A DNA stretch of 63,752 nt, counting the filler. It is 4 parts of 4 records of this genome, joined end to end, with 100 filler letters (N's around TTAATTAATTAA, not from the genome) between each part and the next. Parts side by side here need not be neighbours in the genome. Positions count along the whole stretch, not along the records: positions 50,404 to 63,752 come from SRR22947727_871; 3 more parts are not named here. The stretch is one strand, 5' to 3'. The translations under genes were made by a program, and so were the position numbers. The notes under the pieces were generated by a model. The model did no database searches. It saw nothing but the letters and a program-made list of their open reading frames with translations, and had not been told where the DNA came from. Each line of letters begins with the position of its first letter. The stretch's first letter is position 1. This document shows positions 1-63,752 of the stretch, piece by piece.

Positions 1-323
1 TCCGATGCGAGTTCTCATTCGTCTGACAGCTCTTTCTGGGCTCTTGTTGATGGCCATTGCAGTGAATTTGCATCTGCAATTTATTTAAGGGTCGCGCCCT
101 GACCCATGGGGGCTGTCACTGAAACCTCGCTTGGTGCCTCATGGGACAACGTGGTTTGACAATTTCGTTCACAACGCGCACACCAAAGGTTAACAAAATC
201 TTGCACAGGGTGAGACAAGGGCCGTAAGTGCCCTGCGGGCGTTGGTGGCTCGCATAACCCGTGATCAGGCTGCAGTATGGGCTTTGATTGTAGTGATGTG
301 CGGTTAACAGTGGGGTGACAGTA

Positions 324-776
324 ATGGAATTGAAAGACGACATCATCATCAATGCGCCGCAGGACGTGGTTTATGCTGCATTGAATGACGCGGATATTTT
401 GAAGCAATGTATTCCTGGCTGCGAGGAGTTGGTCAAACATTCTGATACGGAATTGGAGGCCAAGGTCGTGCTGAAAGTCGGTCCGGTAAAAGCGAAATTT
501 AGCGGCACCGTAACCTTAAGCCCCGATGCACCGCCGGCTCGGTTTTCATTGACAGGCGCGGGCAATGGCGGCGCGGCCGGTTATGCCAAAGGCGGGGCAG
601 AAGTGCATTTGGAAGCCCATCCGGAAGGTACGCTGCTTCGCTATACAGCTAAGGCTGAAATTGGTGGTAAATTGGCGCAATTGGGCAGCCGGTTGGTTCA
701 GGGCACTGCGAAAAAACTTGCAGCGAAGTTCTTCAGCAGTTTCGCCGAACAGGTTGGGGGCGAGAATGCCGGCTGA
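324..776 (+). CDS. coxG: Carbon monoxide dehydrogenase subunit G (SRPBCC/CoxG family)
   Basis: Motifs LNDADILKQCIPGCEEL, LKVGPVKAKFSG and GGKLAQLGSRLV are typical of CoxG; ATG at 324 chosen within ORF 315-776. Confidence 0.9.
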   Translation: MELKDDIIINAPQDVVYAALNDADILKQCIPGCEELVKHSDTELEAKVVLKVGPVKAKFSGTVTLSPDAPPARFSLTGAGNGGAAGYAKGGAEVHLEAHPEGTLLRYTAKAEIGGKLAQLGSRLVQGTAKKLAAKFFSSFAEQVGGENAG

Positions 777-1695
777 AGGGCGAATCCTTTATGCCGAACA
801 TGCGCAGGATATTCTAGCCGCCACCCTTAATTTGCTGCACTCAGGTGACCCATGCGCCCTTGTGACCAGTCTGAATATTGAAGGCGGCGCGGCGCGGGAG
901 CTTGGCTCTTTGGCCGTTATCAGTGGCAGGGGAGACATGATTGGGTACCTCTCCAATGGCTGTATTGATCGCGATATCATCAATCACGGCCTAGCCGCGA
1001 TTGACACCGGTCAGCTCAAACATCTGCGCTATGGCGCAGGCTCGCCCTATTTGGATCTCAAACTGCCCTGCGGTGGCGCTTTGGAGCTGGTGATTGATCC
1101 GGCGCCAGATATAGCCGCGCTTGAAGCGGCTTTGGCGCGCCTACTCGGTCGCCAGAAAACTGTGCTATCTTTTGCGGGTCGCGACGGGCCTGTGCAGATC
1201 GAATATGCGCCAAAACCTGCGTTGATCCTTGCCGGCCGGGGGGCAATTTTACGCACCACCGCGCAGCTGGCAGCACATATGGATTTTGAGCTGCACCTTG
1301 CTTGCCCTGATCTTGAGGATCTTGCCAGCTTGGACGAGCTTAACCCGGCAACACGCCAGTCTATGACCACACCGAAGGCTGCGATTGAATTGCCGATAGA
1401 CCCATATTCGGCGGTGCTTCTCGTCTTTCACGATCATGAATGGGAGCAGGCTATTTTGATGCAGGCGGCGCGGCAGCATCCCTTTTTTATTGGCGCTTTA
1501 GGCAGCCGCAAAACCCACGCCATGCGGATCGAGCGGCTCAGACATGCTGGGTTGAGCGCGGCAGACTGTGCTCAAATCCAAGGACCAATTGGCTTGGTGC
1601 CCTCGCTGCGCAATGCCTCGCTGATTGCTGTATCAGCGCTGGCTGAAATCACTGCGAAACTGCCACCATCGCAGGTCCGCTCGTCCTCATCATAA
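766..1695 (+). CDS. xdhC: XdhC/CoxI family molybdenum hydroxylase accessory protein
   Basis: GYLSNGCID, LKLPCGG, FHDHEWE, FIGALGSRKTH and IQGPIGL motifs; ATG at 766 overlaps the end of coxG. Confidence 0.88.
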   Translation: MPAEGRILYAEHAQDILAATLNLLHSGDPCALVTSLNIEGGAARELGSLAVISGRGDMIGYLSNGCIDRDIINHGLAAIDTGQLKHLRYGAGSPYLDLKLPCGGALELVIDPAPDIAALEAALARLLGRQKTVLSFAGRDGPVQIEYAPKPALILAGRGAILRTTAQLAAHMDFELHLACPDLEDLASLDELNPATRQSMTTPKAAIELPIDPYSAVLLVFHDHEWEQAILMQAARQHPFFIGALGSRKTHAMRIERLRHAGLSAADCAQIQGPIGLVPSLRNASLIAVSALAEITAKLPPSQVRSSSS

Positions 1696-2946
1696 AACCG
1701 ATGTGGCCCGATTGGCAGAATTGAGTGGCAGGGCGCGTTCTTTGATGGGCAGGTGTACAATGGCGCTGAACAGACCCACGCCCACCCCAAACCACCACAC
1801 AACTGTATAGGTGCCATAGATGTCATACATCTTGCCGCCCAGCCAAACCCCAAGGAAACTGCCGAGCTGGTGGGAGAAAAAGACAATTCCGTAAAGCGTG
1901 CCCATATAGCGCAACCCATAGATATGCGCGACCAAGCCTGAGGTTAGGGGCACTGTGGCCAGCCAGAGAGACCCCATGGCCACTGAAAACAAAATCACCG
2001 AGATCGGTGTGATGGGCAGGGCGATAAAAAGTGCCGCAACAATCGTCCGGGCCAAATAGATCCCCGCCAAGAGGTATTTTTTTGAATAGTGTTTCCCAAG
2101 ATAGCCGGCAGCAAGCGTGCCGACGATATTGGCCAGTCCGATCAAAGAAATGGCCAGCGCGCCAAGGCGGGAGGTGGTGGTGATACCCACGGAATAGAGC
2201 GCACCACCGGGCATGATGGGGCCGCAGAGTTCGGTGACGAAGGCCGGGAAATGTGCGGTGATGAAGGCCAATTGATAGCCACAGGAAAAGAAGCCCAGAA
2301 AAATTAGCGTGTAGCTTGGGTCCTTGAACGCCTTGATCAACACCTCACCGATGCTCTCCTCCAGTTCGGACTTACTGGCCACGCGCTCGGTCTTCATCAT
2401 CGGCAAGAAGATCAGCGAGCCTATGATAACAGCCGCGAAGGTGATGAAAACATGCTGCCACGACATGAAACCCAGCAGATATTCTGCCAAAGGCGCGCCG
2501 ATCACCTGTCCGGCTGAGCCGGCGGCGGTGGCGATGGCCAGTGCCATGGATCTGTGCTCATCAGAGGCCGCTCGACCCACCACGGCCAAAATCACTCCAA
2601 AGCCTGTACCGGCGATGCCGAAGCCAACCAAAATTCCATAGGCCTGCATTGCGCCGGGGGTGACCGCATAGGACGATAGAATCAACCCAAGCGCATAGAC
2701 CAGGCCGCCCAGCGTAATGGCTTTGCGATCGGTCACCTTTTCTGCAATCGCCCCAAAAATGGGCTGACCTAGCCCCCAAAACAAGTTCTGAATGGCAATA
2801 GCCATGGAAAACTCTGTGCGCAGCCAGCCGAATTCCTCCGCCACTGGAATTTGGAAAATACCAAAGGAGGCGCGCACCGCAAAGCTCAACATCACAATAA
2901 TGCAGCCGGCGATTAAAACGGGGGTGACGAGGGAAGTTGATTTCAT
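1690..2946 (-). CDS. MFS transporter
   Basis: About 12 hydrophobic segments; SFAVRASFGIF and FFSHQLGSFLGVWLGG motifs; start trimmed to MKSTSLV. Confidence 0.9.
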   Translation of the reverse strand: MKSTSLVTPVLIAGCIIVMLSFAVRASFGIFQIPVAEEFGWLRTEFSMAIAIQNLFWGLGQPIFGAIAEKVTDRKAITLGGLVYALGLILSSYAVTPGAMQAYGILVGFGIAGTGFGVILAVVGRAASDEHRSMALAIATAAGSAGQVIGAPLAEYLLGFMSWQHVFITFAAVIIGSLIFLPMMKTERVASKSELEESIGEVLIKAFKDPSYTLIFLGFFSCGYQLAFITAHFPAFVTELCGPIMPGGALYSVGITTTSRLGALAISLIGLANIVGTLAAGYLGKHYSKKYLLAGIYLARTIVAALFIALPITPISVILFSVAMGSLWLATVPLTSGLVAHIYGLRYMGTLYGIVFFSHQLGSFLGVWLGGKMYDIYGTYTVVWWFGVGVGLFSAIVHLPIKERALPLNSANRATSVL

Positions 2947-3044
2947 ACTCAGACCGTACTGCGTAAAATGGTATTCGCAAGAGCAAGAGCAATAGCGATG
3001 GGCGCGCGATTGCACCCGGCGCGGCGCGCAGCTATTGGAGGGGC

Positions 3045-4100
3045 ATGAATTTGCCTGACACCTATCAAAACGCCGTCGCCTCTGGAGCGTTCCAGCATGA
3101 CCCGGCGCAGGAAGCCGCGCTGTACGAGCTTGAGCGATTGCGGCTCGCGCTGAGCCAACCGCGCAAACGGGGGTGGTTTCGCAAGGCCGAGCCGGCGCCT
3201 GATGGGGTCTACCTTTGGGGCGGTGTGGGGCGCGGTAAGTCGATGCTGATGGATATGTTTGCCCGCAGTCTTGGCCCCTCTGTCCGGCGCGTGCATTTTC
3301 ATGGCTTTATGCAAGAGGTTCATGCCGGGATCGCCCGGGCCAAGGCGCAAGGCGCCGTGGATGCCATTCAACCGGTGGCCGAAGAGATGGCCAGCGGCAT
3401 CCGCTGTCTGGCGTTTGATGAGATGCAAATCACCGATATCACCGATGCGATGCTGGTGGGGCGTTTGTTCGAAGCGCTCTTTTCGGCGGGCATTGTCATT
3501 GTTGCCACGTCAAACCGTCACCCGGATGATCTCTATAAAAACGGGTTAAACCGGCAACTTTTTTTGCCCTTCATCGCGCTGTTGCAACAAAAAATGGTGG
3601 TGCATGAGCTGGCCTCTCCTACGGATTATCGCCAAGACAGGATGGCGGGGCAGGGCTGTTATTTTACGCCCAACGACGCGGCTGCGCGGGCTCGTATGGA
3701 TCAAATCTGGATGGATCTGGCCGGGGGGCCGGGGCAAGCCTTTGCCCTTGAGGTGAAATCCCGCCGGGTGATGGTTCCAGAATTTCGCAATGGAATTGCC
3801 CGAATGTCTTTTGCACAGCTCTGTGGTGCCGCCTTGGGGGCGGCGGATTATCTCGCTTTGGTAAGAGAGGCCAAGGTTCTGATGCTCGATGATATCCCAT
3901 TGCTCGGGCGCGCAAATGCCAGCGAGGCCAAACGCTTTGTTACGCTCATTGATGCGGTCTATGAAGCGCAAATTGGGTTTATCGCCTCTGCCGCGGCCAT
4001 GCCAGAGGCGCTCTATCCCAGTGGCACAGGCAGTTTTGAATTTGAACGCACCGCCTCGCGCTTGGCCGAAATGCAGGCTGATGGATGGGGGCGAGGCTAG
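3045..4100 (+). CDS. zapE: Cell division ATPase ZapE (AFG1 family)
   Basis: GVYLWGGVGRGKSMLMD Walker A, RRVHFHGFM, FDEMQITDITDAM and FERTASRL motifs. Confidence 0.93.
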   Translation: MNLPDTYQNAVASGAFQHDPAQEAALYELERLRLALSQPRKRGWFRKAEPAPDGVYLWGGVGRGKSMLMDMFARSLGPSVRRVHFHGFMQEVHAGIARAKAQGAVDAIQPVAEEMASGIRCLAFDEMQITDITDAMLVGRLFEALFSAGIVIVATSNRHPDDLYKNGLNRQLFLPFIALLQQKMVVHELASPTDYRQDRMAGQGCYFTPNDAAARARMDQIWMDLAGGPGQAFALEVKSRRVMVPEFRNGIARMSFAQLCGAALGAADYLALVREAKVLMLDDIPLLGRANASEAKRFVTLIDAVYEAQIGFIASAAAMPEALYPSGTGSFEFERTASRLAEMQADGWGRG

Positions 4101-5380
4101 GGGCCCGCGTCATTCTCGCGCAAGACATGCCCTGCCAGATACAGTGATCCGCAGATCAAAATTCGCGCCTGCGGGTGGCTTTGGGACAGGTCCTGAAGGG
4201 CTGCGTGCACATCGCTTGCCTCGCGGGAGGGAATGGCACAGCTCCGGCCCACTTCAGCCAGATCCGCACTGGAAATCGCGTTGATTTCATTTGGAATCGT
4301 CACGGTGGTGAGCGAGGCGCAATGCGCTGCAATGGGCGCTAAAAACCCTGTCACATCTTTGGTATTGAGCATGCCGCAGATGATATGGGTGTCGCGTTTG
4401 GGCAGGGTGGCGAGAGTGGCGGCAATGGCGCGTCCGGCTGCGGGATTATGCCCGCCATCGAGCCAAATCTCATGGCCGGGAAGGCTGTCTATGAGCCGGC
4501 CTTGGCGCAACCGTTGCATGCGTGCGGGCCAATAGGCTTGCAACATGGCCGCGGTGCAGGCGTCCTCGCCCTGTCCAAGATGCCGAAGGGTGGCGATGGC
4601 CGCGCCGGCGTTTTGTATTTGATGCGGACCTGGTAGGCAGGGCAGGGGCAGATCCAAAAGCCCGGTTTCGTCTTGATAGACCAAGCGCCCCGCTTCGGTG
4701 GTGACATGCCAATGCTGCCCATGGATGCGCAAATCTGCGCCAATTTTGGCCGCCTGACGTTCGATCACCTCGAGGGCTTCCTCTGGTTGCGGCCCCACAA
4801 TGGCGGTGACGCCGCGCTTTAGGATGCCCGCTTTTTCAAAGGCAATCTTGGCCAGCGTGTCGCCAAGGAATTGTTGGTGATCGAGATCAATGGGTGTGAG
4901 GACACAGGCCGCCGGCTTGTCGACCACATTGGTCACATCCAAACGCCCCCCCATGCCGGTTTCCAGCAAGGTATAATCTGCCGCATGTTCGGCAAAGCCC
5001 TGCAATGCCGCGCATGTGGTAATTTCAAAATAGGTGATCGTCTCACCGCCATTGGCGCTGTAGCAGCGATCAAGCAGCTCTGTGAGCGCCGCTTCGCTGA
5101 TCAATTCACCGGCAATGCGGATGCGTTCATGGAATTTCGCGAGATGCGGCGAGGTATAGGCATGAACAGTTCGCCCCGCCCCTTCGAGACCTGCGCGGAT
5201 CATGGCCTGCGTGCTGCCTTTGCCATTGGTGCCGGCCAGATGAATGACGCTTGGCAGCCGGTCTTGCGGGTTATCCAAAGCACGCAGAAGCCGCCACACC
5301 CGGTCCAAAGTCAAATCAATGACCTTAGGATGAAGGGCCATCATCCGCTCGAGGATGATGTCAGAATTTCTTGATGTCAT
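4097..5380 (-). CDS. folC: Folylpolyglutamate synthase/dihydrofolate synthase
   Basis: AGTNGKGS, YTSPHL, ETGMGGRLD and DGGHNP motifs; downstream of accD as usual. Confidence 0.96.
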   Translation of the reverse strand: MTSRNSDIILERMMALHPKVIDLTLDRVWRLLRALDNPQDRLPSVIHLAGTNGKGSTQAMIRAGLEGAGRTVHAYTSPHLAKFHERIRIAGELISEAALTELLDRCYSANGGETITYFEITTCAALQGFAEHAADYTLLETGMGGRLDVTNVVDKPAACVLTPIDLDHQQFLGDTLAKIAFEKAGILKRGVTAIVGPQPEEALEVIERQAAKIGADLRIHGQHWHVTTEAGRLVYQDETGLLDLPLPCLPGPHQIQNAGAAIATLRHLGQGEDACTAAMLQAYWPARMQRLRQGRLIDSLPGHEIWLDGGHNPAAGRAIAATLATLPKRDTHIICGMLNTKDVTGFLAPIAAHCASLTTVTIPNEINAISSADLAEVGRSCAIPSREASDVHAALQDLSQSHPQARILICGSLYLAGHVLRENDAGP

Positions 5381-6297
5381 TTCGCGCTATTCGTTTCGGC
5401 AGAGGGCTCATCGGCCGAGGGTTTCGGCAAATCCCCTTTGATAGCAGGAGATTGTTTCAACAGCATCCGGGTGATGGTGATCAATTCATCGCGCATATGG
5501 GTGCGATGTGTCACCCGGTCCAACATCCCGTGATCCAGCAGATATTCAGCACGCTGGAACCCTTCGGGTAATTTTTCACGAATGGTTTGTTCAATGACCC
5601 TTTGGCCTGCAAAGCAGATCAATGCATTGGGCTCGGCGATATGCACATCACCCAACATCGCATAGGAGGCCGTGACTCCGCCTGTGGTGGGGTGGGTCAG
5701 TACGACGATATAGGGAAGGCCAGCTTCCTTGAGCATTTGCACGGCAACGGTGGTGCGGGGCATTTGCATCAAGGACAAAATCCCCTCCTGCATCCGCGCG
5801 CCGCCGGCAGCTGAGAACAATATCAGCGGGCGTTTGAGCTCAACTGCGCGCTGGGCCGCGGCGATGATGGCGTTTCCAACATACATGCCCATAGATCCAC
5901 CCATGAAAGCAAAATCCTGGCACGCGGCGACAATGCCCGTGCGGCCCATCTCGCCTTCCACGACCAGCATGGCTTCTGCCTCGCCAGTTTTCTTTTGCGC
6001 GGCTCTCATTCGGTCGGGATATTTCTTTTGATCGCGGAAATGCAGCGGGTCGGTGATGGGTTTTGGCACATCCACTTCAACAAAGATGCCACCGTCAAAC
6101 AAAGCTTCCATGCGCGCGCGCGGGCTGATGCCCATATGGTGATCGCAATGGGTGCAGACGTTCAAATTCTCCGACAGCTCGCGGTGAAACAACATCGTGC
6201 CGCATTCGGCGCATTTGGTCCAAAGATTTTCGGGAACTTCGCGGCGTGAAAACAGCGAATTAATCTTTGGCCTGACATAATTAGAAATCCAATTCAA
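5377..6297 (-). CDS. accD: Acetyl-CoA carboxylase carboxyltransferase beta subunit
   Basis: PENLWTKCAEC...CTHC zinc finger; FMGGSMG, GGARMQEG and PTTGGVTASYAMLGD motifs; TTG start. Confidence 0.97.
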   Translation of the reverse strand: MNWISNYVRPKINSLFSRREVPENLWTKCAECGTMLFHRELSENLNVCTHCDHHMGISPRARMEALFDGGIFVEVDVPKPITDPLHFRDQKKYPDRMRAAQKKTGEAEAMLVVEGEMGRTGIVAACQDFAFMGGSMGMYVGNAIIAAAQRAVELKRPLILFSAAGGARMQEGILSLMQMPRTTVAVQMLKEAGLPYIVVLTHPTTGGVTASYAMLGDVHIAEPNALICFAGQRVIEQTIREKLPEGFQRAEYLLDHGMLDRVTHRTHMRDELITITRMLLKQSPAIKGDLPKPSADEPSAETNSAK

Positions 6298-6360
6298 CGG
6301 GTGTGTTTCCTGTTTTATACGACTTGGGGTCAGTTAATCATCTACGGGCAAAATTGCAAC

Positions 6361-7242
6361 TCACCTGCGCAGTGCGATGCGGACAGTGAGATAGGCCAGC
6401 AGGAGGAAGGCAGCATCATATGGCATGAGTGAGATCAACCGCTCCTCATCCATGATTGAAAAATCATAGGTAAAAAACGCCAGCCCTCCGAGGTAGTCTG
6501 GAAACCCACAGAGAACAATGGCATAGAAGTTCCAAACAAAATGAAACGCAATGGCCGGGCCCAGCGTGCCACTGCGCGCGGTGAGGTCGGCGGCGATCAC
6601 ACCAAAGAGGGTTGTCGACAGAACGATCCATGGCGCCGCCGCCCCCATGACGGCGGGATCATAATGCAAAAGGCCAAAAATTGCCGAAGGGATCATGATC
6701 CAGATAAATCGATGCAGGCCAAGCGCTGCCAATTGGCTTTGCAAATACCCGCGAAATACCAATTCTTCGGCACTGACCTGAATGAGCAGGAACGCTAATG
6801 TGAGGGGCAGCAGGCCGAGCCATTGGCTGAGCGGGAGGTTTTGCACGAACGTGGTGCCATAACTTGCGATGACAGCCACGACCGTGGCCATAACGAATAA
6901 ACTGCCTATGGTTCTGAAAAATTGCCCTCTTGCGCGGGCGAAATCGCCGATGAGCAAAAGCGGGCTGTGGTGATGCAGGCTCCAGACCGTGAAACTGACG
7001 GCAGCAGTCATGAACACGAAACTGCCCAATATGACAAACATTTGACTTGGGCTGCTGGGGCCAGGCAGTTGCAGGGTCTGCTCAAACCAAGCCTCGCCCA
7101 TAATGGACAAAAGCACCTGCCAACTGAGACTTACGAGCAGCATGTAGAGGAGGGCTGTGATCACAAGTCCGAGGATGAGCCTCAGAAGGCTCGCCTTTGC
7201 CCGTGCCGGGGCGATGAGGGCTTCATAGGGTTGGTAAGACAT
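6361..7242 (-). CDS. CPBP (Abi/CAAX) family intramembrane glutamic endopeptidase
   Basis: EELVFRGYL, FGLLH and AIAFHFVWN motifs; multi-TM. Confidence 0.9.
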   Translation of the reverse strand: MSYQPYEALIAPARAKASLLRLILGLVITALLYMLLVSLSWQVLLSIMGEAWFEQTLQLPGPSSPSQMFVILGSFVFMTAAVSFTVWSLHHHSPLLLIGDFARARGQFFRTIGSLFVMATVVAVIASYGTTFVQNLPLSQWLGLLPLTLAFLLIQVSAEELVFRGYLQSQLAALGLHRFIWIMIPSAIFGLLHYDPAVMGAAAPWIVLSTTLFGVIAADLTARSGTLGPAIAFHFVWNFYAIVLCGFPDYLGGLAFFTYDFSIMDEERLISLMPYDAAFLLLAYLTVRIALRR

Positions 7243-7378
7243 AAGATAAGATACGGCGCGCGCGCTGTGCTGGCCAGCGTGAAACGCAATTATGCGCAAA
7301 ACTTGGCTGACCTTCACCCTTGTCCCAAGCTCGTGAAGCGCTTAAACAACCGCAAAGCTATATATAAAGGGTCCTGCA

Positions 7379-9112
7379 ATGAATAAGCCTGCCTTCGACA
7401 AATCCAATCTGCCCAGCCGACATGTGTCGGTCGGTCCCTCACGTGCGCCGCACCGTTCCTTTTATTATGCGATGGGCATGACCGCCGAAGAAATCGCTCA
7501 GCCTTTTGTGGGCGTCGCCACCTGTTGGAACGAGGCAGCTCCTTGTAATATTTCGCTCAACCGCCAGGCCCAGGCCGCCAAGATCGGTGTGAAACATGCC
7601 GCCGGAACCCCGCGGGAGTTTACCACAATCACCGTGACGGATGGCATTGCTATGGGTCATGAGGGGATGCGCTCCTCCTTGGCCAGCCGCGAGGCGATTG
7701 CCGATTCCGTTGAGCTGACCGTGCGCGGGCATTGCTATGACGCGCTGGTGGGTCTTGCAGGTTGCGACAAATCCTTGCCAGGTATGATGATGGCCATGGT
7801 GCGGCTCAATGTGCCATCGGTTTTTGTCTATGGCGGATCCATCCTGCCCGGTACGATGAACGGCAAAGACGTGACGGTTCAAGATGTGTTTGAAGCCGTG
7901 GGCCAGCACCAAGCCGGTCAACTTTCAACCTGTGAGCTTGAAAAACTCGAAGCAGTGGCTTGCCCCTCAGCGGGTGCCTGCGGTGGACAGTTTACGGCCA
8001 ATACAATGGCCTGTGTCTCTGAAGCGATTGGCCTGGCCTTGCCAAACTCCACAGGCGCCCCAGCACCTTACGAATCGCGCGACCAATATGCTGTTGCCTC
8101 CGGTGAAGCGGTGATGAACTTGCTGGAGAAAAACATTCGCGCCCGCGATATCGTGACATTGAAATCTTTGGAGAATGCGGCGCGGGTTGTGGCCTGTACG
8201 GGCGGGTCGACCAACGCCGGCTTGCACCTGCCAGCAATTGCCCATGAGGCAGGCTTGGAATTTTATCTTGATGATGTCTGTGACATTTTCCGCGATACGC
8301 CCTATTTTGTCGATTTGAAGCCTGGCGGGCAATATGTCGCCAAAGACCTCTTTGAGGTTGGTGGTGTTCCGGTTGTGATGAAGGAGCTGCGCAAAGCGGG
8401 TTTGATGCACGAAGATTGCATGACCGCCACCGGGCGCTCCATGGGCGAAGAGCTGGACTTGATCGAGCGGGAAGCCGATGGCCGGGTAATCTATCCGGTC
8501 GAAACCCCCATCACAAAAACGGGCGGTGTTGTGGGCCTCAAAGGCAATCTTGCTCCGGAAGGCGCTATTGTGAAAGTGGCGGGCATCGCCGCACAGCATC
8601 AGATTTTCACAGGTCCTGCTCGGGTGTTTGAGTGCGAAGAAGACGCTTTTGAAGCTGTGAAAGAGCGTGCCTATGAAGAAGGTGAGGTCTTGGTGATCCG
8701 CAATGAAGGCCCATCAGGGGGCCCCGGCATGCGTGAAATGCTCTCCACCACAGCGGCGCTTTCTGGCCAAGGCATGGGCAAAAAAGTTGCCCTCATCACC
8801 GATGGGCGGTTCTCTGGCGCGACACGCGGTTTTTGTGTGGGTCACGTGGGGCCTGAGGCGGCGGCCGGTGGCCCGATCGCTTTGATTGAAACGGGTGACG
8901 TGGTCACGATCAATGCTATTTCTGGTGAGCTGAATGTTGATTTGACCGACGAAGAATTGGCCGAACGCAAAGCCAATTGGAAAGGCCCGCGTGAGACCAT
9001 CTACGCCAGCGGCGCGCTTTGGAAATATTCGCAATTGGTGGGTCCAACCTACCAAGGGGCGGTGACCCATCCCGGCGGCAAAGCAGAGCGTCACGCGTAT
9101 TTTGATCTCTAA
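7379..9112 (+). CDS. ilvD: Dihydroxy-acid dehydratase
   Basis: [39 protein letters not shown] and TDGRFSG motifs. Confidence 0.97.
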
Positions 9113-9692
9113 GCTTCTTTTGGCAGCTGGCATTTTTGCACTGGCTGGCTGCCAAACATATCTATTTGAAAACACACAACCCGCCGGCGCTCCCGGTGCT
9201 CGGGTATCCTTGCCCAGCGGGATCACAATTGGGGCGCCGAAAGGCTATTGCCGCGATGGCCGCAGTGGGCGCCGCGGTGCGGTGGTCTTTGCCAGCTGCG
9301 TCAGGCTGCGCGGCAGTGATGCGTTCGACCCCACTTATGCACATCTTTTAACGGGTGCAGCGGCTGGTGCGAAAAGTGATTTACAGGCGCTCGCAGGGTT
9401 TGTCCGCAAGGACGCGGGCAAAGGATGGCTAGCGGCGAGCGGAAAAGCCGACGACGTGTCGATTCACGCGGTAAAACGAAGCCGCAATGCGCTTTATGTC
9501 GAGCTCACAGATCGATCGCGCCCGGGCTATCTTGGCGCGCGGGGGTGGAAAGCCGTTGTGAATGTCGCAGATCAGCTGGTGGTCTTAGGGGTCTATTCTG
9601 GACTGGGGTCGAGCGTTTCAGGAATTGACGGTGAAGAGCTCCTCCGCGCCTTTGCTCAAGCGACGCTCGCTGCAGAAAACCCAAAGAAATAG
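9102..9692 (+). CDS. Hypothetical lipoprotein
   Basis: Signal peptide with lipobox LAGC; overlaps the ilvD stop. Confidence 0.7.
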
Positions 9693-9867
9693 CCCATCAG
9701 CACAGCCAAGCGTGACGTCAACACTGCCGTCCCGCAGCTCTTCCTTCGCCCTCGACGTGTATATGCAGACGTCGTAAATAGTCTGTAAATTTAACAGAAT
9801 AATATTTAACTATTTGTAGAATTCCGCGCCCGCCTCGCCTATAAGCGGGAGTATATTGTGAAGTACT

Positions 9868-10647
9868 TTGGGCATTGAATTGATTTATTTTGGCTATTTA
9901 GGGCGGGCACTATCGGCTGCATACCTAAAGTTTTGGCGCAATCGCCTGCAGCGCGCTGCGGGGGAGAAGACCGCCAAGCTCCGTCAGCAGCGGCGTGAGG
10001 CCTTGGCGCTTCAGCGCGAGCTGGGTGACGTCTTGCCCCGCATCAATGATGAATTGCACCACAGGCTGCATCGGTCCAAGGCATATCGGCATGGCTCAAA
10101 TATGCTTTGGTCGTGGCGCCCCGAGCTCTGGGCCGTGCCATCGCCCTCGGCGGCCGGCCCCGTTCCCCAAAGCGGCGCACACCTTGCGTCAAATACCAAA
10201 GTGTTTTTCGATGATGCGGATTGCGCAGTTATCATACAGCAATTTCGCAACGACATGTCAGAAGCCTTCGCACCCTATGGGGTGGCTTTAGAGCTGTTTC
10301 AATTTGAGGGCAGTTTTCTGTCCCTCGCCATTGATCTGCCCGATGAGCTGTACGAAACCTTTGCCAAAGACGAATTGATTGGCCTGTCCGGGGCAATCGT
10401 TGCAGAGCGTCCAACGGGATTTACGGTGCGCTTGAACATCAAACACGGGCCCAATACTGAGCAGCTCATTCAGGCGCATGACCTCAGAAATTCGGAGTTT
10501 GGATTGGAATTTGATCCTGAACATCTGAAAATCAATGTGAACCGCGTGGAAAAAATTTGGCTGGATCTGGTGTTTGAGACCCCAAATTTTAACCGTATTT
10601 CACTTATAGATCTGGCATTTAGCAAGCGACCGCGGGTTGAGATTTAA
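9868..10647 (+). CDS. Conserved Rhodobacterales protein (DUF6478-like)
   Basis: WSWRPELW, FEGSFLSLAIDLP, RLNIKHGPNTEQ and EKIWLDL motifs recalled from this family; start uncertain. Confidence 0.7.
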   Translation: MGIELIYFGYLGRALSAAYLKFWRNRLQRAAGEKTAKLRQQRREALALQRELGDVLPRINDELHHRLHRSKAYRHGSNMLWSWRPELWAVPSPSAAGPVPQSGAHLASNTKVFFDDADCAVIIQQFRNDMSEAFAPYGVALELFQFEGSFLSLAIDLPDELYETFAKDELIGLSGAIVAERPTGFTVRLNIKHGPNTEQLIQAHDLRNSEFGLEFDPEHLKINVNRVEKIWLDLVFETPNFNRISLIDLAFSKRPRVEI

Positions 10648-10664
10648 TTGAAAAGGACCGCAAC

Positions 10665-11018
10665 ATGAGCAAACTCACGCATTGTGAGCTGAGAAATGGG
10701 ATTTGGTCAGGGCGGCTGGAAGGCAGCGCGGATGCGCCAAATGTGATCGCGACCTACCAAGGGGTTGAGATTGCGGATATGTCCGTGACGCCCATTTCGG
10801 GTAATATTTGGAGCTTGGAGCTCCCCCTGCCGCTTGAGATGCTGTCTGACGGTGTTCACAGCTGTCTCATCTCTTTGGAGACAGGTGAGAAAATCGGTGA
10901 TTTCACGGTGATCGCAGGTGAAGTATTGGCCGGTGATTTACGTACTGAAATCGCGCGGTTGCGGGCGGAATTGGATCTGCTCAAAACTGTTGTGCGGCGC
11001 GGCTTGGCGCGAAACTAG
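10665..11018 (+). CDS. Conserved hypothetical protein
   Basis: AAGGA RBS upstream; C-terminal coiled coil LRAELDLLK. Confidence 0.75.
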   Translation: MSKLTHCELRNGIWSGRLEGSADAPNVIATYQGVEIADMSVTPISGNIWSLELPLPLEMLSDGVHSCLISLETGEKIGDFTVIAGEVLAGDLRTEIARLRAELDLLKTVVRRGLARN

Positions 11019-11920
11019 GGGCGCGTCGGCACCAAGATCACTTCGACTCGCCGATTGATCTCGCGGCCCTCTGGCGCGGCGTTGCTGGCCAAGGGTGAGA
11101 AATATCCGATCCCTTCACAACCCACCCGTGTTGGCGAAATCTGAGGAAATTGATCGAGCAACATTTTCCGCACCGCCTCGGCTCTTTGTTTGGACAGATC
11201 AAGATTGGCCTCATGTGATCCGCTGGAATCTGTGTGACCTACGAGAGCGATGGATTGATCTCTGTGGCGTATCAGATAGGCACCGAGTGCCTGTAGCGAG
11301 GCGAAACTCGCCTTGTCCAACCGTGCCGATCCCGCGTCGAAAGTGAGATCTGCAAGCACATAACGCCCGGTGGCGATGAGATCTGTCTCCAAGACGCCGC
11401 TGGCTGATGTCAGCGATGCCGAAGACAGCTCAATCGGCGGTGCGTCCGCCGGTCTGACCTGGGTGAGTTGCACATGGGTTTGACCCAAAGAACGGCTGAT
11501 CAATAGCCATAGGCCCTGGGTGCCGTCCTTTAGTCCAGATAAAAAGACATAGTCGCCAAGATCCACAAACATGTGCGGGGGAGGCACGACCGGCAGGGTA
11601 AAGCGGAAATCATAACCGCCGCAGGTTTGATCTGCGCATTGCAAGGCCAAGTCATAGCCCTGTGCGTCCAGTTGTGGCCAAATTGCAGCCGCCACCGCAT
11701 CGGGTTTTCGGATCTCGCTGGACTGAAATGTGGTTTTTGTGACCTGCCCTGTGAGGGTGACGCTGGGCACCTCGGAGCCATTCCAAACGCCGGTGGGTAC
11801 ATTCAGGGTCGCCAAGCTCTGCTCAGTTTGGCTGCTTTGCACCAGACCGATGGGCATGTCCAGCTCAAGTGCTTGAGCTGGACATGGAAGGAGCAGCAAG
11901 AGGGCGAAGCGGCGTAGCAT
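11015..11920 (-). CDS. OmpA family protein
   Basis: Signal peptide; VGHTD..G..EANLDLSKQRA and NRRVEV motifs of the OmpA C-terminal domain. Confidence 0.9.
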   Translation of the reverse strand: MLRRFALLLLLPCPAQALELDMPIGLVQSSQTEQSLATLNVPTGVWNGSEVPSVTLTGQVTKTTFQSSEIRKPDAVAAAIWPQLDAQGYDLALQCADQTCGGYDFRFTLPVVPPPHMFVDLGDYVFLSGLKDGTQGLWLLISRSLGQTHVQLTQVRPADAPPIELSSASLTSASGVLETDLIATGRYVLADLTFDAGSARLDKASFASLQALGAYLIRHRDQSIALVGHTDSSGSHEANLDLSKQRAEAVRKMLLDQFPQISPTRVGCEGIGYFSPLASNAAPEGREINRRVEVILVPTRP

Positions 11921-11927
11921 CTGGGTC

Positions 11928-12494
11928 CTAGCGGTGTTGTGCGTGGTACTGTGTATTTGGGCGCATATCGGTGGCGCTGGCAATCCGGTTGGTCATGTTA
12001 AAAAATCCCGCTACCGCTGAAATATCCCAAATATCGCGGTCCGAAAACCCCACAGCGCGCAGGGCGGCGCGGTCTGCTTCTTCTATGTGCTGGCTGCTTT
12101 CGGTCATTAGGGCCGTGAAATCAAGCATGGCTTTCTGCCGGGCATCCAAATTGGCGGTCCGGTAATTCATCACCAATTGCTCTCCCAAGATAGGATCTCC
12201 GGATAGGGCGCGGACCGCTGCCCCATGGGCGGTGAGGCAATAAAAGCATTTATTTATCGAGGACACGACCACGGCAATCATCTCCCGTTCCAGTTTCGAC
12301 AGGCCGCTGTCTGCCAACATGACATCATTGTAGAGCTTGGTGAACGCATTTAATTTATCGATGTCAAAAGCATAGGCTTGCAACACATTCGGCACCATGC
12401 CCAGCTTGTCTTGGCAGATGTCAAAATATTTTTGCGTGGCTTCAGGTAACGGTGAAACCATGGGCAGGTCCAAAGCGGTGGGAGAAGAGGTCAT
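11928..12494 (-). CDS. Peroxidase-related enzyme (AhpD/CMD family)
   Basis: EREMIAVVVSSINKCFYCLTAHG (ExxxxxVSxxNxCxYCxxxH); FFNMTNR. Confidence 0.92.
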   Translation of the reverse strand: MTSSPTALDLPMVSPLPEATQKYFDICQDKLGMVPNVLQAYAFDIDKLNAFTKLYNDVMLADSGLSKLEREMIAVVVSSINKCFYCLTAHGAAVRALSGDPILGEQLVMNYRTANLDARQKAMLDFTALMTESSQHIEEADRAALRAVGFSDRDIWDISAVAGFFNMTNRIASATDMRPNTQYHAQHR

Positions 12495-13216
12495 GCTGTG
12501 TCCTTTATGCGGTAATGATAATGCCCGACGGGACGCATTCCCAAAGAGCTGTAAAGACCATTGGCGGCTTGATTGTCGCGGGTGGTCATCAGGGCCATGT
12601 ATTTTGCTCCGTGATCTTCCGCCCATTTTGCAGCCTGTGCCATCAGTTTTTTTGCCACGCCCCTGCGGCGGTAGGATGGCAGGACCTCAACCGCATGCAG
12701 CATTGCAATCTCGCCATCAAGCGCCAGAAATCCCACCCCGGCGGGCGTGTCTCCGCTGCGGGCTAGCAGGGCGGTCTTTGGCGTCTGCACCCGGTGCATC
12801 AGAGCGATGCGCGGTTCCTGAATGCCGCCCGCGGCCCAAATCTCACGCATGATATGCAAGGGCTCCCAAATGCAATAGCTTTGCGCCCGAGGCAGGGACG
12901 CGGGCCGCAGATGCGCGGTCTCACAAAGATAAAGGGTCACCGGGTCGATGATCTCATAGCCGCGGGCTGCAAGTGATGCGTCGAGGGCTTCATCGCCGTC
13001 GCGGATCATAAACAGATGCTCTTGCCCCTGCGCCGTTAGGGTGGCTTCGATCCAATCAATATCGGGCAGTTCTTTTTGGGCCAATGTGACAGCTGACACA
13101 CGTTTTCCACCACCCGCCCCATCGCGAATCTCCCAGCCGGCCTCTTGGCGGGTCCTGCGCGCGGGCCAAGTGGTGTTTGTGGCTTGATACAATCGCTGAG
13201 CAGAGGGCAGGGTCAT
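12491..13216 (-). CDS. GNAT family N-acetyltransferase
   Basis: VEVLPSYRRRGVAKKLM acetyl-CoA motif; NQAANGLYSSLG. Confidence 0.9.
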   Translation of the reverse strand: MTLPSAQRLYQATNTTWPARRTRQEAGWEIRDGAGGGKRVSAVTLAQKELPDIDWIEATLTAQGQEHLFMIRDGDEALDASLAARGYEIIDPVTLYLCETAHLRPASLPRAQSYCIWEPLHIMREIWAAGGIQEPRIALMHRVQTPKTALLARSGDTPAGVGFLALDGEIAMLHAVEVLPSYRRRGVAKKLMAQAAKWAEDHGAKYMALMTTRDNQAANGLYSSLGMRPVGHYHYRIKDTA

Positions 13217-13935
13217 TGCGGAAATTCGCCCTTTAATGCTGTCATTGCTTTTTGCAGCTGGCTGTCATCTGTGCCGCGCATGACGATATTCGCGCCAAAT
13301 AGCCCGTCTTTTTGGAATGGATAGCAGCCGATGGACAACTGCGGGAAAGCAGCGGCCAAGGCGCCAAGCGGTGCGGCGATATCCCCCTCGCCGCGATCGA
13401 CCCGATAGGTGACACTGAGCAATGGCTTGCCTCCGGTGAGGCTGGGAAGGATGCTGGCGAGCATGGCCTGAAAAATTGAGGGCACCCCCGCCATCACATG
13501 CACATTTCGCAACGTAAAACCGGGCGCTTTGCTCACCGGATTGTCGATCAGGCACGCCCCGTCTGGGATCCGTGCCATGCGCAGACGTGCGTCATTGAGC
13601 TCTTGGCCATTGGCGTCATAATGGGCTTGCAGAATGGCGCGGGCATCGGCGCGCACGCCTATTGAGACGCCGAAGGCAGCGGCAATGCAATCGGCGGTGA
13701 TGTCATCATGCGTGGGGCCAATGCCGCCGCTGGTGAACACATGGGTATAGGCGGCGCTAAGGGCGCGCGTCGCATTCACAATCGCCTCTGGATCATCGCT
13801 CACAACACGCACTTCTTTGAGATCAATGCCCTGCCCGGTCAGTTGGCCGGCCAGATGATACATATTGGCATCGCGGGTCCGTCCAGACAAAATTTCATCG
13901 CCAATGACGAGCATCGCGGCTGTTGGATTTGGCAT
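13213..13935 (-). CDS. CinA-like molybdopterin-binding domain protein
   Basis: IGDEILSGRTRDAN, SGGIGPTHDDIT and MAGVP motifs. Confidence 0.92.
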   Translation of the reverse strand: MPNPTAAMLVIGDEILSGRTRDANMYHLAGQLTGQGIDLKEVRVVSDDPEAIVNATRALSAAYTHVFTSGGIGPTHDDITADCIAAAFGVSIGVRADARAILQAHYDANGQELNDARLRMARIPDGACLIDNPVSKAPGFTLRNVHVMAGVPSIFQAMLASILPSLTGGKPLLSVTYRVDRGEGDIAAPLGALAAAFPQLSIGCYPFQKDGLFGANIVMRGTDDSQLQKAMTALKGEFPQ

Positions 13936-13980
13936 TGGGCATCCTTGCGTTCGAATATCTGTTAGGTATAGGCCTGCTCT

Positions 13981-14703
13981 ATGCGCTTTCAAACCCCTCT
14001 TGTGCCAGGTCGGCTGATCAAACGTTATAAACGCTTTTTAGCCGACGTAATTTTGGATGATGGTCGGCAGGTGACCGCTCATTGTGCCAATCCTGGCGCC
14101 ATGATTGGCCTCAAGGAACCGGGCCTGCGTGTTTGGCTTGAGCCCAATGATGATCCCAAGAAAAAGCTCAAATTTGGCTGGCGGGTGGCGCAACTGGACA
14201 CCGGTGCATGGGTTGGGCTTGACACAAGCTTGCCGAATAAAATCATTCATGAGGCCCTGCGCGACCAAAAAATCGCGGAACTTGCAGAGTATGACACCAT
14301 CCGGCCCGAGCAGAAATATGGGGCAAACTCGCGAGTGGATTTCTTGCTCAGCGCGCCAGCTTTGCCGGAGGCCTATGTTGAGGTGAAGAATGTGCATCTT
14401 TGGCGCAGCGGAGATTGGGCTGAGTTTCCCGATACCGTCACGGCGCGCGGGCTAAAACATTTGGGCGTTCTGGGCGATATGGCGGAGGCGGGCCATCGTG
14501 CGGTGCTGATCTACTGTGTTCAGCACACGGGCTGCGCTCGGTTCCGCCTGGCGGAAGATTTGGATCCAGCCTACGCGGAGGCGTGCAAACGCGCCCTGCA
14601 GCGTGGGGTTGAGATGCTGTGCTACAGCTGCGCGGTGAGCCATGAGCAAATCACTCTTGAGCGGGCGTTACCGCTTGATTTGCCCGCGCCGGGGCAGGGG
14701 TGA
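13981..14703 (+). CDS. sfsA: DNA/RNA nuclease SfsA
   Basis: RYKRFLADV, AHCANPGAM, YVEVKNV and FPDTVTARGLKHL motifs. Confidence 0.95.
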   Translation: MRFQTPLVPGRLIKRYKRFLADVILDDGRQVTAHCANPGAMIGLKEPGLRVWLEPNDDPKKKLKFGWRVAQLDTGAWVGLDTSLPNKIIHEALRDQKIAELAEYDTIRPEQKYGANSRVDFLLSAPALPEAYVEVKNVHLWRSGDWAEFPDTVTARGLKHLGVLGDMAEAGHRAVLIYCVQHTGCARFRLAEDLDPAYAEACKRALQRGVEMLCYSCAVSHEQITLERALPLDLPAPGQG

Positions 14704-14779
14704 ATTTTTCCTGTCATGGTCTGGCCGAGTGATTGGCCTTGGCCTATACAGGATGAAGATTTGATTTAGGAGCATTCAC

Positions 14780-15589
14780 GTGACCTCAGCCCGTGGACGA
14801 CTGACCAAAGATGGTATCCGAATTTATGAGCCCGGTGACTTTGCGGGCATGAAAAAGGCTGGCCGCGTCGCAGCGACCATTTTGGACGACATCATCCCCT
14901 ATATCACCGTTGGACAAATCACGGGCGAGATTGACCGGGTCATCACCGATATGGTGACGGCGCATGGGGCGATCTCGGCCACGATTGGCTATAAGGGCTA
15001 TTTGCACGCCAGCTGTATTTCGGTCAATCATGTGGTCTGCCATGGAATTCCCGGGGACAAGCGCATCAAAGATGGCGATATTCTCAACATTGATGTGACC
15101 GTGATCGTCGATGGTTGGTATGGGGACACCAGCCGGATGTATGTGGCTGGAAAACTGCCGCGCAAATCCGAACGGTTAATCCAAGTGACCCATGACGCTT
15201 TGTTCAAAGGGATTGAGGCGGTCAAACCTGGCAATACCTTTGGCGATATCGGTCATGCCATTCAAACCTATGTGGAAGCCCATCGCATGAGCGTGGTCAA
15301 AGACTTCTGTGGTCACGGCTTGGGGCAAGTGTTTCATGCGCCGCCCAATGTCTTGCATTATGGCCGTGCCGGCACGGGTCCTGTTTTGGAAGAGGGCATG
15401 TTCTTTACCATTGAGCCGATGGTCAATCTCGGACGGCCCGAAACGAAGGTTCTGGCTGATGAGTGGACCGCTGTGACCCGTGACAAATCGCTCTCTGCGC
15501 AATTTGAGCATTCGGTGGGTGTGACGGAGAAGGGCGTGGAAATTTTTACCCTGTCGCCAAAGGGTCTTTTTCACCCAACTTACGGCTAG
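14780..15589 (+). CDS. map: Type I methionyl aminopeptidase
   Basis: CISVNHVVCHGIP, DVTVIVDGWYGDTSR, GHGLG, FTIEPM and SAQFEH motifs; AGGAG RBS with GTG start. Confidence 0.97.
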   Translation: MTSARGRLTKDGIRIYEPGDFAGMKKAGRVAATILDDIIPYITVGQITGEIDRVITDMVTAHGAISATIGYKGYLHASCISVNHVVCHGIPGDKRIKDGDILNIDVTVIVDGWYGDTSRMYVAGKLPRKSERLIQVTHDALFKGIEAVKPGNTFGDIGHAIQTYVEAHRMSVVKDFCGHGLGQVFHAPPNVLHYGRAGTGPVLEEGMFFTIEPMVNLGRPETKVLADEWTAVTRDKSLSAQFEHSVGVTEKGVEIFTLSPKGLFHPTYG

Positions 15590-15620
15590 GTCTACATAGG
15601 GGTTATCCCCTATGTAGACC
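15589..15620. terminator. Perfect 14-bp hairpin between convergent map and DEAD-box genes
   Basis: GGTCTACATAGGGG-TTAT-CCCCTATGTAGACC; no clear U-tract. Confidence 0.6.
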
Positions 15621-15642
15621 AGATATGTGAGAGATCAGCGCC

Positions 15643-17178
15643 CTAGGCTTGTGGGCGTCTTGGTTTTGCGTTGCCGCCCATGTTTGGCTTGCCGCCGCGC
15701 CCCTTTGGTTTACCGGCGAATTTGGCGCGCGAAGGAGCGCGGTCCGGGCGGGCACCATTGCCAACGGGTCCCTGCGCCTGGTCAGACGCCTGTCCTTTTG
15801 ATTTGCGGCCTTTGGGCTTGGGCGCCTCTAGGGCCGGTCCGTCATTGGTTGGGTCCCAGCGCCCTTCGAGCGCTGGCTTGGCTTCAACGCGTGCCGTATG
15901 GGCCTTTGGGGCGCTGCCGCGACCGCCGCGCGGCTGCTCTTTGCCCCAATTGTCGTTATTCCGCCGGCCACCGCCAGCGCCGCCACCGCCGCCGCCACGT
16001 CCGCTGGGTTGTTTGCGCTTCGGTTTGCGGGTGTCGACGCCGGGCACAAGATCCCAACGCCGACCGGAGGCAATTGGGATTTCCATTTTCAACACTTTTT
16101 CAACATCCTTCAATTCACCCATCTCATCGGGTGCCACAAAGGCAATCGCGCGGCCATCGCGTCCGGCGCGCGCGGTGCGGCCAATGCGATGCACATAATT
16201 CTCTGGCACATTGGGCAGATCGTAATTGTAGACGAACCGCACATCAGGAATGTCGAGACCTCGGGCTGCAACATCAGTGGCAACCAAAACTTTGATCGTC
16301 CCGCCCCGCAGCGCATCAATGGCGCGCTGTCTTTGGCCTTGGGATTTGTTGCCATGGACCGAATCGGTGGCATAGCCCGCTTTGCTCAAGGTCTTCATCA
16401 GACGCTCAGAGCCGTGTTTGGTCCGGGCAAAGACGATGGCCGCATCGCCGCGGTGTTCTGCGAGTTTCTCAATCAAGAAATCGGTCTTGGCAGCCCCGGC
16501 CACGAAATGCACCTCTTGGGTGATTTTGTCAGCCACCTCGCCTGGACGAGAGACCGCCACGCGTTCGGGGTTTTTCAGATAGGTTGCGGCCAATTCGTTC
16601 ATATGTTTCGGCATTGTCGCCGAGAACAACATGGTTTGGCGCTCGGCCGCCAGTAAAGGCGCGATCTGGCGCAGGGCATGTATGAAACCAAGATCAAGCA
16701 TTTGATCGGCCTCATCCAAGATCAAAAATTGGGTCTCGGACAGATCAACGGCCTTGCGCTCGATCAGGTCAATGAGACGGCCGGGGGTGGCTATCAACAA
16801 ATCTGTGCCTCGGGCCAGACGGTTGACCTGAGCGCTGATCGACATGCCGCCAACAACCAGGCCAACTTTGATATGCGTGCCCTGCGAATAGGCTGTGAGA
16901 TTGTCTTTGATTTGCCCAGCCAGTTCCCGCGTAGGCGCTAGAATCAAACCGCGCACGGTCTTTGGCGCTGGTTTTTTGCCAACTTTCAGCAGATGATTCA
17001 TGATCGGCAATCCAAAGGCGGCGGTTTTGCCGGTCCCAGTTTGAGCCAACCCCATCACGTCACGCCCAGCAAGAGCATGTGGGATGGCTTGGATTTGGAT
17101 TGGAGTTGGATCAACAATGCCTTGTTCTTTGAGTTGTTCCACAAGGCGGGGCATCAGGCCCAGTTCTTCAAACGTCAT
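15643..17178 (-). CDS. DEAD-box RNA helicase (RhlE-like)
   Basis: AQTGTGKT, PTRELA, TPGRL, DEAD, SAT, ARGLD and HRIGRTAR motifs; G/R/K-rich tail. Confidence 0.96.
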   Translation of the reverse strand: MTFEELGLMPRLVEQLKEQGIVDPTPIQIQAIPHALAGRDVMGLAQTGTGKTAAFGLPIMNHLLKVGKKPAPKTVRGLILAPTRELAGQIKDNLTAYSQGTHIKVGLVVGGMSISAQVNRLARGTDLLIATPGRLIDLIERKAVDLSETQFLILDEADQMLDLGFIHALRQIAPLLAAERQTMLFSATMPKHMNELAATYLKNPERVAVSRPGEVADKITQEVHFVAGAAKTDFLIEKLAEHRGDAAIVFARTKHGSERLMKTLSKAGYATDSVHGNKSQGQRQRAIDALRGGTIKVLVATDVAARGLDIPDVRFVYNYDLPNVPENYVHRIGRTARAGRDGRAIAFVAPDEMGELKDVEKVLKMEIPIASGRRWDLVPGVDTRKPKRKQPSGRGGGGGGAGGGRRNNDNWGKEQPRGGRGSAPKAHTARVEAKPALEGRWDPTNDGPALEAPKPKGRKSKGQASDQAQGPVGNGARPDRAPSRAKFAGKPKGRGGKPNMGGNAKPRRPQA

Positions 17179-17405
17179 AATTTATCCCTTGCGCCAGACG
17201 GCGCAGTTGTAGCGGATCACTTCGATCATTTGGGCGGGATTGCCCTTTGACTGTAACACGCACCCCTAAGGACAGCCCCTAGGGTCGGTTAGGTCAAAGT
17301 GCTGCAGGTGCAGTCATAATTGCCAACCGGACAGGGCCGCAGCTAGGCGCTCATGGGAAGGAAGTCAATCCCGCAGCTGATGTGATCGTCACCCAAGGGC
17401 ACGCC

Positions 17406-17975
17406 CTAGCGCTCATCGCTTTCGGCGGGCGCTTGGATGGGTTGAAGAAATGTCATCGTCGTGCCGCCAAATTTCCGGCTGTCACGCAGCACAAATCCTT
17501 CGGGCGTCACGGCGCTGGCCTCTTCAAATATGACCAATGCATCGGCCGCGATCCAGCCCTGAGCCCAAGCGCTGCGCAAGGCCTGTTGCCCTAGGGATTT
17601 GCCATAGGGGGGGTCTAAAAATACCAAATCGCAGGGGGTGCCGGGCGGCAATTTTGTGGCGTCTTGGGCTAGGAGTTGACAGCGGTCTTGGGCGCGCATT
17701 CTTGCGATATTCTCGCCGATCAGCTTTTGCCCAACCCGGCCGTTCTCCACGAAAGTGACATGCTGGGCACCACGCGATAAGGCCTCTAAGCCGAGCGCGC
17801 CGGTCCCTGCGAAGAGATCTAGGACCCGAAGACCTTGGAAATCGATCCAATTGCGCAACACGTTAAACAATGTCTCGCGCACCCGGTCGGTGGTGGGGCG
17901 CAAATGCGCTGCGGGATCGCCCGCGCCAATCTCAGCCAAGCGCAAACCGCGGTTTTGACCGGCGATGATCCTCAT
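17406..17975 (-). CDS. rsmD: 16S rRNA (guanine966-N2)-methyltransferase
   Basis: MRIIAG, LRPTTDRVRETLFN, LDLFAGTGALGLEALSRGA and DPPY motifs. Confidence 0.95.
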   Translation of the reverse strand: MRIIAGQNRGLRLAEIGAGDPAAHLRPTTDRVRETLFNVLRNWIDFQGLRVLDLFAGTGALGLEALSRGAQHVTFVENGRVGQKLIGENIARMRAQDRCQLLAQDATKLPPGTPCDLVFLDPPYGKSLGQQALRSAWAQGWIAADALVIFEEASAVTPEGFVLRDSRKFGGTTMTFLQPIQAPAESDER

Positions 17976-19177
17976 CCGCGCAGCAGGGCTTTGAGGTCAC
18001 TGCTGGGATCCGCCGCAAGGGCGGGATCCACGGTTTTGCCCGCCTCAATCAGGCGTTTGGCCACCATATAGGCACGCGGATCATCCATCGCATCAACCGC
18101 CAACAATTGCCCGGCCTTATAATACCAATGCGAGCGTCCCGCGTCTCCCTTTCGTGCGACAACATTGTCGAACCCTTGATTGAGCCCGGCGATTTGCAAT
18201 TTTACGTCATATTGATCGGACCAAAACCACGGGGTGGCATGATATTCTTTTTTAGCGCCCAGCATATTTTCCGCCACCACCTCTGCTTGATCGATGGCAT
18301 TGGGCACGCTTTCCAAGCGAATGCGCCCGCCTTCGTAGGGGAAACTCGCACAATCGCCGGCAGCCCAAATTCTGGCCTCTGAGGTTTGACCCAGCGCATT
18401 GGTTTCAATGCCGTTATTGAGCGTGAGACCCGCGGCTTCGGCCAGCCCTGTATTGGGTTGGATACCGACGCCAACGAGGGCAAAGTCAATATCTAAGGTC
18501 TCGCCATTGCTTAAGATCGCGCCCGTGACTTGATCTGTTCCGGTCAAGCGGCTCAAGCCAACCCCTTCTAGGAGGGTCACCCCATGGCTTTGATGCAGAT
18601 CGCGGAAATAATCCGAGGTCTCCTTGCAGGCGACCCGCTGCAAAATGCGTTCTGCCATTTCAACCAATGTGACCTTCAGGCCGCGTTTTGCCGCCACGGC
18701 AGCGGCTTCGAGGCCAATATACCCGCCGCCAATAATCAACACATGGCCGCCGTGCTCAAACGCTGGACGCATGGCATCAACATCTGCCAGCCCGCGCACC
18801 GCAAAAACATTTTTCAATCCGCCGCCAATTGCCTCGGGCAGCAGGCGCGGCGTTGAGCCGGTGGTCAGCGCCAGCTGGTCATAGGCTAATGTTTCATGGC
18901 CCAGGGAAACCACCCCTGCGACCGGATCAATGGCGGTGACTTGCGCGGCGAGGCGCAGCTCAATATTCTGATCGCGGTATAGCTCTTCGGGCCGCAAATA
19001 GAGGCGCTCCAGCGCCATTTCTCCCAAAAGATAGGTTTTCGACAGGGGCGGGCGTTGATAGGGCGCATAGGGTTCCTCGCCGATCAAAGTGACCGCGCCC
19101 TCATATCCCAAGGTCCGCAACTTAATCGCGAGAGAGGATCCGGCTTGCCCCGCTCCAATAATAACAATTCCCGACAT
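17972..19177 (-). CDS. FAD/NAD(P)-dependent ferredoxin reductase-type oxidoreductase
   Basis: GAGQAG, PYQRPPLSK, GGGYIGLE, RLESVPNA and PWFWSDQY motifs. Confidence 0.93.
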   Translation of the reverse strand: MSGIVIIGAGQAGSSLAIKLRTLGYEGAVTLIGEEPYAPYQRPPLSKTYLLGEMALERLYLRPEELYRDQNIELRLAAQVTAIDPVAGVVSLGHETLAYDQLALTTGSTPRLLPEAIGGGLKNVFAVRGLADVDAMRPAFEHGGHVLIIGGGYIGLEAAAVAAKRGLKVTLVEMAERILQRVACKETSDYFRDLHQSHGVTLLEGVGLSRLTGTDQVTGAILSNGETLDIDFALVGVGIQPNTGLAEAAGLTLNNGIETNALGQTSEARIWAAGDCASFPYEGGRIRLESVPNAIDQAEVVAENMLGAKKEYHATPWFWSDQYDVKLQIAGLNQGFDNVVARKGDAGRSHWYYKAGQLLAVDAMDDPRAYMVAKRLIEAGKTVDPALAADPSSDLKALLRG

Positions 19178-19257
19178 TGCGCACGACCTCTGGTAAGTTG
19201 TTTCAAGTAACCTATAACTAAGGTCTCGTGATTTTCAACCGATGAAGGAATACCAAA

Positions 19258-19749
19258 ATGGCAATATCGCAAGGTGATAAACTGCCGGATGCAGTGCTGC
19301 GGCGGATGGGAGATAATGGGCCCGAAGAGATCACCATTGATGCATTGACCGCAGGCCGAAAAATTGTCTTGTTTGGCCTGCCGGGCGCCTTCACTCCGAC
19401 CTGTTCATCGGCGCATGTTCCATCTTTTATGCGCACAAAAGATGCTTTCCTCGAAAAAGGTATCGAAGAGATTATCTGTGTGTCCGTCAATGATGTGCAT
19501 ATCATGCGCCAATGGGGCGAGGTCACCGGGGCCACGGCTGCGGGTTTGAGCATGTGGGCAGATCCGGCCAGTGAATTTACCACCGCCATCGGCATGAATT
19601 TTGACGTGGAGGTGTTGGGTTTTTACGGTCGCTCGTCGCGTTATGCGATGATCGTGGAAAACGGTGTTGTGACACAGCTCAATCAGGAAACCGAGCGTGG
19701 GGTGTGTGATATCTCCGGCGGTGAGACGCTGTTGGAGAGTCTCGGCTAG
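19258..19749 (+). CDS. Peroxiredoxin (Prx5/type II)
   Basis: PGAFTPTCS peroxidatic motif; CVSVND and RSSRYAM. Confidence 0.93.
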   Translation: MAISQGDKLPDAVLRRMGDNGPEEITIDALTAGRKIVLFGLPGAFTPTCSSAHVPSFMRTKDAFLEKGIEEIICVSVNDVHIMRQWGEVTGATAAGLSMWADPASEFTTAIGMNFDVEVLGFYGRSSRYAMIVENGVVTQLNQETERGVCDISGGETLLESLG

Positions 19750-19846
19750 ATCCACTGAGGAAAGCCCTCTGCATAACGTCATTTCAACATAAAATGAGGG
19801 CAGTGCCTGCCCGGGTGGCAGGCAGGCGCAGCCCGGTGTTGCCACC

Positions 19847-19946
19847 NNNNNNNNNNNNNNNNNNNNNNNNNNNNNNNNNNNNNNNNNNNNTTAATTAATT
19901 AANNNNNNNNNNNNNNNNNNNNNNNNNNNNNNNNNNNNNNNNNNNN
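19847..19946. other. Artificial contig linker
   Basis: 44 N + TTAATTAATTAA (stops in all frames) + 44 N. Confidence 0.99.
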
Positions 19947-19999
19947 TGGATGGATGGATGGACGGATGGATGGATGAGTGAGTGGCTGAGTGAGAGAGT
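19947..19999. repeat. (TGGA)n/(TGAG)n microsatellite, probably intronic
   Basis: tggatggatggatggacggatggatggatgagtgagtggctgagtgagagag at the contig end; follows a GTATGT donor on the minus strand. Confidence 0.85.
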
Positions 20000-20013
20000 G
20001 ACCAATAACATAC

Positions 20014-20372
20014 AAACGAGTGCTGTCCGTGTGATCTGTGAATTCCCACGCTACGATTCCGACTTCCCCCCACACGCTCCGCTCGACCCGTACCGTATTG
20101 GTCATCGCCACAGTGGTTGCAAACCAGGAGCACGGGTCCGCCATAGGCAAACCTAGCAGTGACCGCCGCGGCTTTTTCTTCGACATCTGTCGATACTTTG
20201 AAAACTTCCGCCCGTCGACTCGTATGTTCCAGCGAGGAATGTCCTTGAGCGACTCGCTGCCCTCTTTCCGGCCCATCGCCTTGTTGATGGCGTCGGCCTG
20301 CAGGACGTCATCGAAGGCCTTTGACGACATCGTCGATTCTATGCCCCCCGAAGCCCCGCGTAGACGATTCAT
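20014..20372 (-). CDS. Probable first exon of an algal hypothetical gene (partial)
   Basis: Open frame from ATG 20372 to a GTATGT splice donor (20013-20008), followed by the microsatellite. Confidence 0.4.
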
Positions 20373-20438
20373 ATCGCCCGTTCAATCAAACAAACACCGG
20401 GTCTCAACGTGAACGTGGCCCCATTTTTTTAAAACTGC

Positions 20439-21257
20439 ATGGTCGTTCCTTTCTCTTTCAGTTTACCAGGACGGTCCACGTCCCTGGATACGCACCGTCG
20501 GATCATACCACGAGCAATGTTATGCCACGTCGAAGCGTCGTCCTTTGCAAGCCTGGCTGAACTCAAACATGCGGTCCGGGAACCAGCGTACATCTTCTTC
20601 ACCCACACCCTTTGCCCGTATGCTGAGCGCGCTTGGCTGGCATTCGAGGAGCTTCCGCAGACGTCAGCAGCCCTCGTCCACGTCGACCTCTCTAACAAGC
20701 CCCCCTGGTTCCGAGAGGTCTCCCCTCGGGGCCTCGTCCCCACCGTCCTGCACGACGGCAAGGTCCACATCGAGTCCATGGATATCTTGCAGTGGCTACT
20801 TGGCGACACTGTGCGGTCTCCGTCGAGCATATCTGAATGCATTGGCATCTGTCTCGACGCTTGCGGCGGAAACGCGGGATCGTGGCGTGTGGGAAGCAGC
20901 ATCAGCCAGCAGCAGGTGGACGCGCTGGAACGAGCGCTGGATAGGATTCTGACACCCGACATGCGGCTTGTCGAGAAGCTAGCTATCTACCCATTTTTGT
21001 ACCGGACCATGGTTGTCTTGAAGGTGGCATACGGTGTGGACATTGGTTCTCTGTGCAACGGAAAGGTTGGCACGTGGATGGAGGAGATGATGGGTCGGCA
21101 CAGTTGTACGGTTACCTCCGCGAACCCTGACCGCTTTGGGAAGGCGATGAAGGACGATGGGCTTGACTTCTTCGACTACCGGACGACGGCAATGTTCGAG
21201 TTCCATGATAAAGGTGATGATGGTGATCAAGGTGATGGTCACCGTCATCCCCGGTAG
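20439..21257 (+). CDS. Glutathione S-transferase family protein (Cys-type active site), possible plastid transit peptide
   Basis: LCPYAERAW, VDLSNKPPWF..VSPRGLVP and ESMDI motifs of GST-N; S/R-rich N-terminus. Confidence 0.8.
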   Translation: MVVPFSFSLPGRSTSLDTHRRIIPRAMLCHVEASSFASLAELKHAVREPAYIFFTHTLCPYAERAWLAFEELPQTSAALVHVDLSNKPPWFREVSPRGLVPTVLHDGKVHIESMDILQWLLGDTVRSPSSISECIGICLDACGGNAGSWRVGSSISQQQVDALERALDRILTPDMRLVEKLAIYPFLYRTMVVLKVAYGVDIGSLCNGKVGTWMEEMMGRHSCTVTSANPDRFGKAMKDDGLDFFDYRTTAMFEFHDKGDDGDQGDGHRHPR

Positions 21258-21657
21258 CTGGTTCCTCAGTCCGCCTTCCGAGTCGCCCACTTGGTCGCGG
21301 AGTCTCCTCGCTACTACGGTATTCAATTTTCAATAATTTTCATACGTTGACCCAATCTGCTTGCACGTCGCTGAGTCCGCGAGGAATCCAGCGCACGGGG
21401 GCGTTGCACTCTTCGAAGAGGGATTGGCAGTGTAGTAGAGCGACGTCGGCGCGCTGTCGTGCGCCCTTGTTTGTCTTGGAGGGTATCAATTGTCGTATTT
21501 GCCACGGACGGTACTGAGACGAGAGACAGCAAGTGGTGCCGGAGGCAGGCGCAAGCTTTCCGGATCCGCGAAAGGATAACACGCGTGGCAACCTGTCCGT
21601 GAGACACTGGCGTTGGCCGATTGATAGTTACCAAGGGAAAATAAAGAAACGCGGGCG

Positions 21658-23184
21658 ATGTCTTCCGAATTCGACCCGGAGGGGCTGAAAGTGCTCGTCG
21701 TCGACGACGACCTCATGTGTCTCCGCGTCGTCCAAGCGATGCTCAGGCGGTGCCGGTACCAGGTTTGCACACAGTCCAACGGGAAGGACGCATTGGAAGA
21801 TTTGAAAGCGAAGCAAGGGACGCCCGAGCAGTACGACTTGGTTCTCTCCGACGTGTACATGCCCGACATGGACGGGTTCAAGCTCCTGGAGAACATCGGT
21901 CTGGAGCTCGAGGTGCCGGTTATCATGATGTCCAGCGACGGGGACACGAACGTCGTGCTTCGTGGGGTGACTCACGGGGCGGTGGATTTTCTGATCAAGC
22001 CAGTGCGCATCGAAGAGCTGCGTAATGTTTGGCAGCACGTTATTCGGAGAAAGAGCACCCAACTGACCGTCAGTATGGACGGGGTTCCCGATCATGAATC
22101 AGAGGGGCAGACAACGAGTCGATGCGGTAAGCGCAAGGAGAACGAGGTGATGCGGGTTGAGCACGAGGGCGGTGGGGGTGGCAAAAAGCCGAGGGTGGTC
22201 TGGTCAGTGGAGATGCACCAGCAATTTGTCTATGCAGTCAACACGCTGGGCATAGATAAAGCCGTGCCCAAGAGGATTTTGGATCTGATGAACGTGGAGG
22301 GACTGACGAGGGAGAATGTTGCGTCGCACCTGCAGAAGTACAGACTGTATCTGAAGCGGGTGGAGAATGTGGCCGCTGGAGAGGAGTTCCAAAATGGGAA
22401 GGGCGGGCGCCAGAATGGGTCGTTTGGCAAGCCGCCGATGCAAAAAGGGCGGAGAAGTGGCAAATCGTCAACGAATATAAACGCGATGGACGTCGCGGAT
22501 CCCGCTGCGCACAACAACAACGGAATGTATGCCCCCGACTCGCTTCCCACCTACGCCCATGGCAACAATTCGCCATGGATGCCGATTTTGCCTAATATGA
22601 ATCAGTCCGTGCCGCAAGGTGCGCCTCATGGTGCTCCCCAGGGTGCTCCTCAGGGTGCATATCACGCCATGCCCATGCACTGCACCGCCACGGGAGCTGC
22701 GGGCTGGCAAATGCAGAATAACGCTGCCGGCGGCCCGACAACTGCCCTCCCGCACGGCGAGGTGATCACGTCCATGTTCTACCAGCCCAGCGGGATCGAC
22801 AATCCAGGCAGATATCCGGGGCAGCCCGTGTATCCCGGGCAACAGGAGCAGATGGGCATCCTGCCTGCCGAATACGGAGGCCCCTCACCAGGCAGCTTCA
22901 ATCCCGCGGGCCAACCGCACCTCGCGACCGACGCGTGCAGCAGCCAGATTACAATGCCATCGGCTGAGGCCACGCACAAGCAGGGCAGCTCGGGGGATCA
23001 ATCTCCAAAAAGGCTGGGGAATGTGGACCTCGTCTCGGAGTTCATTCGAACAGGATCAAGCCCGGCGCCAGACGCCCTGCCCAACTTTGGGCATCTCGGC
23101 AACGGTGGCGATAAGTTTGACGACCCCGAATCTGACGTGCTGAACATGTTCATCACGGACGCAGAAGAATCCATCCACCCGTAA
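21658..23184 (+). CDS. Type-B response regulator (receiver + GARP/Myb domain, ARR-B-like)
   Basis: VLVVDDD...[10 protein letters not shown]...FLIKP receiver; [14 protein letters not shown]...[17 protein letters not shown] domain; P/Q/G-rich tail; intronless. Confidence 0.93.
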
Positions 23185-23353
23185 CCAGTATGAGGCATCA
23201 AGCTGACTAAACGAACCATTTGCTGTTTTAATTCGGTAGAATGAAAGAATACACTATCATGAGCTCTCAGGAAGAATATTTCTCACTCGTCCAACTTCTC
23301 ATCTTCGCCCACTGCCTTTCTCCCATGACGGGTATCACATGTGGGAGGCCAGG

Positions 23354-23962
23354 TCATTGTGTCTTTGGGCGAAGGCAATGACAGCTTTGCCACCACCGGG
23401 TCACGTCACCGAGGGAGAATGGCTTTTTCCGGGGGTGCGGCGACGTCATGAGTACCGGGATTCCCGGGGACGGATTCGATTCGTACGGCGGTTTCGACTG
23501 TTGAGCCCACTGCTTCACCCGCCGCATCGCATCCTGCCGACTCGACGAACTGCCGTAGGCCTTGGCGTACTCTTTGAGATTGGAGGACGTCAGATACGCC
23601 CACTGCTTCCCATCCATCTCATCCTTCCCATCCTTACTAGCTGCTCCATCCTTTCCATGCTTCTCCTCCTTGTCCCGCCGCTCTTTGATTTTGACTTTGA
23701 AGCTCTCTATCTCTCGCTGCCGCATTTCCTCGTTCGTCACCTTTGAGTCCCGGTGCGCCCGCACCTCGTCCAAGGCCTGGCTCTTGCTTCTACTATGCCC
23801 TGCCTGCCGCTGCTCTTCGACGACCGCGAGGTTCAACGAGGGCACGACGTGGCTCGACCGCGAGGCCTCGAGAGGTGTGTCGCCCGGCGACGGTGCTGCT
23901 GCGTCCCGTGGTCCGCTCCCTTCCGCTCCCCGCTTCGACGTTATGGGATCCTCTCCGCCCAT
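23354..23962 (-). CDS. Hypothetical protein
   Basis: 202-aa ORF with plausible composition; no recognised domain. Confidence 0.5.
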   Translation of the reverse strand: MGGEDPITSKRGAEGSGPRDAAAPSPGDTPLEASRSSHVVPSLNLAVVEEQRQAGHSRSKSQALDEVRAHRDSKVTNEEMRQREIESFKVKIKERRDKEEKHGKDGAASKDGKDEMDGKQWAYLTSSNLKEYAKAYGSSSSRQDAMRRVKQWAQQSKPPYESNPSPGIPVLMTSPHPRKKPFSLGDVTRWWQSCHCLRPKTQ

Positions 23963-24172
23963 GTCGTATCCCGAGCCGTGAGCGGCGGATTTTCTGCTAT
24001 CCGCTGTCTCTAATTACAAAATTCACGCTTCTCACTTGCTACCTCGCATGGCGCTCGTGGTGAGCGTGCCGCTGGCCACACACCTGGTGGTGATACGGAA
24101 TTGTAGTTCGCGGGCCACGCGTGCCGTTAAACTGAGCTAATCGAATGTATCGGACCGTCACCGTCCACTCCT

Positions 24173-25087
24173 TTAGTTGGCGAATTGGAGCCCGGAGCTC
24201 GCCCCCGTCCGCCCTGCTGCCTGGCCACGTTGCAACTTGGAGCCCATCGCCATGTATGTGGAGGCTTCCAAATCATTCGTAGCAGCAAAGCCGGTAGCGC
24301 CGGCCGCCAGCTTGATCACGTCCTCAATCGCCGTGTCGTTGTACTGCCCCTCTGGTTTGATGACGCGTTCGTACGTACTGCGGCTCACCACGTTGGCGCC
24401 CTCCTTCACGTCTTTCAGGACCACAAGTTGAGTGGCATTGTTCAGCTCCTTGCGTGTCACCGGATCCACGTACTCCCCTGCCTTGTTCTTTTCGAATCGC
24501 ACCGCCACCAAATCCTTGAGCCTGAGCGGCTTGCCGCTGGCCGGGCACCGAGTCGTGTTGTCAGGCTTCTCAGGAATCTGCTCGGGCCCGGATTTGCCAT
24601 CAGAACGCTCATGACCCGATATCCAGTACGACTTAAGGCTCTCCATCTTCTTTGCTTCTGACTTGATCGTCTTGACACTGACCAGCACCTGCTTCCCCGA
24701 ATCCTCTCGTTCGTACTCCCGCCTCGACTCGCTTATGATCCGGCCGACTGCAGCGTCCGACGCGCCCATCTGTTTCGCTGCCATCGCCAGGGCCTCCACG
24801 CTTGTCTCGTGCTGGTGGCCACGTTCCTTCTTGAGCTCCAACTTGGCGAGATGGCGTTCATACGCCGCCTGCTTTTCTTTGATTGACTGCTTCTGGGACA
24901 GTAGACTTTCCAAAATGGCCTCCCTCGAATACAGAATGCCACCGGGCGTCACCACCGGTTCTTGTGCCCGGCGCAGCGTGAGGTGGCAATCGCAAAAGTT
25001 GGGCACAGCGTCCTTCGAGAGGCGCTCAGTAACGGTCCCGTGGTTCCAAGCTCTCCGCTCTGCGTACGTCGGCGCGGTCTGCGACAT
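24173..25087 (-). CDS. Nitric oxide synthase-interacting protein (NOSIP)-like RING/U-box protein
   Basis: TYAER...GT..ERLSKDAV..F.DCHLTL, PVVTPGGILYSREAILE.LL.QK, CPASGKPLRLKDL and GATGFA motifs. Confidence 0.85.
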   Translation of the reverse strand: MSQTAPTYAERRAWNHGTVTERLSKDAVPNFCDCHLTLRRAQEPVVTPGGILYSREAILESLLSQKQSIKEKQAAYERHLAKLELKKERGHQHETSVEALAMAAKQMGASDAAVGRIISESRREYEREDSGKQVLVSVKTIKSEAKKMESLKSYWISGHERSDGKSGPEQIPEKPDNTTRCPASGKPLRLKDLVAVRFEKNKAGEYVDPVTRKELNNATQLVVLKDVKEGANVVSRSTYERVIKPEGQYNDTAIEDVIKLAAGATGFAATNDLEASTYMAMGSKLQRGQAAGRTGASSGLQFAN

Positions 25088-25400
25088 CTCCTATCGGTCT
25101 TGTACTGACGACCCTCTCCTCGAGCCGTGGTTGTGGTCCGGTTTTGGGGAAGTTTCGGTCCCGCGTTCTCTACGCACGTCAAGATCCGCGCGCTCTCCTG
25201 ATATTTTTCGTAGTGTACACGGGCTAGGCTACGCGTTGGGTGGAGGTGGGCGGATTCCGTGACAGAATTGAACTTTTTTTACCTTGGTAGGTCCACGACC
25301 AGGCGGCAGGTGGACAGACCGCCACCTACCCACGACCATGGACCATCTGGCGGAGAGCAAAAATGATTACATGAAGCACATGATACTAAATGTCCTATGA

Positions 25401-26378
25401 TTAGACGGATGAGGCACCGGCACAGATCTCGGAAAGCTCGGTGGTGATCTTGGCCTGGCGCTTGCGGTTGTACACAAGGTTGATCTTCTTCTTCAGGTCC
25501 TTGGCGTTATCGGATGCATTGCTCATGGCGTTCATCCTGGCGGCCAGCTCGGAGGCAAGAGCCTCCTGGAGCGACCTGAGAAGGGTGGCGTTCATGTACA
25601 GCGGCAGCAGAGCATCGACGATCTGGACCGGGTCCTGCTCGAAGATCAGCGACTCGTCGAGTCCTCCAGTCTCGGTGGTAGTGGTCTCAGACTCGACAAC
25701 GAGCTTTCCTTCCCTAGTGGTCAGCTTGAAAATCTCATCCTCGGCGGCGTCGACACAGTTGCCGTCAATGTCGCAGACAGTTCCCTCAGCGCTCAGGGGG
25801 AGCATGGTCTGAATAACCGGGGCAGAGGAGATGAGCGACACGAACTTGGTGTAGACGAGCTCGACCTTATCCACCTTCTCGGAAACAAAGTCTGCGAAGA
25901 TCTCGTCCGCCACAGCCTGAGCCTCCTTGATGGTGGGGCTCTGTCCGACCTCGAAGGTGGCGGCAATCTCGTACTGCGGGCGCCTCTTGAAGTAGACAGA
26001 TCCCTTACGTCCAATGCACACGAGCGAAACCTCGATGCCCATGTTGGTAAGCTCGTTGTACCTCTGCTCTGTCTTCTTGATCATCTGGGCGTTGTATCCT
26101 CCGCAGAGTCCACGGTCTCCGGTGACCGTGACGAGGAGCACCTTCTTGACCGGGCGAATCTGAACAAGCGGCGAATCGACATCCTCGACCTGCAGCCTCT
26201 GGTTGACTCCGTAGAGGACCTTGACAAGGTTCTCCGCAAACGGACGGCCATTGACGACAGCCTCCTGAGCCCTACGGACCTTGGCGGCAGCGACGAGTTT
26301 CATGGCCTCCGTGATCTTCTGGGTGTTCTTGACCGACTGAATACGGTCGCGGAGCTCCTTCATACCGGCGGCGCGGAC
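25401..26378 (-). CDS. atpC: Chloroplast ATP synthase gamma subunit, last exon (nuclear-encoded)
   Basis: KELRDRIQSVKNTQKITEAMKLVAAAK, GDRGLCG, redox loop CDIDGNC and RQAKIT; acceptor ccccgtag|GTC at 26379-26380. Confidence 0.95.
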   Translation of the reverse strand, partial: VRAAGMKELRDRIQSVKNTQKITEAMKLVAAAKVRRAQEAVVNGRPFAENLVKVLYGVNQRLQVEDVDSPLVQIRPVKKVLLVTVTGDRGLCGGYNAQMIKKTEQRYNELTNMGIEVSLVCIGRKGSVYFKRRPQYEIAATFEVGQSPTIKEAQAVADEIFADFVSEKVDKVELVYTKFVSLISSAPVIQTMLPLSAEGTVCDIDGNCVDAAEDEIFKLTTREGKLVVESETTTTETGGLDESLIFEQDPVQIVDALLPLYMNATLLRSLQEALASELAARMNAMSNASDNAKDLKKKINLVYNRKRQAKITTELSEICAGASSV

Positions 26379-26631
26379 CTACGGGGGCGAGGAGGCGACA
26401 TAGTGAGAACACTGAGAAAATCGAAAGTGGCAGAGGCTGCGTCGGCAACGGACGGCAGCAGGCGCGGGCACACGGGATTTCGCGCACAAAATTGCGCTCA
26501 TATTCGATCATCTCGCGTTGGTGCGCGTCGGCGGCGCGACTGGGGCGGAGGGAGAAGACCCTGCCAGGGCAAAACAGCCAGGCACATGTCGTTCGACGAT
26601 TTGGTCTTTCCGCGCCCTGGCCGTCATTCTC

Positions 26632-26731
26632 NNNNNNNNNNNNNNNNNNNNNNNNNNNNNNNNNNNNNNNNNNNNTTAATTAATTAANNNNNNNNNNNNN
26701 NNNNNNNNNNNNNNNNNNNNNNNNNNNNNNN
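26632..26731. other. Artificial contig linker
   Basis: 44 N + TTAATTAATTAA + 44 N. Confidence 0.99.
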
Positions 26732-26810
26732 TGAGCTAACGCCCCTTTTACCTTTCGGCTGGGAAACCGGATTTTAGGCTACTTTCACAAATCGGGCAAC
26801 CGGTTTTCGA

Positions 26811-27836
26811 TCACGGATTCGCCAGTGTTTCGATCACAACCTTGAGCCCTTTGACGACAGACTCCAGCTTTTCGAAATCGATTTGCTCAAGCGAATCGGC
26901 AGATGGCAAACGAAGCTTATCCGTATCCGTCACAACGATTGCAGGAAATCCTTTTTTCGAAAAAGAAGCGTGATCTGCCCGATGAATTTCTGGGATTTTC
27001 TCTGCAAAACTTCCTGCGACGGTCGGAATTGGGGATGCCCGAAAAAACGAATCACGCGCCATTTCCGCCATTTCACCAGAGTCAGCATTTCCTAAAATCG
27101 CCACGAAATTTCCCGTGCTCGGAAACTTATCATCGAGCCCTGCGGGACTTTGTTGGCTCCCCTCCTCATCTGAAAAAACGCCAAGCGAATTGAGATCGAT
27201 CATCGCTTCGATCTTCATTCCCTCGCGTTTTGCCTCTGCCGCAAAATTCACACTTCCCATTGCGTTCGTTTCAAAATACGCAGGCTCTCCATTTACAAAA
27301 GCGACGAACTGAATCGTGCGCGCTTGCTGACTCCCGGCGAACGCCCGCGCCAAGCTAATCAGGGCTGCCACGCCCGAACCATTGTCATTCACTCCAGCTG
27401 AACCGGGGGCGGAATCAAAGTGCGCCCCCACCACGACAAATTCTTTTGCACGCGAATTCCCCCGCAGTTCCGCGATGACATTCCAGACTTTATCCGGCCC
27501 CACATCAAACGCTTGCCGCCGAATCGGATAACCCGCATTCGATGGCCCGAGAGTAGATTCAACCCACACCGCTGCTTTTTTCAGCGAATCTTGTTTCTCC
27601 AAATTTCGCTCACCAATGCGTGACGAGAGTGTTTCAACGAGAAGTTTTAAGTCGCCCGCGTTCACCGGCCGTTGAGTCATCCGGGCCGATTCCAGATTCT
27701 TGCCCAAATTCTCATCTTGCGAATGGTGCAACGATTTGGGGGAAACATGCGTTACAACCACCGCTACCATGCCAAGCACAAAAAGCCCTACCGGTAACGC
27801 GACAAGCGCAGTTCGAATGATTTTTCCGGAGTTCAT
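26811..27836 (-). CDS. M28 family peptidase
   Basis: VVVGAHFDS, GVNDNGSGVAA, FVNGEP and ADHASF motifs; N-terminal TM; the usual EE pair reads GE. Confidence 0.85.
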   Translation of the reverse strand: MNSGKIIRTALVALPVGLFVLGMVAVVVTHVSPKSLHHSQDENLGKNLESARMTQRPVNAGDLKLLVETLSSRIGERNLEKQDSLKKAAVWVESTLGPSNAGYPIRRQAFDVGPDKVWNVIAELRGNSRAKEFVVVGAHFDSAPGSAGVNDNGSGVAALISLARAFAGSQQARTIQFVAFVNGEPAYFETNAMGSVNFAAEAKREGMKIEAMIDLNSLGVFSDEEGSQQSPAGLDDKFPSTGNFVAILGNADSGEMAEMARDSFFRASPIPTVAGSFAEKIPEIHRADHASFSKKGFPAIVVTDTDKLRLPSADSLEQIDFEKLESVVKGLKVVIETLANP

Positions 27837-27845
27837 GAAATTCAA

Positions 27846-28955
27846 TTAATCAGCGCCAAGAGCAGCTATCACACAAGACGCCGCCCGCTCATGCGAACCG
27901 CCCTCCCCGAGCATGGCGACAACGCGGGCAATGTCATCTTGCAAAGCATTACGCACCACGTCATCGGAAAGTAACCTTTCCAATTCGTCGGCAATCACCG
28001 GCCCCATCGATTTTTCCTGCAATAATTCCCGGACGACTTCTCGACCAGCCATCACGTTGACGATGCCGAGAAAATCCACTTTCATCACCTGCCTAGCCAC
28101 CAGCGCGGTCAACCACGCGACTTTGTAAGTCAGGCAATATGGCAAGCCCAGACACGCAGCTTCCAGCGTCGCCGTTCCTGATGCAACAACGCCAACCGCG
28201 GCCCGCTGCATGATTTCATGCGCGGGGAATTTCTCGATTTTAATCCCCGCTTTCCCAGCGAGTTCGTGAATTCGGGCGTCTAAAACCGCGGTCGCTCCCG
28301 TGGAGGCAAATCGCAAATCCGGACGCGCTTTTTTCAAAATCCGAGCCGCTTCAAGCATCTGCGGAAAAAGCCCTTCCACCTCGCGTTCGCGCGAACCCGG
28401 CAACAGCGCGACAAGATTTGGATCGCGCGTAACGCCATCAATCCGCTCTTCCTCCATCGAATCGACGAGCGGATGCCCCGCAAATTCCGTCGGCAGTCCT
28501 GAATTTTCGTAGAGCTCTTTTTCGAACGGAAAAATGCAGATCATCAAATCCAACAGCTCCGCCATCGTTTTGATTCGGCCCCGTTTCCAGGCCCAGACCT
28601 GCGGGCTGATGTAATAAATCAGCTTCCCCGTGAAGCCTCCTTTTCGCAGCGCTTTGGCCAACCGGAGATTGAAACCGGGATAATCGATCAGTACAACCGC
28701 GTCCGGTTTTTCCGCAAAAATCCGTGCAACCGTTTCATCCATTTTCTGGCGGAAATAACCATATTTTTTAAGAACCTCCCACAAACCCAAGACCGCCGCA
28801 TCAGCCAGCCAATCTTCAATGTCGTCCGAAATTTCACGCATCGTCGGCCCGCCCAATCCCGACAACTCAAGCTCGTCAGTCGGCAACGCACGCATCAAGG
28901 CCGATCCGTGGGTATCTCCACTGATTTCACCGGCGACAAGAAAAATGCGTTTCAC
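27846..28955 (-). CDS. lpxB: Lipid-A-disaccharide synthase
   Basis: AGEISGD, IDYPGFN, YYISPQVWAW, GHPL, LLPGSR and SGTATLE motifs. Confidence 0.96.
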   Translation of the reverse strand: MKRIFLVAGEISGDTHGSALMRALPTDELELSGLGGPTMREISDDIEDWLADAAVLGLWEVLKKYGYFRQKMDETVARIFAEKPDAVVLIDYPGFNLRLAKALRKGGFTGKLIYYISPQVWAWKRGRIKTMAELLDLMICIFPFEKELYENSGLPTEFAGHPLVDSMEEERIDGVTRDPNLVALLPGSREREVEGLFPQMLEAARILKKARPDLRFASTGATAVLDARIHELAGKAGIKIEKFPAHEIMQRAAVGVVASGTATLEAACLGLPYCLTYKVAWLTALVARQVMKVDFLGIVNVMAGREVVRELLQEKSMGPVIADELERLLSDDVVRNALQDDIARVVAMLGEGGSHERAASCVIAALGAD

Positions 28956-29053
28956 GAGTCAATAGGGTTGGTTCGATGAATCAATAGGGTTGGAACGTAA
29001 AGGCATTTCGAACCAATAGGGTACATTCGATGAACATACCCTATTGGTTCGTG
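28951..29053. repeat. 22-bp-unit palindromic intergenic repeat, locus 1 (4 units)
   Basis: Units at 28956, 28978, 29010 and 29032; 15-bp perfect stem CGAACCAATAGGGTA/TACCCTATTGGTTCG. Confidence 0.85.
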
Positions 29054-29982
29054 GAATTCGCTTCGTCAATAATTCGAGTGATTTGCAGCGCAACATCGAG
29101 CGCGTCAGCTCCCTGCTGACCGCTTACTCTGGGCTTCAGCCCCTGAGATGCGCAATCGATGAACGACGCGAGTTCGCTTTTCAGCGGCTCGCCCTTCTCG
29201 ACTTCGACTTTTTCGCGCGCGATGGCGAGGCCCTCTTTGCGATAGATCCAGCCGCTCTGATCCTGATAATCGAGCGAGAGATACGCGTCGTTTTGAAAGA
29301 CGCGAATTTTCCGCATTTTCTCGGGGCTGATCCGGCTGGCAGTGATGTTGGCGACACAGTTGTTTTCGAATGTAATCCGCGCGTTCGCGATATCTTCGCG
29401 CTTCGTCAAAACGGCAATTCCGGTCGCATCGATTTTGGCAATCGGTGTATCGACAAGGTGAAGGATGATTTCGAGATCGTGAATCATCAAATCGAGCACG
29501 ACTCCGATGTCCATGCTGCGATTTGGAAATGGCGAGAGCCGATGGCTTTCGATGAACTTCGGATTGTCGAGATGCGACTCGAGCTGGGCCATCACGGGGT
29601 TGAATCGCTCGATGTGACCGACTTGTAAAACGAGCCCTTTTTCATACGCGAGATCGATCAGCGCCGTGGCGTCATCGACAGAGTCAGAAATCGGTTTTTC
29701 CATAAGCACGTGCTTCCCGGCATTCAGCAACGCGCAGCCGATTTCGCGATGAGTGACAGTTGGCGTTGCGATGGTTGCCGCATCGACGAGCGAAATAAAT
29801 TCCTCCATCGAATCGACCACTTTCCCGCCATATTGGCTGGCAAGTTCGTTCGCGAGATCTTTGTTCAGGTCAAAAATCGCGGTCAATTCCGACGATTCGA
29901 GTTCGGAATAAATCCGGGCGTGATTTTTTCCCATCGCCCCGATTCCAGCGACTCCGGCACGGACTTTTTTTGTGCTGCTCAT
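29041..29982 (-). CDS. Gfo/Idh/MocA oxidoreductase (GnnA-like UDP-GlcNAc 3-dehydrogenase candidate)
   Basis: GIGAMG, EKPI, VGHIERFNP, DLMIHD and TASRIS motifs; directly upstream of lpxB. Confidence 0.85.
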   Translation of the reverse strand: MSSTKKVRAGVAGIGAMGKNHARIYSELESSELTAIFDLNKDLANELASQYGGKVVDSMEEFISLVDAATIATPTVTHREIGCALLNAGKHVLMEKPISDSVDDATALIDLAYEKGLVLQVGHIERFNPVMAQLESHLDNPKFIESHRLSPFPNRSMDIGVVLDLMIHDLEIILHLVDTPIAKIDATGIAVLTKREDIANARITFENNCVANITASRISPEKMRKIRVFQNDAYLSLDYQDQSGWIYRKEGLAIAREKVEVEKGEPLKSELASFIDCASQGLKPRVSGQQGADALDVALQITRIIDEANSTNQ

Positions 29983-30038
29983 GTGGGGTCAGCTATCGAC
30001 GAATCAGCGGCGTTTTCAAGACTGGAAACACCAAAGTC

Positions 30039-31535
30039 TCACCACCAACCGAGTAGCTTCCACCACGGCAAACCGATCCCCAGCCAGACGATGATGTGGA
30101 ATAAGCCGACGAAGGCACCCGTTCGCAACCAGCGCGGCGCTTCGACATAGCCGAGGCCGAAATAAATCACAACGGGCCCGGTGGAATAATGGGTCAGCGA
30201 TCCGCACAGATTCGAGAAATACGCGAGCAATGGAATGATAAGCAGCGCCGGTGCATCCACTCCGATAGCAACTCCGATGAATGCAGCAACCATCGCGGTG
30301 ATATGCCCCGTGAGCATCGAGAACGCGTACATCGATAGGAAATAAATCAGCGCCAGGAGAATGGCAGCGTAAAAAGGGGTGAAACCCGTGACCCAACCTT
30401 TGGCGTTGTTGGCGAACCAATCGATCACCCCGAAATCTTTGAGCGCTCCGGCCATCATAATTAATCCACCGAGCCAAACCATCGCATCCCAAGCCCCATA
30501 ATTTTTTGCCATGTCATTCCATTTTTGCGCCCCAGTGACAAGGCAAATAACGACACCTAGCAAGGCAACGACCGCGGTGTGGATGTGGTGAAATTTTGCG
30601 GTGGTCCACAGACCAAGCATCAACACAAAAACGCCCAACATGATCCATTCGTTGCGTGACATCGGACCCATCGCTTTCAAATCGCTGCCGGCTTTTGCGC
30701 GAGCAGCCGCCACATCGACACCAGTCGGTTTGAGCAAGAATTTCAGAAAAACCGGGAGCAAAATCAGACCTGCGAGCCCGGGAACGATGGCTCCTTTTGC
30801 CCACATCCCCCAACCAAATTCGACGCCGGCAACATCCTGTGCCGCGGCGGAAACAAGCCCATTGGCGGCCATTCCGGTAAGAAACATCGCCGCAGTAATC
30901 AGGTTTGCGTGAGCGCCCACCTGAATCAAATACGCACTGACATCGTTACGACGCCTACGTTCTGCATCACCGACAAGCGTTCGGCAAAGCGAATCGACAA
31001 TCGGCGCAAGAATACCTCCGCCACGGGCAGTGTTCGACGGGACGAAGGGTCCAAGAACGAGTTCAGCCGCACCGATTCCATAAGCAAGGCCAAGAGGCGT
31101 CTTGCCGAGAGCTGAGATCAAAAGCAATGCAATCCGTTTCCCCAAACCGGTTGCGATGACCACGCCCGAAATAAGAAATGCAGCGACGACCAGCCAAACG
31201 GTCGTGTTTCCAAAAGCGGAGAGCGCATACGCCAGCGATTCCTTGGAGGCTTTTTTCGGGGCCGTCGCAGGATCAGCAAAAGTGTTCGTCAGCACCAGAA
31301 TGATGACCCCAACGAGAACCATCGTGCCCATTGGGAGCGGTCGGAGAATGAAACTCAGAATCGTCGCTACGAATACCGCCATGACTTGCCAGCCGCGCGG
31401 ATCAACTCCCGCGGGCACGGGGAGAAACCACAGCACCGCGCCAAGGGCGACACAAATCGCGAGCGAAATACAGCGCCTCAGCTCAGATTGCTTCGGAATA
31501 GGTGGGTTTTGCGGTGCTACTTCGGGAGCGGACAT
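30039..31535 (-). CDS. DASS family divalent anion symporter
   Basis: VWLVVAAFLI, PSNTARGGG, MFLTGMAAN and THYSTGP motifs; WWKLLGWW end. Confidence 0.93.
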   Translation of the reverse strand: MSAPEVAPQNPPIPKQSELRRCISLAICVALGAVLWFLPVPAGVDPRGWQVMAVFVATILSFILRPLPMGTMVLVGVIILVLTNTFADPATAPKKASKESLAYALSAFGNTTVWLVVAAFLISGVVIATGLGKRIALLLISALGKTPLGLAYGIGAAELVLGPFVPSNTARGGGILAPIVDSLCRTLVGDAERRRRNDVSAYLIQVGAHANLITAAMFLTGMAANGLVSAAAQDVAGVEFGWGMWAKGAIVPGLAGLILLPVFLKFLLKPTGVDVAAARAKAGSDLKAMGPMSRNEWIMLGVFVLMLGLWTTAKFHHIHTAVVALLGVVICLVTGAQKWNDMAKNYGAWDAMVWLGGLIMMAGALKDFGVIDWFANNAKGWVTGFTPFYAAILLALIYFLSMYAFSMLTGHITAMVAAFIGVAIGVDAPALLIIPLLAYFSNLCGSLTHYSTGPVVIYFGLGYVEAPRWLRTGAFVGLFHIIVWLGIGLPWWKLLGWW

Positions 31536-31593
31536 TTTCCAAAGAAGACACCAAAAAAATCGACATTTAGCAAGCAGTTAGGTTCAGCCAAAC

Positions 31594-34500
31594 TTACTCC
31601 GGCCAAGCGCCTTTTGACAACACGGCTCCCACCTTCAGTTTTGAGGGATCGATTGCGACGTGTTTCACCCGCTGACGCATCCACGTGTAACTCATGTGAA
31701 CGAGGCCGTCTTTGGACTGAATCATCGCTGGGTAGGAAAATTCTCCTTTTTCTTCAAATTCAACAATCGCCGCCGCTTTCCAGATTTTGCCGTCATCGCT
31801 GATCGCCAGATTGAGTGTATTTCGCTTGCCCCAACCGTCTTTTCTGGCGCCACCGGTATGATTGTAAAGCAGCAGGTGCCGACCATCAGCAAGCGTCAGG
31901 GCTTCGATTCCCGAATTGTTGTTCGGCAAATCCATCGCTTTCAGCGAAGTCCAGGTTTCGCCATTGTCCTTTGAAGAACTCTCGACGATCACTTCGTTTT
32001 TCGAGCGGCTGAGCGCCTGAATGGTGCCGTCAGCATGCGTCAATAGACTCGGCTGAATAACTTGGAATGGCTGCTCTTTTTGCTCAATACGCTTCCACGA
32101 ATCTCCAATTTCCATTTTGTCGAAGTCGGAGAGAATTTCAAAATGATCACGCCAATCGCCGCCGTGTTCAGTCGACGATGGACACAGCAACTTTCCATTT
32201 GGCAGAAGGAGCGGCTTTGATCGGACGGGTCCGTGAATGGATTCCGGTAAACGGCGACGATCACGGAATGAACGACCACGATCATAACTGAGCATCACCT
32301 CGCCCCACCAATCGGCTGGGTTTGGGCCGACTTTAAAAAACAACATCGTCGGTTCATCGCCGGGAGGTTGAAAAAGAACTGGGTTCCAGCACGGATACCG
32401 CAATCCTTCGTGTTGGATTCCATTAGCTGCTTCCTGAGGAGACGACCAACCGCCGCCATCGTTGTAGCTCACCCAAATACCGACATCTTTGTCTTTCTCT
32501 CGCGTTCCGCCGAAAAATGCAGAAACGAGCCCTCGCGGGGTTTCGCAAATCGTCGAGGCGTGGCACTGCGGAAATTTTGCTTTTGTGAAAACGAAGTCTT
32601 CTTTCACAAGTCCCGGGAAACCCGCCGCTTCGGGTTTCTTCGGCTCGCGAGCCTTCAATTTGTCGGCGTCGAACTGAACGGTGTCTTCGTGTTTGATGAA
32701 ATAAATCCGTCCGTTCTCCGATCCCACGAGCAAGTCAGGCTTTCCGTTTTTATCGAAATCACACACCGCTGGGCTGCTTGTATGTCCCGCCACATTTCGC
32801 TTCGCGAGGTTGCCTATCTTTTTCAAAACGACTGTTCCAGGCTTGTCGCCATCCTTGCAATTCCGCCACCACGTTGCGTTTTCGGAGTTCGTCAGAACGT
32901 CGAGCCTTCCATCTCCATCCCAGTCAACAACTGCCAGCTTGTAACGTCCTGAACGCCCTGCCGATTGCTTATTGATCCGCAACGGCTGCAAATCTTCATT
33001 CAGAAAAATACGATCCGGCCCATCGCTTTTTTGTTCACGAAGCGTGAGATAACCTTCGCGATCCAACCCCACGATATCCATCGACTTGTCGCCATTCCAA
33101 TCAATCGCGATTGGCGTGGTGCGCCATTGAGTCGTGGGTTCGGAATCCGTTTTGTTCCACCAATACCAGTTGGGGTTGGTTTGTGGTTCGAGGTTGAGAG
33201 GTTGTTCGATCAATTGCAAAGCATCTGACATACTTTTCCCGTGCCCGATGTTCGGAGAGGTCTTTTCAAGTCGAACCAGCTTTCCCCAGATACCATTCAC
33301 CAAAAGATCAGGTTCTCTGTTAGAATCCCAATCAACTACACTCAGCGTCGTATATCCCCACTTAGCCTCAGCCGGTCCTTGAATTGAACCATTCGTTCCC
33401 GCTAAAATCCGAAATGGAGCATCACCAGTTTTAATCAACTTCACGTCTGACCACTTTGGACCGGAGTCGGTATTTCCCAGGTTTTCGAAAACTCCGATGT
33501 TTCCTGCAGTATTGCCTGAAACGATATCCTCATCGCCGTCACCATCCCAATCATAAGCAAACGGTGTCGCGAGCGCTCCAAATTTCAGCGTATCGGCCTC
33601 TTCTTTAAAATAGGCTGGCTGTGCAAATTCCGGCGTTCCCGCGTTCTTTTTACCGCCCACATTTTCCACCAAAGCAACGCGCCCATCCTCATCACCGACG
33701 ATCAAATCCATGTCGCCATCCTGATCCCAATCGAACGCAGTCGGTGTGATCATTTGCAAATCCATCACCAGCGGCTTGCCGTCGCTCGCGTTTAACTTTT
33801 CACCAGCCCCATAATTCGGCAACTTGCGCGTTCCGATGTTTTCAAAATAGGTGAAGCCGTCCATGAATTCACCGCAGAGCAGGTCCAAATCGCCGTCGTC
33901 ATCAAAGTCGGCAAAGTTCGGGCTAGGCCAGCCGTAAACGTCGACATCGCCGCCGCCGGCTTTGATTTTTTCCGCGTTTTTAGAATATTTTGGCTTCGCG
34001 TCGGTGCCTTCGTTTTCGACAAAATAAACGTAACCGTGAAGCGGACCATTGCGCCAGCGCCCGCTCGAGTCGTAGGCGTGATCCCACACGTAATCGGTCC
34101 AATCACCCACGCCGATGCACAAATCGTGATCACCATCGCCGTCGTAATCCACGTAGCGCCACATGTTTCCGCGCACTCCATTTTTGTGAACATTCGTTGT
34201 GGAATGAATCTTCGTTGGCTTGGCGAAATTGAATTTTCCATCGTCGCCGCGCACCATTTCGTAGCCTGGCTTTAAAATACGAGGCTTCCCGTCCACGTAG
34301 CTGACTTGGAAATTGTGGGTTGTTTTACCAATGTGAACCCCAGCTTTGAAAACCGGCATTTTCACCTTCGGGTCATCGCTCGTGTTTTCGAAATAATAGA
34401 CGCCATTGGTCGGTTTATCCGGACACGCCACGAGCAAATCAAAATCGCCATCACCGTCATAATCCATCGGCATCGGCCATGCCCACAGGCCAACTCCGAG

Positions 34501-34614
34501 ATCAACTTTGAGGCCAGGGTTGTTGTATTTCAGCGGTTGCAGCTTCCACTCGTCATCCGCCGAAAAAGCGGAGATCGCGAGTGCAGAAAATAGGCAAAAA
34601 AGCGGGGTTTTCAT
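31594..34614 (-). CDS. Secreted FG-GAP/VCBS-repeat protein fused to a C-terminal BNR (sialidase-fold) domain
   Basis: Signal peptide; many DxDGDGDxDL repeats; CHASTI, CWNPVLF, Asp-boxes SYDRGRSF/SKDNGETW/SDDGKIW and FSYP. Confidence 0.85.
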   Translation of the reverse strand: MKTPLFCLFSALAISAFSADDEWKLQPLKYNNPGLKVDLGVGLWAWPMPMDYDGDGDFDLLVACPDKPTNGVYYFENTSDDPKVKMPVFKAGVHIGKTTHNFQVSYVDGKPRILKPGYEMVRGDDGKFNFAKPTKIHSTTNVHKNGVRGNMWRYVDYDGDGDHDLCIGVGDWTDYVWDHAYDSSGRWRNGPLHGYVYFVENEGTDAKPKYSKNAEKIKAGGGDVDVYGWPSPNFADFDDDGDLDLLCGEFMDGFTYFENIGTRKLPNYGAGEKLNASDGKPLVMDLQMITPTAFDWDQDGDMDLIVGDEDGRVALVENVGGKKNAGTPEFAQPAYFKEEADTLKFGALATPFAYDWDGDGDEDIVSGNTAGNIGVFENLGNTDSGPKWSDVKLIKTGDAPFRILAGTNGSIQGPAEAKWGYTTLSVVDWDSNREPDLLVNGIWGKLVRLEKTSPNIGHGKSMSDALQLIEQPLNLEPQTNPNWYWWNKTDSEPTTQWRTTPIAIDWNGDKSMDIVGLDREGYLTLREQKSDGPDRIFLNEDLQPLRINKQSAGRSGRYKLAVVDWDGDGRLDVLTNSENATWWRNCKDGDKPGTVVLKKIGNLAKRNVAGHTSSPAVCDFDKNGKPDLLVGSENGRIYFIKHEDTVQFDADKLKAREPKKPEAAGFPGLVKEDFVFTKAKFPQCHASTICETPRGLVSAFFGGTREKDKDVGIWVSYNDGGGWSSPQEAANGIQHEGLRYPCWNPVLFQPPGDEPTMLFFKVGPNPADWWGEVMLSYDRGRSFRDRRRLPESIHGPVRSKPLLLPNGKLLCPSSTEHGGDWRDHFEILSDFDKMEIGDSWKRIEQKEQPFQVIQPSLLTHADGTIQALSRSKNEVIVESSSKDNGETWTSLKAMDLPNNNSGIEALTLADGRHLLLYNHTGGARKDGWGKRNTLNLAISDDGKIWKAAAIVEFEEKGEFSYPAMIQSKDGLVHMSYTWMRQRVKHVAIDPSKLKVGAVLSKGAWPE

Positions 34615-34635
34615 AGTGTGATTCGTTTTTAAAAA

Positions 34636-35337
34636 TTACTCAGCCCACCAGCGATCAGTGGATTCGTCGTCCGCTTCGGCAAGCGTCAGATCGAGGCTGT
34701 TTCTGATGTGACGCAGCATTGCGTCATGCGCGGAACTCGTTTCTCCAGATTGAATGGCCAAAGTAATTGCTTCGTGTTCAGTCTGGGTTTGCTCAAGAAT
34801 TTCGAGCTGAAACTCGTGGCGATCAGCTTGAAAAATTCGGGTCAAAATGTGAGAATCTCCCACGACTTTCACCATGCGGCGATTTCGCGAGGCTTCGATA
34901 ATCGTCATGTGAAATCCCAAATCCAGCGCGTGGAATTGTTTCGCAATTTCCTGACTCGCCGTCGCATTTCCCGATTTTCGGACATCTTCAACCAAGGCGG
35001 CTGATGCTTTCAAATTTTCGGTTAATTCCGCGATTTGCCGTTCGCTGATTCGTTCAGCAGCACGCGCCGCTGCATACGATTCCAACGCCTCCCGAAGCTC
35101 ATACAACTCAATGGCCTCATCTCGCGTCAGCTCGCGAACGACCGCTCCCAACTGAGGAACCAATTCGACAAATCCTTCACTGGCAAGTTGCCCCACCGCC
35201 TCGCGAACCGGCGTCGCACTGATCCCGATTTCTTTTCCAATCGTCCCATAAGAAAGCCTTGATCCAGGCGAAACCGTGCCATCCAGCAATTTTTTGCGAA
35301 TGTGGCGATAGGCCCGTTGTGAGTAATTAGCCGACAT
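34636..35337 (-). CDS. GntR/FCD family transcriptional regulator
   Basis: ISATPVREA..QLASEG wHTH; ELYELREALE, D..FH and EH..I motifs of FCD. Confidence 0.93.
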   Translation of the reverse strand: MSANYSQRAYRHIRKKLLDGTVSPGSRLSYGTIGKEIGISATPVREAVGQLASEGFVELVPQLGAVVRELTRDEAIELYELREALESYAAARAAERISERQIAELTENLKASAALVEDVRKSGNATASQEIAKQFHALDLGFHMTIIEASRNRRMVKVVGDSHILTRIFQADRHEFQLEILEQTQTEHEAITLAIQSGETSSAHDAMLRHIRNSLDLTLAEADDESTDRWWAE

Positions 35338-35409
35338 GGATATAGAAGCCTATAGAGTTCATCAAAAATTCATGCAAGCAAAATGCAGCCTGCTACGCGA
35401 TTACGCAAA

Positions 35410-35479
35410 TCACGATCCAATAGGGTTCGATCAATGAACCAATACGGTAAGTTCGACGAACAGACCCTGTTGCTTCGTA
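35410..35479. repeat. 22-bp-unit repeat, locus 2 (3 units)
   Basis: gatccaatagggttcgatcaat / gaaccaatacggtaagttcgac / gaacagaccctgttgcttcgta. Confidence 0.8.
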
Positions 35480-35652
35480 CGTGAGATGCAAGTTCAACAC
35501 TCGGCCTCGTTTTGACAAAAAAAGACATGCCAAGCCACAAAAACCGGCCGAAAAATGAGTCTTTTTATGAAGTCAGAATTGTAGTATATTTATTTCCCCG
35601 CAAATTAGAGGTTGCGGCTTGGGATTGAACATTTTCGAAACAACAACAGGTT

Positions 35653-36741
35653 ATGAGTGAAGGATCAACAGCTCCGGTAGCTGCAAAAAACAACACAGGC
35701 ACGATCGCATTGGTCGTTGCTGGAATCTTACTGTTTGTCGTTTGCGCGATGCTCTACAAAGACGTCGTAGACTCAAAACTGGAGAAAGAACGAGCCAGTT
35801 GGGGAGACCGCCCACAGCAGCCTTACGCGCAAAATCAGCAAAACGGTTATGCCCAGCAGGGACAACAAGGGCAGCAGTTTGCGCCACAAAATCCAAATGG
35901 ACAGTTTACGCAAGGGCAGCAACAGCCTTACCAAAACCCCAACCAGCAACAACCTTACCAAAATCAGGGTAACCAGAATTATCAACCTCCGGTGGTAAAA
36001 AACAGTCAGAATCCGGCAGGTGCACCAGCAGCCGTAACTCCACCACCGGTTGATGTTTTTACCGGTGGCACCACACCAGCGGCTCCTGCACCTCCAAGTC
36101 CAGAACTTGAGCGCCGCAAACGGGAACTTGAGCAACGCCGCCAGGAACAAATGATCGCGCACCAGCAAATCGCGGCGCTTCGCAATGGAGGTTCTACACC
36201 GATCACGTCGAGCGAGACAGGTATCACTCCACCGCCCGGTTTTCCATTAGCAAGTAATCCCGGGTCAGCAGTGGTGTCCGCCGGGGGAAGACCGGGAACT
36301 ATTGTTCCCAGTGGTTCGGAAGCAACCGGCGGAGTCGCTTACGGCGAAGAGCTTCTGAAATCGATTGACCCGACTACTATGTCTCCGGAAAAGTATCTGG
36401 AGTATAAAACGAAGGTCGCAGCCGATGCCGCGAAAATCCGTAAAGAAATCCAGAAACAGGACGCCGCGATTGCCCGCGTTCAGAATTCACCCGCGATCGC
36501 TCAGGTGAAATTGTATGACTCCCAGTGGAACTTTGTAGAGATCAACGGTGGAAAAGATCGCAACCTTCAGATGAAGCAGCGGCTCACAATTCGCCGCGGA
36601 ACGAAAATTCTTGGCGTGATCGAAATCACTGAACTGGGTGATGATTACGCCGTTGGAGAGCTCAAAACTGCCAACAGCCGCCGCGACGACAAATTGAAGC
36701 CGCAAGCCGGGGATGATTTGATTCCCGCAGAGCTTTTTTGA
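35653..36741 (+). CDS. Hypothetical membrane-anchored Q/P-rich protein
   Basis: N-terminal TM, Q/N-rich low-complexity linker, coiled coil, small beta domain (WNFVEINGG). Confidence 0.75.
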   Translation: MSEGSTAPVAAKNNTGTIALVVAGILLFVVCAMLYKDVVDSKLEKERASWGDRPQQPYAQNQQNGYAQQGQQGQQFAPQNPNGQFTQGQQQPYQNPNQQQPYQNQGNQNYQPPVVKNSQNPAGAPAAVTPPPVDVFTGGTTPAAPAPPSPELERRKRELEQRRQEQMIAHQQIAALRNGGSTPITSSETGITPPPGFPLASNPGSAVVSAGGRPGTIVPSGSEATGGVAYGEELLKSIDPTTMSPEKYLEYKTKVAADAAKIRKEIQKQDAAIARVQNSPAIAQVKLYDSQWNFVEINGGKDRNLQMKQRLTIRRGTKILGVIEITELGDDYAVGELKTANSRRDDKLKPQAGDDLIPAELF

Positions 36742-36786
36742 CAAACGGGCTCCCCTTCCCTATCGGTGTCGAAGAAAACGAAATTC

Positions 36787-37323
36787 ATGATTCTTTCCGA
36801 CGCCGAAATTCTCGAAGCCATCAACGATGGAAATATTGTGGTCGATCCCTACGACCGCGACTGTCTGGGCACGAACAGCTACGATGTCCACCTTTCCAAG
36901 CACCTCGCCACGTATTCAAATCGCGTGCTGGACGCCAAGAAACACAACAAGATCGAGCATTTCGAAATCCCGCCCGAAGGCTTTGTTTTGGAGCCGCAAA
37001 TCAATTATCTCGGTTCGACCGTCGAATACACCGAGACGCATAACACGGTGCCTTTCCTCGAAGGAAAAAGCAGTGTCGGCCGCCTCGGAATGGACATTCA
37101 CGCGACGGCAGGAAAAGGCGACGTTGGGTTTTGCAATCACTGGACACTTGAGATTTCCGTAAAACAGCCCGTTCGCGTTTACGAAGGCATGCCGGTTGGG
37201 CAGCTGATTTATTTCAAGGTTTCCGGAGAAGTCCTGACGCCTTACAGCTCGAAAAAATCTGCAAAATACAACGAACGCACTCCACTTCCGGTTGAGTCGA
37301 TGATGTGGAAGAATAAGTTCTGA
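36787..37323 (+). CDS. dcd: dCTP deaminase
   Basis: MILSD, NSYDVHL, EGKSSVGRLG, GDVGF..HWTLEI and GQL motifs; alternative GTG start at 36766. Confidence 0.93.
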   Translation: MILSDAEILEAINDGNIVVDPYDRDCLGTNSYDVHLSKHLATYSNRVLDAKKHNKIEHFEIPPEGFVLEPQINYLGSTVEYTETHNTVPFLEGKSSVGRLGMDIHATAGKGDVGFCNHWTLEISVKQPVRVYEGMPVGQLIYFKVSGEVLTPYSSKKSAKYNERTPLPVESMMWKNKF

Positions 37324-37341
37324 GAAGTCGTAGCGTCGACC

Positions 37342-39249
37342 TCAGGCAGCACTCACAACCTCAAGCTCGGCCCGTTCTTCCGGCGGCTCTTCTTCGATCA
37401 CATCCGATTCCACCTTCAGGTTTTTGATGATGAATTCCTGACGTTGCGGCGTGTTTTTGCCCATGTAAAACGTTAGCAATTCTTCGACCGAACGATTTCG
37501 AGTCGGCATCTCGACCTGGTCGAGACGAATATCTTCGTCGATGAACAACGCAAATTCGTCGGGTGAAATTTCTCCAAGTCCCTTAAATCGAGTGATTTCA
37601 GGATTTGGCTTCAGCGCTTCAATCGCATTGACGCGTTCTTCATCGGTGTAGCAATAGCGCGTCTCTTTTTTATTCCGGACGCGGAAAAGTGGCGTTTCGA
37701 GAATGTAGAGATGGCCCTCGCGAATGAGGTCAGGGAAGAATTGAAGGAAAAATGTCAGCGTCAAAAGTCTAATGTGCATGCCATCAACATCGGCATCGGT
37801 CGCGAGAATAACCTTTTTATAACGAAGGCTTTCAAGGCCGTTCTCGATATCCAACGCGGACTGAAGCAGGTGAAATTCCTCGTTTTGATAGACCACCGAA
37901 CGAGACATGCCGAATGTGTTAAGCGGCTTTCCCCGAAGCGAAAATACGGCCTGGGTTTCCACATTTCGCGATTTCGTGATCGAACCGGAAGCGGAATCAC
38001 CCTCGGTAATGAAAATCATCGTGTCATTCGCTCGCTTGTGGGACGAATTAAAATGCGCCTTGCAATCGCGCAGCTTTTTGTTGTGAACGCGCGCCGTTTT
38101 CGAACGCTCGCGGGCCATTTTCTTAATACCCTTCAGCTCTTTGCGCTCATGCTCAGAGCGCTGAATTTTATCGAGCATTTGCTCGGCCGTTTCCTTGCGG
38201 CGATGCATCAAGTTATCCAAATGCTGGCCGACAAAGTTACCAATAAATGACCGAATCGACTCACCATCAGGAGCCATGTGAGTCGATCCCAACTTCGTTT
38301 TTGTCTGCGATTCAAAAACAGGATCTTCAATTTTCACAGCAATCGCCGCGACGATTCCCGAACGAATATCGACCGCATCGTACTGCTTTTTAAAGTGAGT
38401 CCGCACCGTTGAAACAATCGCCTCGCGAAAAGACGCGAGATGCGTTCCACCCATGGTGGTGTGCTGGCCATTCACGAAAGAGTAATATTCCTCGCCGTTT
38501 TGCTCAGTGTGGGAAAATGCGATTTCGATGTCCGGTCCCGAAAGGTGAACCGTCGGGTAGATCGTCTCCGCTTTGCTTTCCTCAAGGTTTTCAGTCAGCA
38601 AATCGAGCAATCCATTCTGCGATTTGAACTTCTTACCGTTCAACGTCAGAGTCAGACCCGTATTCAGATACGAGTAGTTTCGCATCATTGTTTCGATCGT
38701 CGCCATGTCCCAGTTGAACGTATCGAAAATTTCCTCATCTGGCTGAAAAACGACCAGTGTCCCGTTTTTCTCCCTCGTTTTGCGGGAACGTTTCATTTCC
38801 TCGACGACCAGGCCTTTGGCGAATTCCATCGCGCGGGTCTCGCCTTCGCGGAAACTCTGGATTTCAAAAAATCCGGACAAAAAGTTAACGGCTTTGATAC
38901 CGACACCATTCAGGCCGACCGATTTCTTAAACGCCTCCGAATCGTATTTTGCGCCTGTATTGATGATCGATGCACAATCCATCAACTTTCCCAATGGAAT
39001 GCCGCGGCCGTAGTCTCGAACGCGCATGCATTTATCTTCCAGCTCAATCTCAATGACCTTGCCGTGGCCCATCACGAACTCATCAATGCAGTTATCGATC
39101 GTCTCTTTCAGCAACACGTAAATACCGTCGTCCGACGAAGTTCCGTCTCCCAGCTTTCCGATGTACATCCCCGGTCGCAGGCGAATGTGTTCACGCGGCT
39201 CCAACGTGCGGATTTGGTCTTCAGTGTATTTTGGCTCGTTCGCAGGCAT
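37342..39249 (-). CDS. parE: DNA topoisomerase IV subunit B (type IIA B subunit)
   Basis: [53 protein letters not shown] and RFKGLGE motifs. Confidence 0.88.
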
Positions 39250-39344
39250 ATCCTTGGCAGAAAAGTTACCCAACAGTATTTAGGAAAAGTTAAACAAATG
39301 CAACCTTTCCCTTCATCCTACCAGAAATAAGCCCAGACGTAAAA

Positions 39345-39611
39345 TCACGACTCCTTCTCCGCCAGCATATCACGAGCCCAATCGAGCGCTTTATCCAAGC
39401 TGCAACGCTCTAAAAAATGCTCCAGGCGAAAGGGGATCCGGTCTTTCAGCTGAACGTGAAGTTCACCAATCGCCTCTGATACATTTTTTAACTGCTCCAA
39501 CTGCGCATCCGGGTCATTTTCCCGCAATTCCGAATCCCCAATCACGGAAATCCGTTGTTCTAACAGCGCAACCAGTTCGGAAATTTCAGCAGATGAAGCA
39601 GGATCAGACAT
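39345..39611 (-). CDS. Small hypothetical protein
   Basis: Helical ORF containing RLEHFLERCSLDKAL. Confidence 0.65.
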   Translation of the reverse strand: MSDPASSAEISELVALLEQRISVIGDSELRENDPDAQLEQLKNVSEAIGELHVQLKDRIPFRLEHFLERCSLDKALDWARDMLAEKES

Positions 39612-39714
39612 TTCACGAATCAACAGGGTATGATCGATGAATCAACCCTATTTGATCGAAATGGCTTTTCCAATCAATAGAGTTCGATCATCGAACCGAT
39701 ACTGTTGGATCAAA
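39611..39714. repeat. 22-bp-unit repeat, locus 3 (4 units)
   Basis: Units at 39617, 39639, 39671 and 39693; 10-bp linker atggcttttc resembles the locus-1 linker aaggcatttc. Confidence 0.8.
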
Positions 39715-39803
39715 AATCGCAATTTCTCAACAATGAAAAGTTTAACTAATTCTAAGTTTCACCTTTCATAACCGATGATCTGTGCCCTCATTTTGAACAA
39801 GTC

Positions 39804-41073
39804 ATGAAGAATCCCCCCCCTAATCATTTTAATTTTCTTTAGTATCACCGCACACGCCCAACTTGGAGGCTTGCCGCTCGGAGGAGCAGTGAACAATGTT
39901 ACTAATTCAGCGAATTCAGTGGTTTCAACCGCGACCGGCACGCTGAATTCTCAACTCCAAAATTTGACCGGATTTCAAATCGATGGCGCCCTGACATCCT
40001 TGGGGCCAAGCCGGACATTGGTTTTCAGCCCTACAATTGTTGAAGCCCTCTCCGCAAACGGCCTGCCAGCTCCGACAGCTCAACAAATTGGATCGTTTCA
40101 GGGCCTCACGGCAGCAACCCGTGAGATTGGTGGCCGACTTGCCGCTTTGCGGACCGGACGTTATCTCACCAGCTCCAGAAATGCACGGGCCAATGAGTTT
40201 TCTGGCTCAAAAAATCCAAAAAGTGAAATTACGATGCTCGATGATGGTCGTTGGTTCGAAATTCTCGTTCAGGGTGATGCAATGGATTTGGATCTCGATA
40301 ATTTTGGCGCCGCAGACACGCTGGATCTCCGAACCTACGCAGCTTCAGTCGCGGTAGAGTACCACCCCAATCGGTATCAGGCACTCGGTGTTGCCGGATC
40401 ATGGACTGAAACCGATGCGCAGCTCGGAAACGGCCTTGGCGACCCGCAAGTAAATGGTGCCGTGATTTCTGCGTATGGTTCGTGGTATGACGGCCCATTT
40501 TACGTGGACGGCCTGATCGCCTGCGGCAAGATGCGGCACGATATTTCACGTACGGCACTGAACAAGCGCACCGCATTTTCTGATACAGAAAGCAATTCAC
40601 TTTCCCTTCAAGCAAACACCGGAGCAAATCTCGAAGTTGGAAAATCAGTTACGGGACTTTATTTGAGCGCCGAATACACGCGTTCGGAGATCGATTCGTA
40701 TTCAGAAAGTGGAGCGGGTCTTTTTAATATCGCGGTGAATGATCATGAGTCGGACTCTCTCAGTTCAGATCTCGGCTGACAGGTTGCGGTTCCGATTGAA
40801 ACAGCGACGGGCTATTTTGCGCCTCACGTTCGGGTTGGTTAGGGGCATCAATATTTGCACAGCGACAAACCAGTCACGGCAACCTTGGTGTCCTTTCCAG
40901 CAAATACGTTATCGGCTAAACCCGTTGCGTCAGAGGACGATTATTTGATTTGGGGGGCAGGATTTATCCTCAGCAAAAATGAAAAATTCGATTTTCTCCT
41001 CGATTTCGAAACCGAGATTGCCGAAGACTTTTTGAAACAAGCGGGCACAATCTCACTTCGACTCCCCTTTTGA
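39804..41073 (+). pseudogene. Autotransporter beta-barrel protein, disrupted
   Basis: +1 frameshift in a C8 tract (39813-39820) inside the signal peptide; in-frame TGA 40777 and TAG 40840; barrel motifs (IDSYSESG, G*GHQY) and terminal Phe. Confidence 0.85.
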
Positions 41074-41426
41074 CTGCGCGAATGCGAAATTCAGCCCTGC
41101 CATTTTTCGCTCGACGATGGCGGCAACATTGATTGCCGTTCTCGACGTTCCGACCCGGAGCCTCATCAAGATCGTTGATACTGATCGCAGGGATCCCGCA
41201 AAACCCATGCGAATCCTCGAAACCCTGCGCCCCGGTTTTCGATACGCTTCTGATCTGAATGTTGCTTCCACCAGTATAAGGAAGCCTGAGGTTCGGGTTG
41301 GCTGACCGTAAAATTTTCCCGTTCCGATCGAACCGCAATAAAAGACCGGCAGACGCCTGTCAGCCCCACTAATTCGCAACGACGTTTTCTCTGGGATTCA
41401 AAGAATGAGCCCTGACGCTACTTTGC

Positions 41427-41461
41427 GGGGTTGACTCATCAATCAAACCCTGTTGAATTGA
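41427..41461. repeat. Degenerate copy of the 22-bp-unit repeat, locus 4
   Basis: gggttgactcatc-aatcaaaccctgttgaattga. Confidence 0.5.
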
Positions 41462-41473
41462 GGCAACACAAAT

Positions 41474-42520
41474 TTGCACCTTTTGCCCGGTCCCAAACCA
41501 GACCTGCCGGTCTCGATCGTCATGCCAGCCCGCAATGCGGAGGCGACGATTGGCATGGCTATTCAAAGTTGTCTTTCGCAAACATTGCCGAATTTCGAGC
41601 TCATTCTGGTCGATCACAGCTCCACTGACGGGACTTATTCCCTGATGAAAAAATTCGCGCGGCAGGACTCCCGCGTGCAAGTGGTGAAAGCAAGATCCGG
41701 ATCCAGCTTCATCTCGGCCGCCAATCAAGCGTGGCATGAAGCCCAGGGAGAGCTAATCGCGCGGATGGATTCCGATGATTTCGCTTATTCTGCAAAATTA
41801 CAGCACCAAGTCCGCTTTTTAGCCGAAAATCCCGACTTGGGAGCCTGCGCGACTCAAGTTCGCATTCGAAAGCGCGCTGGCGGTGGGCCGCCTGATAAAG
41901 GCTACGCAGATTACGAAACGTGGATCAACAGTGTTGTTTCTCCCGCTGACATCGCGAATCAGCGTTTTATCGATAGCCCGATCCCGAATCCCACAGCTCT
42001 CATTCGGCGATCGGTGTTGGAAAAATTCGATGGCTACGCTGATCGCGTTTGGGCGGAAGACTATGATCTCTGGCTTCGATTAATGGAAGCCGGAGTGGTC
42101 ATAGGAAAAGTGGAGCGCGTTCTGCTGGATTGGTATGACAGCGATTCCCGCGCCACCCGTCAGCAATCCCGCTATTCGTTGGAGAATTTTCAGCTCGCCA
42201 AAGCGCACTACCTCGCTCGCCTCGATCCGGTTATCGAAAAAGGTGTCGCGATTTGCGGAGCCGGCCCCATTGGAAAACGAATCGCCAAAATGCTGAAAGC
42301 GGAAGGAATTTTCATCGAAGTTTTTTTTGAAGTGAATGAGAAACAGATCGGAAACCAGATCGGCGGCGTTCCCGTGATCGGTAGTGAAGGTATGGCAGAA
42401 ATGAAAAACCGCGTAATCCTGCTCGGTGCTGTTGGCAGTCCCGGCGGCCGGCAGCGAATCCGCGACCTCGCCCTTCCTCTTGGATTTATCGAAGGCGAAG
42501 ATTTTTTCTGCGTTGCCTAA
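41474..42520 (+). CDS. Glycosyltransferase family 2
   Basis: VSIVMPARN, VDHSSTDGT, IARMDSDD and AEDYDLWLR motifs; C-terminal GAGPIG Rossmann-like domain. Confidence 0.92.
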   Translation: MHLLPGPKPDLPVSIVMPARNAEATIGMAIQSCLSQTLPNFELILVDHSSTDGTYSLMKKFARQDSRVQVVKARSGSSFISAANQAWHEAQGELIARMDSDDFAYSAKLQHQVRFLAENPDLGACATQVRIRKRAGGGPPDKGYADYETWINSVVSPADIANQRFIDSPIPNPTALIRRSVLEKFDGYADRVWAEDYDLWLRLMEAGVVIGKVERVLLDWYDSDSRATRQQSRYSLENFQLAKAHYLARLDPVIEKGVAICGAGPIGKRIAKMLKAEGIFIEVFFEVNEKQIGNQIGGVPVIGSEGMAEMKNRVILLGAVGSPGGRQRIRDLALPLGFIEGEDFFCVA

Positions 42521-42748
42521 AGCGGGGAAAACCTCGCATTTTTGATAAGTTTTTTAAAATCTTCTCTTTTTTTGATAAAAATCCTTGAGGTTTTTTAAAG
42601 TTAAGAGAAGCAACAACAAGAGCGAAACACCCTGCAAAGTTAGCCCCCTGTTTCGCCCTTCCCAGTCTCCAAAGCCCTGTGCTAATGGGATTTGAGAGTG
42701 AAAGTTCAAAATAACTAAAATATCGTCAAACCCAACTCATCTCATATT

Positions 42749-43081
42749 ATGGAAAGCGGAAAAATTCACAGAACCAACCCTTTCAACGGCGGATCACGTC
42801 AGAAGACCCCTACGATGACTGAGTCTGGACTCCTCCACTACGCCATGATTCAGCGCCGCAAGGAAGCAGTTCTCAAGCGTTAGAAGCAGATGCGCTCTGG
42901 CAAAATTCGCCGCATGTTCACCAAGGACATCGACAAGACGATCCAGAAGATAACCGGTCGCACCATCGCAAAAGTCGTGCACGGCATGTGGAACAAGGGC
43001 TACTTCGATCGTTTCGAAGAATTTCAGACTTCCGATGCGAAGAATCAGAATCAGCAGCGCCCCGAAGCTAAGGCAGCCTAA
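42749..43081 (+). CDS. Small basic protein frame interrupted by an in-frame TAG (or two tandem small ORFs)
   Basis: ATG 42749; TAG 42881-42883; same-frame ATG 42890; TAA 43079-43081; long AT-rich upstream region and downstream terminator. Confidence 0.55.
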
Positions 43082-43130
43082 AGCCACCTCATTTTAAGAT
43101 CTTCTCAACAGGGAAGAGTAGACATAGCCA

Positions 43131-43162
43131 AAAAAGTCGTCGCCGCAAGGTGGCGACTTTTT
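43131..43162. terminator. Bidirectional rho-independent terminator
   Basis: AAAAAGTCGTCGCC-GCAA-GGTGGCGACTTTTT (GNRA loop) between convergent genes. Confidence 0.85.
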
Positions 43163-43178
43163 AGTGTGTATAGATTTC

Positions 43179-43967
43179 TCACCACGGCGGAAGCGCCATG
43201 GTTCCACCGTCCAAGGTGACAATGGTTCCGTTGATATATTCGGAATCCCGGCTCAGGAGAAACGCCGCCGTTTTCGCGATGTCGAGCGGTTGCCCGAGAC
43301 GACGAACCGGAATTTTTTGCTCCACCTGCGCGTAAAGTTCCTCAACGGGCGCATCCCAGCCCTCACAAGTCGCAGCCAGCATCGGGGTATCAATCGTGCC
43401 CGGAGAAATTCCCACTGCACGAATTTTCCCGGCATGATCTGTCGCCAGACAACGAATCAGAGCCTCCAGCGCCGCTTTCGACGCGCAATACAATGCATGC
43501 GCGGGAAAGCCAATTTGAGCGGCCACACTTGTTGTCACCAGAAAAACTCCCTGTTCACTTCCCTTCTCGCCCGTGGCGTTTTTTTCGATTTCAGGAATCG
43601 CGTGTTTGGCCGTCCAAAATACACCTTTCACATTGACGCCCATCACTTTTTCCCAATCGGCATCATTGAAATCCGTCACCATGCCCTTAGCCCAAACGCC
43701 GGCATTGCAGTGGACGCTGTCGATTTTTCCAAAAACCGAAACCGTTTCTGCCACCATTGAGACAACACTTGTTTCATCCGATACATCGGTAAAAACAAAG
43801 TGCACCGAGTCTGCGCCCAGCTCCTCCACGAGTTTTGCGCCTTCCTCCCGCTGGATAGATGCCGCGACCACCTTCGCACCGCACTCCACAAAATGCCGCA
43901 CGCAGGCTTCGCCAATTCCCGAAGTGCCGCCCGTTACGATGATTACTTTTCCGTTCAAATCTTTCAT
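43179..43967 (-). CDS. SDR family oxidoreductase
   Basis: TGGTSGIG, CNAG, YCASK and PGTIDTPM motifs. Confidence 0.95.
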   Translation of the reverse strand: MKDLNGKVIIVTGGTSGIGEACVRHFVECGAKVVAASIQREEGAKLVEELGADSVHFVFTDVSDETSVVSMVAETVSVFGKIDSVHCNAGVWAKGMVTDFNDADWEKVMGVNVKGVFWTAKHAIPEIEKNATGEKGSEQGVFLVTTSVAAQIGFPAHALYCASKAALEALIRCLATDHAGKIRAVGISPGTIDTPMLAATCEGWDAPVEELYAQVEQKIPVRRLGQPLDIAKTAAFLLSRDSEYINGTIVTLDGGTMALPPW

Positions 43968-43973
43968 CTTATT

Positions 43974-44336
43974 TTATTCGTCAAGATCACTGAATTCTGC
44001 GGCTCCCTCACGGAATTGCATGTATTCGAAAACTGCGCCGTCTTTCATAAAAAATGCCACCTGTAAGCCATCCATGGCCGTGAATGGTTCCATGATCACA
44101 TCTTCGCCTTCCAGCGCGGCATGAATATCCGCGTCGTCACCGTCCAATCGAAATGCGACGTGCGGCAGATCTCGAATCGGTCCCGTCACTGGTGAATCAG
44201 CCTCAAAACGGAGGAATTCGACTCGGTAAGGATGATTTTCGGGACGAGTCACCCACACTTTGGTTTCTTCGACATAGGATTCGCCCGGCTGTTTTTCATC
44301 GGTCGGCATACCGATGTGGTGAAAAGTTTTTGTCAT
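43974..44336 (-). CDS. VOC/glyoxalase-like small protein
   Basis: FHHIG...VEF...HVAF...VAFF...E metal-ligand pattern. Confidence 0.7.
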   Translation of the reverse strand: MTKTFHHIGMPTDEKQPGESYVEETKVWVTRPENHPYRVEFLRFEADSPVTGPIRDLPHVAFRLDGDDADIHAALEGEDVIMEPFTAMDGLQVAFFMKDGAVFEYMQFREGAAEFSDLDE

Positions 44337-44380
44337 CGCCGCAAGTTCACCGGAAAAAGCGACAACGGTCAAGATCCGCG

Positions 44381-44452
44381 TTTCACGAACCAACAGGGCA
44401 CGTTCGGCGAATCAATAGAGTACGTTCGACGAACCAACCCTGTTCATTCGTA
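44381..44452. repeat. 22-bp-unit repeat, locus 5 (3 units)
   Basis: gaaccaacagggcacgttcggc / gaatcaatagagtacgttcgac / gaaccaaccctgttcattcgta. Confidence 0.85.
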
Positions 44453-47326
44453 TTTAAAAATCGCGCTCGCCGTGGTGTCGGTGTCACTTATCGCACGAAC
44501 CCAATACGCGCTGAAACCTTCAGGGAATTCATAGGTGACGGATTCGCCAGCCTTAAGTGAAAACCCGTGAGCTGGAATCCACAAACCGGTTCCATCAATA
44601 TCGACTTCGAATGAAATTTTGGCGGCGACACTTGAACTCACCGTTACTGATTTTTTGTCGTAACCGGTCATCAAATACGGATCAGATGGCTCATCTGCTT
44701 TAACATCACTCTCGCTCCAGGGGCCGCCCGTTCCGCGAGGTTTTCCAAGTTTCCAAAGGTCATCAATCACTCCGGCCCAAACGGCGGCTTTGCCGTCTTC
44801 ACTGCGGAAAATCCGTTCACTTTTCGCTTCGGAATCAAGTCCGGTGAAAAAGATCAGGCCGTTGTGCGAACAGAAATCCTGCACGGCTAGATTATGGGTG
44901 GCGATCGGGCGGGCTTTGGCCAGCCCCTGCGCGTTTCGAGCGGGGAGTTCGTAAAATGTGCCGTGAACATTCAGCAAATCGCGTTCGGTGGCGACCTCGC
45001 GACAAATCCGAGCAATGCCAAAGTCCCGAGCGTTTGGAGGCGCGATTTCGACTGTTTTTTCAAAAGCCGCGATCTCATACATCCTGAGAAATCCGTGATC
45101 CTGAGATGCGAGACGAAGTTTTTTTGTAGTGACGGGGGTTTCAAATTCGATACTCCGCTCGATCGTTTTGTTGTCTCGAATTTCGCCGGGCGGTACGGTT
45201 TTCCAGCTGTCCCCCTCGGGGATTTGCACATCGAAATTTTTGGCAACGTATTGGATTTCGTTTTTCCATCCGGAGATCACCCACAAATTTTGGAATGTCG
45301 TTTCGCTTTTAAATTCGAATTCGATCCACGGTTTCGCTTCATTCGCAGAAATCCAGCGCCCTTCGTCGATGCGTTGTCCGTCGACTGCCTTCTCTGCAGA
45401 AAAATCGAGATGCGTTGAGCTGGCGGCGACGGTTGCATCGAGGAGGAGATTATCTGAAAAGTGACGGCTGATCGAATCGGACATTTTAGCAGCGGCGGCA
45501 GTTTCAGCTTTGTATGCATCATTTTTCGGCAATCGATAGCGTTTGCCGTCCTCGATCATCAGGACGGACGCGGCATCAACCGTGATCGTATTTTCCGGCT
45601 GACGAACGTCATTCACCAGATCGGAACTGGCTTTCAAATCATCAACTGGCACCAACTCGAGGGCTTCGTTGATTTCGTAAAAGCGGGTTTTATCTCCATC
45701 GGCAGCGACCAATCCAAGTCGATCATAGGCGAGACTTCGCATCATGCCGGATCTTGCAGCGGGTGTTTCCGCCGTCGCGATCCCTGCGAAAAAACCGGCG
45801 TTTTTCTCGTCGCGGGAATCGTGGTTTCGATACTGAAAGTTTGCGGTGATTCCTTCGACATCGCGATCCGTTTTCAACCGAATCCAAATTCCCGACTCGT
45901 CACCGAAAAGATGTGAAATCGCGTCGCCAGCCGGGATGGTGAGATCCCGCAACGGCTTCCACGTATTGTTTCCAACATGATCGATCTCCAGCGAGACGGT
46001 CACATTTTCAGCCGAATCATTTTTCAAGTGCAGCTGTCGGTGGTCGTAACCGCTGAAAAGATAGGGATCGCTCGGCTCGTCGGCTTTTACGGAATCACGA
46101 AGCCAAACGGAACCTCGACCAATTGCGGGGCCGAAATCATCGAGCTGATCGGGTGTCACAAACCAAAAATTCGAGTTCGATTGTTTCGGTGCCGCCTTCT
46201 CGGATTTAAACGGACGGGTGTTTAAGAATTCTGCTTTTGCAGAGTCATCGCAGCCAAAAACGATGTGGTCATTCCAGCGACAGAAATCGCCGATGACTTT
46301 CAGATAATTCGAATGAGGAGTTATTCCGGCAGAATTTTCTAATGAAAATGTAGCGGGGAATTTCCAAAACGTACCGTGCATCGTGGCGAGAAAATCGTCG
46401 CCTTCGCCGATCTCGCGAATGCGTGGCCATTCAGTATTCCAACCGTGAGCACCGTCGTAACTGTGGCTTCCTTTCGGAAGACGAAAGTAGTGCCACTTTT
46501 TCTTTTCGAGTAGCGCAAGGATCAACGAACGTGCGTCCCAACCCATTGCCCAAATCGGATCGGACTCTGGATTTTCATTGCCATAAATCCCGCCGGGGCC
46601 GGTCACTTCAGTAAACTGATTGCGCCTAATCAGTTGCCAGTCGCCCTCACCAAACCACTGACCAAGTGCGCCTGAAGGAACCGTCGGATCTGTTTTCACG
46701 GAGGCTCCCACTTCCCCGTTGTTCGCGTAAACGACTCTGCCCTGAGTGGAATAGAGGCCTTTTCCATGATAACCGGGAAATTCGCTGGAAACGCCGTCGC
46801 CCTCTTTGGTGTGGCCATCGCGAATGAGGCATTTTACAGCGAGCGTTTTCAAATCGACCTCGTAAAGCCCCTCTTCCATCGTGGCGTAGTAGACTTTGTT
46901 CCCAGGATTGGTGAGGTGCCGGGCATTCGCAGTAAGCCGCCCGAGCATATCCGCAGGTTGGATCACACGAATTTTTTTCGCGGCATCAATGAGATAGGGA
47001 CCGATCAACAATTGATTGGTTTCGCGGTGTATCATCCGATTGGCCGGCGTCCCACCAACGCTGCTTTCGAAAATGATTTTTTTAAGATCCGGAGTGATCT
47101 GATACAGCTTATCAGAAGACCCACGCGGCGAGTGCGGTGCGTAGGTGACGGCCCATAGATCGCCTTGCCATAGAACCAGAGCTCCTGATCCACACTCATT
47201 TTCCGAATTCCACATTCTAAGATGCGGATAGACTCCGGAGATCTCAACGGGCTCAGCCGCCGAGAGTTGGACGACGCCGCAAAAAAAGAGAATAGCGACG
47301 AGAAATGTTGCAAAAACGTTTTTCAT
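44444..47326 (-). CDS. Large secreted protein with an internal discoidin (F5/8 type C)-like domain
   Basis: Signal peptide MKNVF...LSAA; ATVAASS..AEKAVDG...RW...PWIEFEF...YEI segment; the rest is unrecognised and beta-rich. Confidence 0.75.
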   Translation of the reverse strand: MKNVFATFLVAILFFCGVVQLSAAEPVEISGVYPHLRMWNSENECGSGALVLWQGDLWAVTYAPHSPRGSSDKLYQITPDLKKIIFESSVGGTPANRMIHRETNQLLIGPYLIDAAKKIRVIQPADMLGRLTANARHLTNPGNKVYYATMEEGLYEVDLKTLAVKCLIRDGHTKEGDGVSSEFPGYHGKGLYSTQGRVVYANNGEVGASVKTDPTVPSGALGQWFGEGDWQLIRRNQFTEVTGPGGIYGNENPESDPIWAMGWDARSLILALLEKKKWHYFRLPKGSHSYDGAHGWNTEWPRIREIGEGDDFLATMHGTFWKFPATFSLENSAGITPHSNYLKVIGDFCRWNDHIVFGCDDSAKAEFLNTRPFKSEKAAPKQSNSNFWFVTPDQLDDFGPAIGRGSVWLRDSVKADEPSDPYLFSGYDHRQLHLKNDSAENVTVSLEIDHVGNNTWKPLRDLTIPAGDAISHLFGDESGIWIRLKTDRDVEGITANFQYRNHDSRDEKNAGFFAGIATAETPAARSGMMRSLAYDRLGLVAADGDKTRFYEINEALELVPVDDLKASSDLVNDVRQPENTITVDAASVLMIEDGKRYRLPKNDAYKAETAAAAKMSDSISRHFSDNLLLDATVAASSTHLDFSAEKAVDGQRIDEGRWISANEAKPWIEFEFKSETTFQNLWVISGWKNEIQYVAKNFDVQIPEGDSWKTVPPGEIRDNKTIERSIEFETPVTTKKLRLASQDHGFLRMYEIAAFEKTVEIAPPNARDFGIARICREVATERDLLNVHGTFYELPARNAQGLAKARPIATHNLAVQDFCSHNGLIFFTGLDSEAKSERIFRSEDGKAAVWAGVIDDLWKLGKPRGTGGPWSESDVKADEPSDPYLMTGYDKKSVTVSSSVAAKISFEVDIDGTGLWIPAHGFSLKAGESVTYEFPEGFSAYWVRAISDTDTTASAIFKYE

Positions 47327-47394
47327 AATGTGACACCTAAAGGAGTCAGGCTTCCAGAATTCTGGACACATTATTCAAACAAAAATCTCGGCAC

Positions 47395-47443
47395 TTTACG
47401 AATCAATTGAGTTGAATCGACAATCCAACAGGGATGGATTCTG
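47395..47443. repeat. Degenerate 22-bp-unit repeat, locus 6
   Basis: gaatcaattgagttgaatcgac / aatccaacagggatggattctg. Confidence 0.6.
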
Positions 47444-47475
47444 GATGATCACAGATTTTTTTTACCTTTTCTCAC

Positions 47476-50157
47476 TCAAGCAGCTTGCGTCATGGCCTGA
47501 TCGATGACGGCTCGAACCGCAGCGGTCATGTTTTCGATCTTGTAAGGTTTCTGAACAAATCCGTCGGGAACACTGCCTTCAGCAGACTGGAACGTGGACA
47601 AATCAACGAGGTAACCTGAGCAGATAAGAACCGGGACGTAATCGAACCGTTCGCGAATTTCAGTAAAGGTCTCGTCTCCTGATTTTTTCGGCATGGTCAT
47701 GTCGAGAAGGACAAGATCGATTTGCTGATCGCCCTTTTCGAAGATTTCGATGGCCTCTTCTCCATCTGAGGCGGTGATGATGTTGTAGCCCATTTTCGAC
47801 AGCAGTTTTTCAGCGACGGAACGAACGACCATCTCATCATCAACCAAAAGAAGGGTCTCGCCCTGGCCGCGACCGATGACGGCTTGTGTAGTTTTCACTT
47901 CGACACCTTGCTGAAGCTCCTTCGAGCGTGGGATATAGATGAAAAAGGTTGTGCCTTCGCCAATTTCACTCTCAAAATCGATCCACCCACCGAGTTGCTG
48001 AGCGATACCAAGGCAGGTAGCGAGTCCCAAGCCCGTTCCTTTGCCCTGCTCTTTCGTGGTGAAAAAGGGATCAAAAATCTGCTTTTGAATTTCTTTGGGA
48101 ATTCCTTCGCCGTTATCTTCGATAATGAGGCAGAGATAATCTCCGGCTCGAGAATCCGGGTGAACTTGCGCATCTTTTTCTGAAATCACGCAATTTTTGG
48201 TTGTGTACTTCAGATTTCCTCCATCCGGCATCGCATCAACAGCATTCACCGACATGTTCATGACAATTTGGCTCAGGAGGGCCGGGTCCGAAAGAACGTG
48301 CCATGCATTTACATCCAGATTACTGGCATCAACCGTGACTTTTGGATTAATCGTGCTGCTGATAAGGTCTTTGGTTTCTTCGACGATCTCGATCGCGTTG
48401 CATGGACAAAGGTCGATGTGGCTGCGACGGGAAAATCCGAGGAGTTTTTTCACAAGGCTGGTTGCCCGGCGGCTGGCGTGCATGGCCCGAATCAGTAACT
48501 CCTTCTTATCTTCGTGATTTTCACCAAGGTCTTCCATTTCGAGCAGTGAAAGGTGCCCGTATATTCCGGTGAGCAAGTTGTTGAAATCGTGAGCAACGCC
48601 ACCGGCAAGAGTGCCGAGCGCTTCGAGTTTCTGAGACTGACGGAGATTCTCTTCAAGAACACGTTTTTCGGTAAGGTCCCGAAGCACCCAGAGACGGCCG
48701 CTGGTTTCGCCAAGGCTGTCTGTAATCGGGGTGGTAAAGAGCGCTGCTACGCAATAATTGTCCCCGGCGCCGGTTTTGATCAGGTTTACCTCACGCTCGA
48801 AAATTGAGTTCGGTTTTAACATTGCCCCGAGAAATTCACGAGCGTCTTTCTTTTTCTTAATCTTGCCGATCAAGTGGTCGCGAAGCTCAGTCTCACTCAG
48901 TTCAGAATGATCCAGATTAGGAAGGTCAAGCAAACTGGAAAAAACACAGTTGCCCATGATAACGTATCCATTGGAATCGGTCACCAGTATCCCATCTTTT
49001 GATTCATTAAACGCGGCACGAAGGCGAGCCGTGGTATGCTTCAAATTCTGCTCGGACTTCTCCAGGTTCTTAGTACGTTTGGCGACGAGAAATTCCAGTT
49101 TTTCGTTGTGGCCTTTGATTTTCGAGACCATAAGATTAAAAGACTCAGCAAGCTCCCTTCCCTCCAGGAATCCGTTCGCTTCAACGGTAACATCCAAATC
49201 ACCACTGGCGACAAGACGAGCGCTCTCGTTCAAGCTACCGACATCCTTGGTGATGATCGATGTGACGACAAGGCCGATGAGCGTGGCAAATACAAAAGTC
49301 ATCGCCAAGGCGAAAAGCAATGCGATCTGAGATGTTGAAACGAGCTGCTTTACAGAAGAAAGAGGTTCTAAAACAAGCAACGCAAGTTCCGAATTCCCAA
49401 CGCTGAAATGCTTCACTGAGTATAGGTTTTCGACTCCGTCCGATGAAGTATGAACCCCACTTGACTTGTCTTTCAAGGCAGCCAGTGTCATTCCGGGGAA
49501 ATAGGCTGACTCACTGTACGGATCGTTGCCTGAAGAAATCAACATTCGGCCACCTTGATCCAAGAGAACAAATTTTCCATTCTTTTCACCGAGAGAGCTT
49601 TCATTGATCAGTTTACGAATTCTTCCAAAGTCGTGTCGCGCGACAATTACGTTCTCTACTTCAGATTTCTTGTTGAACAGAGGGATATAAATTGAGAAAA
49701 CCAGCTCCTCATTCCCAAAGATCACAGTTGGCAAGGATATCGTAGTCTCCCCCTCTAGAGCAGCCTCAAACCATGTCGTTTCGTCTTTCATCTTGGGAAG
49801 GTCTTTCGTCGTCGATTCGATCAAATACCCTGAATCACGATAAAGACTGATATCAATAAAGGATTCATTGGCACGCTGAAGCCTCCCCAACTCCCCCATC
49901 CGCGCTCCAATCTCGGCATCCAGATCTGAAACAATCGGATTTGTTTCGAGTGACTTCAAGCGGGATGCCATCCCTTCCATGAGCAGTTGGAGATGACTTA
50001 CCATCTGACCATTAATATTGATGATTCGATCTTGCTCAGAATTGCGGATCGTATTTCCCATGAAACCATTCGTGCATAAAAAGAGGGCAACGAGTGGAAG
50101 CAGACCCGTGAAAATCACGGCTACAAGGATCTGCCGTCTGAGTGAAAGTGCCTTCAT
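47476..50157 (-). CDS. Hybrid sensor histidine kinase (Cache-HAMP-PAS-HisKA-HATPase-REC)
   Basis: Two TMs; AGGVAHDFNNLL H-box, NAVDAM, DNGEGI, FDPFFTTK and GTGLGL; receiver LLVDDE...DMTMP...KP. Confidence 0.95.
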   Translation of the reverse strand: MKALSLRRQILVAVIFTGLLPLVALFLCTNGFMGNTIRNSEQDRIININGQMVSHLQLLMEGMASRLKSLETNPIVSDLDAEIGARMGELGRLQRANESFIDISLYRDSGYLIESTTKDLPKMKDETTWFEAALEGETTISLPTVIFGNEELVFSIYIPLFNKKSEVENVIVARHDFGRIRKLINESSLGEKNGKFVLLDQGGRMLISSGNDPYSESAYFPGMTLAALKDKSSGVHTSSDGVENLYSVKHFSVGNSELALLVLEPLSSVKQLVSTSQIALLFALAMTFVFATLIGLVVTSIITKDVGSLNESARLVASGDLDVTVEANGFLEGRELAESFNLMVSKIKGHNEKLEFLVAKRTKNLEKSEQNLKHTTARLRAAFNESKDGILVTDSNGYVIMGNCVFSSLLDLPNLDHSELSETELRDHLIGKIKKKKDAREFLGAMLKPNSIFEREVNLIKTGAGDNYCVAALFTTPITDSLGETSGRLWVLRDLTEKRVLEENLRQSQKLEALGTLAGGVAHDFNNLLTGIYGHLSLLEMEDLGENHEDKKELLIRAMHASRRATSLVKKLLGFSRRSHIDLCPCNAIEIVEETKDLISSTINPKVTVDASNLDVNAWHVLSDPALLSQIVMNMSVNAVDAMPDGGNLKYTTKNCVISEKDAQVHPDSRAGDYLCLIIEDNGEGIPKEIQKQIFDPFFTTKEQGKGTGLGLATCLGIAQQLGGWIDFESEIGEGTTFFIYIPRSKELQQGVEVKTTQAVIGRGQGETLLLVDDEMVVRSVAEKLLSKMGYNIITASDGEEAIEIFEKGDQQIDLVLLDMTMPKKSGDETFTEIRERFDYVPVLICSGYLVDLSTFQSAEGSVPDGFVQKPYKIENMTAAVRAVIDQAMTQAA

Positions 50158-50303
50158 CGGGATACGGGGAATCTAAGCTGACCGGCTTTACCCCCTTGTA
50201 AGGCGACAACGCAGAACGCTACAATCAGTGACGTTAATGTTTTTATATTTATTTTCATATCTTGGGGGGGGAAATATAATTAGAAGATAATATTCAACAT
50301 TAC

Positions 50304-50403
50304 NNNNNNNNNNNNNNNNNNNNNNNNNNNNNNNNNNNNNNNNNNNNTTAATTAATTAANNNNNNNNNNNNNNNNNNNNNNNNNNNNNNNNNNNNNNNNN
50401 NNN
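50304..50403. other. Artificial contig linker
   Basis: 44 N + TTAATTAATTAA + 44 N. Confidence 0.99.
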
Positions 50404-50477
50404 GAAATTAGATAAAACGAGATCGCTAAAATAAGGGTGTCAGCTAGGGACATTGCAGCCGATAATTACACTATTAC

Positions 50478-50672
50478 TTATTGCCTACCTGTCAGCTCAT
50501 CCCAGCTAATCGGTTCACCAGCCACTAACTGCCGACCGCGAGTGTGCATTGCTTGTAGGTCGGTTTCACTGTATTTAGACCACCAATCAGGAAGCCTGCA
50601 GCGTTGCCGTTCTCCCGGAAGAAGAGCGTCATCTTCAACAACAGGCTTTCGCTGCCTTCGCTTAGCTGGCAT
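50478..50672 (-). CDS. Small hypothetical protein
   Basis: ATG 14 bp after the sigma factor stop, co-oriented, 64 aa. Confidence 0.55.
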   Translation of the reverse strand: MPAKRRQRKPVVEDDALLPGERQRCRLPDWWSKYSETDLQAMHTRGRQLVAGEPISWDELTGRQ

Positions 50673-50685
50673 GACCTAAGCCCTA

Positions 50686-51885
50686 TCAAGCAGCCATTGC
50701 TTTCAGGACTGCTGCGATCGCTTGTGGTGAGCCTTCGTAGGAAACGCTATTGATTGTCAAGCTGACGGCTTCAGAATCACGCTCTGCTGCAATCTCTTCA
50801 CGAGTGCGCCGCACCCGCTTCCTCGGCTTGGGAGCCTCGATCGCAGGCTCGACTTCTGGTGCTTCAACCAAGCGTTCTAGAGCTTCTGCATTTACTGCAG
50901 CATGTCCATTTGTTGTGGGCTGGATTGATTGAGTCATGGGTGATTCAGGTAATGATGAACAGGAATGAGCAAGAACTAATTCCCTTGCTGGCAATGGCAC
51001 AGGCAAAGGAATATTTGGTTTTATTATTGCTGCTGCAGATTTTTCTATACCGCAGATTCGCTGCCTAATATCTTCTGGGCAATGTTCACGTACTGTTGCT
51101 CTAAGATCCTTAAGGCGTCGAGATACTTTTGATGAATGCAATCCTAATAATTCACCCATTTCTGTTTTTGAATAGTTTTCAGCTAGTTCTAGTGTTGCTA
51201 CTGCATCACGAACACCACCATCTTCAATATCTTTCAACTCGTTAAAAGCATCTACAATATCAATGCTTTCATCATCAATGATTTTATCTGCAATAAGGTC
51301 TATTAGCTTGGTAGAGTCTTCGCCCATTGTTACTTTTTTATCTAACGACGTGCATTCAGCTCTAGCATTTAAGGCGAATAGCTCATGACACTTTTTAGCA
51401 TCAATATTCTGCTCAGCTGCAAACTCTTCTAGCGTTTGACCTTCAGGGCGATATTTCCATTTCATGCCAAGTGCGTGCGCATGCTGTGGCTTACAAATTG
51501 TTCCATTGTTCATTTCGCAGCATCTATTCATTGATTGCCTAATCCACCAATAGGCGTATGTGCTGAACTTGTAGCCACTCTCTGGATCAAACTTTTCAAC
51601 TGCACGATTCAAACCTAATGTTCCTTCCTGCAACAGGTCTTCTGCACTAATCGCTGGGTTAGCTGCAACACGCTTGCTGTATTTCTTGAGGAGAGCTGCA
51701 ACAAGTTTTAAATTACACCTAATGAACCGATCTTTAGCCCTTCTACCTCGTTTAATCGTGCGAGCATCAGGGTCTTCTGCTGTTAACCAAGCCTGGATTT
51801 GATGTCCTAGCTGAATTTCTTGCGCACCAGTTAATAACGGGGCTCGCCCCGCACCGTTCATCCAATGATCAACGCTGCTTGTCAA
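50686..51885 (-). CDS. RpoD-family (group 2-like) sigma-70 factor with a C-terminal extension
   Basis: GRAPLLT..QEIQL (region 1.2); NLKLV, DLLQEGTLGLNRAVEKFDP..GYKFSTYAYWWIRQ (region 2); SLD; divergent HTH EMGELLGLHSSKVSR. Confidence 0.9.
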   Translation of the reverse strand: MTSSVDHWMNGAGRAPLLTGAQEIQLGHQIQAWLTAEDPDARTIKRGRRAKDRFIRCNLKLVAALLKKYSKRVAANPAISAEDLLQEGTLGLNRAVEKFDPESGYKFSTYAYWWIRQSMNRCCEMNNGTICKPQHAHALGMKWKYRPEGQTLEEFAAEQNIDAKKCHELFALNARAECTSLDKKVTMGEDSTKLIDLIADKIIDDESIDIVDAFNELKDIEDGGVRDAVATLELAENYSKTEMGELLGLHSSKVSRRLKDLRATVREHCPEDIRQRICGIEKSAAAIIKPNIPLPVPLPARELVLAHSCSSLPESPMTQSIQPTTNGHAAVNAEALERLVEAPEVEPAIEAPKPRKRVRRTREEIAAERDSEAVSLTINSVSYEGSPQAIAAVLKAMAA

Positions 51886-52016
51886 ACGATTGCAGGTCGC
51901 TATTACATTCTTAGTTTAGCTTTATTGACCGGCTGAAACAACATCAATATGCAGCAGAAGATCTCATCAGCCGCCCCCAACCGATGAGATCCAATGCACC
52001 AGTCCACCTTCCCGGG

Positions 52017-52289
52017 TTAGGCAGAGCCGGACTGGAACTTGCGCTGTAACTTTTCCTTCTTGGCGTGGAATGCTTCCTTCTGACGATGACGTTCTTCCAT
52101 ATTCCTAAGCGCCTTGCCTCTTTTTACGTTGGGAGGTGCAAGGAGTTGTGCCTCGATTGCACTCATTCCTTGCGCCGCAACGTGCGCATCGTATTTGCGA
52201 CTAGCTCGCTTTGCTTCGAGCTGACGCTGAATAGACCGTGCCGTTGCTTCGCCAGGATTAGAGCCTGGCAGTGTGCCGCCAAATGTCAT
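52017..52289 (-). CDS. Hypothetical basic protein
   Basis: TAATG-coupled to the upstream gene; GAGG RBS. Confidence 0.65.
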   Translation of the reverse strand: MTFGGTLPGSNPGEATARSIQRQLEAKRASRKYDAHVAAQGMSAIEAQLLAPPNVKRGKALRNMEERHRQKEAFHAKKEKLQRKFQSGSA

Positions 52290-53194
52290 TACTTCTTACC
52301 TCGCTTGGATGATTTCTTGAATGCTTCATCACGTCCATACATGTGCTCGGTCAACGCATTGGAATCTTTCTTGCGTTGTGCCATAAAGCCCCGATCCATT
52401 GTTGGACCACCGGGATTAATAACGCCTAAATCACGATCTTCTTTGATCTGCTTATCGATAAGGATCGGAGCTTGCTGGGTGACTTCAGCAGTAACCATTG
52501 ACGTGATTTCTTCGCGTGTGACGTCATTACGGCTGAGGATCTTTGCCTCTGCTGCATCGCGTAATGCCTGAGCGGCTCTGGCTTCCGCCTTGCGTGCGAT
52601 CTCTTCAGCCCTGGCTGCTTCATCAAGAGCGCGGTTGGATGCCTCTTGCAAGAGCTGCCCACGTTGCCGCCCTGTTGTTAGTGCCTCAGTGACCTGCTTG
52701 GCAATCGCTAACTGAAAGTCATCCAGCTGCTGCTGGAAGCTGTCTAGCTGACGCTCCATCGATAGTTGAGTGGACTGCATCTGACTAAGGATTGCCCCGC
52801 CTGCAGTGGACTGAGTGGCGAGTTCAAATGCGGTTTGACGTGCGCTGGAATTAGCTCCACCGAGTACACCGCCAGATTCTTCTAACGCTGCAACTTGGCT
52901 CTTCAGAGCATCATTGGCACTTCGATATGAATCGATGGTTTGCTGCATGGCAGCCATTGTTTTTTCAATACCATCGACTTTGGATAACTTGGCGCTGATG
53001 TTCTCGAATTCAGCTTCGACGCTTTCCTCTTTGCGTTGCTTGGCTTGCTGCTGACGATAAGTCTCCTCAGCGATCTGCTCTTCAATCCAAGCCTTAGCAA
53101 CACCAGGCTGCGTGGCGTTTAATCGTGCAATCTCAGTAGGAATCAGATATTGCTTGCCCTCATATCCAACTGAAACCATTGTTTCATCTGCCAT
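52289..53194 (-). CDS. Hypothetical coiled-coil protein
   Basis: AAGGAGG RBS; A/Q/E-rich helical sequence, 301 aa. Confidence 0.75.
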   Translation of the reverse strand: MADETMVSVGYEGKQYLIPTEIARLNATQPGVAKAWIEEQIAEETYRQQQAKQRKEESVEAEFENISAKLSKVDGIEKTMAAMQQTIDSYRSANDALKSQVAALEESGGVLGGANSSARQTAFELATQSTAGGAILSQMQSTQLSMERQLDSFQQQLDDFQLAIAKQVTEALTTGRQRGQLLQEASNRALDEAARAEEIARKAEARAAQALRDAAEAKILSRNDVTREEITSMVTAEVTQQAPILIDKQIKEDRDLGVINPGGPTMDRGFMAQRKKDSNALTEHMYGRDEAFKKSSKRGKK

Positions 53195-53228
53195 TGAAAT
53201 TGCCTCCTTTTGTTAAGTCTAGAGATTG

Positions 53229-53810
53229 TCAATTAGGCGCGACAACATTGCCCATTGCGATTTGCGCTGCCTGACGAATCTGCTGCTGCTTTGCTGCAAT
53301 GCGTGCATCTAATTCCTTTGCTCTCTTCGCGTCACGTTCTGCTTGTTGCTGACGTTCTGCGTCACGTTGTTGATCAGCTGCTATCGCACGTTTGGCTGCA
53401 TTGATGTCACCACCAAACCGCTGTGCAATACGATTCAATTGCATCTCTTGTGATGCCTGCTCTAGCTTCGCAAGCATGTCCTGCTCTGCTTTTTCAGCCT
53501 GTTCCTGTACTGCCTGCGGGTTGAATCTTGCATAATCTGTTGCCGCTTCACCTTGCATTGCATCAGGTGTAATTCCTGCTGCTACTGATGCGGCATAAGC
53601 CAATGATGGGACCATGCTTTCATGACCTGCCTCGCCCTTTAATTTATTAGCCAATGCAGGGCTGGCTGCTTCTAACATCCAGCGAATTTCACGTGATCTA
53701 GGTGTATCTGATGTAGACCAAGGATTAACAGCTTTCAGCCCGTCTAGCTTGACGCCTGCTGCTTGCAAAGCGTTAGCCAAAGCGAGTGCATCTTTGTTGT
53801 CGAGATTCAT
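53229..53810 (-). CDS. Hypothetical A/Q-rich helical protein
   Basis: AGGA RBS, ATG 53810; C-terminal coiled coil. Confidence 0.75.
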   Translation of the reverse strand: MNLDNKDALALANALQAAGVKLDGLKAVNPWSTSDTPRSREIRWMLEAASPALANKLKGEAGHESMVPSLAYAASVAAGITPDAMQGEAATDYARFNPQAVQEQAEKAEQDMLAKLEQASQEMQLNRIAQRFGGDINAAKRAIAADQQRDAERQQQAERDAKRAKELDARIAAKQQQIRQAAQIAMGNVVAPN

Positions 53811-53965
53811 GATCGTGTCCTGCACGAATTGATAACTTAATTTTAGCGATTTTGGCTTTTGATTTTATTGGAATCGGCCCCGTCTCGATCTCATTCATCG
53901 TCGGACCAAACCCCCCTTTTAGTCCGACGTCACAGTCGTTACGCTAGGAATCGGCTCTGGTTTGG

Positions 53966-54182
53966 TCGTGGCATTTGCCACGAGCAGCAGCCAGCGGGTG
54001 CAGAAAGCTTGCTGCGGCAGTCGGTCTTGGGTGGAGCCACAACACTTTCAACTGCTGAAAATGTTGTGGTCCTGGGGTGGAGTCACAGCATTGGTACCTG
54101 AGTACCCATCTTGTGTGATCTTGGGTGGAGCCACAGCATTACAACCGGGTTGTATTGGTGTGGACACAGCAGCCAGCCAGCG
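53966..54182. repeat. Three ~47-bp-spaced TCYTGGG(G)TGGAGYCACARCA repeats plus CAGCCAGC boxes
   Basis: Copies at 54025, 54070 and 54119; degenerate copy near 54155. Confidence 0.8.
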
Positions 54183-54280
54183 TGCAAGGGCAGACCAAAG
54201 GATGAGGATAAATCGGCAGACTCATGCGGATTAAATGACGACAGGTCGAACATTTCGCCAACCTTGGGGTGCTCACCGCT

Positions 54281-54310
54281 TTTCAAAGCACCTGGATCGG
54301 TGCTTTGAAA
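54281..54310. other. Perfect 12-bp hairpin bordering the 51-bp array
   Basis: TTTCAAAGCACC-TGGATC-GGTGCTTTGAAA. Confidence 0.75.
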
Positions 54311-54324
54311 GTCAACGCCGCGTG

Positions 54325-54582
54325 AATTAGGCACATTTTTGTCCGAGATTTCATCAGCAGACTTTCGTCCTTCGGAAAGGACGACATTTTTGTCGTCTAT
54401 TTCCTCAACAGGCTTTCGCCCTGGGCGAGCCTGCTGTATCCGCTCAGCGCCTACCGTTGCAACATTTTTGTTATCACGGTCCTGCTTGTTCTGCTCAACG
54501 CTTGAATCCATAGCATTTTTGCTATGGATTTCATCAGCAGACTTTCGCCCTTCTAGCTTTGGGACATTTTTGTCCCAGATTT
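54325..54582. repeat. 51-bp-period array: five CA-TTTT-TG hairpins with variable arms and a conserved 26-bp linker
   Basis: TTTT loops at 54336, 54387, 54465, 54516 and 54567; linker ATTTCATCAGCAGACTTTCGYCCTTC at 54348 and 54528, variant at 54399. Confidence 0.85.
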
Positions 54583-54655
54583 GTTGAGGTCAGTGCGGGT
54601 GCCCCAATCTCAAAAGGTGTCAGCCAGCAACGTGACACAGCAGCCAGCCAGCGGG

Positions 54656-55669
54656 TTAATTCACCGCTAATGCCAGCTGACCTGCAATCGGTTCACTTTC
54701 AATCTCTGAACGCCTCAGCAATACAACCTCTGTTCGTTCTGATCCATCTGCCCGCTTGCTCACACCAATAGAACTGAACGCCTCACGCTTGACCCATAAC
54801 CATCGGTTCTTTGGATACAGCGCACGCAGCTCGGGACAGTCGTAATACATGACCACCACACCAGAAGCAGGGACGCACTCCAACAGCTCTGCAAGCGCCT
54901 CATGCTGATTGAATCCACCTTCGGCATAGGCGTGCTCAGTGCCGAAATAAGGCGGATCTACAACAACCAAATCATTGGTTCTGCCTGTGCATTCCTTGCG
55001 GATCAACTCCAACGCATCGATGTTCATCACGGTGGGACCAACGAATGCCCTGCAAAGGGTTGGCAGGTGCTGAATCAATCGATCCCACTTCCTTGATTTG
55101 TTGCCGCTGCGATCAACTGCAAAACGGTTCTGCTTGAAGTTGCCAACGAAACCGTGATAGTTGCGAGCCAGCCACCACACAGCAACATCGGCATCAGACC
55201 ACTGATGATCAGGCTCAACGGTGTGATCAAACTCGGCAGCAGCAATGGGCATCAATGCCAAGCGTCGTTGAAGCTCTTTCGGGTCATTGCGTAAGGCTCT
55301 GAGCGTGGCAACCATCCAGCCATTGAGATCATTTAGGACCGCTTGATGTGGGCTGAGAAGGTCAGCCTTCAATGCTTCTAGATACAGGGCACCAGAACCC
55401 AGGAAGGGTTCAATCCAACGATCAAAGGTGATGCAGTTGTCAGTGATCACCTTGAGCACTTCAGGTCCGCTGATCGCACCCTTGCTTCCAATCAATGGGT
55501 GAACACCAGAGAGGCGTGATTGCTTCAGCGCCTGCCCAATGGTGAGGTCATCAGCAGCACGTTTGCGGTGGCGATGACTCTTGAGCTTGCAATAGTCGGA
55601 GCAGTATCGGGCAGAACGTCGTTGAGCTTGAAAGGACTTGCCGCAGACTTGGCAGCTGATCTCAGGCAT
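54656..55669 (-). CDS. DNA adenine methyltransferase (Dam/D12 class) with an N-terminal zinc finger
   Basis: CQVCGKSF...RYCSDYC; IGSK, IEPFLGSG, LNDLN and VDPPY motifs. Confidence 0.88.
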   Translation of the reverse strand: MPEISCQVCGKSFQAQRRSARYCSDYCKLKSHRHRKRAADDLTIGQALKQSRLSGVHPLIGSKGAISGPEVLKVITDNCITFDRWIEPFLGSGALYLEALKADLLSPHQAVLNDLNGWMVATLRALRNDPKELQRRLALMPIAAAEFDHTVEPDHQWSDADVAVWWLARNYHGFVGNFKQNRFAVDRSGNKSRKWDRLIQHLPTLCRAFVGPTVMNIDALELIRKECTGRTNDLVVVDPPYFGTEHAYAEGGFNQHEALAELLECVPASGVVVMYYDCPELRALYPKNRWLWVKREAFSSIGVSKRADGSERTEVVLLRRSEIESEPIAGQLALAVN

Positions 55670-55755
55670 TTATCAGTGCTTAGCGTTATCACTCCAATGA
55701 TAACGGTAACAACCTTGCGACGGTGAAAGGATGGTGCCCGCACCACCCTTTCTGA

Positions 55756-56175
55756 TCACAGCAGCAGGTCTGGAATCGCCGCAAAGTCGACGTGTTCAGG
55801 CTTGGCATTCAATAGCCCTCTGAGATGCCTCACGCTGGCCCTGCCGCAGCTCTGAGGAATGGTCTTGCCACATACACGGCAAGCAATCCTGTGCTCCTTC
55901 AAATCGATTGCAGGTTGCATACCGCCTTGCATGTTTTTAGGTAGCACCGGGCAGTAACAGATCGGCTCTGTCTTTGCCTGTGGGTACTTAATGCAGATGT
56001 TGCCAGGATCGTCTGCTGGATCCCATCCACGGGCAGCGATAGCGCCATCGAGGATTGACGCTTTTGGTTTGGTAGCGCTCTCTCCGGCACTTGCCGAAGA
56101 GAGCGTTTTTGCTTTATCTCTCCGAACAGTTGTCGCCGATGAGCCAGTTGCCGATTGAGCTTTCAAATCGTTCAT
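55756..56175 (-). CDS. Hypothetical Cys-containing protein
   Basis: ATGA-coupled to the upstream gene; CYC...CRVC. Confidence 0.6.
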   Translation of the reverse strand: MNDLKAQSATGSSATTVRRDKAKTLSSASAGESATKPKASILDGAIAARGWDPADDPGNICIKYPQAKTEPICYCPVLPKNMQGGMQPAIDLKEHRIACRVCGKTIPQSCGRASVRHLRGLLNAKPEHVDFAAIPDLLL

Positions 56176-56495
56176 TTCGGTTCAAGCCCTCCCAAACGAG
56201 TAATCAAGTTCATTGCACCAAGCGCATTGTTGTATTGCTTGTCTTGGATGGCTTTCTTCCAAACGGTATGAGCACCCGAGATCAATTCAGCAACAACGAC
56301 CTGCCGATCTTGATTCACATCAGCAATGATGACTTCACGAGCTTCACGCAGGATGTTATGAGCTGCGCGTTCACCTAACCCCCACTCAGTCGCAGCGTAT
56401 TGAATCAACTCTGAATTGACTGCTCCGTTACTGATCAGTCGAACGAATCGAGCAATACGGAGCTGTTTATCAATTTGGGTGCATTTTTTTCCCAT
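56172..56495 (-). CDS. Putative terminase small subunit (HTH)
   Basis: RI.R..RLISNGA..SELIQYAATEWGLGER...AREVI pattern resembles small terminase subunits of marine phages (recall only, no search). Confidence 0.55.
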   Translation of the reverse strand: MGKKCTQIDKQLRIARFVRLISNGAVNSELIQYAATEWGLGERAAHNILREAREVIIADVNQDRQVVVAELISGAHTVWKKAIQDKQYNNALGAMNLITRLGGLEPK

Positions 56496-56530
56496 GTTTT
56501 TATTCTGGCAGGATTGGTAGGCGGTAGGGG

Positions 56531-56737
56531 TTAAAAACCTTTTCCTGCGTTGAATCGCTCCAGCTCCTTTTCAGTTCCATAGGTATTTGAGTCAATCCCT
56601 TTGAGCATCTTTGAGATCAACCGCAAGTTGCCGTTCTCGGAGCCAAGCTCATGAGTAAGGGTTTGATCAATTGATCGAAGCGATTCAGAAATAGAGAGGA
56701 GGGCGTCGAGCAAGTCTTGATTGTTTGAGGTGGTCAT
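56531..56737 (-). CDS. Small hypothetical protein
   Basis: CCCC-ATG-ACC start context; helical, 68 aa. Confidence 0.6.
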   Translation of the reverse strand: MTTSNNQDLLDALLSISESLRSIDQTLTHELGSENGNLRLISKMLKGIDSNTYGTEKELERFNAGKGF

Positions 56738-56804
56738 GGGGATCAGGCGGTGGTGGATTGATTAAGGGTGTTGCAGGTGGTCCTCTACAAGAGAGAGCGC
56801 CCTG

Positions 56805-57040
56805 AGAGTGGTTGACACGGTTGGGAGGTAGTTATTGCAAGGGGTTTAGTAGTTGGGACCAATGGTTGGCAACGGTTGGCAACGGTTGACAACCATCCAT
56901 CCCAACCAGCAGAACGCAGTCCCTGACTGGATTCCACCCATATCACCCAAGAATTGCTACCAACCCCCTGTAAGGAGAGGCGAGAGTTGGTGTTTTTAAC
57001 CAACCAAGAGAACCGTTGGTATGACTGGATTTCAACCATG
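56805..57040. other. Putative replication origin with iterons
   Basis: (GGTTGRCAAC)x3 at 56864-56893; many GGTTG/CAACC copies in both orientations, directly downstream of the primase-helicase. Confidence 0.65.
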
Positions 57041-59218
57041 TCAACCATTGCTCCTATAGGAGAAATAAAACTCTCTTCCGACCTTCTTTTGGGTCAGAAG
57101 ACCTTCTCTTGCGCAAGCTCGAAGTTGTTTTCTTGTTCCTTCTATTTCCGAATCAGTGGGCTCACGTTCAAGATTTTGAACCTTGCACGCTGCAACCTGG
57201 CGAACAGTTACGCCATGCGGACCCTTCCAAACCCCTGCAGCAGAACCAACCCATTCGAGCGTTTCTCGTTGCCCAGTAGTAAGTCCTCCGATCACTTCAT
57301 CGTTGCCGTCCGTGCTTTGTAATTCAGCAAGAGATTGTTCAAACTTGCCAATTACATTCCAGGTGCCAGCTTCACCGTCAAAACCAACCAAGAGATCTTG
57401 GTAAGGCATCCGACCTTCAACGACGACGCGACGATATGGCGTTTCTTTATCCGCTACCCATTTATTGGTTCGTGGATCCTTCTTCTCAATGAAGTGGATG
57501 CTGATACCACCTGATGGAACACCTTTGGCTGAACCGTGACCACGAATTGCCTCCATGCCTAACTTGTCGCGATCTTGCGGTGAGTGGAAGGCACAAATAT
57601 GAGCACGTGTTTTATCAGCGCAATAGGTTTGGATGTCAATCAATGCACCACCTGCTTCAGGCTCTTGATCTGAACCATGAACAGGGCGAACGTTGGCGTA
57701 GAAGCTGTCAGAGATCAGGATTGCGCCAGGGTGTTTGGTGGTGATTTCAATGAGTTCATCCATTCCTTCGTCATCCCAACAGAGGTTGTCCTCTGCGGTG
57801 TAAAGCTTGACGATCTGAGGGTGAAGTCGTCCGTCAGCATCCATCAGCCCACGGGCTTTCAGATACTGCGCTGAATTAACTCCAGGCTGATCAGTCCACC
57901 ACAGAATGAACTTATGCTTTTCAGGTGATGGCATCCATTCGGGATTACCCATGAACGGATGCTGAAAGATCAATGATGAGACCAATTCAGTGAGACATTT
58001 GGTCTTACCAACCTTCACGAAGGCAGCAATTGAAGTCAGACAATCAGCCGAGATCAGATTGTTGATCAACCAAACCTGTACGGCGAAGGAAGCAACCTGA
58101 CCACCTGAAACGCCCTTCTCTTCAGTCTTCTTCAGAAGTGATCGCTGCTTTTGAATTAGGCGGCTGCGAACCTGTATCGGAGAAACGCGCAGATTTAATT
58201 CAGCTGCACTGGTGGCAGCACGGATCTGCCTTCTGATCGTGTTGCGCTCAAAGTTTGGATGATTTGGATCAACCAGATTCTTCAGCACTTCATCCCAATC
58301 GTCTAAAGGGGAGCCGCCCTCCGCTCCGCCTGATGGCTCCGCTTTGGGCTCTTTGTACCCACCAGCCTTTGCCCATTCATGCAGGGAGCCAATGCTTAGC
58401 CCACCTTCTTTGGGCTTAAAGCTGAGCCATTTCTTCAGGCACTCATCATCAGATTTGAAGTTGTCCATTTGCCTGGACCATTCAGTCCAGGCATCAAGCA
58501 ATCCTTCATCGGTGTGATGCAGGGCAATTCCAACCCGCAACCAACAGCGGTAGTTCTGATTCTTAGCAGGATCGATGCACTTGAGCATTTCCACTGCACG
58601 AGCGGCATCCTCACTGGTGGGTTCAACAGGCTTCGATTCTGTTTTCCTGGTGATGACCTCAAGCAACCATTCAGGTGCTTCTGAAACTTGCAGGAGATCA
58701 GGGCTGCGACCCTGGAGGAATTTGTATCCAGCAGTTTCAGGATGAGCGCCAATGACGGCACAGTAATGATCACTGAACCGTGCTTCAAGCAGATCAATTC
58801 CGTTCTCACCCCAAACCTTGCGATTTGGCATCTCCTCCCAATAATCCATGGGAACGATGAAAGCGAGCGCCGCACGACCGGGCTTGCCGCTAGTCCAACC
58901 CACCGTGATCGGAAGATCAGATACATCAAACCCGGTAGTGGATTTGAAGCAGCGTTTTGATGAATCTGGATCGTCTTTTAACGCATCAAAATCCAATATC
59001 AGCAGCCCACCGGAGGCAACACCGCATTTGACGCCAACAGCGTGAGTATCCCCATTCATGGAAGGGAAATCTTCTCGCCCCCATGAACGTGCTTTCCATG
59101 CGATACGCATTTCAGTACCGCTGACCTTCATCGGTCCCTTGTCATCAGACAAAGGGATCAGCTCCCAATCTTCAGGAAGCTGTTCAACCTGCTGCAGGTG
59201 AAAAGGAGAAAGGCTCAT
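57041..59218 (-). CDS. Prim-Pol + PriCT-2 + RecA-like (AAA_25-type) helicase replication protein
   Basis: WELIPL, AVGVKCG.ASGGLLILDFD, GAHPET..Y, APEWL; YRCWLRVGIALH...WTEWS...KKWLSF...SIGSLHEWAK; KVGKT Walker A; ILISDS Walker B; IRGHGS; C-terminal wHTH. Confidence 0.88.
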   Translation of the reverse strand: MSLSPFHLQQVEQLPEDWELIPLSDDKGPMKVSGTEMRIAWKARSWGREDFPSMNGDTHAVGVKCGVASGGLLILDFDALKDDPDSSKRCFKSTTGFDVSDLPITVGWTSGKPGRAALAFIVPMDYWEEMPNRKVWGENGIDLLEARFSDHYCAVIGAHPETAGYKFLQGRSPDLLQVSEAPEWLLEVITRKTESKPVEPTSEDAARAVEMLKCIDPAKNQNYRCWLRVGIALHHTDEGLLDAWTEWSRQMDNFKSDDECLKKWLSFKPKEGGLSIGSLHEWAKAGGYKEPKAEPSGGAEGGSPLDDWDEVLKNLVDPNHPNFERNTIRRQIRAATSAAELNLRVSPIQVRSRLIQKQRSLLKKTEEKGVSGGQVASFAVQVWLINNLISADCLTSIAAFVKVGKTKCLTELVSSLIFQHPFMGNPEWMPSPEKHKFILWWTDQPGVNSAQYLKARGLMDADGRLHPQIVKLYTAEDNLCWDDEGMDELIEITTKHPGAILISDSFYANVRPVHGSDQEPEAGGALIDIQTYCADKTRAHICAFHSPQDRDKLGMEAIRGHGSAKGVPSGGISIHFIEKKDPRTNKWVADKETPYRRVVVEGRMPYQDLLVGFDGEAGTWNVIGKFEQSLAELQSTDGNDEVIGGLTTGQRETLEWVGSAAGVWKGPHGVTVRQVAACKVQNLEREPTDSEIEGTRKQLRACAREGLLTQKKVGREFYFSYRSNG

Positions 59219-59535
59219 TCGCTTAACTCCTCTTGAAGGGCTTGAACGAGAGCTTCATCACCAACGAGCAGGCGATCAACTAGCAGCGATGCAAAGCGCG
59301 GTGCTGTTGGGTATCTCGTGATGATCAGATCGATTAATAGCGCCGTTGCAGTGGTTATTTCTCCTACTGAGGCGTATCGTTCGGTCGCATCAAGAAAATG
59401 CCTGGTTAAAGCAAGTCTGCGAATCTGGGTTTTACGAATTTGGGCTTGGTCGAGTGCCGCAAGACTCGGCGAGAATTGTTGTTGCCGCGCTGCTTCAGGT
59501 GTCTTGAAAGCAGGTTGGTGGTTTTTGCGATCCAT
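59215..59535 (-). CDS. Hypothetical protein
   Basis: ATGA-coupled to the primase gene. Confidence 0.65.
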   Translation of the reverse strand: MDRKNHQPAFKTPEAARQQQFSPSLAALDQAQIRKTQIRRLALTRHFLDATERYASVGEITTATALLIDLIITRYPTAPRFASLLVDRLLVGDEALVQALQEELSE

Positions 59536-59551
59536 TAGAATTGATTTAGGG

Positions 59552-59583
59552 AAAAAGGGCGGTCTCCGGACCGTCTTTTTTTT
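59552..59583. terminator. Intrinsic terminator hairpin upstream of the replication operon
   Basis: AAAAAGGGCGGTC-TCCG-GACCGTCTTTTTTTT. Confidence 0.7.
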
Positions 59584-59659
59584 GTGGAAATCCCTGAACC
59601 CGATTGATCTCTGCCGGAGCAGTTGGTCGCTTGATCAAGCAGAAACAGGGACTTAAGCC

Positions 59660-59851
59660 CTAGATGGCTAGAGCGTCTTCAAGGAGTCCTTCGCTTTCAA
59701 GTCCCTTGCGGAAATAGTGCCGCTGGGCTGCAGACATGGAGTCGAATTCACCGTTTAGGACTTCAAGCCTGAGGAAGTGAATCTCCCGGTCTGAGAGCAT
59801 CAAAGAGATTCTTTGATTGATGGGATCTCGAAGGGGTCTAGATCTTTTCAA
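59660..59851 (-). CDS. Small putative DNA-binding regulator (ribbon-helix-helix-like)
   Basis: QRISLMLSDRE...SMSAAQRHYFRKGL beta-helix-helix pattern; lies between integrase and primase. Confidence 0.55.
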   Translation of the reverse strand: MKRSRPLRDPINQRISLMLSDREIHFLRLEVLNGEFDSMSAAQRHYFRKGLESEGLLEDALAI

Positions 59852-60018
59852 GGGGTGGATGTTCGATAAGTCCTACCTCCGTCTAGCGGTGAATAGGGGG
59901 TACCTGGTCTTTTTTGGTCGAAATTGGCTGATATCCAGCAGATGCAATCCGTATACGCCCGTTGATGGATTGCGTTTCCAATCAGCGCACGTAAGGTGAA
60001 AATCGTGATCAACCCCTT

Positions 60019-60237
60019 ATGAACCTCGACGCCAGCTGCCGTGAATTAGATGAAATCGCGCAGCTACTGGTTGAAGAGCACCGTCTGATCAGGCTCATGA
60101 GAAGCCATGGAGAGCCGCCCTCAGCTGTCGATGAGGCACGGGCTTACAGCGGTGGGATTAGCCAAGTGGCGTTGATGATGCAGCCTCTTTTGCTCGCTGC
60201 GCTGGATCTGGAATTGGAAGGTGCCTGCGTGGCTTGA
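60019..60237 (+). CDS. Small hypothetical protein (divergent)
   Basis: 72-aa ATG ORF, divergent from the RHH-like gene. Confidence 0.5.
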   Translation: MNLDASCRELDEIAQLLVEEHRLIRLMRSHGEPPSAVDEARAYSGGISQVALMMQPLLLAALDLELEGACVA

Positions 60238-60242
60238 TTCAC

Positions 60243-60423
60243 GGGCTCTAAAAGAGCCCAGTGTTTTTGTAGAGAAATAGCGGGCTCGACTTGAGCCCAC
60301 GAAAAGTGGGCGGGCGCCCACCTCTGAGCACAGGTGTGCTCGGGGCTTAGGGGAACAGCTGTTCCCTTTTCGCAATGTTGCGCAAAGTGGGCACGTGCCC
60401 ACCTGAGGGGAGCCGTGGCTCCC
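60243..60423. repeat. Cluster of eight short palindromes (seven of 16-17 bp, one of 12 bp)
   Basis: Starts at 60243, 60282, 60306, 60326, 60351, 60371, 60387 and 60408. Confidence 0.85.
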
Positions 60424-60426
60424 TTT

Positions 60427-62214
60427 TCAGGCTCGCTTGGGGCTTAGGTCAATCAATCCAGCCTCATCTGATTTGATGCCCAGGGCTTCAAACAGCGGGG
60501 TCATATCAGCCACTCCGTCCACAGACGGCAGCAGCTGCATCAGTTGTTTGATCGACTCAGCATCAAGCTCGAAATTCACATCCTTAGCATTGACCATCAG
60601 GCTGCGAAGCGCTGCAGCATCAAGCCTCGGGTTCAACGGTTGCCAATCAATCTCACCGTCTCCAATGCTCATGCCAACCCTCTGATGCTCCCTATCAAGA
60701 CTGACCTTTAACCCGGCACGACGCATCAAATCATTGATGGCTTGCCGTTGCTTCGGGGTGTCCTCCTCGTTGGCAAAAGCTAGGAACAGCTCTTTCAATG
60801 CAGCTTGGAATTCCTTTGAATCCACCTCATGCCGCAGACCAGCTAACCGCTGCTGTGCTGTTGTAACCGCTGTTTTCTTGGCCTCCACCTCATCGCGAGC
60901 TTCATTCACTGCCTCTTGAAATAACGGATCGATCATTCCTGTTTTCAACGACTGCTTGAAGACACGGCTTGAATTTTCAAGTTCCTGTTCAGCCAACGCC
61001 AACTGACCTTGGAGCTTCGCGATTGCCTGCTCTTCACGCTTGATCCGAGCATCACGCCCCGTGCCGGCGAGTAGCTGTTGAAGCTGACCCTGCTGCAGGC
61101 GTGCAAGCAGATGTCCGTTTAAGTGATCGAGCCTGTACCCCTTAGCCCCGCACTTGGCGCTGCATCGGGAATAACGGAGCCGCAATGGCTTTCCATCTGG
61201 TCCTTTTCTCGTACCGCTGTAGGTGATGCCCAAGGTGGCGGTGGCACCGCATCCACATCGGGTCAATGTCTGAGCGATATTCCACGTCTGCCCTTTGATG
61301 CCAGAACCGGCGCCATCAGAAGTTCTGCTAGCGCGAGCTGCCAGCACCCCATCAACTTCATCTTTGGGGAGCACTAACGGCAGCAGATCAGGAAACAACG
61401 TTTCCTCTAGCCCCTCATCGATCCGGCGCTGTAATTCCTTCTGGGTGAGATCTTCTCTGCCGTACAAGCGCACAGCACCCCAAACCCGGGGGTCTTTCAA
61501 CAGACGGCGCACCTTGCTACGGGTCCAGGGTCTGGTGTCAGCCAGACCTGGAACTCCTTCTTCATTGAGACGGCTGGCAACGATCTGAGCACCATCGGAT
61601 TGCGCTAACTCAAACACCTTGCGGACGATCGCTGCACGATCAGGATCTAAGACCACCCGATCGCCATCAAAATTGCACCAAGGCGGCATGAACACGCCAA
61701 CGCGATTCAGCTTGTTTTGCGCAAGGTCAGCTGCTGATTGCTTCCATGCAGCGGTGATCCGTTTCGATAAGCGCTTGGAATATTGATGAGCGGCTTCTGC
61801 TTTCAAAGCCAGCATCACGAGCTTGGTGCCGTCTTCCCGAATTGCAGCGCGTGAAAATTCCTGCCCGTCTTCAAGGCTGACGATCGTGACCCCAGCGCGG
61901 ACCAGACCGAGCAGAACATCAGGAAGGCTGTCTAGTGCCTCTTGCCTGCTAAGCCTGTCGATTGCTTCGACTAGCAGGATCGGATCACCACCAAGATTTC
62001 CTGCCTGAGCCATCGCCAAGAATTTGCCGAGGGCACCCTTTGCCACGTTGTCGCCCTTGAAGGCTGATATACCTGCATCGCTCAAGCCGTCATCAATCTG
62101 CAAACCACGAGCTGCACACCAAGAATCTGCAGCGGTTGCTTGACGCTCTAAACCACGACCTTGCTCTACCTGCAAGGCTGAAGAAACACGCTCGTAGCTG
62201 AAGACTCGTGGCAT
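60427..62214 (-). CDS. Large serine recombinase (integrase)
   Basis: YERVSS catalytic Ser, LERQ, DAGISAF, VEAIDRLSR; recombinase domain; CGCG...CSAKC Zn ribbon; coiled coil. Confidence 0.95.
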   Translation of the reverse strand: MPRVFSYERVSSALQVEQGRGLERQATAADSWCAARGLQIDDGLSDAGISAFKGDNVAKGALGKFLAMAQAGNLGGDPILLVEAIDRLSRQEALDSLPDVLLGLVRAGVTIVSLEDGQEFSRAAIREDGTKLVMLALKAEAAHQYSKRLSKRITAAWKQSAADLAQNKLNRVGVFMPPWCNFDGDRVVLDPDRAAIVRKVFELAQSDGAQIVASRLNEEGVPGLADTRPWTRSKVRRLLKDPRVWGAVRLYGREDLTQKELQRRIDEGLEETLFPDLLPLVLPKDEVDGVLAARASRTSDGAGSGIKGQTWNIAQTLTRCGCGATATLGITYSGTRKGPDGKPLRLRYSRCSAKCGAKGYRLDHLNGHLLARLQQGQLQQLLAGTGRDARIKREEQAIAKLQGQLALAEQELENSSRVFKQSLKTGMIDPLFQEAVNEARDEVEAKKTAVTTAQQRLAGLRHEVDSKEFQAALKELFLAFANEEDTPKQRQAINDLMRRAGLKVSLDREHQRVGMSIGDGEIDWQPLNPRLDAAALRSLMVNAKDVNFELDAESIKQLMQLLPSVDGVADMTPLFEALGIKSDEAGLIDLSPKRA

Positions 62215-62864
62215 GCGCACAGGATGACGTAAAACGACCTACTTGCGCAAGAGGGACTGCACCTGTAATCTGCATCACTGGCCCTTCCGCGGTTGGGAAA
62301 ACCAGCTTCACCCTGGCCCTGGCACAAGCACTGGGCACTATTGGGCTTGAAGTGCTCGTGATCTGCTGCGATGACTACTACAGGCACCACTGGCGCCCTC
62401 ACCCACGCTTTGGATTCGACACAGCGGCAGCTATCGACATCGACGCGTTGCGCGCTGAGCTTGATGAGGTCAAGCACCACGCTGCAAGCAGCTTGCGCAC
62501 CTACGACATGGGCACGCGTGATGTAGCGCGCAAACCGCTGAACCAGAGCTACCAGCTTGTCTTGCTCGAAGGAGCCTATGGACCGCAAGAGCTGCTCGAC
62601 GATGGCTCGATCACAGCACTGTTTTATCTCGAAGCACCCTTGCTGCTGCGCATGATTCGACGGCTACGACGAGATCAACAAGAGCGCGGTCGTCATCCAA
62701 TTCAGATCATCCAACACATGCTGATGCACATGATTCCTGGTGAATGGAGTTTTATCCGCCCACTGCGATCGGTCTCGGGGCTTGTCATCACCAACCCACG
62801 CCAGGGACAAGTGGCTGCGATTGCGCTCATCCAGGCCCTGATGACTGAATCATCAGCAAGGTGA
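62208..62864 (+). CDS. udk: Uridine kinase family protein (start codon uncertain or displaced)
   Basis: ICITGPSAVGKTS, DDYYR, FD..AAID, LLEG and RRLRRD..ERG motifs; the only in-frame start is GTG 62208, overlapping the integrase start. Confidence 0.8.
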   Translation: MACAQDDVKRPTCARGTAPVICITGPSAVGKTSFTLALAQALGTIGLEVLVICCDDYYRHHWRPHPRFGFDTAAAIDIDALRAELDEVKHHAASSLRTYDMGTRDVARKPLNQSYQLVLLEGAYGPQELLDDGSITALFYLEAPLLLRMIRRLRRDQQERGRHPIQIIQHMLMHMIPGEWSFIRPLRSVSGLVITNPRQGQVAAIALIQALMTESSAR

Positions 62865-63287
62865 TCACCGACTCATGTGATCGAGCCCGTCGATGCGGAT
62901 CCAACGCACGCAATGTCTGTGCACTGGAAGTGCGACGAGAGCCAGCACAACTTCGAAATAGCAGGTCTCACTCCAGGGGTTGGCGGATTGCCAGCAAGAC
63001 ACACTGCGAGCCAGACGCCTCCGTTTGGCTTGATGAAATGCAGCGAGACCCCAGCCATCCAACCCTGAACGGCGACGCGCCTTCACCTCAACAACCAAAA
63101 TTCGATTGTTCAGGAAAGACTGTTTCAACAAAAGCAGATCAATTTCTCCATACCGACAGCTCCAGTTCTGCTCCAGCAAGCGCCATCCATGACGCAGCAA
63201 GATTTCTTTCGCATAGTGCTCTGCTTGAGCTCCTTGCAGTTGAGAGTGAGGCAACAAGGTATGGCAGTACAACGTGCTCTCAACCAT
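62865..63287 (-). CDS. yraN: YraN family endonuclease-fold protein
   Basis: G..AE...GWRLLEQNWSCRYGEIDL...VVEVKAR motif. Confidence 0.9.
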   Translation of the reverse strand: MVESTLYCHTLLPHSQLQGAQAEHYAKEILLRHGWRLLEQNWSCRYGEIDLLLLKQSFLNNRILVVEVKARRRSGLDGWGLAAFHQAKRRRLARSVSCWQSANPWSETCYFEVVLALVALPVHRHCVRWIRIDGLDHMSR

Positions 63288-63353
63288 TCCCCCGCTCAGC
63301 ACGATTGAAGGACGGCGCTTGGGGGCTATAACTCTTCAAAGCTAAATCTTCGT

Positions 63354-63752
63354 ATGCGCATTGCGATTAGTGGCACACATTCACAGGGAAAAAGCACATT
63401 CGTGCACGACTGGATTAAGCGACATCATCACTACATTCGCGAAGAAGAACCTTTTCGAGCGTTACATGATGAGGGTTACGACATTCGCTTTCGCCAAGAA
63501 AGCACAAGACTACATAACGGGATCCAGATGTACTACAACATCAGCAGATTGATGCACTACCAGCAACCAAGTGATTGCATTATTTTTGACCGCTGCCCAG
63601 TAGATTATATCGCCTATTCGCAATACACAGCCAATCACATAACTACCGACATTGATGATCAGTTTGTTGAGTCGTTAGCTGCAAGAGTTCGCGACTCTCT
63701 TCAAAACCTTGACCTGCTGATTTTTTTACCAATAACAAGCGAATGGCCAGTA
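63354..63752 (+). CDS. AAA/NadR-like P-loop ATPase (partial, runs off the window)
   Basis: Own translation: MRIAISGTHSQGKSTF...IFDRCPVDYIAYS; open to the window end. Confidence 0.85.
   Translation, partial: MRIAISGTHSQGKSTFVHDWIKRHHHYIREEEPFRALHDEGYDIRFRQESTRLHNGIQMYYNISRLMHYQQPSDCIIFDRCPVDYIAYSQYTANHITTDIDDQFVESLAARVRDSLQNLDLLIFLPITSEWPV

Follow-up and report, generated by a model that had tools for sequence, protein, structure and literature searches.

Candidate iteron-type origin repeats in a small, satellite-like integrative element

The element and the gap

Within the window, by which we mean the whole 63.7-kb stretch of DNA analysed, an array of five short dyad units occupies positions 54325-54582. 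It lies inside a gap of 830 bp (53826-54655) that is flanked on one side by a D12 N6-adenine methylase gene and on the other by a gene encoding a protein of 193-198 aa, all on the minus strand (Table 1). The surrounding element measures about 10 kb and also carries a serine recombinase, a primase-helicase and several small ORFs without family assignment; no tRNA gene was found in the window. The 198-aa neighbour of the gap yielded a confident helical model with a long coiled coil (pLDDT 83), for which no fold match in the PDB or BFVD, no PDB sequence match and no Atlas match was found. The HIP1 motif (GCGATCGC) is not enriched (2 found vs 2.7 expected), and the host was therefore not called a cyanobacterium.

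Table 1. Coordinates of the element's annotated genes, the repeats of the gap and the units of the array
Feature	Position	Strand	Description
Gene of 193-198 aa, no assigned function	53229-53825	-	Downstream neighbour of the gap
Three copies of TTGGGTGGAGCCACAGCA, 46-48 bp apart	54026-54163		Long hairpin after each copy
Open frame, 168 codons	54086-54589	-	Every unit read as xKNx
20-bp exact direct repeat GACACAGCAGCCAGCCAGCG	54163-54182; second copy 54634-54653		Brackets the module with the array
Perfect 12-bp hairpin TTTCAAAGCACC/GGTGCTTTGAAA	54281-54310		Adjoins the array
Unit 1	54330-54345		Imperfect dyad GGCACA-TTTT-TGTCCG
26-bp linker	54348-54373; copy 54528-54553; variant 54399-54424		Recurs within the array
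Unit 2	54380-54397		Dyad GACGACA-TTTT-TGTCGTC, 7-bp arms
Unit 3	54453-54480		ACCGT-TGC-AACA-TTTT-TGTT-ATC-ACGGT
Unit 4	54505-54530		11-bp arms AATCCATAGCA/TGCTATGGATT, perfect; ATG at 54511 inside
Unit 5	54560-54577		Dyad TGGGACA-TTTT-TGTCCCA, 7-bp arms
D12-class N6-adenine DNA methyltransferase	54656-55669	-	Upstream neighbour of the gap; family match
Primase-helicase, PriCT_2 and AAA_25	57041-59218	-	Family match
Large serine recombinase (integrase)	60427-62220	-	Family match

The two exact copies of GACACAGCAGCCAGCCAGCG bracket a 471-bp module that contains the array, and a degenerate third copy lies at about 53985-53999. Judged by eye, the only clear AT-rich stretch is found at about 53826-53870, approximately 450 bp from the array, and no AT-rich unwinding element stands directly beside the units.

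The primase-helicase is the only replication protein found in the element. Among the 14 ORFs of at least 50 aa between 52.0 and 62.2 kb, no Pfam match to HTH_36, Phage_rep_O, RepA_N or DnaB_2 was obtained, and a tblastn search of the element with 14 phage initiators returned nothing better than E = 0.39. The C-terminal 180 residues of the primase-helicase offer a weak lead, in that their nearest named Atlas clusters include winged-helix families (scores 0.90-0.91); the single-sequence model of this C-terminus was unusable (pLDDT 44). Relatives of the primase-helicase sought in 401 genomes of the phylum amounted to just two distant PriCT matches.

Anatomy and symmetry of the array

The earlier note had described five cores at spacings of 51, 78, 51 and 51 bp, arms that vary between units yet stay complementary, a recurrent 26-bp linker and a competing hairpin, and all of these were found again, with unit 1 being an imperfect dyad. 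The five CATTTTTG cores start on the plus strand at 54334, 54385, 54463, 54514 and 54565 and span 54334-54572. Over both strands of the whole window the motif has 13 matches vs 6.4 expected, five of them within 240 bp; the array is genuine and non-random. With the CA/TG of the core included, the perfect arms measure 3, 7, 4, 11 and 7 bp in units 1 to 5, respectively. Unit 3 is complementary over its inner 4 bp and its outer 5 bp, with a 3x3 mismatch between them, and unit 1, which reads GACAAAAATGTG on the minus strand, agrees with the common phage dyad core described below at 11 of 12 positions. The 12-mer GACAAAAATGT(C/G) is common to three of the five units (1, 2 and 5), whereas units 3 and 4 depart from it, the GACA...TGTC core being absent there; the outer arms are different in every unit. 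The linker copies at 54348 and 54528 are identical at 25 of 26 positions, and the competing hairpin lies at 54365-54384. Repeat comparison within the gap revealed homologous flanks around units 1, 2 and 4, and likewise around units 3 and 4; the units clearly arose through 51-bp duplication.

With the five units aligned on their core, 84.6% of the arm cells pair, against 65.8% with shuffled partners, and none of 500 shuffles reached the observed figure. Change on both sides was recorded in 10 of the 13 arm pairs, and in a control in which the partner was slid by 1-3 columns pairing fell to 32-49%. The earlier inference, in so far as it says that arm symmetry is maintained, is supported by this pairing across the five units and by the new complementary arms that occur in relatives.

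The same pairing bears on whether the region acts as a structured RNA. Under this reading, the gap would be transcribed and each unit would fold into a hairpin with a constant UUUU (plus strand) or AAAA (minus strand) loop, serving either as a sponge or scaffold that offers several sites to an RNA-binding protein, or as an array that is processed. CsrB, a hairpin RNA that acts as a multi-site sponge for an RNA-binding protein, would be the model for the former role. Arm covariation is consistent with such an RNA, as are the strongly negative fold z-scores of 54300-54600 (-6.0 on the plus strand and -7.2 on the minus strand) and the internal loop between the paired segments of unit 3. The gap also holds many more hairpins, including a second class, that which follows the TTGGGTGGAGCCACAGCA copies, in which the base CCACA...TGTGG is conserved and the upper stem is variable, and which takes a variant form in one metagenome contig. 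Beyond the perfect arms, 10 G-T contacts are possible on the plus strand vs 1 A-C; several of the G-T contacts come from conserved flanks, so that these contacts are not independent. On the other side, no Rfam family was found in the window at gathering score, no sigma-70-like promoter was found, the terminator-like sites were weak only, and the scanned ORFs contained no Nop, Cas or other RNA-binding partner. We regard a structured RNA as unlikely, though as a contender of some weight; if it is one, the array would represent an undescribed hairpin-array RNA.

A more specific RNA proposal, a processed array with a layout loosely like that of TIGR arrays, had been put forward in the earlier note together with the remark that no Cas or Nop-domain gene was visible. 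The remark was borne out by the Pfam scan, in which none of the 14 ORFs of at least 50 aa between 52.0 and 62.2 kb matched Nop, HNH-Tas, RuvC-Tas or Cas; the proposal itself was not, given the missing Nop protein and the wrong unit anatomy. According to PMC12045711, a TIGR unit has, between its repeats or stem halves, two spacers of 8-12 nt bordered by box C/D motifs. The dual-repeat and stem-loop types both adjoin a Nop-domain Tas gene (PMC12045711 and bioRxiv 10.64898/2026.09.09.750476), and TIGR arrays are processed to discrete small RNAs of 36 nt or to stem-loop units. Our array shares with them tandem units, variable but palindromic segments and short constant segments, and TIGR arrays can also sit in frame inside genes. 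However, its arms adjoin a loop of 4 nt (within a constant core of 8 nt), which leaves no spacer pair between them: arms 4-8 nt apart and no Nop protein stand against the 8-12-nt, non-complementary spacers and the Nop-domain Tas gene of TIGR arrays. A CRISPR-like array was likewise rejected, as constant and variable parts are reversed. On present evidence, the array is not a CRISPR- or TIGR-like guide system.

Relatives and the reading frame across the units

Seven DNA runs from four studies of marine, estuary and aquatic samples contain 4-9% of the sampled words, and no RNA run was among the matches. Contigs of four metagenome runs were aligned to 53200-55700. In these relatives the flanking genes are 94-96% identical (differences at 32/920, 34/761, 14/248 and 17/275 nt), and the gap is a mosaic in which unit number and order differ. 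In two runs, 29 nt stand in place of units 1-3 (206 bp), a net change of 177 nt, or 59 x 3, that is in frame and, on hand reading, introduces no stop. One contig joins 53878 to 54628, so that the whole gap is absent, and in one relative 54598 is linked to 54430 through a single extra base, which makes the spacing 68 bp and shifts the frame. A contig over units 1-2 (20 substitutions and 7 indels) continues to a new dyad, GGGGACA/TGTCCCC, 51 bp past unit 2. Contig L008 breaks off 77 nt short of the 198-aa gene, and the array is thus not visible there; a GACACAGCAGCCAGCCAGCG motif lies at its end, about 60 nt before the gene. The comparison of unit number and arms among homologues, as suggested in the earlier note, therefore shows both to vary, with new arms that are again complementary (GGGGACA/TGTCCCC, and the AHKNVG unit of the ORF P0016 described below).

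Other searches located no further relatives. An exact 19-mer of the linker had only chance matches in genome contigs (7 loci in unrelated taxa) and none in viral contigs, the 830-bp gap had no blastn match among phages and plasmids, and the nearest genome (G001) gave no match. The 198-aa protein was not found in 61 relatives, and no relative was found in genome or viral contigs when this protein, its alignment or the methylase served as query.

The duplicated units and their mosaic behaviour bring into play a neutral or selfish palindromic minisatellite, that is, a functionless 51-bp unit expanded by slippage. Its arms would be kept complementary by intramolecular template switching (quasi-palindrome correction), in the manner of dispersed intergenic palindrome arrays. 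The descent of the units from 51-bp duplication fits this explanation, as does a region that is rearranged among relatives and fully absent from one form. Moreover, Paenibacillus and other Bacillales possess many intergenic tandem arrays of 51-52-bp period (in Paenibacillus with 3-13 copies, and several arrays per genome) between housekeeping genes, with a GG-CATTTTTG-CC hairpin; they match no Rfam family, and their likeness to the present array, in period and hairpin centre, is one for which no relation is shown. Within a Bacillales array, including those of Paenibacillus, however, the arms are constant, whereas here the arms vary while centre and linker are kept. The three-core pattern was not found in 301 genomes of the nearest genome's order and is therefore not a dispersed host repeat, and for two arm types there are phage origin dyads of identical sequence. 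A functionless minisatellite appears improbable to us.

The frame over the array raises another alternative, in which the minus-strand ORF 54511-54083, or a longer form of it, codes for a disordered, charged protein containing EIxxKNxx repeats, the palindromes being secondary. As the earlier note had observed, all four core spacings are divisible by 3, the minus frame reads as KN repeats, and no start codon lies upstream of 54511: the frame is bounded by a TGA at 54592-54590, and its first ATG, GTG or TTG, at 54511, opens a 142-aa ORF (54083-54511) that begins inside unit 4. In favour of a protein are the 168 open codons, the spacings, the frame-keeping net change of 177 nt in the two runs, and a codon-usage score (0.22 overall and 0.33 in the array part) that falls within the range of the element's genes (0.06-0.43), the five other frames being negative. 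A further point is P0016, a 75-aa ORF called on a 2676-bp contig, which represents a related array in the same frame with a 4-residue indel.

The evidence against a protein is drawn from the same region. Of the five units, two precede the first start codon, with the TGA ahead of them, and the tail of the 142-aa ORF crosses other DNA repeats. In P0016, the unit order differs, the spacings are 36 and 69 nt, and there is a new unit, AHKNVG; the ORF starts before the unit-2-like repeat and stops 8 residues past the unit-4-like repeat. Neither start, stop nor frame is conserved among relatives, since the ends of P0016 differ from those in the window and the 68-bp joint shifts the frame. The residues beside KN always have reverse-complementary codons (D/V, W/P, S/A, H/M, I/D and N/V), as do those of P0016 (H/V and A/G), a pattern that is inexplicable by selection on a protein and that points to a constraint on the nucleic acid. 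The array peptide matches no Pfam or PHROG family, its tblastn matches among phages reached only E values of at least 3, and two word-indexed searches gave no homologue. A full scan of 1.84 billion representatives returned, in addition to P0016, its sole genuine relative, one spurious repeat protein (P0015), which was rejected as an unrelated Ig-like repeat protein whose score was inflated by 13 weak stretches. We consider a repeat protein quite improbable.

There is also a small chance that the array is something other than an origin, a structured RNA, a minisatellite or a repeat protein. Integron attC sites, HUH nick-site hairpins, tRNA-anticodon-loop mimics and partition centromeres were considered and set aside, no supporting gene or motif being present.

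Phage initiator dyads and a candidate origin

Public collections were scanned for three CATTTTTG cores at periods of 44-58 bp, followed by a filter for complementary arms; it was the search pattern itself that fixed the centre shared by the phage examples. Clusters of arm-CATTTTTG-arm dyads, spaced at 22-45 bp, were found inside opposite-strand ORFs of viral contigs and of some genomes, where they read as DKNV, GKNA, VKND, IKND or SKNG repeats. Helix-turn-helix matches occurred in all nine of the cluster-bearing ORFs scanned, five of them above the HTH_36 cut-off; one ORF matched both Phage_rep_O and DnaB_2, and one more matched DnaB_2. Named phages carry homologues whose annotation is DnaD-like helicase loader, replication protein O or RepA-like replication initiator. 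RepA_N origins, too, are located inside repA. The Arthrobacter phage Prairie RepA-like gene was examined as a counterpart and rejected, having no A-tract dyad.

Two of the array's own dyad types belong to this class. The dyads GGGACAAAAATGTCCC and ACGACAAAAATGTCGT are clustered inside phage HTH_36 / Rep_O / DnaD-like initiator genes, in the DKNV frame that is open in the window too. The unit 5 16-mer, GGGACATTTTTGTCCC, which also occurs in the variant of a relative, gave 96 matches at 90 viral loci; within 300 bp there is at least one further loose GACATTTTTGTC copy in 27 of them and at least two in 20. For the unit 2 16-mer, ACGACATTTTTGTCGT, 52 viral matches were obtained, with at least one further loose copy in 12 and at least two in 8. 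Unit 5 dyads are clustered in seven initiator ORFs (L230, L276, L281, L213, L212, L237 and L239) and the inner 16-mer of unit 2 in others such as L340, all reading DKNV; in L230, the dyads number four, lie 24 bp apart and read TGDKNVPS each time. Dyads likewise lie inside initiator-like ORFs in L289, L229, L225, L314 and L304, but not in L328. L212, L237 and L239 each have outer arms that vary within one and the same origin around an unchanged GACAAAAATGTC core, and this core recurs in the window in units 1 (11 of 12 positions), 2 and 5. Across phages, one dyad is read in all three frames, as DKNV, TKMS and QKCP. The dyad-bearing viral contigs range from 31 to 62% G+C.

Unit 4 has no clustered counterpart: of 100 viral matches to its 16-mer, 6 are accompanied by one further copy, and in no case are there two. 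A 22-nt match of this unit in L362 was rejected as the terminator hairpin of an AT-rich phage. The earlier suggestion of comparing the palindromes with viral sequences thus proved productive for the unit 2 and unit 5 types. The view, offered as one option in the earlier note, of the units as variant operators for dimeric phage DNA-binding proteins comes close to the reading preferred here. Since two arm types are identical to clustered phage-initiator dyads, the binders are most likely replication initiators, and the sites would be origin iterons. That these phage dyads lie inside protein-coding initiator genes, with constant arms, also fits DNA sites better than a structured RNA.

Initiator-binding sites are in keeping with the form of the units, their identity to phage dyads, the shared frame, the satellite-like setting and the rapid turnover, and for these reasons we prefer to read the five units as initiator-binding dyads of an origin or of an origin decoy, a tentative reading to which we give a little less than an even chance. 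The gap is most likely the replication-origin region of a small integrative, satellite-like element, and from its sequence the array is best filed as iteron-type origin repeats of a phage satellite; it probably serves as an origin, or as a decoy for one, and not as a new guide-RNA array. Each unit presents two half-sites converging on an A5/T5 tract, the form bound at origins by dimeric winged-helix replication initiators. Initiator dimers would occupy the dyads, and the 51-bp spacing, about five helical turns, would align them along the same face of the helix. The nucleoprotein complex so formed, aided by the neighbouring hairpins, could then allow the element's primase-helicase to start replication. 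As no initiator of a matching family was found in the element, the binder would be either the primase-helicase itself, through its C-terminal part, or the initiator of a helper phage. If it is the initiator of an infecting helper phage, the array might either hijack that protein as an origin or titrate it as a decoy. The frame, open and gene-like as it is, could reflect descent from, or convergence with, origin repeats inside phage initiator genes. Among other replicons, P4 alpha has an origin-binding domain, and RSF1010 has ssi sites.

Several observations run counter to the origin reading. The arms differ between units, unlike what a single initiator specificity would predict. The outer 5-bp complement of unit 3 and the 11-bp arms of unit 4 look like selection on pairing itself, as in a hairpin or cruciform, and not on half-site sequence. 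Additionally, the Paenibacillus arrays have the same 51-bp period and loop without a nearby replication gene. Also weighing against an origin are the missing GACA...TGTC core of units 3 and 4, the lack of a clustered viral counterpart for unit 4, a spacing of 51 bp in place of the 22-24 bp of phages, the failure to find an HTH_36, Rep_O or RepA_N protein in the element's scanned ORFs, the weakness of the primase-helicase lead, the missing AT-rich unwinding element beside the units and a centre of the phage examples that was fixed by the search pattern. A more far-reaching variant is a natural multi-specificity decoy or hijack site, in which each dyad would match the initiator of a different helper or enemy phage. 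A phage initiator would then either fire replication of the element or be titrated off the phage origin, and the set of dyads would turn over fast in an arms race with phage initiator specificities. We judge such multiple specificity distinctly unlikely.

As an origin or origin decoy, the array has its closest satellite parallel in the PLE of Vibrio cholerae. PMC7145576 states that most characterised RepA_N iterons are direct repeats in which inverted sub-repeats meet at a poly-A tract, and our array, with inverted sub-repeats that converge on an A-tract within direct repeats, has the iteron form so defined. The same paper describes a RepA-bound PLE origin iteron with 13-bp arms, in a non-coding region with four repeat families. 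Both systems thus have semi-palindromic direct repeats meeting at a poly-A tract, arms of varying length (3-13 bp in PLE) and a long non-coding region with several repeat families. PMC8263062 reports that PLE origins and RepA DNA-binding domains co-vary, that a phage nuclease targets the PLE iterons and that natural escape variants rearrange the iteron region, which is rearranged between natural variants in our relatives also. The two differ in that PLE has three iterons of about 30 bp, one specificity and its own RepA, whereas the array has five units with differing arms at 51 bp, and no initiator gene was found in the element.

The other parallel is with origins inside phage initiator genes, which share identical 12-18-bp dyads with the GACAAAAATGTC core, and DKNV in the same open, gene-like frame. 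Their dyads are 22-24 bp apart, as against 51 bp, and lie with constant inner arms between the N-terminal winged-helix and C-terminal domains of one gene; the array has no such flanking domains. PMC4488673 describes four 19-bp origin iterons inside the lambda O gene, an arrangement that the phage dyad clusters reproduce.

Decoys of this general type have precedents. In the original Lactococcus work on PER (phage-encoded resistance), phage origin repeats were reportedly carried in trans. Phage origin copies in trans block the cognate phage, according to PMC4488673 and PMC6356513, and the array resembles PER and ectopic lambda ori, as presented there, in carrying phage origin repeats without an initiator gene. 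In those accounts the repeats are cloned or prophage fragments of one phage origin, whereas the array combines several different dyads and its decoy role is putative.

If the dyads are origin sites, they would constitute a satellite-type origin of unusual design, in which the arms are heterogeneous, the phase is 51 bp and no initiator is encoded in cis, and would bear on how marine and estuarine integrative elements replicate and deal with helper phages. Dyads of the GACAAAAATGTC type are widespread in phage HTH_36 / Rep_O / DnaD-like initiator genes and may help to locate origins in uncultured phages.

Repeats and hairpins within the gap

The 471-bp module that carries the five-unit palindromic array is flanked on both sides by the 20-bp direct repeat GACACAGCAGCCAGCCAGCG. 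The related metagenome contig L008 terminates in the same motif, roughly 60 nt ahead of the 198-aa gene, and contig depth peaks at 54628-54711 and 53788-53955. These repeat motifs have the look of boundaries between modules or of sites of recombination.

Further hairpins accompany the array in this repeat-rich gap. Extra hairpins are formed by the ends of the first two copies of the linker, the 26-bp segment recurring between array units, and in these a T/C change in the left arm is paired with an A/G change in the right arm. A second hairpin class, besides the array dyads, goes with TTGGGTGGAGCCACAGCA, whose three copies are spaced 46-48 bp apart, each being followed by a hairpin of 33-36 nt. 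The base of this hairpin, CCACA...TGTGG, is conserved, while the upper stems differ between copies with complementarity kept; a further variant was seen in one metagenome contig.

Features in and around the gap and similar repeats elsewhere
Feature	Position or loci	Strand	Description
20-bp direct repeat	54163-54182; 54634-54653; ~53985-53999; L008 1-18		GACACAGCAGCCAGCCAGCG
Extra hairpin, end of first linker	54365-54384		arms TCGTCCTT/AAGGACGA
Extra hairpin, end of second linker	54408-54432		CGCCC/GGGCG inside CAGGC...GCCTG
Second hairpin class	54026-54163		three copies of TTGGGTGGAGCCACAGCA, each then a hairpin
193-198-aa protein gene	53229-53825	minus	downstream of gap
D12 methylase gene	54656-55669	minus	
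Sigma-70 gene	50686-51885		matches phage sigma-factor PHROG 351
Tandem arrays, Paenibacillus and other Bacillales	L019, L033, L045, L054, L074, L099, L105, L106, L109, L117, L122		
A5-centred dyads in phage initiator genes	L149, L132, L157, L173, L181, L160, L051, L138, L041, L212, L230, L340 and others		

Neighbouring genes and the left flank

The D12 methylase opens with a CxxC...CxxC stretch of ~40 residues. This stretch matches several PHROGs that have no known function, as well as HNH-endonuclease families, which suggests an additional zinc-ribbon-like module at the N-terminus. For the 193-198-aa protein, 14 homologues, none of them named (ENA 11, NCBI 2, Logan 1), were recovered at identities from 96% down to 36%, on contigs of 0.75-25 kb. 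Its confidently predicted structure (pLDDT 83) combines a small helical domain with a long coiled coil, for which neither a fold match (PDB, BFVD) nor a family match was found. Farther left, G+C content falls to 42-43% at 50001-52000, compared with 49-59% elsewhere; this stretch, which lies beside the sigma-70 gene, may delimit the element on its left or belong to it.

Similar repeats in Bacillales and phages

The Bacillales arrays comprise 3-13 tandem units with a period of 51-52 bp, every unit containing the hairpin xxGG-CATTTTTG-CCxx, and several arrays of this type can occur in one genome. Their arms are the same within one array and differ from array to array. They lie between housekeeping genes (for an epimerase, a DyP peroxidase, an AraC regulator, a rhamnosidase and a P-type ATPase), and no Rfam family match was found for them. 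The array at L074 keeps an open frame throughout, read as FKGKNAFDSGYFGLTxR repeats; at L054 this frame is interrupted by a stop in each unit.

A5-centred dyads, most commonly with the core GACAAAAATGTC, are a widespread repeat within phage HTH_36, Rep_O and DnaD-like initiator genes, on contigs of 31-62% G+C. They are read in any of three frames, as DKNV, TKMS or QKCP, and could mark origins, allowing these to be found in uncultured phages.

Follow-up and report, generated by a model that had tools for sequence, protein, structure and literature searches.

What is a dense array of short palindromes doing behind the integrase gene of a marine Synechococcus-type mobile element, and is it read as DNA or as RNA? 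The locus lies in a stretch of 63,752 nt, all of which was analysed and which is called the window below. There, a gap of ~190 bp between two convergent genes is filled by the array (60243-60423), in which eight perfect short hairpins (H1 to H8) occupy 133 of 181 bp. On one side ORF72 (60019..60237, + strand) encodes a small conserved protein of unassigned family with no Pfam or PHROG match; it converges on the integrase gene, which encodes a large serine recombinase (LSR; 60427..62220, - strand; 597 aa; Pfam Resolvase, 2.3e-15, and Recombinase, 7.4e-9). The array starts 5 nt past the ORF72 stop and ends, with H8, 3 nt short of the recombinase stop codon (60427-60429), and it is the 5′ end of the recombinase gene, not the array, that faces the flanking PRK-like gene. 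A sequence-only reading had placed eight palindromes behind the integrase, and all of them are indeed present, position by position. It was also right that they are non-random, symmetric at the centre and subject to turnover, but its interpretation as a free library of dsDNA binding sites rather than terminators was not supported.

The array did not arise by chance. In 5000 dinucleotide-preserving shuffles of 60243-60423, perfect hairpins with a stem of at least 6 and a spacer of at most 6 averaged 0.38, with a maximum of 5, and no shuffle reached the eight observed, so the density is well above that of shuffled controls. For stems of at least 7 and centres of at most 3, six were observed against a mean of 0.06, and 0/5000 shuffles reached six. 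The whole window holds 142 hairpins of this kind, and the array is its densest spot, the best 200-nt bin elsewhere having four.

H1 (60243..60259) is a 7-3-7 palindrome with stem GGGCTCT (RNA dG -10.7 kcal/mol), followed 4 nt further on by TTTTT (60264-60268) on the + strand. H2 (60282..60298; 6-5-6, stem GGGCTC, dG -10.3) is a direct copy of H1, 79% identical and 39 nt downstream (direct-repeat family D1). A ninth inverted repeat, GCCCAC / GTGGGC (60295..60311), allows an alternative pairing of the 3′ arm of H2 with the 5′ arm of H3. Module A (60300..60376) consists of an A-run, H3, CTCT, H4, a linker, H5 and a T-run, with a 7-nt inverted repeat (CGAAAAG / CTTTTCG) at its flanks. Its three units are 16-nt palindromes: H3 (60306..60321, stem GTGGGC, centre GG), where the preceding AAAA becomes UUUU after the hairpin on the - strand; H4 (60326..60341, stem GAGCAC, centre GG), which has no T-run on either strand; and H5 (60351..60366, stem GGGAAC), which has TTTTC behind it on the + strand. 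H6 (60371..60382) is a weak 5-2-5 palindrome, CGCAA TG TTGCG, with a dG of only -2.8 kcal/mol. Module B (60383..60429), the best-conserved double hairpin, reads AAAG, H7, CTGAG, H8, TTTTCA, and its last three bases are the recombinase stop on the - strand. Here H7 (60387..60402, 16 nt, stem GTGGGC) is followed by UUUG on the - strand and H8 (60408..60423, 16 nt, stem GGGAGC, centre GT) by TTTTC on the + strand. Five units had been assigned a common 7-2-7 geometry, which is correct for H3, H4 and H8; the self-complementary centres of H5 (GC) and H7 (CG) make these two units perfect palindromes of 8-0-8 geometry. Gaps between units are 2-22 nt of conserved linker which, together with differences between the units themselves, rejects a CRISPR array.

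Folding of the array as RNA gave z-scores of -6.5 (+ strand) and -6.8 (- strand), and 0/200 shuffles folded as well. Each unit forms a 6-bp stem with a 4-nt loop, and seven of the eight reach -8.0 to -10.8 kcal/mol on both strands, H6 being the exception. At least three U follow within 6 nt of the stem, on exactly one strand, in six hairpins (H1, H5 and H8 on the + strand; H2, H3 and H7 on the - strand). The phrase "rather than terminators" therefore does not follow, because the units fold with a 4-nt loop and 6/8 adjoin U-runs on one strand or the other. These tracts comprise 3-5 U in the next 6-10 nt, and H4 and H6 have none. Three of the eight reach the five T in 8 nt by which our consensus scan defines a terminator, namely H1 on the + strand and H2 (60300..60280) and H3 on the - strand; these are three of the six terminator-like sites in 59500-60700, where shuffles gave 1.5 +/- 1.2. 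At both ends of the array a GC-rich stem-loop stands directly after a stop codon, as is typical of intrinsic terminators, and homologous hairpins in two other genomes (G404 and G062) likewise start just past a stop codon. No promoter-like site was found in 59500-60700, and a regulatory promoter region was accordingly excluded. The whole window gave no Rfam match at gathering score, a search of 59500-60700 at E<=10 left the array without a hit, and ARAGORN predicted neither tRNA nor tmRNA genes. The predicted + strand fold of module A is a four-way junction (z -4.7), but a cloverleaf at 60299-60377 was rejected since G404 lacks both the closing stem and H5.

The pattern of change within the units carries further weight. 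Thirteen of the units are 16-nt palindromes drawn from a small number of stem classes, GGGAGC, GGGAAC, GAGCAC, GTGGGC and GGGCTC, with the common pattern G-N-G-N-N-C and invariant G1, G3 and C6. All 91 stem pairs of these units are Watson-Crick with no G-T, as would be required if both strands must fold. Among 35 stem pairs aligned between the arrays of the window and G404, seven changed on both sides and none on one side, and pairing is 100%; 2/500 shuffles did equally well. Such compensated-only changes are a signature of intra-strand pairing and not the behaviour of operators read by one protein. Recurrence of the same five classes in G404 also does not fit the diversified site library that had been proposed. 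Moreover, the arrays of the window and G404 have kept the linkers AAAG, CTGAG and CCCTTTTC while their stems vary, and the greater conservation of linkers and T-runs suggests constraint. RNA function alone leaves one feature unexplained. The seventh pair is Watson-Crick in 13/13 of the 16-nt units, with three pair types, so symmetry reaching the 2-bp centre is non-random; an RNA hairpin has no room for this pair, which would leave a loop of 2 nt. In addition, a natural variant of H7 carries nine letters inserted at its centre and is still a perfect palindrome (12-1-12). Together, the central symmetry and the symmetric growth point to an added DNA-level process, which would keep units palindromic to the centre and allow them to grow symmetrically. 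Template switching in quasi-palindromes at replication is one candidate for it.

The array is rare and unstable. Array-like matches came from one of 401 Cyanobiaceae genomes (G404) and one of 46 genomes of the genus; the 201 genomes covered by the search for G404 relatives yielded no array beyond that of the query genome itself. In G404 the array lies inside a related element between unrelated genes, on the same strand, a 60-aa HTH_23 ORF and a TerL-like ORF. Module B shares 29 consecutive identical bases with it by alignment (blast, 83% over 53 nt, E 2.8e-7), a unit identical to H7 is present, and the stem class of H4 occurs twice; H6 is partly conserved there in sequence and not in pairing (CAATGTTGCG). 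Nowhere else in 435 kb of G404 do more than four hairpins fall within 200 nt, and those of the array are not ordinary host hairpins. In G062, a Synechococcus single-cell genome whose recombinase is 55% identical, the array is decayed, with a GAGCAC-class variant that carries a compensated double change. The closest recombinase relative (L004, 78%) has the same convergent gene pair, with an ORF72 homologue (49% identical, E 2e-19) in the same position, but an 18-bp gap and no array. Among recombinase relatives at 21 Cyanobiaceae loci no 3′-end hairpin stack was found, the maximum being five hairpins per 200 nt elsewhere in these loci; bins of 5-6 hairpins at 18 loci of primase relatives (331 kb) were rejected as arrays, since they reflect either palindromes that overlap within GC-rich coding sequence or a run of A/T. 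Unit turnover across related elements, as had been expected, is also seen in marine metagenome contigs (DNA), which include variants without whole units. The clearest joints lead from 60225 to 60324 (run X3; eight other letters at the joint, one side of 105 nt) and from 60371 to 60438, with 12 letters between; those from 60236 and from 60298 to 60349 are weak, their sides being only 23 nt at 80% likeness. A 93-aa spurious ORF across the array gave no candidate as protein query to metagenomes.

In accordance with these observations, our preferred reading, to which we assign a probability of about 0.5, is that the array is a set of stacked double-hairpin intrinsic terminators or 3′-end stabilisers acting on both strands. 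The cassette reads the same on both strands, as A-run, hairpin, CTGAG, hairpin, T-run, and transcription from either side would turn it into two stable stem-loops, the second followed by UUU(U). The array would then most likely be a series of intrinsic terminators and 3′-end protecting structures, at which RNA polymerase may stop and whose hairpins may stabilise the mRNA. Recombinase mRNA (- strand) would meet H8 and then H7-UUUG, with H3-UUUU and H2 as backup, and H7 is probably the first effective stop for it. The ORF72 transcript (+ strand) would meet H1-U5, with H5-UUUU and H8-UUUU as backup. In this way convergent transcription units could be kept from running into each other, and the filling of the convergent gap by hairpins counts for this reading. 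Unit number may have changed by slippage or recombination between similar units. Several observations stand against termination: H5, H7 and H8 have only 3-4 T; at ~59549-59585 the element carries a textbook terminator that is built differently (longer stem, T8); the same convergent gene pair in L004 does without the array; and between the same-strand genes of G404 a two-way design is not needed.

If termination were incidental, the array could be largely neutral or selfish palindromic repeat DNA, a hairpin family that expands, contracts and is moved between elements by slippage and recombination. This agrees with its absence from L004 and its decay in G062, with metagenome contigs that skip whole units, with palindromy perfect to the centre and symmetric growth of one variant, and with the same unit family in non-homologous gene contexts of two elements. 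Moreover, in its last ~60 residues the LSR bears no relation to its two closest relatives, and this breakpoint inside the 3′ end of the gene suggests that tail and array arrived as a single block (27 nt of the recombinase tail also match genome G001, but in an unrelated ORF, which was taken as chance). However, no dispersed copies were seen elsewhere on the 13.3-kb contig, in the 435 kb of G404 or in the 331 kb around 18 related primase loci, array-like matches are as rare as described above, no REP-associated transposase was seen nearby, and linkers and T-runs more conserved than stems suggest constraint. We regard this explanation as rather unlikely. A further explanation, unlikely in our judgement, takes the array as a DNA-level palindromic cassette of one lineage of picocyanobacterial tycheposon-like elements, whose 16-bp dyads are kept symmetric, grow at the centre, and are read as DNA by the primase-helicase or the serine recombinase; they would mark swap junctions of integration, replication and packaging modules, with termination as a side effect.

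The remaining readings are less probable. The proposed dsDNA sites, 16-bp dyads read by dimeric proteins as a diversified library for helper-phage or element regulators, would account for the constant geometry (13 units of exactly 16 bp), for symmetry to the 2-bp centre without G-T pairs, for invariant G1, G3 and C6 as possible contact points, and for the position of the array beside the recombinase gene in two of three elements. Yet positions 2, 4, 5 and 7, which are not conserved, change only symmetrically, which is unexpected if a protein reads the conserved positions alone, and a true library would require several different proteins. Operator- or parS-type sites repeat one half-site that drifts asymmetrically, and here there are five stem classes with seven both-side and no one-side changes. 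No cognate DNA-binding protein co-occurs with the array across the window, L004 and G404: the RHH-like ORF63, which had been suggested as binder, and ORF72 both have homologues in array-less L004 and none in array-bearing G404, the only proteins that array-bearing elements have in common are the helicase and 38 aa within a small ORF, and neither Pfam nor PHROG revealed a ParB-like protein among the ORFs of the element. With INPHARED and PLSDB also without a match and IMG/VR scans without arrays, we consider binding sites decidedly unlikely. We judge it about equally improbable that the array serves the primase-helicase of the element as a replication site in cis, for example with single-strand hairpins for priming or helicase loading, in principle like the single-strand initiation signals of plasmids. 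This could explain why array-type hairpins were found solely where the helicase is of one type (the window; G062, 73-77% aa identity; G404, 67-68%) and why L004, with the closest recombinase but a 42%-identical primase, has none, and hairpins equally good on both strands would suit two-direction priming. But this co-occurrence could be plain common descent, a 62%-identical helicase is found in G217 where no array was seen, and the side and distance of the array relative to the helicase gene differ between elements. The window has, besides, a far more origin-like region at ~53940-54660; this region had been counted as a first binding-site library, making the array the second, but it consists of direct iteron-like repeats and differs from the array in kind. 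Finally, a pac/cos-like packaging signal is hardly credible. Although the G404 array lies directly upstream of the terminase large-subunit-like gene (PHROG phrog_2, 6.2e-23), Pfam and PHROG scans of ORFs detected no terminase or capsid gene in the window element, no similar sequence turned up in the phage collections searched, and the array is missing in L004.

The array can be compared with several known systems. With tandem and bidirectional intrinsic terminators between convergent genes the array shares GC-rich stem-loops after stop codons, an A-run before and a T-run after, which give hairpin plus U-run on either strand, and several hairpins in series; it differs in having two hairpins per cassette, U-runs of only 3-5, palindromy that includes the outer loop bases, and eight units in 181 bp. 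In lambda, the sib/tI hairpin directly 3′ of int terminates transcription and controls int mRNA stability; this hairpin is single and RNase III-processed, and its logic needs the attachment-site position, whereas the present array is multi-unit, internal to the integrated element, and in G404 found away from any integrase. Attachment sites of serine integrases are imperfect dyads of ~40-50 bp around a central dinucleotide at element junctions, and this identity was rejected because the array has units of 16 bp at an internal position of the integrated element. REPs are a single sequence family with hundreds of dispersed copies and a conserved tag. The REP/BIME clusters of E. coli resemble the array as strain-variable, extragenic palindrome clusters at 3′ ends, often between convergent genes, but the array has several stem classes and no dispersed copies in the ~920 kb examined. 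Assignment to REP/BIME-type repeats was thus rejected, with no dispersed family and, in Pfam and PHROG scans of the element's ORFs, no REP-type transposase. REPs have been described with a dedicated transposase (PMC3733652), and a 2026 preprint reports REP/BIME clusters as dual terminators and mRNA stabilisers (10.64898/2026.03.23.713779). The PeSL (promoter-early stem-loop) cassettes of T4-type phages are described as short cassettes with terminator stem-loops at module junctions, in unrelated neighbourhoods, and as agents of modular shuffling (PMC2839356). The array resembles them as a cassette family at two gene junctions that adjoins a recombination breakpoint; its hairpins are stacked, however, its host is a cyanobacterial integrative element, and 59500-60700 has no promoter-like site, where a PeSL cassette would join a strong sigma-70-like promoter to the terminator stem-loop. 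Mitochondrial hairpin and double-hairpin elements are reported as short GC-rich units, sometimes paired, which invade intergenic spacers and vary between relatives (PMC2800124); they are dispersed through organelle genomes, unlike the array units, which are confined to one spot per element.

If the terminator or stabiliser reading is true, marine Synechococcus elements provide a small natural collection of short terminators or stabilisers that work in both directions. Cyanobacteria are said to lack Rho and terminator parts for them are scarce, so such a collection would be useful. The array also illustrates the evolution of regulatory hairpins as exchangeable cassettes, in which compensated changes of stems and gain or loss of units are visible in wild populations. 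Moreover, symmetry to a 2-bp centre together with symmetric unit growth gives a small, testable case for the origin and upkeep of perfect palindromes in bacterial mobile DNA. A new satellite-helper sensing system is not revealed on present evidence. No prior description of such arrays in picocyanobacterial satellites came up in our searches: the text of the tycheposon preprint does not mention palindromes, hairpins or stem-loops, and a full-text search of the literature on marine Synechococcus palindromes found no description of such arrays.

The proposed match to helper phages was looked for in several collections. Blastn against INPHARED with 7.3 kb and with the array as queries gave no match, and neither did PLSDB; IMG/VR gave no relative of the recombinase. 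Pattern scans of IMG/VR with two strings of 15-16 nt and one degenerate motif returned 12, 9 and 4 stretches, which is at chance level and includes no arrays. Three IMG/VR matches with three GC-rich hairpins were rejected as arrays. One of them is inside a group I intron (68 bits); the other two are near-identical to each other.

The hairpin array is statistically striking and rare. All eight palindromes that a sequence-only reading had claimed between the convergent ORF72 (60019-60237, plus strand) and the large serine recombinase gene (60427-62220, minus strand) are present. H1 (60243-60259) is a 7-3-7 palindrome, H2 (60282-60298) a 6-5-6, and H6 (60371-60382) a 5-2-5 palindrome; H3 (60306-60321), H4 (60326-60341) and H8 (60408-60423) have 7-2-7 geometry, and H5 (60351-60366) and H7 (60387-60402) are each a perfect palindrome of 16 nt. 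H2 and H3 are linked by a ninth inverted repeat (60295-60311). Counting stems of at least 6 with spacers of at most 6, we observed 8 hairpins in the 181 bp, and 5000 dinucleotide-preserving shuffles of these 181 bp gave a mean of 0.38 and a maximum of 5, none reaching 8. Palindrome density, for which a shuffle check had been proposed, is thus far above shuffled controls. A stricter count (stem at least 7, centre at most 3) gave 6 against a shuffle mean of 0.06. Across all 63,752 nt of the window there are 142 hairpins of this kind, with 4 in the next-best 200-nt bin. Moreover, the array folds far better than shuffles on both strands (z −6.5 and −6.8).

The predicted RNA structure of each unit is a stem of 6 bp capped by a 4-nt loop, with energies of −8 to −10.8 kcal/mol for either strand, and only a weak fold is predicted for H6 (−2.8). 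At least three U follow within 6 nt of the hairpin on exactly one strand in six of the eight hairpins, three per strand, and a stricter terminator scan passes H1 (+), H2 (−) and H3 (−). Terminator-like sites in 59500-60700 number 6 versus 1.5 ± 1.2 in shuffles, and the same scan found no promoter-like site in this interval. In all three elements, hairpins stand directly past stop codons. Because of this position, the conserved T- and A-runs and the strict Watson-Crick pairing, which would be needed if both strands must fold, we read the array as putative stacked two-way intrinsic terminators or 3′-end stabilisers, with a probability of about one half. Such an array would shield the transcription units of the recombinase and of ORF72 from each other.

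Thirteen 16-nt units were tabulated, five from the window, seven from G404 (a Cyanobiaceae genome carrying a second array) and one from G062 (a marine Synechococcus single-cell genome); H1, H2, H6, the bridging repeats, one decayed G404 unit, three 5-bp G404 hairpins and two G062 hairpins were excluded. Their stems fall into the classes GGGAGC, GGGAAC, GAGCAC, GTGGGC and GAGCTC, in which G1, G3 and C6 are invariant and three pair types occur at each of positions 2, 4, 5 and 7. All 13 units have Watson-Crick bases at every one of pairs 1-7, with no G-T among 91 pairs, and in 6 of the 13 the central pair, too, is complementary. AAA(A) directly precedes GTGGGC-type units and the first GGGAGC unit of G404, and CTGAG or CTCTGAG follows GTGGGC units. 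GGGAGC and GGGAAC units mostly have (C)TGAG or TTAG before and TTTTC after, and GAGCAC units are flanked by CT and (C)GGG. By this linker pattern, the array consists of double-hairpin cassettes that look alike from either strand, in the order A-run, hairpin, CTGAG, hairpin, T-run. When window positions 60300-60432 were aligned with the G404 counterpart, covering five of the seven G404 units and excluding G062, 7 of 35 stem pairs differed at both bases, no pair differed at a single base, and every cell was paired. This was equalled by 2 of 500 shuffles, slid controls gave 0-1, and the 7th pair accounts for three of the seven compensated changes. Units may have been replaced by paralogues instead of mutating in place; either way, palindromy was kept and linkers stayed constant.

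The array lies in an integrative element of the tycheposon kind, in the order primase-helicase (57041-59218, minus strand, domains PriCT_2 and AAA_25), ORF106 and ORF63 (both minus strand, near the array), ORF72, array and recombinase, whose 5′ end adjoins the flanking PRK-like gene. Neither a capsid nor a terminase gene was detected among its genes, so the earlier label of satellite is without support. The main text of the tycheposon preprint gives 27 of 937 such elements as using a large serine recombinase. The closest relative is on metagenome contig L004. Its recombinase is 78% identical and has the same flanking gene, and a homologue of ORF72 (49% identity) converges on it in the same way, with a gap of only 18 bp and no hairpin array in it. 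In G062, the recombinase is 55% identical and three hairpins stand past its stop codon; one 7-2-7 unit is H4 with one compensated double change, adjoined by a decayed H8 copy. Over its last ~60 residues (60427-60610), the window recombinase shows no relation to its L004 and G062 counterparts, which are alike there, and this suggests a recombination breakpoint inside the 3′ end of the gene, beside the array. A 27-nt stretch in this end (60455-60481) matches a segment of an unrelated ORF at 96% identity in G001, the 6-Mb genome matching the third contig, and the match was taken as chance.

By blastn against 401 Cyanobiaceae genomes, the array had one real match, in G404, with one stretch of 107 nt at 74% identity (E 3e-13) and another of 53 nt at 83%. 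The short matches in 223 other genomes at E≤1 occur at about chance frequency, and 19 inspected loci among them were mostly coding sequence or lone hairpins. Within the genus of G062, 1 of 46 genomes matched, again G404, and a G404-centred search of 201 genomes found only its own array. Loci of 21 recombinase relatives showed no hairpin stack and 331 kb near 18 primase relatives no comparable one, and in 435 kb of G404 nothing but the array exceeds 4 hairpins per 200 nt. Among Logan contigs of four metagenome runs, marine or estuarine, some relatives skip parts of the array, with the clearest joints at 60225->60324 (8 other letters between, one side 105 nt) and 60371->60438 (12 letters between), and weak ones at 60236->60349 and 60298->60349 (23-nt sides, 80% likeness). 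From this distribution, the array is rare, lineage-bound and variable in unit number. The G404 array is part of an element of roughly 9 kb adjoining a tRNA-Pro gene. All that this element shares with the window is the helicase (68% aa identity, 420 residues) and 38 aa of a small ORF. The array flanks are non-homologous to those in the window; the neighbours are a 60-aa HTH_23 ORF and an ORF matching PHROG terminase large-subunit families, on the same strand.

These comparisons bear on other readings. The sequence-only reading took the palindromes for a diversified library of dyad sites for proteins, and its premise that symmetry down to the 2-bp centre is meaningful holds, the 7th pair being complementary in 13/13 units. 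However, the units fall into a small number of related classes, which are found again in G404, the covariation of variable stem positions points to intra-strand pairing, and the proposed binders ORF63 (RHH-like) and ORF72 are found without the array and missing where it occurs. Nor did the expected phage matches appear: searches of INPHARED and of the plasmid collection PLSDB and pattern scans of IMG/VR gave nothing similar. A putative binding-site library is therefore improbable. The motif scan also met a group I intron (Rfam RF00028, 68 bits) at 1133-1635 of an IMG/VR contig (L081, 101 kb, GC 41%), whose three GC-rich hairpins belong to the intron and resemble array units superficially.

A replication site, with which co-occurrence of the array and one helicase type would agree, is about equally improbable, since G217, a genome with a primase-helicase relative, is an exception and a better candidate for an origin is the iteron region (53940-54660). 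This non-coding region is rich in direct repeats, with three ~21-nt copies at 46-48 nt spacing, three 55-nt units each having a hairpin with an ATTTTTG-type loop, and an exact 20-mer repeated 471 nt apart; it has no counterpart in G404, G062 or L004 and is likely an origin of replication or a regulatory hub. A reading of the array as mostly neutral hairpin-repeat DNA is somewhat less improbable, yet still doubtful, and a packaging signal is highly improbable.

The terminator and stabiliser reading also leaves something over. The outer bases of the would-be tetraloop are complementary in all 13 units, in six distinct loop sequences, and RNA folding does not explain this, because RNA cannot close a loop of 2 nt. 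One metagenome contig carries a 9-letter insertion at the H7 centre, and its unit is again a perfect palindrome (12-1-12 versus 8-0-8). The array-less L004 fits poorly too, as does the different-looking canonical terminator of the element, an A-run/hairpin/T8 bidirectional design at about 59549-59585 between ORF63 and the ORF106-primase operon; in the G404 context, a two-way design is superfluous. We therefore infer an additional DNA-level component, a process that makes quasi-palindromes and keeps them perfect, for which we presume template switching during replication to be one candidate. This DNA-level symmetry is the most interesting remainder.

Among known systems, tandem or bidirectional intrinsic terminators come closest to the likely mode of action. 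The array resembles E. coli REP clusters, described in a 2026 preprint as dual terminator and stabiliser (10.64898/2026.03.23.713779), but it is not one of that family, with no dispersed copies in the 13.3-kb contig, 435 kb of G404 or 331 kb of related loci and no associated transposase among the genes of the element. In occurring at two different module junctions and beside a breakpoint, it is reminiscent of PeSL cassettes of T4-type phages (PMC2839356), but it has no promoter. Neither an attachment site nor a CRISPR array fits, and no Rfam family matched. No description of such arrays was found in the main text of the tycheposon preprint or by a full-text literature search on marine Synechococcus palindromes and stem-loops. 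The array is best seen as stacked two-way terminator-like cassettes, unusual for their perfect palindromy.

The four window contigs are joined by N44-TTAATTAATTAA-N44 linkers at 19847-19946, 26632-26731 and 50304-50403. The tested part of the third contig (44000-50303) is 100% identical to G001:C17, and the last contig (50404-63752), which carries the array, has no counterpart in G001, with relatives instead in marine Synechococcus; G062/L003 shares 75% DNA identity in the primase region and 71% in the flanking PRK-like and UPF0102 genes. By these matches, the last contig is probably foreign and mis-binned. It also encodes a 337-aa ORF (54656-55669, minus strand) with a short N-terminal HNH-endonuclease PHROG match and a D12-class N6-adenine DNA methyltransferase domain. 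Its first 57 nt (50404-50460) recur with 96-100% identity at two places on G062 contig 8 and have similar sequences on two further contigs, and ~190 nt (50420-50606) match another G062 contig at 89%; without an Rfam match, 50404-50606 may be a small conserved repeat or unannotated RNA of Synechococcus. In the third contig, a 45-70-nt sequence at about 44380-44453 has >40 similar copies (77-95% identity) across G001 contigs, which marks it as a short repeat dispersed through the 6-Mb genome.
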